Assembly: GCA_963827235.1 (NCBI GenBank)
Contig: CAWHAE010000009.1
Coordinates: 640,001 to 704,000 of the forward strand
Direction of reading: 5' to 3'
DNA: 64,000 nt
Source of the DNA: an uncultured bacterium
GTDB lineage: Bacteria; Chloroflexota; UBA5177; JANWHV01
The translations under genes were made by a program, and so were the position numbers. Below the pieces are notes generated by a model that was given only the letters and a program-made list of their open reading frames with translations, was not told the origin of the DNA and searched no databases. Shown here piece after piece: positions 1 to 64,000 of this stretch. Each line of letters begins with the position of its first letter. Position 1 is the first letter of the stretch.

Positions 1-742
1 GTTCCAGCGTGATGCGCCCGCGACTGCGTGGCATTACCACGGTCCGGCTGTACGTGCCGGCGGTGACCTCCTCGATGCCCGGGACGGCATGGGCCGCCAG
101 GAAGTCGAGCAGGGCTGCTGACGCCAGGGGAGGCCGGTAACGCAGCCTGAGCACGATGTCGCCCGATCCATGCGTCACGGCAGGCGTGCGCCTCCGCAGT
201 GTCGAAGGGGTGCAGCCGAACGAGACCTGCATGGTGTCGTTGAACTGGCGAACGCTTTCGAAGCCGGCCGCGAAGGCGATGGACGTCATCGAGAGCGTAG
301 TCTGGTCGATCAGCAGTCGGGCCGTCTGGGCTCGCCTGGTGCGGGCAAGGGCCAGCGGACCCGCGCCTACCTCCGTCATGAGCTCGCGATGGAGATGTCG
401 CGGGCTGACGGCGAGACGCTTGGCCAGGCCGTCGACGCCGCCGGCATCGACCACGCCGTCGGCGATCATGCGCAGGGCGCGCGCCACGAGATTGGCACGC
501 ACGTTCCATTCCGGAGAGCCCGGGCTCGTCTCCGGCCGGCACCTCCGACAGGCCCGGAACCCGGCGGCCTCTGCCGCGGCCGCACAGGCGTAGAACTGTA
601 CGTTTGCCGGCTTTGGCGTCTGCGCGGGGCAGATTGGTCGGCAGTAGATGCCGGTCGTGGTCACGGCCGTGAAAAAGCGCCCATCGAATCGAGAATCACG
701 GCTACAGACCGCTCGATAGCACGACTCAAAGTCGAGAAGCAT
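1..742 (-). CDS. alkA: Ada metal-binding/AraC/AlkA fusion DNA-3-methyladenine glycosylase (3' end runs off the window)
   Basis: Not in the ORF track; manual minus-strand translation from ATG at 742 gives MLLDFESCYRAVCSRDSRFDGRFFTAVTTTGIYCRPICPA...GFRACRRCRP, the Ada Zn-binding domain. Confidence 0.9.
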   Translation of the reverse strand, partial: MLLDFESCYRAVCSRDSRFDGRFFTAVTTTGIYCRPICPAQTPKPANVQFYACAAAAEAAGFRACRRCRPETSPGSPEWNVRANLVARALRMIADGVVDAGGVDGLAKRLAVSPRHLHRELMTEVGAGPLALARTRRAQTARLLIDQTTLSMTSIAFAAGFESVRQFNDTMQVSFGCTPSTLRRRTPAVTHGSGDIVLRLRYRPPLASAALLDFLAAHAVPGIEEVTAGTYSRTVVMPRSRGRITLE

Positions 743-917
743 GGGGAGACCGCCTTTTTGAAAGGGAACGAACGCGGTAGGTGGCGCCGCGGCCATCGTC
801 GACGATGACCTTAGTCTACCCCCTGGACCGTGCAGCGTCTGGCGGTTTTCGGACATGCTCGTCGATCGCGAGCCGCCGGTACAGGAGGCGCCGATCGGCG
901 CCCACCACCCGCTTCCG

Positions 918-1745
918 CTACAGCTGTGTGCTCAAGAGCATCGGGGCTGATGGGGTGGTGAGCGTGCGGTCCATGGGCTCCAATGTGATTTCCATCATCG
1001 TGGCGCCGTGCGGATCCATGCCCTTGTCCTTGTCCATCACGAACATGGCGAGCTGGCTTGCATCCGGCACCAGGGGACCGTAGAATCTCCACTGCCCGTC
1101 GCGCTCAATCCAGCAGGTGTAGCCCTTGTCGCTGGGCGGCTTGGACATGCCTGAGATGATCAGCAAACCGCCGCCGCTGTTGCTCGGCACGATGACCTCG
1201 CCGAGCATGCCGCGCCTTGTCGCGGGGCCTTTGAGCGGCATGGCCACGTGCGGCGAGATGAGCGCCTGTTCCAGCAGATGTGACTGTTGGGTGTCGTATC
1301 GGTTCTTCACGTCCGCGTATTGATGGTTCATGCTGATCCAGGCGCCGGCGAACACTGCGGCCAGGAGCGTGGGAACGGCCATGGCGGCCGCCAGCAGCCA
1401 GCGCATCATGGGTATCCGGCGGCCCGCGGCGGCGCGCACGAAGGGTGCTTTCGGCCGCGGCATCACCTCGGGCACGGGTACCGGGCGGACAGGCGCCGTC
1501 TCACCCGTCGCGGGCCGCATTTCCAGGGCAATCCGGGCCAGGAACTGCGTGCGGAGCTCGGGGCCGGGCTCGGCGGCTGCACAGTCCTGCCCGAGGATGG
1601 CGTGCAGACACTCGGCGACGCTCGCCGCTTCAAGCCTGCAGTCGGAGCAACGGGCCAGGTGGGAGATGATCTCCACGCGCTCGGCCGGCTCCAGCGCATC
1701 CAGGCAATACGCGGCCAGCATATCCAGACAGTGTTTCTCGCTCAT
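918..1745 (-). CDS. Anti-sigma factor, RskA/zinc-finger type
   Basis: Start MSEKHCLDMLAAYCLDAL; HLARCSDC (HxxxCxxC) motif, one TM helix, C-terminal ITLEP motif; overlaps the sigma gene stop by 4 nt. Confidence 0.85.
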   Translation of the reverse strand: MSEKHCLDMLAAYCLDALEPAERVEIISHLARCSDCRLEAASVAECLHAILGQDCAAAEPGPELRTQFLARIALEMRPATGETAPVRPVPVPEVMPRPKAPFVRAAAGRRIPMMRWLLAAAMAVPTLLAAVFAGAWISMNHQYADVKNRYDTQQSHLLEQALISPHVAMPLKGPATRRGMLGEVIVPSNSGGGLLIISGMSKPPSDKGYTCWIERDGQWRFYGPLVPDASQLAMFVMDKDKGMDPHGATMMEITLEPMDRTLTTPSAPMLLSTQL

Positions 1746-2323
1746 TCCGGTACCTGGTCCATCTCGCGCAGAAGCTCGCGCAGTTTTTGCGTTGCCAGCC
1801 GCATTCTTGTCTTTACGGTGCCGAGCGGATCGCCCAGGTGCTCGGCAATCTCGGCCTGCGTCAATCCAGAATAATATGCCAACTCCATGACACGACGCTG
1901 TGGCGACGGCAGCGCAGCCAGGGCGTGCTGGATCTCGGTGCGCCGCGCACTGCTTACCACTTCCTCCTCTGGGCTGTCCGTATTCGTAGCGGCGACTTGA
2001 GCCAGCTGCTCTTCCGGATCTCCGGCAGCTCGTTGTGGCCGTACGCCTCGGCGGCGCAGCTCGTCGACGGCGAGGTTCCGTGCTATGCCGAGCAGCCAGC
2101 TCGACAGACGGCCCAGTGAAGGCTGGTACGATGCGGCCTGACGCCACGCGCGCAGAAACACTTCCTGAACCAGTTCTTCCGTGCTCTCACGATCGCCGAG
2201 CATGCGCAGCCCGAGGGAAAACACGAGACTGCTGTAGCGATCGTAGAGTGCAGCGATTGCATGACCATCCCCGCGCCGGACGCCATCCATCAACGAGTCG
2301 TCCGACGCCTCTTCATACTGCAC
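1742..2323 (-). CDS. ECF RNA polymerase sigma factor (SigK-like)
   Basis: LYDRY...EELVQEVFLRAW...WLLGIARNLAVDELR; LAYYSGLTQAEIAE.LG.PLGTVKTR. Confidence 0.92.
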   Translation of the reverse strand: MQYEEASDDSLMDGVRRGDGHAIAALYDRYSSLVFSLGLRMLGDRESTEELVQEVFLRAWRQAASYQPSLGRLSSWLLGIARNLAVDELRRRGVRPQRAAGDPEEQLAQVAATNTDSPEEEVVSSARRTEIQHALAALPSPQRRVMELAYYSGLTQAEIAEHLGDPLGTVKTRMRLATQKLRELLREMDQVPE

Positions 2324-2384
2324 GGATATTGACCTTACGGGCAGTGCCGGTCAGGCGGAACCTGCCCACCCGCTACCTCAATAC

Positions 2385-2411
2385 TACGAAAGAACGCGGC
2401 TTTTGGATTCA
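2385..2411 (-). promoter_or_regulatory. Putative ECF autoregulatory promoter
   Basis: Minus strand TGAATCC-N16-CGTA about 60 nt upstream of the sigma start; resembles ECF -35/-10 elements. Confidence 0.5.
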
Positions 2412-2503
2412 GCCGGCCGCTGTACCATAGTGGAGCTTGCATGCCGGCCTCTCCCGCTCATTATAGGCTGTAGCCGTTCAGTCGAACGACTGCGGTGTGG
2501 GTT

Positions 2504-3403
2504 ATGAGTTGTCCTGAATCAGCTACGCTCGGTCCGCTGCTTTGCCCCTACTGTGGTGCTTTGCTCGCCCGCGACGCTCGCACGTTTCGCTGTGAGCACG
2601 ACCATACCTTCGACATCGCCCGCCAGGGCTACGTCTATCTGCGGCGAACGCGCAACAGCGGCGACAGCGCAGAGATGCTGCGTGCTCGTCGCGCCTTCCT
2701 TGACGGCGGCCATTTCGCGCCGCTGGCAGATCTGGTCTCACGGGCGGCCGAATCCGTCGTCGCGCATCCGCCCGCCACCTGGGCGCATGCGCGACAGCAA
2801 CCCGACGACGGGTCCTCTGCGATCGAGATCCTCGACTCCGGCTGCGGCGAAGGCTACTACCTGGAGCGGCTGGGCTCGTATCTGGCCGATACCGTGCCCG
2901 GGCAGCACTGCCGCTATTGGGGGCTCGACAGCTCGCGCGACGCGACGCGGATGGCTGCCGGGCGCTGCCGCGATGCCACCTTCGTGGTCGGAGACTGCAA
3001 GGATGCGCTGCCCTTCGCCACCGGCTCACTTCACGCCCTGGTCGACATCTTCGCGCCGCGGAATGCCGCCGAGTTCTCGCGCGTGCTCGCACCGGGCGGC
3101 TTGCTGCTCATCGTGGTGCCCGGCATCGACCACCTGGCAGAGCTACGGGATCGCTACCGCCTCCTCGGCATAGAGGCGCAGAAGGTAGAACACCTCCTGG
3201 CCGATCTGGGCGGCTACTTCTCCGCGTTCGAGGTGCGAACGTTGAAGCTGACGCTCGATCTCTCGCCGGCCGATGTCGCGCGATTGGTCTCGATGACGCC
3301 CAACCGGCGCCACGGCGCGGCGGCGTCAATTCGGGATGAAGGCGAGCGCGTCACCGCCTCGTTCAGGCTTGCAACCTGTCGGAGACGGGTAGATGCCGCT
3401 TGA
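2504..3403 (+). CDS. RlmA-like 23S rRNA m1G methyltransferase
   Basis: N-terminal CPYC...CEHDHTFDIARQGYV zinc finger, GDSAEMLRARRAFL, SAM motif LDSGCGEGYY, MTP motif. Confidence 0.85.
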   Translation: MSCPESATLGPLLCPYCGALLARDARTFRCEHDHTFDIARQGYVYLRRTRNSGDSAEMLRARRAFLDGGHFAPLADLVSRAAESVVAHPPATWAHARQQPDDGSSAIEILDSGCGEGYYLERLGSYLADTVPGQHCRYWGLDSSRDATRMAAGRCRDATFVVGDCKDALPFATGSLHALVDIFAPRNAAEFSRVLAPGGLLLIVVPGIDHLAELRDRYRLLGIEAQKVEHLLADLGGYFSAFEVRTLKLTLDLSPADVARLVSMTPNRRHGAAASIRDEGERVTASFRLATCRRRVDAA

Positions 3404-4049
3404 GAAAGGCGAGCGTTCGCTCCCAGGCCAGCTGCGCGGCCCCCGGATTGTAGGCGTCGGCCCGATCGGATTCGAAAAACCAGTGCCCGGTACCCGGATA
3501 GACGTGGAAGGTCGCCTCCCGTCCCTGGGCCCGCAGGCGCCGCTCGACCGTTCTGGCGGTCTCCACCTCTTCGTAGGGATCGGTTTCCGCGAAGTGCCCC
3601 AGAAATGCCGAGCGCGTCTGCTCGAGAGCGCGATCGGCCAGGCCGTAGAACACCACAGTGGCTGCTATATCGGCGGGCCGGCTGTCCGCGAGTGCCATGG
3701 CGAAGTAGGCGCCGAGCGAAAAGCCGACCACGCCCATTGGCCCCGCTGCCGTCTCCTCGCGATCCCGGAGGTACGCCGCCGCGCCGGCTACCTCGCGCAT
3801 CACCCACGCGGGATCGAGCGCGTCACGCAGGCGCGTAGCGTCCTCGATCGTGGCGGCGATCGCGCCGTGATAGAGATCGGGGGCAAGCACTACGAATCCC
3901 TGGCCGGCCAGCCGATCGGCAAAGCTCTTCATACAGGCGTTCAGACCCCACCACGGATGCAGGACGATCACTCCGCATCCAGTCGCCCCTCCATCCGGAA
4001 GCGCCAGATGCGCACAGGCGTCACCTTCCTCAACGGCAAATCCGACCAT
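3363..4049 (-). CDS. Dienelactone hydrolase family protein
   Basis: LHPWWGL, APDLY, GFSLG nucleophile elbow, YPGTGHWF, AWERTLAFL. Confidence 0.9.
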   Translation of the reverse strand: MVGFAVEEGDACAHLALPDGGATGCGVIVLHPWWGLNACMKSFADRLAGQGFVVLAPDLYHGAIAATIEDATRLRDALDPAWVMREVAGAAAYLRDREETAAGPMGVVGFSLGAYFAMALADSRPADIAATVVFYGLADRALEQTRSAFLGHFAETDPYEEVETARTVERRLRAQGREATFHVYPGTGHWFFESDRADAYNPGAAQLAWERTLAFLKRHLPVSDRLQA

Positions 4050-4149
4050 ATCTTTTCCCCCTGTCCGGCCACGAAGAAGTCACAAATAGTAGCGTACGAG
4101 GCCGATGCCGGGGTTGTCGACGGACTATTCGTCGAACTCGCCGCCCATC

Positions 4150-4821
4150 TCAAGGAAGCACCTCGATCCTTGCCGCTCGCGCGCCCGGCGAGAAGACCGT
4201 CACGTTCTCGAGAATGTCTTCGAGGTGCGCGACAACCGCCATTCTGTCGACTCCCGGCGGCGCGTAGACGACGTAGAGGACCTCGGTCGTCTGGCTGCCG
4301 ATCTTCGTCCGGCCATCCGGGCCATGGAGCACGGCGGAGAGTATGCCGTTGCCGTCTCTCACGTACATGTCGCCGGCCGTGAGTGCCTGCGTCCGGCCGT
4401 TCATCATGGCGAGCTCCTCGTCGCCGGCGGCCACGCTTGCCAGCAGCGGCGGGAGAAGCAGGGCACGGTCGTGGCCGGCCGTCAGCATCTGATTCTTGAG
4501 CTCGGCCATGAACATGGCCTCGACCAGGCAATTGGCACGCGGGATGTCTTTACCGCCCGAGATGATGGATTCCAGCTGCAACAGCACATGATAGGTCTTG
4601 CGGAAGCCCTTGTAGTAGGACGCGTAGGATCGAAGCGGCTCCGTCTGCAGCAGATCAGATCGAGTCATCCCCTCGAAGTGCTCGCGCAGCCATGTCTCCA
4701 GCGCCTTCTTCCGGGCGTTCAGACCCGGGTCCTCGCCGGCATTAGCCGCGTTTTCCAGGGCCAGGATACCGATGTATGCGTCGGGATACGCGTCGCGAAA
4801 TGAGGCGCTGAGGTTCAACAT
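4150..4821 (-). CDS. Stand-alone B3/B4 (PheRS beta editing-like) domain protein
   Basis: YYKGFRKTYHVLLQLES, AGHD, GDMYVRDGNGILS, GPDGRTKI pattern. Confidence 0.75.
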   Translation of the reverse strand: MLNLSASFRDAYPDAYIGILALENAANAGEDPGLNARKKALETWLREHFEGMTRSDLLQTEPLRSYASYYKGFRKTYHVLLQLESIISGGKDIPRANCLVEAMFMAELKNQMLTAGHDRALLLPPLLASVAAGDEELAMMNGRTQALTAGDMYVRDGNGILSAVLHGPDGRTKIGSQTTEVLYVVYAPPGVDRMAVVAHLEDILENVTVFSPGARAARIEVLP

Positions 4822-4879
4822 GGCGACCAGACGCCCTCCACAAAAATCTACCGGCCCACGCCCGAGAAGCCCGGACCTT

Positions 4880-5827
4880 TCAATGGTAGAACGGCGCGGT
4901 GGCTTGCGCCACCGTCCGCACAGCCTGCATGATCGCGGCGAATTGCCGCAAATCCACGGTCTGGGCCGCGTCGCTCCAGGCGTGGTCCGGCACCGGATGC
5001 ACCTCGATGATCAGGCCGGCGGCACCGGCGGCGATGGCCGCTAGCGACATCGGCTGAATCAGCGATCGCCTGCCCGTGGCATGACTGGGGTCGACGATCA
5101 CCGGGAGGTGCGTGAGCTCGCGCAGAAGCGGCACGGCGCTGAGGTCCAGCTGATTACGCAGGGTGGAGTCGATGCCGCGCACGCCGCGCTCGCAGAGCAC
5201 CACCTGATCATTGCCTTCAGCAAGAATGTACTCTGCCGCGAGCAGCCACTCCTCGATCGTCGCGGCGAGACCCCGTTTCAGGAGAACCGGCTTATGTTGG
5301 CGGCCGACGGCGCGCAGCAACGGGTAGTTCTGCATGTTGCGGCTGCCGATCTGCAGCATGTCGGCATACCGGGCAACCAGATCGACGTCACCCGGTTCGA
5401 TCACCTCGGTCACCACGGGCAGGCCGGTGCGGGCGCGGGCCCGCGCCAGCAGCATCAGCCCCTCCTCACCAAGTCCACTGAACGCATAGGGAGAGGTACG
5501 AGGCTTGAAAGCGCCGCCGCGCAGGATCTCGCCGCCGGCGGCGCGTACGGCTTCGGCGGTAGAGAGCAACTGCTCCTCGCTTTCCACGGAGCATGGGCCG
5601 CCGATCACGACCGGACGGCCGCTGCCTATCCGTACGTTGCCGACCTGCACCACCGAGGCTGCCTGGCCCGGCAGGCGCTGCGCAAGACGATACGGCCTCG
5701 CTGGCGCGGGCTCCGCGTTCGTACTGGTTGGGGCTTCTAGCGCCGGCCCGGACGGCTGCGTGGCAGTTTCCTGCCGGTGCCGTTCGCCTGTGGCCGCGGC
5801 ATTGTCGACGAGATTGGTTGATTGCAT
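4880..5827 (-). CDS. aroF: 3-deoxy-7-phosphoheptulonate (DAHP) synthase, type I-beta
   Basis: [43 protein letters not shown] motifs; ATG at 5827 preceded by AGGAG. Confidence 0.95.
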
Positions 5828-5872
5828 GGCTACGGGCTCCTCTCCTGCTGACGCATTGGTCGATAACCCAAC

Positions 5873-5899
5873 AAAAAAGCAGAGGCCGAAACCTCTGCT
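5873..5899 (-). terminator. Intrinsic terminator (attenuator) in the aroF leader
   Basis: Minus strand AGCAGAGG-TTTCGG-CCTCTGCT followed by a T-run, about 45 nt before the aroF ATG. Confidence 0.85.
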
Positions 5900-5959
5900 C
5901 AATTCCCGGTATGACTGCTGCCGCTCGTCGGCGGCGCGGGCGCTTCGCCCACCTCACGG

Positions 5960-6061
5960 TCATACCGGGCTGCTAAACCACCAGTAGTAAGAGGACACGA
6001 CGACAGCCACGACCGGGGAGGTCGTGCGGCAGACTGCCTGCTGGTCGTCGCGCATGCGCAT
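5960..6061 (-). CDS. Aromatic-amino-acid leader peptide MRMRDDQQAVCRTTSPVVAVVVSSYYWWFSSPV
   Basis: Manual translation; consecutive TAC TAC TGG TGG TTT codons four codons before the stop; lies between a promoter and a terminator. Confidence 0.85.
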   Translation of the reverse strand: MRMRDDQQAVCRTTSPVVAVVVSSYYWWFSSPV

Positions 6062-6107
6062 GAAGTGGGCGCTTTCTCGTGCACGAGGCCGATCCGGCCT
6101 CAAGCCG

Positions 6108-6137
6108 ATACTAGCACGGCGCGATCATCTGTGTCAA
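6108..6137 (-). promoter_or_regulatory. Sigma70 promoter of the aroF leader
   Basis: TTGACA-N18-TAGTAT with extended -10 TG. Confidence 0.75.
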
Positions 6138-6141
6138 AGGT

Positions 6142-6756
6142 CTACTTCCAGATAGTCGCGATTGAGATGGCGAAGATAGCGACCGGCCGGTAGTTCTTGT
6201 CGACCTTCACCACCGTCGCGTACTTGACGGCACCCATCGCCTGGGGATCGCCGATCACTTCGGACTTGTCCGCGCATCCGTAGTTGATGCGCTGGTTGGC
6301 TACTGCGCCGGTTGCTCCGGTCAGGAAGCCGCAGATGGTGCCGTTGCCGAGCTTGAGCATCCAGGCCTGTGAATTGTGCGCCGGTCCGTGCGTGGGCAGC
6401 GGCGCCGGCAAGACGACCACGAAGCCCGTGGGATGGGTCGGATCGGCATCACAAATCACCGTGCTGGCGTGCGGCACCAGGCTGAAGCACGGGTCGTAGA
6501 TCTCGTTGCCGACCATGCAGCGCCAGGCATCGGACCGATCGAGAGCCATCGATTCTCCCATGTCGCACGCTCCCCGGCGCGTCGCTCCGGTCGTACCGGC
6601 GGGATGAAACACCACGACCTTGGTTGCCGGCACGGCGCCGAGGGCTCCACCGGCGGCGTGGGCCGGCGTCCGGGGCACCAGGGAAAGGCCGCTGCACGTC
6701 ACAACCAGGGCGAGCAACATACCGGTGAGCTTCCACGGCCATCGAGCAGACACCAT
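6142..6756 (-). CDS. Secreted Cys-rich hypothetical protein
   Basis: Signal peptide ending AHA; DAWRCMVGNEIYDPCF and several Cys; RBS AGGAGAG. Confidence 0.7.
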   Translation of the reverse strand: MVSARWPWKLTGMLLALVVTCSGLSLVPRTPAHAAGGALGAVPATKVVVFHPAGTTGATRRGACDMGESMALDRSDAWRCMVGNEIYDPCFSLVPHASTVICDADPTHPTGFVVVLPAPLPTHGPAHNSQAWMLKLGNGTICGFLTGATGAVANQRINYGCADKSEVIGDPQAMGAVKYATVVKVDKNYRPVAIFAISIATIWK

Positions 6757-6809
6757 GGGACGTTCTCCTCTCCTGTCACCCGCGCGTGCCATACGGGACG
6801 CCAGATTGC

Positions 6810-6828
6810 TATACTCCCGACAAGTATA
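6810..6828. promoter_or_regulatory. Putative CsoR operator
   Basis: TATAC-TCCCGACAA-GTATA inverted repeat (ATAC-N9-GTAT) just upstream of csoR. Confidence 0.6.
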
Positions 6829-6852
6829 CGGCATAGATGGGGGGACCGAGAC

Positions 6853-7140
6853 GTGGCTAAACATGCTCCGATCGGCTACGCGCGCGACAAGCAGGATCTC
6901 CTGCGTCGTCTGCACAAGATTGAGGGCCAGGTGCGCGGCCTGCAGCGCATGGTTGAAGAGGATCGCTACTGCCTGGATATCGTTCAGCAGATAAGCGCCC
7001 TGTCCGCCGCCGCGCGCAAGGTCGCCCTGATCGTGATCGAAGACCACCTGCACGGATGTGTCGCCACGGCCGTCAAACGGGGAGAGGACGACACGGTACA
7101 AGAGATGGTAACCGTGCTGGAGAAAGCCTTGCACCCGTAA
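6853..7140 (+). CDS. csoR: CsoR/RcnR family metal-sensing repressor
   Basis: LRRLHKIEGQVRGLQRMVEEDRYCLDI...HLHGCV (Cys-His-Cys copper ligands); GTG start. Confidence 0.9.
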   Translation: MAKHAPIGYARDKQDLLRRLHKIEGQVRGLQRMVEEDRYCLDIVQQISALSAAARKVALIVIEDHLHGCVATAVKRGEDDTVQEMVTVLEKALHP

Positions 7141-7310
7141 TACCGCGATGCATGGCAGCGGGCAGAGACGCAGATGGCGCCGCCTTTCTTCATCTGCGCC
7201 ACCTGCCTCTCTGGCATCCCTGGGTCCTCGCTGGCGGGAAACAGTCTGTGGTGTGGTAGGATTAGTACTGCATTCCGGCATCCTCTCCTGTGAATAGGCG
7301 AAGCCACATC

Positions 7311-9431
7311 ATGGCAACCACGCGGCCGCGGCAGAAGGTCATCGTCGTCAAGAAGACGTCGCGCGAGCGACAAGGCCGCACCCCCTGGGCCGCCTTCCTC
7401 TTCCTGGGCTTGGTCGTGGTGGTGAGCGTGTTTCTCCTTCATTGGGAAACCGGTATGGACGGGACGATATACCCCGGCGTCAAGGTAGGAGGGCTGGACC
7501 TGGGCGGCAAGTCGACCAGTGCCGCGCGCCAACAGCTCCAGCAGATGTCCGGCCGCATTGCTTCGCGGACGATCACGATCTCTGCCGCCGGGCAGAGCTG
7601 GACGGCCACGCCGAAGCAGTTAGGCATGCAGTTCAACGTCGACGATCTCGTGCGCCGAGCGTACGCATTGGGGCGTGAAGACAGCATCCTCGATCGCCTG
7701 GGCACGCAGGTGCAGCTGGCAGTGCTGGGACGGTCGATATCGCTGGCCGGCAGCTACGATGGCGGCCAGCTGAACGGCTTTGTCGCTCAGCTGGCGGTCG
7801 ACCTGTACCAGCCGGCACAGCCCGCGGTCGTAAGCCTGCAAGATGCCCGCGCCGTGATCAGCAACCAGGCGGCACCCGGCCGTAAGCTCGATCGGCAAGC
7901 GGCCTCGTCTCTTCTGGCGAGCGCGCTCTCCAGCACGGGGCAAACGAGCGTTCAGCTGCCAGTGGAGACCATTCCTCCTCCTGTGAGCGAGGCCGCGGCA
8001 CAGCACGAGGTGGCTGCCCTGCAGTCCATTCTTGGCGCCAAGCTGCGCCTGCACTTCGCCGGCAGGCAATGGCTGCTCAGCGCCTCCTCGATCGCGCAGT
8101 CTATCTCGTTGACCACGGTCATCGCTTCTGGAGGCGCTGCCACGTATCAGCACAGCGTGGACCAATCGGGCCTTACGCGATTCGTGAACGATCTGGCGGA
8201 CGAGATCGACCGGCCAACGAAGTCCGCGACGGTCACCGTCCACGACGCGCGCATCACGGTGGTGCCGGCGCAGTCGGGCTATCACATCGACCGGTACGCC
8301 ACCAAACAACTGCTGGCGCAGGCGATTCTTGCCGGCGGAACCCAGGACATCAACGTGCCGGGCGCCGTGACCGATCCGGCCACACCCACGCAGGCGGCGC
8401 AGATCGCCGCCACGCGCGCGGCGGAGCTGATCCGCAGACCGCTCGCGCTGACCTATCAGTCTCATTCCTGGCTGCTCGGCCCTTCCCAGTTGGGCGACAT
8501 TCTAACCTTCGTGCCCCGTACCGATCCCCTGAACGGGCCGGTGCTGGACGTGCAGGTTGACCAAACGCGGCTGGCGCAGGTACTGCGGCCCGCCGTTGCC
8601 GCCCTCGAGAAGCCGGCCGCGGACGCCCATTTTGTCGTCAGGGGAGACCGTGTCCTTCTCTCACCCTCCATTCCCGGGCGACGAGTCGATCTCGCTGCCC
8701 TGGCACCGGCTATCGAGGGACGCGGCCGTATCATGCAGCTGCCCCTGCCGCTGCAGAGCTACGAGCCGGCGCTGACCACCGCGAAGGCCCAAGCGATGGG
8801 CATTCACGAGATGATCATCTCGCATGCCACGGAATTCGCGGGCTCGAGCAGCGCCCGCCTGACCAACATCGACGCTGCCGTGCGGCACCTTGACGGTCAG
8901 CTCATCGCGCCGGGCGAGACATATTCCTTCAACCAGAGCATCGGCGATATCACGGCCGCGGGCGGCTATGTCGAGGGTATCGACATCATCGACAACCAGG
9001 ATGTGCCGGGGATCGGCGGGGGTGTGTGCCAGGTAGCGGTCACGCTCTTTCAGGCTGCCATATACGCGGGCATGCCGATCATGGAACGCACTCCCCATGC
9101 CAACGTGGTGTCGTATTACAACCCGATCGGCATGGATGCCACGGTCTACGTGTCGTCGAACGGCCCCGACGTGAAATTCCAGAACAATACCGGCCACTGG
9201 GTGCTGATCAGCTTTGTGGAGGACCTGGCGCATGCCAAGCTCACCGTACGCTTTTTCGGCACCAATCCCCATTTCCGAGTGGTAGTGCGCGGCCCAATCG
9301 TCACCGACCTGCCCAACGGCGACGTCAACGCGGTATTTTATCGGACCGTCTACGATGCGCACGGCCAGGTGCTGCTGGATCACGCCTTCTCCAGCCACTA
9401 CGTTCCGGTCGGCGCGTCCCCGAATAGCTAA
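7311..9431 (+). CDS. VanW family protein with N-terminal TM helix and putative peptidoglycan-binding repeats
   Basis: IYPGVKVGGLDLGG; RLTNI, PGETYSFN, GGGVCQVAVTLF, ERTPH, G.DATV, KFQNNTG. Confidence 0.9.
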   Translation: MATTRPRQKVIVVKKTSRERQGRTPWAAFLFLGLVVVVSVFLLHWETGMDGTIYPGVKVGGLDLGGKSTSAARQQLQQMSGRIASRTITISAAGQSWTATPKQLGMQFNVDDLVRRAYALGREDSILDRLGTQVQLAVLGRSISLAGSYDGGQLNGFVAQLAVDLYQPAQPAVVSLQDARAVISNQAAPGRKLDRQAASSLLASALSSTGQTSVQLPVETIPPPVSEAAAQHEVAALQSILGAKLRLHFAGRQWLLSASSIAQSISLTTVIASGGAATYQHSVDQSGLTRFVNDLADEIDRPTKSATVTVHDARITVVPAQSGYHIDRYATKQLLAQAILAGGTQDINVPGAVTDPATPTQAAQIAATRAAELIRRPLALTYQSHSWLLGPSQLGDILTFVPRTDPLNGPVLDVQVDQTRLAQVLRPAVAALEKPAADAHFVVRGDRVLLSPSIPGRRVDLAALAPAIEGRGRIMQLPLPLQSYEPALTTAKAQAMGIHEMIISHATEFAGSSSARLTNIDAAVRHLDGQLIAPGETYSFNQSIGDITAAGGYVEGIDIIDNQDVPGIGGGVCQVAVTLFQAAIYAGMPIMERTPHANVVSYYNPIGMDATVYVSSNGPDVKFQNNTGHWVLISFVEDLAHAKLTVRFFGTNPHFRVVVRGPIVTDLPNGDVNAVFYRTVYDAHGQVLLDHAFSSHYVPVGASPNS

Positions 9432-9529
9432 CGGGCCTTCCCCGCCTGCCTGGAAAGACACGCCGATGTCGGATTGTCTGTGCACAACCGTGCGTCTGGC
9501 CCACTCGTGCGCCGCCGTCTTCGCGGTGT

Positions 9530-10039
9530 CTAGCTTTCGCTCCACCCAAACTCCGGCGTCTGTTTGATCAGCGCCACGAGCAGTGGTGGGGTAGACGTCG
9601 GCCGGTTCGTGCGCGCGTCGAGGAAGGCAAACACATTCTCGCCGCGCGCCACGAGGTCATTCGAATCGGCCAGGCGAACATCGTAGGTAAAGGTGATCTT
9701 CACCCGTGTGATTTCCGGCACGGTGACCGCGATCGAGAGCAGCGCATCCATGCGGGCAGGCCGCTTATAGTCGCAGGCGACGCGGACGATGGTCATCACA
9801 CGGCCCTCACCCTCCGTACAGCTCTCGTAGGTGTAGCCGAGTGCGCGGAAGATCTCCGTGCGGGCCTCCTCGAACAGATCGAAGTACGTGCCGTGGTACA
9901 CGGCACCGAGCAAGTCCGTGTGATGCATGCGCACGCGGATCTGCCGCACATTTCGCGGAAGATCCGTGTACTGCGCGGCCGCGTCGACTACCCAGCCGCG
10001 GTGAGCAGCCGGCATCCCGGCCGCCGGCGTATTGTCCAT
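9530..10039 (-). CDS. Acyl-CoA thioesterase (YbgC/4HBT hot-dog fold)
   Basis: RVRMHHTDLLGAVYHGTYFDLFEEARTE, CDYKRPARMD. Confidence 0.85.
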   Translation of the reverse strand: MDNTPAAGMPAAHRGWVVDAAAQYTDLPRNVRQIRVRMHHTDLLGAVYHGTYFDLFEEARTEIFRALGYTYESCTEGEGRVMTIVRVACDYKRPARMDALLSIAVTVPEITRVKITFTYDVRLADSNDLVARGENVFAFLDARTNRPTSTPPLLVALIKQTPEFGWSES

Positions 10040-10509
10040 AGTGTGCTAACCCACGGCATCTATTGCCGTATAGGCGGCCAAGGACACATGCGCGCGCCGC
10101 CGATGCATGTCACACTCTGGTCCAGACGGTGGAGCCGGCGGCACGGATGCGAGCTTCTCCCCTTCATGATAAGGCCGCCGGCCCTCTTCACGTGCAAGTA
10201 CAAACCGGACGGGCCGGCATCATCCCGTCAACGCCGCCGACGGGTTCCACTGGCGGCCCTGAAGTCATATGTCACACGGCAGTGCAACGCATGCACGAAA
10301 CGTAGGTTAGGGGTAGCACAAGGCTGCCCGGGTTACGGTCCGGCTGGAGTGACAACGCGATTGGCTGGCGCCGGTGCTTCGTCTCTACCTCGCATGAGCC
10401 TCGGGCTTCATGCGCACTCTGCGATATCTGTGCCGCATGGGACTGCCGCGCATCCGGTATCTTAGGAGAGTGCCGGGATGACCGCATATGGCAGATGAGG
10501 AGAATCGCG

Positions 10510-11040
10510 ATGACGCGCGATGCAGAAGCGGGCCTGCGAGCCAAGATCCGTGATGTGCCCGACTTTCCCATTCCAGGCGTTCTATTCAGGGATATCACGC
10601 CGGTGCTGCAGGACGCTACCGCCTTTCACGATTCCATTGACCTGATCGGCGATCTCTACGATCCGGCCAGCTACGACGTAATCGTGGGCATGGAATCGCG
10701 CGGATTCGTCTTCGGCGCTACGGTCGCGTACAAGTTTCAGCGCGGGTTCGTGCCTATCCGCAAGTTGGGTAAGCTACCCGCGGAGAAGATCTCCGTGGAA
10801 TACGCGCTGGAGTATGGATCCAACACCCTCGAGATGCATCGGGACGGCATCCAACCGGGACAGCGCACCCTGATCATCGACGACCTGCTCGCCACCGGCG
10901 GTACCTGCCGCGCCTCGATCGACCTCGTGCAGCGCGTGGGCGGCATCGTCGTGGGGACGGCGTTTCTCGTGGAGCTCGACTTTCTCAAGGGACGGGAGCG
11001 GCTTGGCAACTACGAGGTGCGGAGCGTTCTCCGGTTTTGA
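10510..11040 (+). CDS. apt: Adenine phosphoribosyltransferase
   Basis: IRDVPDFPIPGVLFRDIT, ESRGF, RKLGKLP, YALEYG, DDLLATGGT. Confidence 0.97.
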   Translation: MTRDAEAGLRAKIRDVPDFPIPGVLFRDITPVLQDATAFHDSIDLIGDLYDPASYDVIVGMESRGFVFGATVAYKFQRGFVPIRKLGKLPAEKISVEYALEYGSNTLEMHRDGIQPGQRTLIIDDLLATGGTCRASIDLVQRVGGIVVGTAFLVELDFLKGRERLGNYEVRSVLRF

Positions 11041-11141
11041 CGGCGATCGTGCACGTCATCGCTTGACGTGTCGACGCACGAATACCACCGGTCGGGTGCT
11101 AGGATATCCGCGCGGGCGATCGGGGGGCAAGCGCGGCGCGG

Positions 11142-11363
11142 CTAGCGAACCCGCCAGGTAATGCGCCCACGCGTGAGGTCGTAGGGAGAGAGTTCGACGC
11201 GCACAATGTCGCCCAGCACTACGCGCACGTAGCGCTGGCGCATCTTGCCGGCTAGATGGGCCAATACCTTGTGCCCATTCTCCAGCTCAACCATGAAATT
11301 CGTGTTCGGCAAGGCCTCAATGACCGTGCCTTCCAGCTCGAGAACGTTGTCCTTCTTCTTCAA
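11142..11363 (-). CDS. infA: Translation initiation factor IF-1
   Basis: [33 protein letters not shown]...[13 protein letters not shown]; TTG start with AAGGAGG RBS. Confidence 0.97.
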
Positions 11364-11557
11364 GCAATAGCCTCCTTGTTACGGCGCGAACAGAGTAGAG
11401 CCAGTACAGCACATACGATTATACCGTTCTGTGGGCACGGCCAACCGAGTGGCAAAACGCCAGGGGCGTGGGCGCTCTTCGTCACGAGACACGGCATGGG
11501 CTCGGTGTACGCCGCGCTTCTCATAGCACGGCGAGTGATGAGTGCGACTTGCGCGTC

Positions 11558-12520
11558 TCAGGTGATTGGCTGCCTCTCCACCAACGCTATGAGTAGCGCT
11601 GGATCGATGTTCCCGCCGCTCACCACGGCGACGGTACGGCCCCGAGCGGCGCCGGCCAGGGCCGCTGCAGTGGCAACCGCACCGGAGGGCTCGACCACGA
11701 GATGCGCCGAGAGCAGCAGTCTCCGCGTGGTGTCCAGGATGGCGCTGTCCGGCACGGCGACGATGTCGTCCACGAAGCGCTGGATGGCGGCGAAAGGCAG
11801 CTCGCCTACGCGGCGCGCGCGCAGCCCGTCGGCAATCGTCTCCACGTGATCAAGCTCGACGATGTGGCCGCTGCGCAAGGACGCACCGGCATCCGCCGCG
11901 CCTTCGGGCTCAGCGCCGACCACGCGCACTGACGGGCGGCTCAGCTTGACGGCTTGGGAGACGCCGGCGAGCAGTCCGCCGCCGCCGACCGGTACGACGA
12001 CGGTCTCGACATCCGGCACCTGCTCGAGAATCTCGAGGCCGATCGTCCCCTGGCCGGCAATGATGGCCTGGTGATTGTACGGCGGCACCAGCGTGGCGCC
12101 ACGCTCCTCTGCCAGGTTCTCGGCTACGCGGCGCCGGGATTCCGAGTCCGTTCCCGCGAAAATCACTTCAGCGCCGAACCGCCGCGTGGCTTCCAGCTTC
12201 GTCAGGACGGCGTCCTCCGGCATCACGATCGTCGCGTGCACCCCGAGCATGGCCGCGGCGCATGCCACGCCCTGGGCATGGTTGCCCGAGGAATAGGCAA
12301 TCACGCCGTGCGTGAGCTGATCGGGACGCAGAGCGGCGATCAAGTTGTAGGCGCCGCGTATCTTGAAGGAGCCCGTACGCTGTAGATTCTCGCACTTCAA
12401 CAGCACACTCGCGTACGGACCACTTGCGTCCTGCAATGGCAGCGCCGGCGTAAACAAGGCGGCCGGGGCGATACGGGCGCGGGCCTGTCCGATGTCGGCC
12501 TGGCTGAGAAAGTCTGGCAT
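11558..12520 (-). CDS. PLP-dependent threonine/serine dehydratase (no C-terminal ACT domain)
   Basis: KCENLQRTGSFKIRGA, SSGNHAQG, PVGGGGL, VEPSGA, SGGN. Confidence 0.9.
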   Translation of the reverse strand: MPDFLSQADIGQARARIAPAALFTPALPLQDASGPYASVLLKCENLQRTGSFKIRGAYNLIAALRPDQLTHGVIAYSSGNHAQGVACAAAMLGVHATIVMPEDAVLTKLEATRRFGAEVIFAGTDSESRRRVAENLAEERGATLVPPYNHQAIIAGQGTIGLEILEQVPDVETVVVPVGGGGLLAGVSQAVKLSRPSVRVVGAEPEGAADAGASLRSGHIVELDHVETIADGLRARRVGELPFAAIQRFVDDIVAVPDSAILDTTRRLLLSAHLVVEPSGAVATAAALAGAARGRTVAVVSGGNIDPALLIALVERQPIT

Positions 12521-12699
12521 CGTTGCGCGATCCGATATCTTATCTGTGAATAGTCTCGCCTTCATCATATACTTCGCCAGTCTCACCGCACCAGGATAAG
12601 CACCTCGATTCGCCATCGCACTTCCTGCTTGGCCCTGGGCGACCAATGGGCACAGTTCTTAGTGCATCTGGTAGCGTCGCTGCTCGCCGTGCCGGTGAC

Positions 12700-12955
12700 C
12701 TGGTCGGCCTTGTGCCATGACGTCCGCCGGCAAACTGCCTGGGACCATCACTTCTTCGCCTACATTCCGGCCAAGGCGAGCAAAACGCAGCGCCTGCCCG
12801 CCCGGCGACTCCACGTGCCACGTGCCGCGCTGCTGGGTCGTGGTAGCGGCGCATTCCTGGTTCAATCGTTTCCGACACCTACCCATTCACTGGGAGAAGC
12901 GGGCCAACAACTATCCTGCTCGCGTCCAGCTGGCCGCGACTCTGATCGCTCACTG
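12700..12955 (+). mobile_element. IS5-family transposase C-terminal remnant
   Basis: RCWVVVAAHSWFNRFRHLPIHWEKRANNY..VQLAATLI resembles the IS5 consensus RWVVERTHSW.NRFRRL.IRWEK..NY. Confidence 0.7.
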
Positions 12956-13080
12956 CTGCGTGGCAAGGTTCGGCATGCACGATCACATACAGGATGGACT
13001 GCAATCGGCTGAAACTTGCGCGCGAGTAGGAGAAATGTCGGAGTGAGAACGAACCCGTCACGTGGTATAGTAAGCGCACT

Positions 13081-13245
13081 TTGAACGCACACGCTGGGCA
13101 AGCGACGCTCGACGCGGCCCTCCGTAGCGGTCTAGTTGAATGCACACGCTGGGCAAGCGACGCTCGACGCGGCCCTCCGCAGCGGTCTAGTTGAATGCAC
13201 ACGCTGGGCAAGCGACGCTCGATGCGGCCCTCCGTTGCGGTCTAG
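13081..13245. repeat. 3 x 55-bp tandem repeat
   Basis: Units start at 13081, 13136 and 13191: TTGAAYGCACACGCTGGGCAAGCGACGCTCGAYGCGGCCCTCCGYWGCGGTCTAG. Confidence 0.97.
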
Positions 13246-13253
13246 GTGGCTGT

Positions 13254-16200
13254 ATGAGCACGACTGAGAGTGGGCCCAGGTCCGTCACGCCACTTTCCGC
13301 GGCTATTTCTTCGCCCGAGGCAGAGGATGGAGGAGTCGCCGTGCCTGGAGGTGGCTTGTCCGCGCACGTCGATCCTCGCGGTGGCCTGTCGACAGCAGCG
13401 GTCGTCAAGGCAATTTGGACATCGAGGGGAGCGTGGTTGGGCCTGGGGGCATGGCTTCTGGCGCTGTCTGCCACGGTATCGCTTTCGGACGAGACCACTT
13501 CTACCCGTGACGGCGTGCTGCTGGCGATCGCGGCAGGATTGGCGGTGCTGGCATGGGGCGCCGGTGCGAAGCGAACAATGATTGGGCCAACCTATTCGCC
13601 GGCTCAGACATGTCGATGGGACCGTAATCTCTGGCTGCGACTGGTCGTCGGCCTGATCGCTGCTGGTGTGCTGATTCTGAGCGCAGACACATGGTACCTT
13701 GAGCACCCTGGTGAGACCTTCGGGGTTGCCGGCGTGTTGTGGCTGCTGGGAATAGGGGTGCTTGTAGGTGTCGCTGCCACCTGGCCTCATGGCTCGACCA
13801 GCAAGAACGAGGGGACAGCAAGCGCGGAGGCGGCACCATTCTGCAGAGCCGAGATCCTCGCGTTCATCGGGCTGGTAGTGCTGGCTACGGTACTCCGCGT
13901 CTGGGCGCTAGCAGACTTCCCGCGAGCGATTCATAGCGACGAAGTGATGACCAAAGCGGTCGCTATGGGCGCCTTTGGAAGTGGCCATTCCGTCTCTGTT
14001 TTCCAGACAGTCTGGTCCCTAGTCGATTTGCCTGCCTTGTGGTTCGCAGGGGTAGCAGCATCGCTGCATATGTTCGGCAACACCCTGGAAGGCCTTCGTT
14101 TGCCAGCGGCGATGTTTGGAGCGGCAACTGTAATACCGTTCTATGGGTTGGTGCGTGAGTTAAGCGGGCGAGCCACGGCGATAGCAGGCACCTTCATCTT
14201 GGCTGTAAGCGCCTCAAATCTGCAGTACAGCCGCGTCGGCGTCAATAACATCACTACATCGTTCTTCTGGGCAGCTTGCTTCTACTTTCTGGTGCGAGGG
14301 GTGCGGCGTCATCGTGCGCTAGACTGGGTGCTGGCCGGTGTGGTCGGCGGCTTGAGCGAATATGCCTTCTACGGTACGCGGCTACTCGGGTTCATTCTGT
14401 TGGCCTACGCAGCGTATCTGCTCATCGCCTATCGCAACCAGCTCTGGCAGACCCTGGGAAACCTGGCGTTGCTGCTAGCCGGCTATGTAGCAGGCTTCGG
14501 CCCGCTTCTTGCCTACTACATCAGTCACCCCGACGTATACTTCGCACGTGGCAGAAACGAGCTCATCTGGAACCACATTCCGACCAGCTGGCACGATGTC
14601 CAGCTTATGTGGACGACGCTTAGGCCACCTATCGTAGCCAATCTGCTGGCGTTTAGCACAACACGAGACAATGGGAGCTTCTACTGGGCAGCTTTGCTCC
14701 TGCCGGCGGAGGCGGCTCTGCTAGTCTTGGGCGCGGCCATGTTAATCCGTTGCTGGCAGCGCCCAGGTGCGTTCCTCCTGCTGCTGTCAGGATTTGGCAC
14801 GCTTCTTGTGGGCGGCACCTTGGTGGGCCCCGCCCCTTCTCTCCAGCTCTGGACACCAGCATTTCCTGCAATCTATGCAGCATTGGCCTTGCCCATAGGA
14901 GCGTGGCTTGAGAGCCTTTCCAGGTGGCAGATACGCTGGCCGCATAGGCTTGGTGTGCTAGCCGTAGTTGTCGGGCTCGGAGTTTCGGGCTGGTGCAATA
15001 TTGACTTCTACTTTAACCACTACTACATCGGTGACCCTGGATTCGAAGTGCGTTCGGATCAGAGCCACTGGGAAGCTGCACTGGGTCCAACCTATCGGGT
15101 TCGCACAGTCGGGGCGAGCTGGCAGAGCTACTCGCAGGAGTACACTCAGATGCTTATCACCGACCAGGACGGATCCGGCATTCTGAATCCAGCGGCCGAG
15201 TTGCCGTTGCCGTATTCCGCGGGTAAGGGCATCGGCTTCGCGTTCTTCGGTGATGAGGAGCAGTACATCCCTGAAGTCCGGGCCCTGTATCCGGGCGGCA
15301 GGTCCGGTGAGGTATATAGCCAAGGCGGCGACCCGCTATTCTCCACCTATGTCGTCACACCAGCGCAGGTTGAGCAGTTGGCAGGCGTAACGCTTGACCT
15401 AGTAGGCACGCAGCGCAATGTCTACCATTGGCAAGGGAGTGTCGATACGTTTGGCGACCTTCCGCCACACATACATGGCCCCATGGCAGCTACTTGGAGT
15501 AGCCTGCTCTATCTGCCGAGGCTCGCGGCTTATCAGATTTCCCTTGCAGGGCCCGCTACTCGCCTGCTGTTTGATGGACGGTCTGTGCAGGCTGTGAACG
15601 CCATATTGCCCCCGGGCTGGCACCGAGTCGTCGTCGAGGCAATGCTCCCGCTGCACAGCGCACTGCGTCTCCGGCTGTGCCAGGACTCGGGACCAGTCAC
15701 CGAGGTGAGCCGCACAATGCTCTGGCCGGTGGCGCCATATACCGGTGTGCTTGGCGCGGTACAAGGCACTATGCAGCCCCTAGTGGACCGCGTTGACCCC
15801 TTCATTGGCTTCACAATGGCCGACCAATGGCAAGACATGACCCAACCCGACATTGCGACACCGGCGCTGCTGGGGCCGTACTGGCAGGCCGCAATGCCGT
15901 TGCGGATTGGCTGGGCAGGCCAGTTGTGGATAGCATCGACGGGCGCGTACGGGTTCGCGCTGCGGACATCCGGCCAGGCGCGACTGCTTCTTGACGGTAA
16001 AGAAGCGCTAACAGGCTGCTCGGTCAGCGCCGCGGTGCAACCGACCATATCGCGGTATCTCACCCGGGGTTGGCACTCTCTCCAGTTGGCATTCGTCGGG
16101 ATGCCAAGCGGCAGTGTGATCGAGCTGTATTGGCAACCCCCGGGCGGCGATTTGAGCGTGATCCCTCCGACCGTCTTGCGCTACGCAACGCCTGATGGGA

Positions 16201-16274
16201 GACAGCTACAACCCGCAGCGCCGACGACCAAAGAGCTTTGCGCGTCGAAGGCCGGCGATCAGCCACAGAGCTAA
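13254..16274 (+). CDS. GT-C (ArnT/PMT, GT39-like) glycosyltransferase with C-terminal PA14-like domain
   Basis: Multi-TM; LRVWAL...IHSDE, LRLPAAMFG, YSR; C-terminal WAGQL...GAYGFALRTSGQARLLLDG...ELYWQPPG. Confidence 0.8.
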   Translation: MSTTESGPRSVTPLSAAISSPEAEDGGVAVPGGGLSAHVDPRGGLSTAAVVKAIWTSRGAWLGLGAWLLALSATVSLSDETTSTRDGVLLAIAAGLAVLAWGAGAKRTMIGPTYSPAQTCRWDRNLWLRLVVGLIAAGVLILSADTWYLEHPGETFGVAGVLWLLGIGVLVGVAATWPHGSTSKNEGTASAEAAPFCRAEILAFIGLVVLATVLRVWALADFPRAIHSDEVMTKAVAMGAFGSGHSVSVFQTVWSLVDLPALWFAGVAASLHMFGNTLEGLRLPAAMFGAATVIPFYGLVRELSGRATAIAGTFILAVSASNLQYSRVGVNNITTSFFWAACFYFLVRGVRRHRALDWVLAGVVGGLSEYAFYGTRLLGFILLAYAAYLLIAYRNQLWQTLGNLALLLAGYVAGFGPLLAYYISHPDVYFARGRNELIWNHIPTSWHDVQLMWTTLRPPIVANLLAFSTTRDNGSFYWAALLLPAEAALLVLGAAMLIRCWQRPGAFLLLLSGFGTLLVGGTLVGPAPSLQLWTPAFPAIYAALALPIGAWLESLSRWQIRWPHRLGVLAVVVGLGVSGWCNIDFYFNHYYIGDPGFEVRSDQSHWEAALGPTYRVRTVGASWQSYSQEYTQMLITDQDGSGILNPAAELPLPYSAGKGIGFAFFGDEEQYIPEVRALYPGGRSGEVYSQGGDPLFSTYVVTPAQVEQLAGVTLDLVGTQRNVYHWQGSVDTFGDLPPHIHGPMAATWSSLLYLPRLAAYQISLAGPATRLLFDGRSVQAVNAILPPGWHRVVVEAMLPLHSALRLRLCQDSGPVTEVSRTMLWPVAPYTGVLGAVQGTMQPLVDRVDPFIGFTMADQWQDMTQPDIATPALLGPYWQAAMPLRIGWAGQLWIASTGAYGFALRTSGQARLLLDGKEALTGCSVSAAVQPTISRYLTRGWHSLQLAFVGMPSGSVIELYWQPPGGDLSVIPPTVLRYATPDGRQLQPAAPTTKELCASKAGDQPQS

Positions 16275-16355
16275 TGCGATGCCGCGATCTTCGTAGCACG
16301 AAGAGCACCCACTATGCGACGCCGGTATGAAGAGGCAGAGCACGTGGGCGGTTCG

Positions 16356-18410
16356 TCAGATGCGATAGAGCCAATAGGTCTCATCGACCGTGTAGGTATG
16401 AAACCTGCTCAACGTTCCGTGCGGATAGCGTTGCTCGAGGCGAGGAATCAGGCCTACCGCACTCGGGGCGATAAAGACGTAGTCGCCTCCCTTCGGCACT
16501 CGCGGGCACACTTTTGCGTCGACATCATTGAACAGGGTGCACGTTATAGCCTTGGGGGCAAGAAAGCGAATAACCTCATCGTTCATGTAGAGGTCACCCG
16601 CGCTCAACCCGACGGCATAGACTGTACCACGGCTCCGCAAGAAGTTACCAATGTCCATTGGGGCCGCCATACCATTCTGTCGACTTGTCGGTACATATTC
16701 GCCAAAATACCAATGATAGTTGCCGTACGCGATGGCCAGCAGGAGTAGCACGGCGCACACGGAAGAAGGAATTACCGCGTACGGCACCTGCTCCAATACT
16801 GTCCAAAGGTCGTCAATCAGCGCAGCGATCAGGAGCGAGATTATTGGCACTAGAACGACAAGACGAGGCCAATACGGCATGTTGATTGTCATAGCTCCTC
16901 CGACGACGAGAACCGAGACGAACGAAATGAGGCAGATGGAATATCGTGGCTTGCGGAATTGGAAGAAAGAGTAACACACCGCCGCAGGGAGCAATGCGGA
17001 GCTGATCGGATCAATCATCGGGTACGTTGCACCATACTGCAAGCCGCCGTCGCCAGCGTAAAACAGTGTCTGTACAGTTCTCCAGAGCTCTGTTCTTAGC
17101 ATGTACCCGAGGTCGTGAGTACCGAATAGTGCGGTGAGCTGTATCTGGATGTCAGGAAGATTACTGAAAATGGTCTCGTCTTCTGAATGGCCCATGAACA
17201 CAGCCCAGTTGTGCAGAATGTAGACGCCAATTGGAGCTGCACTCACAAGGCACCCGAAAGCCGCCCAGCTCAGCAGCCGTAAACGTGCGGCGAGCACAGA
17301 GCGGTAGCCCGTAAGCAAGAGAGCAAGAACATAGATTGGCAGGATAATAAAGCAGATTCTTGATCCAAAGTACGCATGAATGTCGAAAGTGAGCATGAAT
17401 CCTGTTGCCACTGCCGATAAGCGCGAGCCACGGCGTAACGTGCGTATGAAGAAGTAGAAGGTAAGGGGTACGGCAAGGTCACCAGAAATGACCTGGATGC
17501 CAACGCGGCTGAAGTGAATGTTGTCATGAGAAACGGACAGTAGTGCTGCGGCAAGTAGGCCAGCTCTCCAGTTGAACAGCTCGCTGCCGAGTAGGGCCAC
17601 GGCGATGATGGACAGCAATCCAAGGGCGACGGAGCCGAGCCGCTGGGCCACCAAGCTGTCGCCAAAGACTCCCTGAAACATGGCGTACCAGACGTGTACA
17701 AGCATAGGGAGCTGCGACCAGCTCGAAATGGTGAAGATGCTGGGAACTTGTCCATCGAGAATTGCGCGGGCCTGGAGAGCATCGTTGGCCTCATCAAAGT
17801 GCATGAAGCCGGGGATGGTGGCAAGATTGACCAGTCTCAACGCGGCGGCGACCGCGAGAATCGTCGCCAATGCCAGTGCCTGCCACCTCCAGGCTTTCAC
17901 GGCCAGAACACTGTCGCGCAAGGCTGCGGCCGTGTGCCGGTCGCAGGCAGCGATCACGGCGGCAACCATCCCCAAGACCCAGAGGACAACTGCGAGGCTG
18001 GACGAGCTGCCAATCTGCACCAAGAGTGCGGCCGCGGCACTGGAAGCCGATGCAGCCGCGACAAGCACATAGGTGACATGGAGAAGGCGAGGAGAGGATC
18101 GCGGCACGGTCCATCGGCTCGGCAGGCTCGGTCGTCTGATGCCAAAGGCCAGGATCGCTCCGGTCGGGATCCCCAAGATAAGCAGCTTGAGCAGTAACTC
18201 GGTCGAGAGCGGGCCGGAGTAGAGCTGAAGCTGCAGGGCAAAACTCAGCGCGAGGAACGCCAGCACGGTGCTGGCGACGAGGAGGTACCGGATGACAGAC
18301 GGGCGCGATTGTGGGCTCGGCGCCTCCGGCGAGGCTCGCTCAGGTATCATCGCACACTTCCCAATGCCGCGGATGTGCTGCAGCAGGCGCCTAAACATGA
18401 TGCTTGACAT
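16356..18410 (-). CDS. GT-C (ArnT/PMT, GT39-like) glycosyltransferase
   Basis: LRLVNLATIPGFMHFDEA, IHFSR, many TM helices; paralogous to its neighbours. Confidence 0.8.
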   Translation of the reverse strand: MSSIMFRRLLQHIRGIGKCAMIPERASPEAPSPQSRPSVIRYLLVASTVLAFLALSFALQLQLYSGPLSTELLLKLLILGIPTGAILAFGIRRPSLPSRWTVPRSSPRLLHVTYVLVAAASASSAAAALLVQIGSSSSLAVVLWVLGMVAAVIAACDRHTAAALRDSVLAVKAWRWQALALATILAVAAALRLVNLATIPGFMHFDEANDALQARAILDGQVPSIFTISSWSQLPMLVHVWYAMFQGVFGDSLVAQRLGSVALGLLSIIAVALLGSELFNWRAGLLAAALLSVSHDNIHFSRVGIQVISGDLAVPLTFYFFIRTLRRGSRLSAVATGFMLTFDIHAYFGSRICFIILPIYVLALLLTGYRSVLAARLRLLSWAAFGCLVSAAPIGVYILHNWAVFMGHSEDETIFSNLPDIQIQLTALFGTHDLGYMLRTELWRTVQTLFYAGDGGLQYGATYPMIDPISSALLPAAVCYSFFQFRKPRYSICLISFVSVLVVGGAMTINMPYWPRLVVLVPIISLLIAALIDDLWTVLEQVPYAVIPSSVCAVLLLLAIAYGNYHWYFGEYVPTSRQNGMAAPMDIGNFLRSRGTVYAVGLSAGDLYMNDEVIRFLAPKAITCTLFNDVDAKVCPRVPKGGDYVFIAPSAVGLIPRLEQRYPHGTLSRFHTYTVDETYWLYRI

Positions 18411-18663
18411 TTTCTCTTGCCGGTTTGGGCTGCACGCTTCGAGCCCGCCTCATAGAAGGTGCAGCCTTGTCGACAGATAACTATCCACCTGATTGGGGTC
18501 TGGCGAAAGCACTGATGCTTACCACAAGTGCGCAATCATGAGAGCGATTTGCGGTCGGTTGTTCCATGGCGGAGGATGGCCATGTGATGGGCTGACCTCG
18601 GCACCAAGACGGTATCCACCCCTTGGCAGCCTTCATGTGCCAAGTTGGAAGCGTCGGCAGACA

Positions 18664-20752
18664 CTAGCTTGTAGACCCATGCGGAGCTGGGCCACGTCGC
18701 GCCAGTGCCGTGACCTTGGCTCCCGCCACCGATCGCTGGCGGATCCTGTAGACATAGAGACTGGCATGGTCCAGCGTGTATGTCTTGAGTGTGCTCAGGC
18801 TACCTCCAGGATATGCCGCCTCGATCTGGGCAATGAACTGCATACGAGTCGGGACAATAATGAAGATGCGGTCGCGGCTGGGCATTGGTGGGCAGCTCGC
18901 TATGTTGATCCCGTCCAAGACAGTGCACGTCCGGATATTCGGCGCAAGAAGCTGGATGGCTTGATGGTCCATGTAGAGGGCACCATCGGAGATGCCGTAG
19001 ACGGCGGGATCATCCGTGATGGCACGGAGGTAGTTGCCGATATCCATGGGAGCGGCAAGACCGTAGCTTTGACTGACGCGCGGTTGATACTCGTTGAAAT
19101 ACCAGTTGTAGTTGCCCCAAGCCACTCCAGCCAGGAGTGCCAACAATGCCAGGCTTGCAGGCAGCATTAGCGGCCGCCAGCGGACCAGCGACTGCCACAA
19201 CGCGTCGAGAAAGCCGGCTATCAGCAGCGCCACTATTGGCGGCAGCACGATCAGCCGTGGCCAAAATGGCGCGTCGATGGTTAGCACGCCGCCGACGATC
19301 ACCACGCCCACAAGGGAGATAGCGCAGATAGCGAAGCCTGCACGACGTGCGCGAAGAGCCGCATAGGCTACAGCGGCCGGAATTACCGCAGCACTAAGCG
19401 GATCCAGCATGGGATGCCAACTGCCGTACTGTAGCGACCCATCTCCCAGGAAGTTGAACGTCTGTACTATGTGCCAGAGCTGCGTCCTGAGTATGCTGAC
19501 TGCATCCTGCGTACCGTAGATGCTGCGAACGTGGTCCTGCGTGTCCGGCAAGCCGCCAAGCACCAGTACAGCGCGTGTCCGGCTTGTAAAGGCATCCCAG
19601 TCGCCCAAGATGGCGGCTCCAATCGGTGCTACTCCCACGATCCAGCCACCAACGAGCCATGCCAGAGTCGGAAGTCGTGGGCGCAGCAGGTTTCGGTCAC
19701 TTACGAGCAACACGTAGCCAATGATCAGAGGCGCAATGACATATGCCACACGTCCGGCGTAGTAGACCTGGATATCCACACTCAGCATAATGCCGGCACC
19801 TACTGCTGCCATCCGTGATCCGTAGCGCAACGCCAGCACAATCAAGTAGATGGAAACCACAACGGCAAACATCGCTTGCACATAGTGGTGACCCACACGG
19901 CTGAAATGAATGGCCACGTGGGAGAATGTGAGCAGTGCTGCCGCGAGCAACCCGGCGCGCCATGAGAACAACTCTCGGCCGAGTAACGCGACGACTCCGA
20001 CCGACGCAATACCCAGTACAGCCGAGGACAGGCGTAGCGCGAAAAGGCTGTCACCGAACAGCTTGAAGAACAGGGCATCCCAGGAATAACCCAGAATCGG
20101 CAGCTCAGCCCAACCATTGGAGAATAGGCTCGACACCTGGCCATCCGCCACGCTGCGAGCCATGAGTCCGTTTGAAGCCTCGTCGTTATGAATGTAGCCT
20201 GGGATAGTCTCAAGCGCTGGAATCCGCAAGACGGCAGCCATGATAATCACGGCGAGTGCTGCCAGTGCGGGCCATGCGTACCGCAGTCGCACGTCGCTGA
20301 AGCGAGTCGGTCTGGCGCCGAGTCGCCTCAACGAGCCGGCTGGAGCAGCAGCAATCAAGAATCAGCGCCAGCCCGAGAATCCACGCTACCGTGCTAACCG
20401 TCGGCGAGCCATTCGTATGCACCAGCCAGGCCGCACCCAGCGAGAGTAGCAGGGCGATGCCGGCCAGCACATACTGTGGCATGGCTACGAGCCCGGTGCT
20501 CCCGGTAGCGCCGTGCCATCGTCCCGGTTGAGCCGGCTGCGTCGTGCAGAAGGCGAGCAGGCAGCCGGCCAGCAGGCCCAACGCCCCGAGCCACACAAAG
20601 ATGTTGGTGGGCCCTCCCTGATCGAGCAGCTGTAGCTCCTCGCTGAAGCTGCGAAAGAGGAGAATGAGTACTACAATCGGGGCAACGTACGGCAGCAACG
20701 GTGTCCAGGCGGCGAAGAAGCGGGCCGTCCGCGATCTACTATCCTGGCTCAA
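18664..20752 (-). pseudogene. GT-C glycosyltransferase split by a frameshift near 20358
   Basis: ORF 20210-20752 (N-terminal TMs) continues in another frame as ORF 18664-20358 (IHNDEA, IHFSR); the paralogue at 16356-18410 is continuous here. Confidence 0.7.
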
Positions 20753-20903
20753 TGTTCCTCCTGAGTATCATCCGGCACATACTTGCCACACTATTCGGCG
20801 ACTCGACGCAATACAGCAGTCTTCGGTGTTCCGAAACGGTAAACTCATCCCTAGTCGGGCGTGACAAGGTGAGTATATCCGCAGTGCCTGGGAGCACGAG
20901 CCA

Positions 20904-45080: not shown

Positions 45081-46535
45081 TTGGTGGCAGAACTCAGAGC
45101 CCTGTATCGTGTCTCGCCTCCACCCGATCACCGGCGGCAGTTGGCCGGCACGCTGGAGCAGGAGGCACGGGAGATACGGGGAGCGATCGTGCTGAGCTAC
45201 GATCGCCGGCGCGGTCGCGAGCGCGCCGGGACCAGCAGCGGACGACCGGCACCGTGGGGTATGGTAGCGAGCATCATCGCGGTGCTCGGGCTCGTGACTG
45301 GGGTGCTTGTCGTTGGCAAACCCGCGGACGGCCCGGCCCGGCCTGCGGTTGGCGCTCACGGGCCGGTCTCCGAAATACCGCCTGGAGCGAAGATCGCGCT
45401 TACCATCGACGGCTACCTACAGACGCATGTCGTCGAGCCGGAGCTTCTCCTGCTCATGCAGCGCTTCCACGCTCGAAGCGGAGCTATCGTGGTGGAGCGT
45501 CCCAGTGACGGGGCGATCCTCGCCCTGGCCTCGCAACCTAGCAGCGACACGCGAAGCTGGCAGCAGGTCGCGGCACAGCATGCCTTCGGCACCTTCCCTG
45601 CTGCCGCGAGCAACGAGGCCTCGGCTCCGGGTGAAACCATGATGGCGCTGCTCACGGCGATCGGCTTCGATACCGGCAGCTTCGACGAACAGACCGAGGT
45701 CGACGACTCCGGTCAACTGAAGACCGGCGGCATCACCGTGCGGGACTGGTGCTACCCAACATGCCCTTTCGACGGTCCGCAGAACGCCGGGCAGATGTTG
45801 CACTGGGCTTCCAGCGTGTCCGCCGCACGATTCGCCCAGAGAATCCCTGTTCAGCAGCTCTACCGCTACCTCGAAGGCTTTGGATTTGGTGAGACACAGG
45901 CAGGACCCGGACTGCCCAACGCAAAGCCCGGGGTGCTGATCGAGCCGTCCACGACAGTCGGGGGCAAACAGGTTCCTAACAGCCGGTGGAACCCGGCCTA
46001 TCGCACGGCCACGGCCCTCGGCGGCACGGGCCTCACGGCCACGCCGCTGCAACTGGCAAACGCCTACGCGGCGCTTGCCAACGGCGGCCGCTTGATGCAG
46101 CCTCATCTGGTGCAGTCCTACACACTCAACGGCAAGACCACGATGGTGCAGCCCCAGGTTCTTCATATCGTGTTTCGTCAGAGCGACACTGCCGAGCGCG
46201 TGACCAGCGTGCTGGTGCATGAGGCGGCGCATGGCGAGGCCTGCATGGCACTGGTGCCCGGCTTTGATGTGGCCGCCAAGACCGGCGCGGCTCTGAGCTA
46301 CAACTGGCCGCAGACCAGCGCCACCGCCGTAGCCTATGGCCCCGTGGGGGAGGCCGACCCGGCGCACAGGTTCGTGGTGCTGGTGCAGCTCCAGCTTCCA
46401 GACATTCCCTATGGTTCGGAGACCGCGGCGCCGGCCACACGCGAGATTCTGCGCCAGCTCTTCCAGCACTATGGATTGCAGCCGGATCCCAAGCACGTCC
46501 AGCCGGACCAAGCGTGCGCGGGTCCGAACGACTAG
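45081..46535 (+). CDS. Single-TM protein with degenerate PBP transpeptidase domain (candidate anti-sigma factor)
   Basis: LTIDGYLQ, GAILALAS.P, FGFG, TPLQLANAYAALANGG.LMQP, AKTG, AAP; the SxxK position reads ETMM. Confidence 0.8.
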   Translation: MVAELRALYRVSPPPDHRRQLAGTLEQEAREIRGAIVLSYDRRRGRERAGTSSGRPAPWGMVASIIAVLGLVTGVLVVGKPADGPARPAVGAHGPVSEIPPGAKIALTIDGYLQTHVVEPELLLLMQRFHARSGAIVVERPSDGAILALASQPSSDTRSWQQVAAQHAFGTFPAAASNEASAPGETMMALLTAIGFDTGSFDEQTEVDDSGQLKTGGITVRDWCYPTCPFDGPQNAGQMLHWASSVSAARFAQRIPVQQLYRYLEGFGFGETQAGPGLPNAKPGVLIEPSTTVGGKQVPNSRWNPAYRTATALGGTGLTATPLQLANAYAALANGGRLMQPHLVQSYTLNGKTTMVQPQVLHIVFRQSDTAERVTSVLVHEAAHGEACMALVPGFDVAAKTGAALSYNWPQTSATAVAYGPVGEADPAHRFVVLVQLQLPDIPYGSETAAPATREILRQLFQHYGLQPDPKHVQPDQACAGPND

Positions 46536-46537
46536 CC

Positions 46538-46597
46538 GGCACACCACTCCGGAAGCAAGGCTCGGCGCTACACTGGCTCGTGAAGCGCGAGCCAGAA
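46538..46597. repeat. REP-like dispersed repeat, copy 2
   Basis: Direct repeat of 44036-44095; contains hairpin CTGGCTCG-N7-CGAGCCAG. Confidence 0.85.
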
Positions 46598-46633
46598 TGC
46601 CGGGATAGGCTCGCTCCGCGAGAGGAGCGGCAT

Positions 46634-46850
46634 GTGCGCGCCATACGCGTGACCGTACGCGGCGTGGTGCAGGGCGTCGGCTTCCGCTACTTTGCCTTGC
46701 GGCGGGCCAACGCGCTGGGGCTGGTCGGGACGGTGCGTAACCTGCCGGACGGGTCTGCCGTCGAGGTCATTGCCCAGGGCGGCGAGCCGGAGATCGAGGC
46801 GCTTCTGGCGGAGATGGCGCAGGGACCACGCGGCAGCCAGGTCCAATCAC
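46634..46850 (+). pseudogene. acyP: Acylphosphatase, C-terminally truncated and reading in frame into the next gene
   Basis: VRGVVQGVGFRYF...GTVRNLPDGSAVEVIAQG...GP; no stop before the SRPBCC gene. Confidence 0.75.
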
Positions 46851-46948
46851 CCGAGGCAAGTGTCGCGGGCGTCCTCCCTGTGTGCCGGAGCGAGAGCTAC
46901 AATACGGACTGTGGTCAAGAGATCAAAGCAGCCAGTGGGAGGCAGCGT

Positions 46949-47410
46949 ATGGCTCTGATTCGCGTTGAAACGTCACGGGAGATCGCGGCGCCACCCGACC
47001 GCATCTACGAGCGCTTGTCCGAGTACGGCCCCGGCCGGGCCGCATGGTTACCCGCCGCAAACTACAGCGAGATGGCAGTGGAGAAAGGTGGGTCGGGCCC
47101 CGGAACAGAGGTCCGCTATCGACTCAAGGTTGGGCCGAGGCAGCGGGTCTACAAGATGCAGATCTCGGCGCCGGAGCCGGGCGTATCGGTCGTCGAGGCG
47201 GACTCCACCTCGAGCATGGTGTTCACCTGGAGCGTGCGGCCTGCCGGTTCCCGGAGCCGCGTCATGGTGACCTGCCAATGGAGCGGCGGCAGCGGCATCC
47301 GGGGGTTTTTCGAGCGCCGGTTCGCTCCAGGGGGCGTGCGGAGCGTGCTGGACCGAGCCCTCGCGGGGCTGGATTCGGCGGTGACCGGCACAACGGGTCC
47401 TGCGAGCTGA
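46949..47410 (+). CDS. SRPBCC/polyketide cyclase family protein
   Basis: REIAAPPDRIYE.L..Y, GG.GPGT, W.GG.GI.GFFERRFAP; GGGAGG RBS. Confidence 0.8.
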   Translation: MALIRVETSREIAAPPDRIYERLSEYGPGRAAWLPAANYSEMAVEKGGSGPGTEVRYRLKVGPRQRVYKMQISAPEPGVSVVEADSTSSMVFTWSVRPAGSRSRVMVTCQWSGGSGIRGFFERRFAPGGVRSVLDRALAGLDSAVTGTTGPAS

Positions 47411-47419
47411 GCCGGGCGA

Positions 47420-48397
47420 TCAGAGCCCGGCGAAGACCTCGAACGCCGGCTTGGCTGTGTAGTCTGCATGACACAGCCCGAAGGACAGGCGTGCGGCAGG
47501 GTTGTCGTTGATCTGAAACCAGCAGAGCGCGGCCACGCGTCCTGCCTGCTCGCAGTGCCGATACAGCGTCTGCAGGTTTTCCGCTTGCGCCTCGGGCGCC
47601 AACGGCGGCGACTGCCATCCGGTCTCGGTCAGATACCACGGCAGGTTGGCAAGGCCGTCGCTTGCTGCCAGGGCCCGCTCGAGGTGACCGAAGGCCGTGG
47701 CCGCGTTGCCCGGATCGAGCCTGCCGCCCCGGTCGAGATATGGGTGCACGCCGATGCCGGCGATGGGCAGGGACGCGGTGTCAAGACGCTGGAGCAGCGC
47801 CGCGAGGTAGCTTGCTCCGCTGCTGTCGGCATTGAGCGTGCCGCCTATGTTGTGGCAGAACAGCCCGCCGAGCACGATCTGGCTGTCCGGGCGCCTGGAA
47901 CCCAGTGCATGACCGGCCGCGCCGAGCAGCGCCGCGTAGCTCGACGGATAGATGAAGGTTGATCCGGTATACAGGCTCGGCGATGGATGCTGAGTCCAGG
48001 CGTTCGGCTCGTTCCACAGCTCCCACAGCCGCACCGTTGGCAGGGCACCGGCAAGCTGCACTGCCGCCGCGACGTACTGCTCTCTGAACGGATCGTCGCG
48101 ATCCGTCGTACCGCCGTTCTCCAGGTTATTGGCATTCCACAGCGCCTGGCTGGCGCGCGGCACGATTTGGTGGGAAAGCAGGCCGATGACCTCGATGCCT
48201 ACCCGCTGGAGATCGTCGACAATGCTCGCATAGCGCGCGATCAGCGCCTGGTCCCATCCCGCCTCTGGGCCGATGCGGAGCTCGAGCCGCACGATCTGTG
48301 CTCTGCCGGTCTGGAGTATCTCGAGGTCGCGGGCGCCGAACAGGCGGGTCTGCGCATCATTGCTCAAGACCTGGCCAAGGGCAAATCCCTTTTTCAT
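47420..48397 (-). CDS. Clan GH-A glycoside hydrolase (GH5/GH39-like)
   Basis: WELWNEPN acid/base motif, GVHPY, LTETGW nucleophile motif, FGL...KPAF. Confidence 0.8.
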   Translation of the reverse strand: MKKGFALGQVLSNDAQTRLFGARDLEILQTGRAQIVRLELRIGPEAGWDQALIARYASIVDDLQRVGIEVIGLLSHQIVPRASQALWNANNLENGGTTDRDDPFREQYVAAAVQLAGALPTVRLWELWNEPNAWTQHPSPSLYTGSTFIYPSSYAALLGAAGHALGSRRPDSQIVLGGLFCHNIGGTLNADSSGASYLAALLQRLDTASLPIAGIGVHPYLDRGGRLDPGNAATAFGHLERALAASDGLANLPWYLTETGWQSPPLAPEAQAENLQTLYRHCEQAGRVAALCWFQINDNPAARLSFGLCHADYTAKPAFEVFAGL

Positions 48398-48473
48398 ATG
48401 CACTCCGTCCGGGACGCGTGTGGCTGGAGGTTGCTGGTTCGGTCGGCGCTGCCACCCTGCCGCCTTCACCTTC

Positions 48474-48600
48474 GGCGATACGGTGGTGGTGTGGAAGCTT
48501 GATCGGCTGGGCCGCTCCCTGCGGCATCTAGTGCCGACGGTGCACTACCTGGATTGTACGGGGCGTAGGCTTTCAGAGCCTACGCGAGAACATCGACAGC
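48474..48600 (+). pseudogene. Serine recombinase/resolvase fragment
   Basis: GDTVVVWKLDRLGRSLRHLV then frameshifted GVGFQSLRENID. Confidence 0.85.
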
Positions 48601-48699
48601 CAAGACGAGTCCGACTCCGGCCGTGGACGCGCTCCTGGCATCTCCCTGTAGAACAAGAACGACCAGGGCCCCACTGGCTGTGGATCTCTGGCCCGATCG

Positions 48700-48865
48700 A
48701 GATCGAAAGCACCACTCGCGTCGGCCATATTGATGAGCGCGCTGCGCTTGTCCGCCAGCGTGTCGGCCACACCGCCGGGCAGGTCGGGGTGACCGGGGGA
48801 TCGATGCGCAGGACCTCCGCACCGAGCGTCGCCAGGTAGCGCGTACACACAGGACCGGCGATCAC
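48700..48865 (-). pseudogene. CaiB/BaiF CoA-transferase fragment
   Basis: VIAGPVCTRYLATLGAEVLRIDPP, then in a shifted frame DTLADKRSA. Confidence 0.7.
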
Positions 48866-49038
48866 GCATCCCTCTTAGGCTTAAGTATCGCCAGGTGCGC
48901 AGGTATAAGCACGATCTCACCCGGCACTGCCTCGCATGCGCGTGCATCGTCGTACGGGTCGCAGTCGGCGGGATGCACACTTCGCACCCCTGGCCGCCGC
49001 GATGTCCAAGATGTGCGCCGACTACACGGCCTGTCCCC

Positions 49039-49080
49039 TTGCTAAGTGACCCAAGGTCAATATATACTGACCTGGGGCCA
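49039..49080 (+). promoter_or_regulatory. Promoter with tandem putative TetR operators
   Basis: TTGCTA...TATACT overlapped by TGACC-CAA-GGTCA (49047-49059) and TGACC-TGG-GGCCA (49068-49080). Confidence 0.7.
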
Positions 49081-49094
49081 ATAGATGGCGTCCA

Positions 49095-49829
49095 ATGCCT
49101 GGAGGTACGGATTTGGAGGGCGCGGATCGTGCGGCAAAGGGCAGGCGGAAGCCTGCCTCGGCGCCCGTTGTTGAGCGGCGTGCCGGCTCGGGCGCCACGC
49201 ACAAGGAACGCCGCAGGCTTGCGCCTGATGCGCGACGGGCAGAGCTCGTCGATGCCGCCGTCCGGCTGCTGCGCGCCGGCGTCGACGAGGGCAATTGGGT
49301 CGCGGACGTCACCAGAGAGGCGGATGCTGCCAAAGGCACCTTCTATGTCTACTTCCCTTCCTGGGAGCACATGCTGGCCACCGTGCGCGACCACCTGATA
49401 GAGGAGTGCAGCGCACCAATCCGGACCGCACTCGCCGCCCCGGGTGCGCTTGACTACTGGGCCGTGCTCGCCACGCAGTGCGGCCGGTTCATCGACATCT
49501 CGCTTGCCTTCAAGCGGCACCACGCGCTCATCTTCCACTCACCCCTGCCGGAGCGGCCGGTCGAAGAAGCGCAGGCGGGTCCCGCGCTGCTCGCGGCGCT
49601 GATCGCCCGCGGCATCGCCGAAGACTGCTTCGGCCCCGTGGACGCCGAGGCCGGCGGCGTGCTGCTCTTTGCCGCTGTGCACGCGGCCGCCGACGCCGTA
49701 CTGGCCGGCGGGGATCGCGACCGCTGGATCACAGCGAGCATGGCGCTGGCTCGCGGGTACCTTTCGCCTGCACCCACGTCTGCACGCCGCTCGAGCCAAC
49801 CGGTCAACAAGAGGAGGACAGCGCGATGA
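49095..49829 (+). CDS. TetR family regulator
   Basis: RRAELVDAAVRLL...VADVTREADAAKGTFYVYFPS. Confidence 0.9.
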   Translation: MPGGTDLEGADRAAKGRRKPASAPVVERRAGSGATHKERRRLAPDARRAELVDAAVRLLRAGVDEGNWVADVTREADAAKGTFYVYFPSWEHMLATVRDHLIEECSAPIRTALAAPGALDYWAVLATQCGRFIDISLAFKRHHALIFHSPLPERPVEEAQAGPALLAALIARGIAEDCFGPVDAEAGGVLLFAAVHAAADAVLAGGDRDRWITASMALARGYLSPAPTSARRSSQPVNKRRTAR

Positions 49830-51355
49830 TCGGTGGTGCGCCGCAACCGGAGCTCAGCGACCGACGGCGGCTCTTCATCCTGGCGATCTGCTGTGTGAGC
49901 CTCTTCGTCGTGGGCATGGACAGCACGATCGTCAACATCGCCCTGCCGACCATCCAGCAGGATCTGCACGCCGGCGTCTCCGAGCTGCAATGGACGATCG
50001 ACGCCTACGCCCTGGTCCTGGGCAGCTTGCTGATTCTGGCCGGGTCGATGGCGGACCGCTTTGGGCGACGACTGGTCTTCCAGGCCGGCCTGGCCGTGTT
50101 CACCGCCGGATCGGTGCTGTGCAGCCTGGCCCCCAGCGTGGGCTGGCTGATCGCCTTCCGCATGATCCAGGGCATCGGCGGCTCCATGCTCAACCCGGTG
50201 GCCCTGTCCATCATCAGCAACGTGTTCACCGATCAGAAGGCGCGCGCCCGCGCCATCGGCGTCTGGGCCGGCGTGTTCGGGCTCAGCATGGCGCTCGGGC
50301 CGGTGATCGGCGGATTGCTCATCGGGGCATCGCTGGGCTGGCGATCCGTCTTCTGGATCAACCTGCCCGTCGGGCTGGCTGCGTTCGTCCTCGTCGCCCG
50401 CTTCGTGCCCGAATCCAGGGCGCCTCACCCGCGGCGCATCGATCCCGTGGGCCAGGTGCTGGTTATCGCGACGCTCGTCACGCTGACCTACGCGATCATC
50501 CAGGGACCGCAGGACGGGTGGACCTCGGCGCTGATCCTCGGCTGCTTCGCCTTCTCCGCCGCCGGTCTCATCGCGCTTGTCGTCTACGAGCCACGGCAGG
50601 TCGAGCCTCTGCTCGATGTGCGCTACTTCGCCGGCGTGCCGTTCTCTGGAGCCACGGCGATCGCGCTTGCCGCCTTCGCGGCAATCGGCGGTTTTGCGCT
50701 GGTCAATACCCTCTATTTGCAGGAGGTGCGCGGCTACTCCGCGTTGCATGCCGGCTTGCTGACCCTGCCGGTGGCAGTCGCAACCCTGATCGCCGGACCG
50801 CTCTCCGGCCGGCTGGTAGCCTGGCGCGGGCCGCGCCTGTCGCTGCTGGCGTCCGGCCTGGCGCTGGCACTGAGCGCCGTGCTGCTCACCGCATTGACCG
50901 CAAGCACGCCCATCGGCCTGCTCCTCGCCTCGTATGCGGTCTTTGGCCTGGGCTTCGGCTTGGTCAGCGCCCCCGTGAACACCACGGCTCTTGCCGGCAT
51001 GCCGCGCACGCAGGCAGGTGTGGCAGCGGCAATCGTCTCGACCGGCCGTCAGGTGGGCATGGCTCTCGGCGTCGCCGTCGCCGGCTCCGTGCTCGCCTCC
51101 AATCTGCACGGGCCGTTACGCACGGGCCTTGCCGCGGCGAGTCACCCGAGCTGGTGGGTCACTGCCGGCTACGGCGCGGCTGTCGTCGTGCTTGCGCTGG
51201 TCATCACGAGTCCGTGGGCGCGGCGCACCGCCGCGGCTACACCTATCTCTACACCGATCGCACGCAGGAAACCGGCTCGCTCGACTCTCCGCCCGGCACC
51301 ACGGCCGCGGAATAGACTGGGACGCCGCCGGCGACGGCAGCAGAAAGCGGGCTGA
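49826..51355 (+). CDS. MFS DHA2 (EmrB/QacA) drug efflux transporter
   Basis: MDSTIVNIALPTI, LQWTIDAY, GSMADRFGRR, WRSVFWINLPVG; ATGA overlap with tetR. Confidence 0.93.
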   Translation: MIGGAPQPELSDRRRLFILAICCVSLFVVGMDSTIVNIALPTIQQDLHAGVSELQWTIDAYALVLGSLLILAGSMADRFGRRLVFQAGLAVFTAGSVLCSLAPSVGWLIAFRMIQGIGGSMLNPVALSIISNVFTDQKARARAIGVWAGVFGLSMALGPVIGGLLIGASLGWRSVFWINLPVGLAAFVLVARFVPESRAPHPRRIDPVGQVLVIATLVTLTYAIIQGPQDGWTSALILGCFAFSAAGLIALVVYEPRQVEPLLDVRYFAGVPFSGATAIALAAFAAIGGFALVNTLYLQEVRGYSALHAGLLTLPVAVATLIAGPLSGRLVAWRGPRLSLLASGLALALSAVLLTALTASTPIGLLLASYAVFGLGFGLVSAPVNTTALAGMPRTQAGVAAAIVSTGRQVGMALGVAVAGSVLASNLHGPLRTGLAAASHPSWWVTAGYGAAVVVLALVITSPWARRTAAATPISTPIARRKPARSTLRPAPRPRNRLGRRRRRQQKAG

Positions 51356-51364
51356 AGAGCCGGA

Positions 51365-52417
51365 CTATGCCGCGCCAGCGTCCCACTCCGCCACGGCCGC
51401 CTCCAGAAGCGCGAACCGTCTCTCGGAACAGTCTATGGATGCCCGGCAGCCAACCGGCAGTGTGATCTGTGGCGCCGTGTGGCCGAAGTCCATGTCGGCG
51501 ACGATCGGGAACGCGTAGCGCCGCGTGCGCTCGAGCAGCACGGCATGCAGCGCCTGCTTCTGAGCCTCCGTGTAGCGGTACGGGCGACCGACGAGCAGTC
51601 CGTGGATCTGCCCAAACACGCCCATGTTCTCGTAGTCTTGCAGCACTGCATCGACCCGATCTGGAGGGGGTACGGCTTCAGACGTTTCGAGAAAGAGAAT
51701 CGCGCCCGCCAGATCCGGCCAGTAGGGCGTGCCGCGCAGGTGCTCCAGCGATTCAAGGCAGCCGCCGACCAGCCGGCCCTCCGCACGGCCGCCTTTGAGC
51801 CAGGTCCAGCCCCCTGAGCGGCGCATGGCACGTGGGCGCTGCAGGTCGGCCTGCACCGCCCAATCCAGGAACTCCTCGGTCCACGCCGGCGCCGGCTCGA
51901 TGCTGCCGACCGGAGCGGCGACGCCGATCGTGCGCAAGAACGAGTCGACGGTGTAGGCGAATGGCGCTGGGTATTCGCCGAAGTCGGTCATCAGCGCGGG
52001 GCCGTTGAACGTGAGCAGTCCGGTGCGGGCGTGGATGGCGACGTTCAGCACGGTGATATCGGAGAAGCCCATGAAGACTTTAGGATGGTTGCGGATGAGC
52101 TCCCAGTCGAGGACCGGCAATAGGTGGCAACAGTGGTCGCCGCCGATCGCCGCGATGATCATGCGCACGTTCGGATCGCCGAATGCAGCGTGCACGTCCG
52201 CCGCCCGCTCCTCGGGCGTGCCGGATACCCACCCGTGCTGCTCGAAGGCATGCGGCGCGATTGCGACGTGGTATCCCAAGTCGGTGAGCGCAGCCACGCC
52301 ACGCTCGACGCGGTGTGGAAACGTGCCGGGTCCGCACCACGAGGGCGCGATCACGGCTATCGTATCGCCGGGGCGCAATGCCGGCGGCTTCACGCTGTTT
52401 TCCACCCTGGTCTCCAT
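51365..52417 (-). CDS. S66 peptidase (LD-carboxypeptidase/MccF family)
   Basis: PPALRPGDTIAVIAPS, IGGD, GFSDIT, LFLETSE, DFGHT. Confidence 0.92.
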   Translation of the reverse strand: METRVENSVKPPALRPGDTIAVIAPSWCGPGTFPHRVERGVAALTDLGYHVAIAPHAFEQHGWVSGTPEERAADVHAAFGDPNVRMIIAAIGGDHCCHLLPVLDWELIRNHPKVFMGFSDITVLNVAIHARTGLLTFNGPALMTDFGEYPAPFAYTVDSFLRTIGVAAPVGSIEPAPAWTEEFLDWAVQADLQRPRAMRRSGGWTWLKGGRAEGRLVGGCLESLEHLRGTPYWPDLAGAILFLETSEAVPPPDRVDAVLQDYENMGVFGQIHGLLVGRPYRYTEAQKQALHAVLLERTRRYAFPIVADMDFGHTAPQITLPVGCRASIDCSERRFALLEAAVAEWDAGAA

Positions 52418-52440
52418 GCGTCGCCCAGAAGTCTCACCGT

Positions 52441-52476
52441 GTTTCTTGAGCCAGTGTAGCGGCGGGCTCAGCATGC
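52441..52476. repeat. Degenerate inverted third copy of the REP-like repeat
   Basis: Core TGAGCCAGTGTAGCG identical to the reverse complement of copy 1; 28/36 overall. Confidence 0.5.
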
Positions 52477-52696
52477 GAGAATCGCCGTACACCACGCCTA
52501 CTGTGCTGCGCTGCTTGGGCACCGGTCTCTGCAGCGAGCTGCGGAGCAGGACCGGGCGATCAGAATGTAAATCGCCCCTGCGTATGTCTCTCCGGGGAGC
52601 CGTCACCGCGACTGCGGGCCTTGCGTTCGGCACGCGAGGGCGCATACCATGCCTACGCCGCCGGGCGGCAGCCGGGCCCCGGGGGGAGTAAGAGCC

Positions 52697-53596
52697 GTGA
52701 CGCTAACGACAAACCGTCCCTACGCCGGAGAAGCAGACTACCAGCGGATGCGCGATCTGCTCCTGGCTGTTTCGGCCCGGAGCGCACCCGCGGCCTACTG
52801 CACGGTCGGCGATCTGGACTGGTGGCGACATTTCGACGAGCCTGCCGCTATAGATCTGGCACACCTGTGGTTTGCCGGCGACGTGCTGGCCGGCTTTGCC
52901 TGGCCGAAAGACGATCAGGTCGATCTCCTGTCCCATCCGGAGCATCGAGGTGTCGAGGCAGCAATGCTGAGATGGGCGGAAACCGAACGGAGTGCAGCCG
53001 GGGCCGGGTCGGAGCCCGTTGTGCTGCGGGCTTGGGCCTACGGCGGCGACATCACGCGCACGGCGCTCCTGCGCGCGAACGGCTATGAGCGTACGGTGAC
53101 CTGCTTCGTGTGCCGCGCTCAGTCGTTGGACGCGCCGATTCCAGCAGCATCCTTGCCGCCGGGATACGCAATTCGCCATATGCGAGATCTCGCCGACGTG
53201 GAGGCACGCGTGGGTGTGCATCGGGCGGTGTTTACCAGGACCAGGCTGAGCGTTTCGAGGTACGGCGATCTGATGCGGGCACCGACCTATCGGGCGGACC
53301 TCGATCTCGTAGCAGTGGCACCGGACGGGACCTTCGGCGCCTTCGCGATTGTCTGGCTCGACACATTCAACCGGCTGGGCGTCTTCGAGCCGGTGGGCAC
53401 GCATCCGGCACACAGGCGACGAGGGCTTGGCCGTGCCCTTCTGCACGAGGGGCTGCGACGACTGCAAGATCTGGGTGCAGGCACGGCGCATGTGAACAGC
53501 CGGCACGACGATCCGGCCCCAAACTGCCTGTATGAGTCGGCTGGCTTCAGCCTGGTCGACCGCAACTACGCTTGGAGCAAGCTGCTGCGCGGCTAA
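52697..53596 (+). CDS. GNAT family N-acetyltransferase
   Basis: FEPVGTHPAHRRRGLGRALL, LYESAGF. Confidence 0.9.
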   Translation: MTLTTNRPYAGEADYQRMRDLLLAVSARSAPAAYCTVGDLDWWRHFDEPAAIDLAHLWFAGDVLAGFAWPKDDQVDLLSHPEHRGVEAAMLRWAETERSAAGAGSEPVVLRAWAYGGDITRTALLRANGYERTVTCFVCRAQSLDAPIPAASLPPGYAIRHMRDLADVEARVGVHRAVFTRTRLSVSRYGDLMRAPTYRADLDLVAVAPDGTFGAFAIVWLDTFNRLGVFEPVGTHPAHRRRGLGRALLHEGLRRLQDLGAGTAHVNSRHDDPAPNCLYESAGFSLVDRNYAWSKLLRG

Positions 53597-53784
53597 CGCC
53601 CCCCGGGTGCCCTCGGCGCCGAAGGGCTGCGTAGAACGTGACCGCGTAGGGCATCCGTGCCATACCGCCGGATTTCACTGTCGAGCATGGCGGCGATGGC
53701 CTGTCACTGCTTGGCCGACATTGGGCAGCGTTGTCTGCGCCAAGAGCCCGGCAGCAGCGGCAGTCCGAGCGGAAGTCGTGCACG

Positions 53785-54927
53785 TCATCGTGGAGCTATT
53801 GAAGCCCGGGCCGGTGATTGGGCACGGCCGAACGACAGGCGTCGACTCAGCCAGAGCGCGACGTAGACCAATCCCACCAGGGCGGGCACCTCGATGAGCG
53901 GGCCGACCACGGCGGCGAGCGCCTGTCCGCTACCGATACCGAAGGCTCCGATGGCAACGGCGATGGCGAGCTCGAAGTTGTTGCCGGCCGCGGTGAACGA
54001 GAGGGTCGCCGTCTCGGGGTAGGTGAACCCAGCCCGCCGGCCCCACCAGAAGGAAGCGCCGAACATGAGGGCAAAGTAGACCAGGAGCGGCAGCGCGATG
54101 CGCGCGACATCCCTGGGCAGTGAGAGGATCGTGCCACCCTTGAGAGTGAACATCACCACGATCGAGTACAGCAACGCCAGCAGGGCGATCGGCGCGATTC
54201 GCGGCATGGCGACCTCGTCATACCACGCTTTCCCCTTTGCGCGAATGCCGCAGTAGCGCGTGAGGGCGCCGGCAACGAGCGGGATGCCCAGGAAGATGAG
54301 CACGCTGCGCGCGATGTCCGCGAAGCTGATGTGAATCGCCTGCGCCGCCCCCAGGTGCAGCCATGTCGGCAGCACACTGAGGAAGAAGTAGGCATAGAAG
54401 GCATAGGCGAGGATCTGGAAGACGCTGTTCAGGGCCACGAGCACCGCGGCATCCTCGCGGTCGCCGCCCGCGATCTGGTTCCACACCAGCACCATGGCGA
54501 TGCAGCGGGCGAGCCCTACCAGGATCAGCCCGGTGCGATACTGCGGCAGGTCAGGCAGGAAGATCCACGCCAGAGCGAACATCAGCAGCGGCCCCACCAG
54601 CCAGTTGAGCAGCAAGGACACGCCGAAAAGCTTGCCCGCGTGGCGCAGGCGGCCCAGCTCTTCGTAGTGCACTCGCGCCAGCACGGGGTACATCATCAGG
54701 ATCAGCCCAATGGCAATCGGCAGCGATACGGACGTCACCTGCAGCGAGTTCAGCCGGTTCGCCATACTGGGTACGGCGGCGCCCAACGCGAGGCCGGCGC
54801 CGACCGCGGCGAAGATCCAGACCGGGAGAAAACGGTCGAGCAGTGAGAGGTTTCCGACCACAGACCGCACGCTCACCGCCATCTGATCCGGCCGCGCGTC
54901 GTCCACCGCGAGTGTTGTTCTTGCCAT
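53785..54927 (-). CDS. acr3: ACR3 family arsenite efflux transporter
   Basis: LDRFLPVWI, MMYPVL, LARCIAMV.VWN, AGNNFELAIA, GPLIEVP. Confidence 0.96.
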   Translation of the reverse strand: MARTTLAVDDARPDQMAVSVRSVVGNLSLLDRFLPVWIFAAVGAGLALGAAVPSMANRLNSLQVTSVSLPIAIGLILMMYPVLARVHYEELGRLRHAGKLFGVSLLLNWLVGPLLMFALAWIFLPDLPQYRTGLILVGLARCIAMVLVWNQIAGGDREDAAVLVALNSVFQILAYAFYAYFFLSVLPTWLHLGAAQAIHISFADIARSVLIFLGIPLVAGALTRYCGIRAKGKAWYDEVAMPRIAPIALLALLYSIVVMFTLKGGTILSLPRDVARIALPLLVYFALMFGASFWWGRRAGFTYPETATLSFTAAGNNFELAIAVAIGAFGIGSGQALAAVVGPLIEVPALVGLVYVALWLSRRLSFGRAQSPARASIAPR

Positions 54928-54934
54928 GTGCTAT

Positions 54935-54950
54935 ATCAACCTTCATTGAT
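54935..54950. promoter_or_regulatory. Putative ArsR operator upstream of acr3
   Basis: ATCAA-N6-TTGAT; a near-identical site TTCAA-N6-TTGAT lies at 55379-55394. Confidence 0.65.
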
Positions 54951-55006
54951 GTGTTGCGCGCATCTCCGCCATCATGCCGGCCGGCAGGCGCGCCGGCTTT
55001 TCATAG

Positions 55007-55372
55007 CTAGGTACCGCCTCCATCGCCCGCGGTGCTGCCGCAGACCGGGACTCTCGTTCCCACGTGTGATGGATGGAAAGCTGCGTCCAGATCGCGCCAC
55101 AGCGTCGCGAGCTGCTCGGCGTCGACCGTGTAGTGGATCCAGCGTGCGTCGTGGGCGTCCCGCCGCTCGCGCACGATCCCAGCCTCTCGGAGCTTGCGGA
55201 TGTGGTGGGATACCAGGTTCTGCGGCAGATCCAGCGCAGCCGCCAACTCGCAGTTGCAGGTCTCGCCCCGCATCAAGAGCAGGAAGATCTGGCGCCGCGT
55301 GGGATCGGCGAGCAGCCGCAAGAAGTCGGCGGTGAGCGGAGCCACGTCGGGCACGCGCTCGGGCGCGTGCAT
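55007..55372 (-). CDS. arsR: ArsR/SmtB family repressor
   Basis: LADPTRRQI, ETCNCEL, VSHHIRKLREAG, RWIHY. Confidence 0.9.
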   Translation of the reverse strand: MHAPERVPDVAPLTADFLRLLADPTRRQIFLLLMRGETCNCELAAALDLPQNLVSHHIRKLREAGIVRERRDAHDARWIHYTVDAEQLATLWRDLDAAFHPSHVGTRVPVCGSTAGDGGGT

Positions 55373-55425
55373 GAGTAGTTCAACGACCATTGATGTACCT
55401 CACGTCCGCATGATACCATGAACAC

Positions 55426-55836
55426 ATGGGTAAGCAACGCGTGCTCTTTCTCTGTACCCACAACTCGGCCCGCAGCCAGATGGCAGAGGCCCTGCTGCGC
55501 GCGCTGGCCGGCGAGCGTTTCGAAGCGTGTTCGGCGGGCACACAGGCGACTCAGGTGCGCCCGCTTGCCGTGCAAGCTATGCAGGAGATCGGCGTGGACA
55601 TCTCAGGGCAGGAGAGCAAGACGCTGGACCGCTACCTGGGCGAGCCGTTCGACGCGGTGATTACCGTCTGCGACGATGCCAACGAGAGCTGCCCCGTGTT
55701 TACCGGCGCGCGAGTACGCTTGCACTGGAGCTTCCCCGATCCCTCGCGCGCCGGCGGCAGCGAGGCGGAGCAGCTGGCCGCCTACCGCAACGTGCGCGAC
55801 GCCATCCGCGCACGGATCGCAGCGGAGTTGCTCTGA
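55426..55836 (+). CDS. arsC: Arsenate reductase (LMW-PTP fold)
   Basis: FLCTHNSARSQMAE, SAGT, TVCDDANESCP, HWSFPDP. Confidence 0.95.
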   Translation: MGKQRVLFLCTHNSARSQMAEALLRALAGERFEACSAGTQATQVRPLAVQAMQEIGVDISGQESKTLDRYLGEPFDAVITVCDDANESCPVFTGARVRLHWSFPDPSRAGGSEAEQLAAYRNVRDAIRARIAAELL

Positions 55837-55990
55837 CTTTCGGGTCGGGACCTGGAGTACGGCCCAGCGGCCTCCGCGTACATCGGGGTGCTGGCAAGCT
55901 ACGTCGCAGCGAAGCAGCCCGCACACCGCCGGACGAGCGCTGCCAAGCGTCCCGTTGCGCAGGGCTCGACCAAGCTGTACTGTAGGGCCG

Positions 55991-56731
55991 ATGAGCAGCC
56001 CAGTATCCCGTTCGCCGCAGGCCACAAACGGGTATGCGGTATTCCTGCCGGCTACCGCTACCGGCAACTCGTCCTCTACGGGTACCACCGGCAGCGGAAC
56101 GACCGCCGTTGCTGGCGGCAGCTCTCCCGGCACGTCCGGCACCGCCGTGCCGCCGGCCGCCGCTGCGCCCGCCGCCATATCGAGCATTGGCAGGTCGTCG
56201 GACGCGACCACTACGTCCTGCGGGACCCCGGGTAGCGCGTCGAGCACTGCCAAGACGGCCGGCAGCACCGGCGCCGCGTCCTCAACGGGGACAGGTACTT
56301 CGAGCAGTACGTCGCCCGACGTCGCTCGCGTGATCGCCCAGTTGCAAGCCCGGGACACGCACGTGCGCGCACACGAAGCAGCGCACATCGCCGCCGGCGG
56401 CGCCTTCGTGCATGGCGGCGCCACCTATACCTACGAGCGCGGTCCGGACGGCAAGGAGTATGCCATCGGCGGCGAGGTCAGCATCGACGTCTCGCCCGTC
56501 GCGAACAACCCCCGCGCCACGATCCAGAAGATGGAGACTGTGCACGCCGCCGCGCTCGCTCCCTCGGATCCATCGGCCGCAGACCTGGGCGTGGCCGCGG
56601 AAGCGATCCAGATCGAAGCCCAAGCCCAGGCCCAGCTCACCGCGCAGCAGGCAGGCCAGGTTGCCGGCGCCTACGCCGCCGTCTCCCAGCCCGTGGAGGC
56701 GACCGGATCGCTCGTCAACGCCCAGGCCTGA
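55991..56731 (+). CDS. SprA-related family protein
   Basis: LQARDTHVRAHEAAH..AGG, YERGPDGKEYAIGGEVSID, AALAPSDPS.AD..VA; Ser/Thr/Gly-rich N-terminus. Confidence 0.8.
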   Translation: MSSPVSRSPQATNGYAVFLPATATGNSSSTGTTGSGTTAVAGGSSPGTSGTAVPPAAAAPAAISSIGRSSDATTTSCGTPGSASSTAKTAGSTGAASSTGTGTSSSTSPDVARVIAQLQARDTHVRAHEAAHIAAGGAFVHGGATYTYERGPDGKEYAIGGEVSIDVSPVANNPRATIQKMETVHAAALAPSDPSAADLGVAAEAIQIEAQAQAQLTAQQAGQVAGAYAAVSQPVEATGSLVNAQA

Positions 56732-57094
56732 TCACCTGCTCTAAGCGGCATCGAGCCGGGACAAGAGCGCGCCTTGCAAGCGGCGCAGGCACGCCGCTTG
56801 CTGCCGGGTGCCGATCCGCCATGGCTACCAGGAGGAGAGCCGGCAGCCAATTACCGGTCATCCCTGCAATGCCGCCGATGCCAAACATCGGGCCGGTGCG
56901 GAATACGTCGGCGTACAACTCACGGGCGCGCACGATCGAGACCAGGTGTCCACTACGACGTGCACGACGGACTGCCGATCCGCCGAAGTCCTCAGTGGCT
57001 CGACGGACGGCAGGTGGTGCTGCGATGTCGCATCGGTGCCACGTCACGTCGGGTGCATGGCGGGCTGTCTCAACCGTGCGGCACTGCTGCCATG

Positions 57095-58837
57095 TCAGCA
57101 ATCATCGGGCACGCCGTACTCCGCGGGCAGATCAGTGATCAGGCCGCGACCAGCCGGACCGTATTCGAAGGCGAAACGCACTCCCGGGTTGAGCACCTGT
57201 TCCAGCATTCGGATCTTACCCATGTCAACGCGATAGATCGGAGCGTACGGGCAGGTTGCCAGGCTTCGCCCGCTCGGCGTCACCGCACCGCCGGCAAGGT
57301 GGGCGGCCAACTCGTCGGCATAGCGCACCTCTACCGCGGTGAGAGCCCACCCTCTGGCTTCCCACCAGGTCACAAGCTCGCATTCTGCCTGATCCTCCAG
57401 CCCGGCGCGGCGCAGCCGGTGACGCGCGCCCTTGCTACTGAGCAACCACCGATCTGCCCGGTCGACGTGCCTGCCTGGCTTTGGGGTCGCTAGGCCGGCG
57501 GGCTCCACCGTCGGGGCAGTGCCAAGCAGCGCCTGCTCAGCCCGGCCACTGTGTGCTGTCTCCGCGGGCAACGTCGCGGGCGCCGCAGGCCTGCCGATCT
57601 CTGGCATGGCGCGTGCAGCGTGGCCTTCCGCGGTCCGCTGGTCGCCGGCCGGCTGCGGGGCATGTCTCTCCGTGCTGGACGACGCAGCATCGAAGGCGCC
57701 GCCGATTTGTGGCATCGCGCGTTCAGCGTGGCCCTCCGCGGTCAGCGGGCCGCCGGCCGGCTGCGGATTACGCCTCTCCGTGCTGGACGACACAGCATCG
57801 GAGGCATCCCCGATCCGCGGCAGAAGCCGCGATGCGTCGGCGGGCGACGGGCCAGCCGATGCTCCCGCATGCCACGCCGGCATGGCGGTGGGTCGGATCG
57901 CGATCTCGGGCAATGCGCGCGGCGGCTCCGGCGGTTCTGGTTGTTCCGGTGCGGGCGGCTGCTTTACCGATCCGGCCGCGCCTGCGGCAATCTCGCCGGA
58001 CTGCACGGGCGATGCCTGCCGCTGGTCAGAGCGCGTGGCGATCGCCAGTTGGTGCGCGACGCCGGGCAGCAGGCTGGGTGCGGCGAGCTGCTGTCCGCAC
58101 GTGAGCAGCGTCGTGAGCACGGTCCACAGCTCGATCGCCAGGTCATAGAGGGCGGCCTCCTCCGGGCTCTGGCCGTGGAAGAGGGAGATGGCGCGCATCT
58201 CGCAGGCATCCAGACGAGATTGCATGGCGGCAAGCTCGCCTTGCAACCCGGAATATGCAGTCTGGAGCCAGGGCGGTGTCGAGGCGTGGGCAAAGAATAC
58301 CTGATAGTCCGCGGCCAACACCAGCACCGAGCCTGCCACGCTCTTTACCCCGGCAAGGATGCCGCGCACGTACGGTGTCGATACACGCTCCGTTTGCAAT
58401 CCGCTATTTGCACCGGACTGCGACCCGGGCAGCAGCGGCAAGGTGAGCGTCGATCGGCGATGCGGATCGGCCAGCAGGCCGCTCAGCTCGCTCTGCAACG
58501 TCTCGACCGGCTCCAGCAAGGCGAGCATGTCGGCGCGCGCAAGCGCCGACATGCTCGCCTTCCTTTCCGGATGGTTGGTCGCCTCGGCGTCGGCGAGACA
58601 CTGAGCCAGAGTCACCAACCAGTCCGCCAGCCAGAGTGGTGCGGCGAGTGGAGAGAGCACAATGGGCACGCGCCAGGGCTCTTTCACCCAGGCAATCTCG
58701 GCCTCGAGCCGGCGGTCCGCTAACTGGGTTCTGAAGCCGGTCAGTTGCGTTGTTGCGGCTAGACGAGCCAGTACGTCGGAGCCGTCGACCGCGCCTTCAA
58801 GGGCATTCCTGATCTTCTCCGTCCACGATTTTGCCAC
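57095..58837 (-). CDS. Hypothetical protein with helical N-terminal domain and Pro/Ala repeat linker
   Basis: 580-aa ORF with an internal 36-aa tandem repeat. Confidence 0.7.
   Translation of the reverse strand: MAKSWTEKIRNALEGAVDGSDVLARLAATTQLTGFRTQLADRRLEAEIAWVKEPWRVPIVLSPLAAPLWLADWLVTLAQCLADAEATNHPERKASMSALARADMLALLEPVETLQSELSGLLADPHRRSTLTLPLLPGSQSGANSGLQTERVSTPYVRGILAGVKSVAGSVLVLAADYQVFFAHASTPPWLQTAYSGLQGELAAMQSRLDACEMRAISLFHGQSPEEAALYDLAIELWTVLTTLLTCGQQLAAPSLLPGVAHQLAIATRSDQRQASPVQSGEIAAGAAGSVKQPPAPEQPEPPEPPRALPEIAIRPTAMPAWHAGASAGPSPADASRLLPRIGDASDAVSSSTERRNPQPAGGPLTAEGHAERAMPQIGGAFDAASSSTERHAPQPAGDQRTAEGHAARAMPEIGRPAAPATLPAETAHSGRAEQALLGTAPTVEPAGLATPKPGRHVDRADRWLLSSKGARHRLRRAGLEDQAECELVTWWEARGWALTAVEVRYADELAAHLAGGAVTPSGRSLATCPYAPIYRVDMGKIRMLEQVLNPGVRFAFEYGPAGRGLITDLPAEYGVPDDC
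57594..57823. repeat. 108-bp intragenic tandem repeat (about 2 copies)
   Basis: CCGAT...GGCA recurs at 57594, 57702 and 57810. Confidence 0.85.
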
Positions 58838-58990
58838 GAGTTGTCTCCCCAGCAGCGTGCTCGCGAAGAGGGCCTAGCTCTCCACGAGTCCTCTGTGGCC
58901 TGCCCAACCTTGAGAGACTGAATCCTGCGCCGGCCGGCGGCTGCCATGGCCTGTGCTTACAACTGACACACGGATCGTCGCGCCTCGAGC

Positions 58991-59629
58991 CTACTCGATC
59001 ATGCGTAGCAGCGCGTCCGCAATGACCTGGGGGTTGGTCTCGCCGGCGAACGTGAGGGTCTTGACGTGCGCGTTGTTGGCCTCGATACTCTTGTAGGCCG
59101 CCAGCGCGCGATCGTGCTCGGCACCAAAGCCCACCAAGGCGACCACGATGTAGACGCCTCCGCTCGCGGCGCTGATGGCCTGGGCAAAGCGATCGGTGTC
59201 GTCGGCCTCGCCATCCGTGATCACCAGGGCGAGCAGCAGCGGTCGCTCCGCCGGTGGCTTCTGGCCGAACTCGTCCTGGTAGGTGTCGATCAGGGTGTTC
59301 CAGCCCGGCATGACGCGTGTGCCGCCCGCCCAGCGTATGTCCCCCCACTTCTGCGCCAGGTTGTTGGGGTTCAGGTCGCCCAGATCCACCGCTCGGCCAT
59401 CCGCGAAGGTGACGGTGCGCAGGCCACCGCCCTCCTCTTCGCCTGCCGCCTGCGAATCCTCGGCAGCAAGCGCATCCACGATCAGGCTGATCGCCTCCCG
59501 GATCGTGTCCTTCCGCGGCGTCTGATCGTTGGCACTGGTCGGGTAGTTCATGCTACCGGTGGTATCCAGCAGCAGCATCGGTTCCTTCTCCACCTCGGGG
59601 GCACCGGGAGTTTGGGCTTCTGAAGTCAT
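58991..59629 (-). CDS. Stand-alone vWA domain protein
   Basis: LLLDTTGSM, GGT, VITDGE (MIDAS-like). Confidence 0.8.
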   Translation of the reverse strand: MTSEAQTPGAPEVEKEPMLLLDTTGSMNYPTSANDQTPRKDTIREAISLIVDALAAEDSQAAGEEEGGGLRTVTFADGRAVDLGDLNPNNLAQKWGDIRWAGGTRVMPGWNTLIDTYQDEFGQKPPAERPLLLALVITDGEADDTDRFAQAISAASGGVYIVVALVGFGAEHDRALAAYKSIEANNAHVKTLTFAGETNPQVIADALLRMIE

Positions 59630-59869
59630 CTCGCTCGCTCCTTCCAACGCTCTACCGAACATGTGTGGACTCTAGCCTTCTGCAGCGTAGCCCAGCTTGG
59701 AGCACGGCGCAACGGGGTCGGCGCCGGTCCATCAATTCTGGGCCAGACTGCCTGAAGTGATCCTCTCCCAGCCGAGCGATGTCGGTCTCACGGCGCGACT
59801 CGCTGCCGTGCAGCACGCGTATAAAGGCAGCGATACTGCCGGCCTCGCCCGGTCGAACTGTCGTGCAAG

Positions 59870-59960
59870 CAGCCTTCGAGAGTGCGTTCGCAAAGCTCTG
59901 CTATTTCCATCGCCGGTTCAAAGCCGCCAATGGATTAACGCCAGCCGATTTCCGGCGGCA
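59870..59960 (+). pseudogene. AraC-type HTH C-terminal remnant
   Basis: AFESAFAKLCYFHRRFKAANGLTPADFRR. Confidence 0.6.
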
Positions 59961-60428
59961 GCCGGCTGGATGACAGCGCCCAGGTCCATGGCGGCGGTCC
60001 CGGCCGACTGTTGAATCCGAGGCACGCACGGGGGCACTTTGAGCCCCCAAGTCGGGCCATTCGGCCCTCCATTTCCTGGGCCGAGTGTACTATCATGCCC
60101 GCGCGTGAGTGAGATGCACGCCTGCCGTGGATGCGATGACCCGCAGCCTTGGACAGGAACCGACGCCTCAAGACTCGAGAGTGATAGAGCTCCACTCCCA
60201 CTCTTCCGACGCCCGCTCTTGCCTGGCCACCCTAGACTGCCGCGAGCAACTGGTGAAACCGGCCACGACCGTGAGGTTATGTGCCGGTTTCTCGCGTCTC
60301 ACGCAGGGAGGTACGCGGAGCGAGCGACCAGGCATCTGCCGCGCGTGCGGATCTGAAGCGCTCAGATAGTTCCTGCCTTCTGCTTCTCGAGCCCTTCGAT
60401 AGCGTAATGCGTGCGGAGGTAAACAGCG

Positions 60429-63400
60429 ATGCGCAGTATGCTTCGTTTTGGATCCGGCCCCGCCGGTCGAGCCCTGCGACGATGGATACCCATCCTCGTG
60501 ATGCTGGCAGCCATCCTACCACCAACAAGCAGCGAAGCGCATGCGAGCCGCACCGCCGGCTGCAAGCAGGGCGGCTGCCCAGCCGTACAACCAGCGACCA
60601 CACAACCGTCGACCGTATCGAGCCGCGCAGCAGGCTCAACGGCAGCTCCCAATACTACCCTCGACGTGGCCGACGGATACATCCAGGTTCAGGCTCCCAA
60701 TAACCTGCGCATCATCGGCCCATCGTACAGCACAACCATCCAGGCAGGCGACAACAGTGCAAGCCAATTCTTCAGTCCCGGATTCGGCTCCGTGATGCTC
60801 GATGCCGGCGCGCGACTCAACCTCACCGTACTCGATACCAACGGCAATAGAGGGACCTATACAGCGATCGTCACGCCCTCCACGTACGTAGCCAAGGACG
60901 GACGCGTCTACCTCAAGGGCAGCGGGTACCTAGGCAGCGGCTCCCGCGAACCGCTGGCCATCAAGTATTATCCGTCAGGATCTAGCATAGGCAATCTCCA
61001 GTATTGGGTGGCTGAAGTCACCAATCTGGATACGCAAGACGTCCATCTCACCATCGATATGACTCAGGGACCTACCAACTTCACCAATGGACGTTACCAG
61101 AACGTCGGCAACGGCAGCGGCGATAACTTCGTCATCGACGCCGCAAACAGCTACCTGAGAATCAACGACACCGGCATTGCCAACATGTACATAGGTATGA
61201 AGCCGCTGAATACACCGACGAGGCACTTTCAGGTGTCCAGCTCGTGGATGGACGACTCTAGCTACATCAGCACCAATCACAAACTGAGCGATACCGTATC
61301 CCAATCCTCCAGCGGCTATGGTGACTACGTCTATCTCCAAAGCGGGGACCTTGCTTCAGGATCAGCAAGTACAACCACCATCACTCCAGGTGCCACGGCG
61401 ACGTTCGCCTGGGCAATAGGTTACGCGACGACTCAAGCGGCGCTCACCACGCTCATGAACGGCAGTGACGCGCAGTTTGGCTCTGACTTAGGTGCCTATA
61501 GAGCACTAGCCGCCAACACAGTGATGACGGTGACCACACCGTACGCAAGCTTCAACTATCTGCTCGAGTCGATGATGAGGACAGAGCTCTATAGCTCCAA
61601 GCTCATGCAGGTGCATGGGTATCAGGCGCCGCCCGCAGGAGCATACACGTTCTTCACACCCTTCGCACGCGACGGCTACTACGCGGCACTCAGCAATGGC
61701 CAGGCAGGCAATACCAGCTCTATCAGAGACCAATTCAATCTCTTTAGGAGCATAGAGAATGCCAACCACAGCCAGCAGCATGAAGCCGGCTACTACGTCA
61801 ACTCCAATGGCATGTACTTTGCGTATGGCAACAACGGATCTCCCGGCGATCAGGATATGTATCAGATTCTGGAAGCGTATGAATACTACGTTCGTACCGG
61901 AGACAAGCCCTTCCTGACGGCAAACATATCCTACCTGGACAACATAGGAGACTACCTTGTCGGCTACTATAACACCAATATAAGCACGGATGGGCTATTC
62001 GAGTCAGCAGGGTGCGCGACATATCTAGACGGCAATGGAAATCTGACCGGTAGATCTCCCGTCGTGGATCCGATCATGAACGCACTGTTTGCCTATACCA
62101 TGAACCGGCTATCGGAATTGAATGCGATCACAGGAGATACTTCCAGGGCCAGTACGTACGCCGCTGTCGCCACCAAGATAACCCAGAACTACTCCAAGCT
62201 CTTTCTCCCCTCGACAAACTGGCTACTGTTCAACAGAACGCCTGATGGTCTCACGACCTACTCGAACGAGGCGCTGACCAAGATAGATGCATTGATATTC
62301 GACGCACTGACGGATACGACAGAACAGCAGGCAATGGTGACTAACGTACTGGGAGCTACATGGTGGGACTCGACCAATGAGGCTTTCTATGAGACGCCAA
62401 CGAACGATAGTCTGTTTAGTCCTGGCTCGTACTGGTACGGTCCCGGATGGAACTTGACCGACTACAAGGCATTCTCCGCCATATTCAGATACGGAACGAC
62501 GGCCCAGGCGCAGGCGGCGTGGTCACGCTTGCAGCTTCACACGGATCGAGTGATCGCCTCGCAGTACGGCAATCCGGGTGAGCACAGCGGAGACAATGGC
62601 CTGTTCGACTTTAGCCTATCGGCGGTAGAGATGGTAACTAGAGGCTTGTTCGGCATCGACGCGCATAGCACGTATTTGACTGCTTCGCCCAATACGTGGA
62701 AGATAGGTGCCGGATCGACCTGGTCATTGAGTAACTATACGGCCGGCGGTCATTACTATAGCTTCACGGTGAGTGGCGACGGCCCGCAGCAGACGACGTA
62801 CCTTGATGGCGTTCTCCAGTCGTCGAACAGGCTCTATTACGATGGCAGCGATCATACTGTAGCGATCGTGATGTCGGCTACTACAATCTCGCCCACGCCG
62901 ACTGCAGCGTCCGCCTCGGCGACACCGACTACTACTCTCGCCTCGTCCACCCCGACCGCGGGGTCCGCCTCGTCCACCCCGACTGTGCCGCCTGCGTCGC
63001 CCACGCCGACTTCCGTACCCGTTTCGCCCACGCCGACTGCCACGGCGGCGGGCGGGATCGTGACCTTGGGAGGGCTCAATCTGGATGGATTCTGCCGCGC
63101 TCAGGGCTTAGGTAGCAATGCCTCGCTCGTCAATGGAGTGTGGTACTGCTCGAGCACGAGGATCGACATGGTCTCGGCCTGCAAATGGCAGTATCCGTCG
63201 GCGCAGAACGTTACCGCAGCTGAAGCTCAGAACGGCAATGCCTATACTTGGACGTGCTACGGGGGCGCCGTAGCGTCTTCCCCCACGCCGACCGCGGCCA
63301 CTCCCTCCGGCACGGCAACTTCCACACCAACAGGGAGTGCACAGAGAGTGACGTCGTTCGGGCTCTATAACGCTACGACCAATCAACCGATAGCCGGATA

Positions 63401-63692
63401 CAATCCACTACTTAGCGGTTCGACGATCAGTTTGTCGGCTTTGCCGAGCACACACTTGAATATCAATGCAGTTACATCACCGGCGATGGTTGGCAGTGTG
63501 GTTTTCGGCGTGGACGGAAATGCGAATTATCATACTGAGAACTATACCCCTTACTTCTTAGCTGGTAAGAGCGGCGGATATTGGATACCGTCAATTGGGA
63601 CGCACACCATCTCAGCAACTCCCTTCACGGGCTCACAAGGGTCAGGAGCAAGAGGGCTGCCTTCAACACTTGTCATTACCTTTGCTCAGTAG
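60429..63692 (+). CDS. Secreted multidomain protein, putative six-hairpin (alpha/alpha)6 glycosidase with Pro/Thr linkers
   Basis: Signal peptide ending AHA; PAGA...FARDGY, YEYYVRTGD..FL, GLFGI; SPTPT linkers; two C-terminal modules. Confidence 0.75.
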   Translation: MRSMLRFGSGPAGRALRRWIPILVMLAAILPPTSSEAHASRTAGCKQGGCPAVQPATTQPSTVSSRAAGSTAAPNTTLDVADGYIQVQAPNNLRIIGPSYSTTIQAGDNSASQFFSPGFGSVMLDAGARLNLTVLDTNGNRGTYTAIVTPSTYVAKDGRVYLKGSGYLGSGSREPLAIKYYPSGSSIGNLQYWVAEVTNLDTQDVHLTIDMTQGPTNFTNGRYQNVGNGSGDNFVIDAANSYLRINDTGIANMYIGMKPLNTPTRHFQVSSSWMDDSSYISTNHKLSDTVSQSSSGYGDYVYLQSGDLASGSASTTTITPGATATFAWAIGYATTQAALTTLMNGSDAQFGSDLGAYRALAANTVMTVTTPYASFNYLLESMMRTELYSSKLMQVHGYQAPPAGAYTFFTPFARDGYYAALSNGQAGNTSSIRDQFNLFRSIENANHSQQHEAGYYVNSNGMYFAYGNNGSPGDQDMYQILEAYEYYVRTGDKPFLTANISYLDNIGDYLVGYYNTNISTDGLFESAGCATYLDGNGNLTGRSPVVDPIMNALFAYTMNRLSELNAITGDTSRASTYAAVATKITQNYSKLFLPSTNWLLFNRTPDGLTTYSNEALTKIDALIFDALTDTTEQQAMVTNVLGATWWDSTNEAFYETPTNDSLFSPGSYWYGPGWNLTDYKAFSAIFRYGTTAQAQAAWSRLQLHTDRVIASQYGNPGEHSGDNGLFDFSLSAVEMVTRGLFGIDAHSTYLTASPNTWKIGAGSTWSLSNYTAGGHYYSFTVSGDGPQQTTYLDGVLQSSNRLYYDGSDHTVAIVMSATTISPTPTAASASATPTTTLASSTPTAGSASSTPTVPPASPTPTSVPVSPTPTATAAGGIVTLGGLNLDGFCRAQGLGSNASLVNGVWYCSSTRIDMVSACKWQYPSAQNVTAAEAQNGNAYTWTCYGGAVASSPTPTAATPSGTATSTPTGSAQRVTSFGLYNATTNQPIAGYNPLLSGSTISLSALPSTHLNINAVTSPAMVGSVVFGVDGNANYHTENYTPYFLAGKSGGYWIPSIGTHTISATPFTGSQGSGARGLPSTLVITFAQ

Positions 63693-63714
63693 TGAGCGCT
63701 GACTGCCTTGCTCG

Positions 63715-64000
63715 CTACAAGCCCGGTCTTAGCGCCAGCTTCCAGAACACCACGACGATGCCGAGCAGCAGCAGCGCCAGAACGGCATAGTACGGGCAGA
63801 GCAGTAAGCCGGACAGCGCCGCGACCGCGCCGAACGCCGCGCTTATCTGCAGCAGCCAGTGCCGGCCCGCCTCCTTGACCAGGAACGTGGCGACCCGTGA
63901 CCCAACCGGTGGCGCGGCAGCCTCACAAGGTGGATCCGGCGCCCAGCCGAACATGCGCTCAACGCGCAGCACGGATTTCTGTCGCTCGGCCTGCGCCTCT
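63715..64000 (-). CDS. Hypothetical membrane protein (5' partial)
   Basis: Open minus-strand frame with two C-terminal hydrophobic helices. Confidence 0.45.
   Translation of the reverse strand, partial: EAQAERQKSVLRVERMFGWAPDPPCEAAAPPVGSRVATFLVKEAGRHWLLQISAAFGAVAALSGLLLCPYYAVLALLLLGIVVVFWKLALRPGL

What the first reader, a model, noticed from the sequence alone, without database searches (positions are those of the whole stretch)
5860..6137. Tyr-Tyr-Trp-Trp-Phe leader peptide attenuator upstream of DAHP synthase
Seen in the sequence (minus strand, in order): promoter TTGACA-N18-TAGTAT; a 33-codon ORF absent from the ORF track ending ...SSYYWWFSSPV*; an 11-bp inverted repeat (CCCGGTATGAC over the leader stop pairing with GTCATACCGGG) enclosing two small hairpins (GGGCG/CGCCC, GCCGC/GCGGC); a strong intrinsic terminator; then aroF. 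Established: ribosome-mediated attenuators such as trpL and pheL use runs of codons for the pathway end product, and DAHP synthase is the entry step for all three aromatic amino acids. Inference: one leader reads Tyr, Trp and Phe tRNA charging together to control shikimate-pathway entry. I could not identify a classical 2:3 antiterminator helix, so the switch geometry may be non-canonical.
Basis: partly seen in the sequence, partly recalled or inferred. Interest (0 to 1): 0.9.

Follow-up and report, generated by a model that had tools for sequence, protein, structure and literature searches.

The report
Aromatic leader attenuator of DAHP synthase
A short upstream reading frame with a Tyr-Tyr-Trp-Trp-Phe codon run, a long hairpin and a terminator most likely lets this bacterium switch on the first enzyme of aromatic amino-acid synthesis when those amino acids run short; this kind of control is known, but here the hairpin only touches the terminator and does not overlap it.

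Summary

It is not chance. This is the only run of 5 or more aromatic codons in the window. The genus ortholog keeps YYWWF with synonymous Tyr codons. A covariance model of run+P2+T matches 48 of 151 genomes of the phylum, probably Chloroflexota. 19 of 21 base pairs show compensatory changes.

It is a ribosome-mediated attenuator reading Tyr, Trp and Phe codons together. The idea has a published precedent, the aroR leader (Phe-Tyr-Phe) before aroF in Corynebacterium glutamicum, so the kind is known.

The geometry is unusual. No antiterminator overlaps T. P2 forms only when the ribosome stalls on the aromatic run, and it ends 4 nt before T here. Across 56 relatives it ends between a 4-nt gap and a 6-nt overlap, centred on 0. 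How a folded P2 defeats T is inferred, not shown.

No RNA data exist for this organism. Verdict: real, and a new variant of a known kind.

The parts
6108..6137 (-). sigma-70-like promoter TTGACA-N18-TAGTAT
   Evidence: 10 of 12 matches, the only site in 5700-6300. TTGACA is also present upstream of the L002 leader.
6084..6102 (-). 8-bp hairpin at the predicted 5' end of the transcript
   Evidence: minimum-free-energy fold. Its role is unknown; RNA stabilisation is a guess.
5960..6061 (-). leader ORF of 33 codons plus a TGA stop
   Evidence: The ortholog L002 has a 34-codon leader ending in the same YYWWFSSPV.
5995..6053 (-). P1, a branched hairpin inside the leader ORF upstream of the aromatic run
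   Evidence: fold. Small hairpins at this position were seen by eye in relatives. A role as a transcription pause hairpin is inferred only.
5975..5989 (-). regulatory codons TAC TAC TGG TGG TTT (Tyr Tyr Trp Trp Phe)
5905..5969 (-). P2: 11-bp outer stem (5969-5959 with 5915-5905) enclosing two inner hairpins. The leader stop codon 5962-5960 lies in its 5' arm.
   Evidence: Covariation: 7 of 12 pairs in alignment A2 and 11 of 12 in A4.
5871..5900 (-). intrinsic terminator T: 10-bp stem, loop TTCG, T-tract
   Evidence: Covariation: 4 of 9 pairs, 8 of 9, 9 of 10.
5901..5904 (-). 4-nt linker AATT between P2 and T
4880..5827 (-). aroF-type (I-beta) 3-deoxy-7-phosphoheptulonate synthase, without the N-terminal ferredoxin-like domain. 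A Shine-Dalgarno-like AGGAGAGGAG lies at 5846-5837.
   Evidence: The NF006421 match covers profile positions 66-333 of 338.

Best explanation
This is a ribosome-mediated transcription attenuator of a DAHP synthase gene.

- Start: transcription begins just after the promoter at 6137-6108, and a ribosome translates the 33-codon leader.
- Amino acids plentiful: when Tyr-, Trp- and Phe-tRNA are charged, the ribosome runs into the 5' arm of hairpin P2 and sits on the UGA inside it. P2 stays open while RNA polymerase makes terminator T, 45 nt before the aroF start, and transcription ends there.
- Amino acids short: when any of the three tRNAs is scarce, the ribosome stalls on 5989-5975. P2 folds directly in front of it, and polymerase reads through T into aroF.

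Shown here:
- all the parts exist;
- they are conserved and covary;
- P2 formation depends on where the ribosome sits.

Inferred:
- the sign of the response;
- the step from a folded P2 to failure of T.

P2 does not overlap T here; there is a 4-nt gap. My preferred reading is steric. The base of T has to sit in the polymerase's RNA exit channel. It is tied by 0-4 nt to a rigid helix that is itself docked on the stalled ribosome.
For: - Anatomy.
- Downstream gene is DAHP synthase.
- Ortholog L002 keeps the run, P2 (with a C-G to U-A compensatory change read by eye), the inner hairpins and T.
- An automatic detector finds an aromatic leader plus terminator in 35 of 74 upstream regions of the phylum. 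One call is probably spurious and two true cases were missed.
- Model R1 matches 48 of 151 genomes of the phylum and exactly one place in this genome.
- Of 10 genes downstream of R1 matches, 8 are DAHP synthase and 2 are prephenate dehydrogenase.
- Covariation: 96.3% of cells paired and 11 of 21 pairs compensatory on A2. 95.9% paired and 19 of 21 compensatory on A4. No shuffle of 500 reaches these values, and slid controls pair at 29-56%.
- Frame-specific aromatic enrichment with both synonymous codons in use.
- The same P2 nucleotides are read in three different frames in different relatives (…PPA stop, …CGM…, …SRH…). The RNA is therefore what is conserved, not the peptide tail.
- Ribosome-masked folding: P2 stays intact with the A site on Tyr1, Tyr2 or Trp1, keeps 7 bp at Trp2, and is lost at Phe and at the stop codon under a generous footprint.
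- P2 always fills the space between the run and T. Maximal P2 and maximal T overlap by -4 to +6 nt in 56 distinct relatives, and 32 of 56 lie within ±1.
- A working precedent exists in C. glutamicum aroR: passages in PMC11802643.
Against: - No antiterminator overlaps T. With the ribosome masked at every codon, the T pairs keep a probability of 0.95 or more in the window and in L009.
- The best duplex partners of the T 5' arm are weak and differ from locus to locus.
- RNA thermodynamics alone therefore predicts termination in both states.
- The only published readout I saw for the precedent says C. glutamicum aroR responded to Phe limitation and not to Tyr (passage in PMC11802643). Sensing of all three amino acids is not assured.
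- With a generous footprint, a stall on the last (Phe) codon would open part of P2.
- No obvious Shine-Dalgarno sequence lies at normal spacing before the leader ATG (read by eye).
- There is no expression data.
Confidence: 0.75

Rival explanations
1. This is a classical attenuator whose antiterminator I failed to see. Some upstream segment would pair with the T 5' arm when the ribosome stalls, for example CCTCT at 5995-5991 with AGAGG in T, or a pseudoknot with a P2 loop.
For: CCUCU:AGAGG is a possible 5-bp pairing. In 14 of 56 relatives maximal P2 and maximal T share 1-6 nt. L032, L059 and L061 overlap by 4-7 nt. L004 has an 8-bp pairing, seen by eye, between the leader end and the T 5' arm.
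Against: CCUCU lies just 5' of the Tyr codons and would be inside a stalled ribosome. Complementarity between the aromatic run and the T 5' arm is no better than for shuffled sequence: mean z -0.07, only 5 of 32 with z below -1, cross-locus permutation p 0.06. The window and L002 have gaps of 4 and 3 nt with no possible extension. T pair probability stays at 0.95 or more at all ribosome positions.
Confidence: 0.1
2. Folded P2 acts on the polymerase itself or binds a protein, as the put RNA of phage HK022 does (recalled, not checked here). The elongation complex becomes termination-resistant, and the ribosome only decides whether P2 folds.
For: The P2 arm sequences are unusually conserved, with a consensus near CGGCATGAC / GTCATGCCG, across relatives whose enzymes are 50-65% identical. 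No RNA competitor for T exists.
Against: 11 of 12 P2 pairs change on both sides somewhere in the family, so sequence identity is not essential. A factor-like action would not need P2 to end within a few nucleotides of T, yet it always does. Rfam gives no match.
Confidence: 0.1
3. It is not a regulator. The short ORF is a chance frame or a small protein or sRNA gene with its own constitutive terminator, and aroF is transcribed from elsewhere.
For: There are no expression data. T is predicted to form in all states. The 5' hairpin and terminator resemble those of a stable small RNA.
Against: The aromatic run is frame-specific and conserved across the phylum, always before aromatic-pathway genes. 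No promoter-like site lies between T and aroF in 5700-6300. Independent aromatic leaders stand before the same enzyme in other phyla.
Confidence: 0.04

Closest known systems
aroR leader before aroF (cg1129) in Corynebacterium glutamicum (Neshat et al. 2014, known to me only through passages in PMC11802643 and PMC4046766)
   Same: A leader peptide with mixed aromatic codons (Phe-Tyr-Phe) precedes a DAHP synthase gene. Transcription rises when ribosomes stall on those codons.
   Different: It comes from a different phylum. It has three regulatory codons and no Trp. It is reported to respond to Phe but not Tyr limitation. I did not see its RNA structure or sequence, so homology and geometry were not compared.
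trpL and pheL attenuators of Escherichia coli (textbook; Rfam families for amino-acid leaders)
   Same: A short ORF with a run of codons for the pathway product. The ribosome's position selects the RNA fold. An intrinsic terminator precedes the structural gene.
   Different: Those use one amino acid each and have a 2:3 antiterminator that shares nucleotides with the terminator. Here three amino acids are read and the stall-specific hairpin stops 4 nt short of the terminator. No Rfam family matched at E up to 10.
Aromatic leaders before I-beta DAHP synthase in other phyla, found here in records titled Geobacter, Smithella, Ignavibacteriaceae, Spirochaetia, Acidobacteriota and Pirellula
   Same: F/Y/W-rich short ORF, terminator, same enzyme family downstream.
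   Different: In 8 of 12 of these, the fold made before the T 3' arm exists already pairs 9-13 of the 9-14 nucleotides of the T 5' arm, which is a canonical antiterminator. In the P2 family 0-8 are paired. Only L092, whose title names an Acidobacteriota class, matches model R1 (78.9 bits).
Bacillus subtilis trp leader and E. coli pyrBI attenuator (both recalled, not checked here)
   Same: As I recall, antiterminator and terminator overlap by only 4 nt in the B. subtilis trp leader. In pyrBI a ribosome close behind the polymerase blocks the terminator hairpin physically. Both show that small overlaps or steric effects can suffice.
   Different: The trp leader is read by the TRAP protein, not by a ribosome. 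In pyrBI the leader ORF runs through the terminator, whereas here it stops 60 nt before it.

Membership tests
Leader-peptide (ribosome-mediated) transcription attenuators | Short ORF with a run of codons for the pathway's end product(s) | tested here: met
   YYWWF at 5989-5975 in a 33-codon ORF. It is unique in the window and frame-specific in 56 relatives.
Leader-peptide (ribosome-mediated) transcription attenuators | Intrinsic terminator between the leader ORF and the regulated gene | tested here: met
   Stem 5900-5877 plus T-tract. Covariation in 8 of 9 pairs.
Leader-peptide (ribosome-mediated) transcription attenuators | Antiterminator helix that shares nucleotides with the terminator | tested here: not met
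   There is a 4-nt gap between P2 and T with no possible extension. The T pairs keep a probability of 0.95 or more at every masked ribosome position. The feature is met in 14 of 56 relatives, by 1-6 nt.
Leader-peptide (ribosome-mediated) transcription attenuators | An RNA fold that depends on whether the ribosome stalls at the regulatory codons or reaches the end of the ORF | tested here: met
   P2 is intact with the A site on Tyr1, Tyr2 or Trp1 and is lost at the stop codon. The stop codon lies in the 5' arm of P2.
Leader-peptide (ribosome-mediated) transcription attenuators | Read-through rises when the cognate aminoacyl-tRNA is short | not testable with these tools
   No RNA run holds the sequence.
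Rfam amino-acid leader families (Trp, Phe, His, Leu, Thr leaders) | Match to the family covariance model | tested here: not met
   cmscan of 5600-6400 at E up to 10 returned only three weak matches to unrelated families. The best was sbrA at 26.6 bits against a gathering score of 45, lying on the terminator.
C. glutamicum aroR-type attenuator | Sequence or structural homology to aroR | not tested
   I held no aroR sequence. Only the functional resemblance is documented (passages in PMC11802643 and PMC4046766).

The most novel reading that the evidence does not exclude
A phylum-wide class of attenuators works without any shared nucleotides between antiterminator and terminator. The stall-specific hairpin P2 ends flush against the terminator and begins at the leading edge of the stalled ribosome. 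Folding of P2 therefore ties the ribosome to the foot of the terminator, and the terminator stem cannot be completed inside the polymerase's RNA exit channel. This would be coupling at a distance through an RNA helix. Alternatively, P2 modifies the polymerase directly.
Probability: 0.3. Interest if true: 0.8.

Novelty: new variant of a known kind. Interest (0 to 1): 0.5.

Why it matters
- DAHP synthase sets the flow into all three aromatic amino acids. A single leader that counts Tyr, Trp and Phe codons is a compact way to integrate three signals at the pathway's entry.
- Here the leader controls a copy of the enzyme that lacks the usual allosteric N-terminal domain. The two other copies in this genome do not carry this leader motif, and both appear to have an N-terminal extension (read by eye).
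- The element defines a conserved RNA family in a phylum with little studied gene regulation. It matches 48 of 151 genomes sampled and has no Rfam match.
- Its abutting-helix geometry offers a clean test of how close an upstream structure, or a stalled ribosome, must be to defeat an intrinsic terminator.
- Mixed aromatic leaders before the same enzyme in at least six other phyla suggest the solution arose repeatedly.

Tried and rejected
- Rfam scan at a permissive threshold: nothing relevant.
- Duplex search for partners of the T 5' arm in 13 loci: partners are weak and inconsistent.
- Ribosome-masked partition-function folding: T is never displaced.
- Aromatic codons pairing with the T 5' arm. 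This looked attractive by eye in two loci but is not significant: mean z -0.07, permutation p 0.06.
- Extended terminator stems reaching into the P2 3' arm. The possible pairs lie beyond the T-tract and are not conserved in L002 (by eye).
- A second ORF starting at the ATG that overlaps the leader stop (ATGA; the 165-codon frame 5466..5963) and running through T. It is not conserved: by eye, the same frame in L048 stops after 6 codons.
- Other attenuators in this genome for comparison of geometry. The strict terminator scan gave 35 sites and no other leader with a codon run. The other aromatic runs I inspected are not short ORFs followed by a terminator.
- Leaders before the two other DAHP synthase copies: none seen.
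- Expression data: no RNA holder is listed for window:5400-6400.
- Literature searches. Searches returned the C. glutamicum aroR precedent. Searches returned attenuation papers, but the passages I read had no such leader. Searches returned nothing. No search gave a description of this leader for Chloroflexi, Geobacter or other phyla. Subscription papers such as Neshat 2014 and Lopatovskaya 2010, and all supplements, were not visible and may bear on novelty.
- Pairing of the T 3' arm with the aroF Shine-Dalgarno region: considered by eye, but it is weaker than T itself.

Full report
**Observation**

- The promoter scan finds one site in 5700-6300: TTGACA-N18-TAGTAT at 6137..6108. The terminator scan finds one site: stem 5900..5877, 10 pairs, loop TTCG, then a T-tract. 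Shuffled expectations are 0.1 and 0.4.
- The leader runs from ATG 6061 to TGA 5962-5960, 33 codons. The ORF list shows it only as a 47-codon TTG-start form.
- The five aromatic codons are at 5989-5975.
- The 11-bp stem, which I call P2, pairs 5969-5959 with 5915-5905. It holds the stop codon in its 5' arm and encloses two small hairpins.
- The 248-nt leader folds at -121.6 kcal/mol, z = -4.78, and no shuffle of 200 folds as well.
- The gene that follows (5827-4880) is a 3-deoxy-7-phosphoheptulonate synthase of the I-beta type. It lacks the N-terminal ferredoxin-like domain: the NF006421 match covers profile positions 66-333 of 338.

**Is it chance?**

- The run is the only stretch of 5 or more F/W/Y in the six frames of the window.
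- The whole 8-Mb genome gives ten such entries, three of which are one poly-T tract.
- I inspected five of the others. Four lie in open frames of 87 to 550 codons or more. The fifth is an 18-codon open frame that I did not screen for a following terminator; my strict terminator list shows none near it.
- A strict scan finds only 35 terminator-like hairpins in the genome, so a strong terminator directly after this run is itself unusual.

**Relatives**

- The genome has three DAHP synthase copies.
- The closest ortholog (L002, same genus, 78% identity) has a 34-codon leader ending in the same YYWWFSSPV. Both Tyr codons are changed synonymously. It has the same P2 (one C-G to U-A double change, read by eye), the same inner hairpins and the same terminator stem with a different loop.
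- The enzyme is found in 354 of 401 sampled genomes of the phylum. I examined 74 upstream regions: 30, and 44 of the 60 pieces fetched. The other 16 pieces gave no anchor.
- An automatic detector found an aromatic leader followed by a terminator in 35 of the 74. One call (L005) is probably spurious. Two true cases (L002, L004) were missed because their terminator stems are bulged.
- The closest leader relatives end in …SFYYWFSPPA.
- Named records place the family in Chloroflexota: titles include Thermomicrobiales, Chloroflexia and Limnocylindrales. The phylum of the window is therefore inferred, not given.

**A conserved RNA family**

- A 27-sequence alignment (A2) has P2 and T in fixed columns. 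96.3% of cells are paired and 11 of 21 pairs change on both sides. No shuffle of 500 reaches these values, and slid controls pair at 35-56%.
- I built covariance model R1 from A2.
- R1 matches one place in this genome at E 2e-21. The only other match is the terminator palindrome on the other strand, at E 0.37.
- R1 matches 48 of 151 genomes of the phylum.
- Of ten genes downstream of R1 matches, eight are DAHP synthase, six of them with the ferredoxin-like domain. Two are prephenate dehydrogenase.
- On the model-fitted alignment of 65 distinct rows, 95.9% of cells pair and 19 of 21 pairs are compensatory, against 29-54% paired in slid controls. That alignment leans towards the model.

**Evidence for translation**

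- In 56 distinct members, the 11 codons before P2 hold a mean of 4.36 aromatic residues in the leader frame and 0.73 in the other frames.
- Codon counts are TAC 60, TAT 51, TTT 65, TTC 28 and TGG 40.
- All three aromatic residues occur in 23 of 56, Phe plus Tyr in 25, Trp plus Tyr in 7, and Phe plus Trp in 1.
- The conserved P2 5' arm is read in three different frames in different members: …PPA-stop, …CGM…, …SRH…. The RNA is conserved, not the peptide tail, and the stop codon need not lie in the arm. What all members share is that any ribosome passing the run must invade P2.

**The switch**

- The best partners of the T 5' arm are weak and differ between loci.
- With 30 nt masked around each A-site codon in turn, the T pairs keep a probability of 0.95 or more in the window and 0.98 or more in L009.
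- The same run shows what does change. P2 is intact with the A site on Tyr1, Tyr2 or Trp1, is reduced to 7 bp at Trp2, and is lost at Phe and at the stop codon.
- P2 is very stable: -26 to -54 kcal/mol for the segment in 32 loci. It starts 0-10 nt after the run and fills the space up to T.
- Extending both helices as far as canonical pairs allow, P2 and T overlap by -4 to +6 nt in 56 distinct members. The counts are -4: 7, -3: 2, -2: 6, -1: 13, 0: 14, and +1 to +6: 14. The window is at -4.
- This narrow distribution centred on zero is the strongest sign that the relative placement matters.
- For contrast, take twelve aromatic leaders from other phyla. In eight of them the fold made before the T 3' arm exists already pairs 9-13 of the 9-14 nucleotides of the T 5' arm. 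Those are ordinary antiterminators.

**Mechanism**

Shown:
- the parts exist;
- they are conserved;
- P2 formation depends on ribosome position.

Inferred from the logic of the pathway and from the C. glutamicum precedent: a stall, and therefore a folded P2, means read-through.

The physical link from P2 to T is open. I see three readings.
1. Steric (preferred). The foot of the terminator stem must sit in the polymerase's RNA exit channel. It is joined by 0-4 nt to a rigid helix whose other strand enters the stalled ribosome a few nucleotides away. The stem therefore cannot be completed.
2. Competition for the junction nucleotides. This is real in the 14 of 56 members that overlap, but not here.
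3. A direct effect of folded P2 on the polymerase or on a protein.

An insertion series between P2 and T would separate these readings.

One further hint is partly recalled knowledge. In many members the leader ends …Pro-Ala-UGA-C. As I recall, such contexts terminate slowly, which would keep the ribosome on P2 long enough.

**What is known**

- Passages in PMC11802643 and PMC4046766 describe aroR, a leader with Phe-Tyr-Phe before aroF in Corynebacterium glutamicum. They cite Neshat et al. 2014, which I could not read. Transcription rises under Phe limitation; Tyr had no effect.
- Seven full-text searches found no description of such a leader in Chloroflexi or in the other phyla where I see it.
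- Passages read in PMC4833913, PMC1173090 and PMC1262725 do not cover it.
- Subscription papers and supplements were not visible.

**Limits**

- No RNA run holds the sequence, so termination and regulation are untested.
- Two rows of the family alignments come from genomes flagged unpublished: L017 from G018 and L189 from G055. They count among the 35 of 74, 32, 56 and 65 rows cited above, and L189 is one of the eight DAHP synthase hits. I did not recompute the counts without them.

Noticed in passing
window 4150-4821 (-): A 223-codon ORF starts 58 nt after the aroF stop on the same strand. It has no family match above threshold, only a weak B3_4 domain hit (E 0.0041, 17.2 bits against a cutoff of 29.3). 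This domain is found in the phenylalanyl-tRNA synthetase beta subunit. It may be co-transcribed with aroF.
   Followed up: partly
G000 C8:272661 and C10:224011; window 4880-5827: The two other DAHP synthase copies in the genome have no match to leader model R1. Both show an N-terminal extension resembling the regulatory ferredoxin-like domain (read by eye). The leader-controlled copy in the window lacks that domain. This suggests a division of labour between allosteric and transcriptional control.
   Followed up: partly
window 5954-5956 (-): A second in-frame TGA lies two codons after the leader stop (TGA CCG TGA). By alignment with relatives whose arm reads …ACGTGACGG, it may be the ancestral stop.
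   Followed up: no
L096, L103, L111, L114, L124, L125, L138, L143, L153, L156, L164, L168: F/Y/W-rich short ORFs followed by terminators stand before I-beta DAHP synthase in records titled Geobacter, Smithella, Syntrophaceae, Ignavibacteriaceae, Spirochaetia, Acidobacteriota and Pirellula. Most have ordinary overlapping antiterminators. The detector fired on 26 of 80 named loci in all; the Clostridiaceae call (L100) looks dubious.
   Followed up: partly
L188 and L190: The same leader-P2-T motif precedes prephenate dehydrogenase (tyrA-type) genes in two genomes of the phylum. The motif therefore serves more than one aromatic-pathway gene.
   Followed up: partly
L092: A record titled Candidatus Polarisedimenticolia (Acidobacteriota) carries a leader of the Chloroflexota type, …PYWFTPPA with P2 and the GCAGAGG terminator, scoring 78.9 bits with R1. 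This could be horizontal transfer or a binning error.
   Followed up: no
G000 whole genome: Only 35 hairpins meet strict intrinsic-terminator criteria in 8 Mb (63.8% G+C in the window). Canonical terminators appear rare in this organism.
   Followed up: no
G000 C3:28786-28815 and C17:130-159: Two identical copies of a strong terminator (13-bp stem). Upstream of the C3 copy, the only one I read, lie a TTGACA…TAATAT promoter-like site and about 170 nt of highly structured RNA with no convincing ORF. It may be a small RNA gene.
   Followed up: partly
family alignment A4, just 5' of P2: The last aromatic codon is nearly always TTT followed by AG (motif TTTAG), about 5 nt before P2. The reason is unknown.
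   Followed up: no
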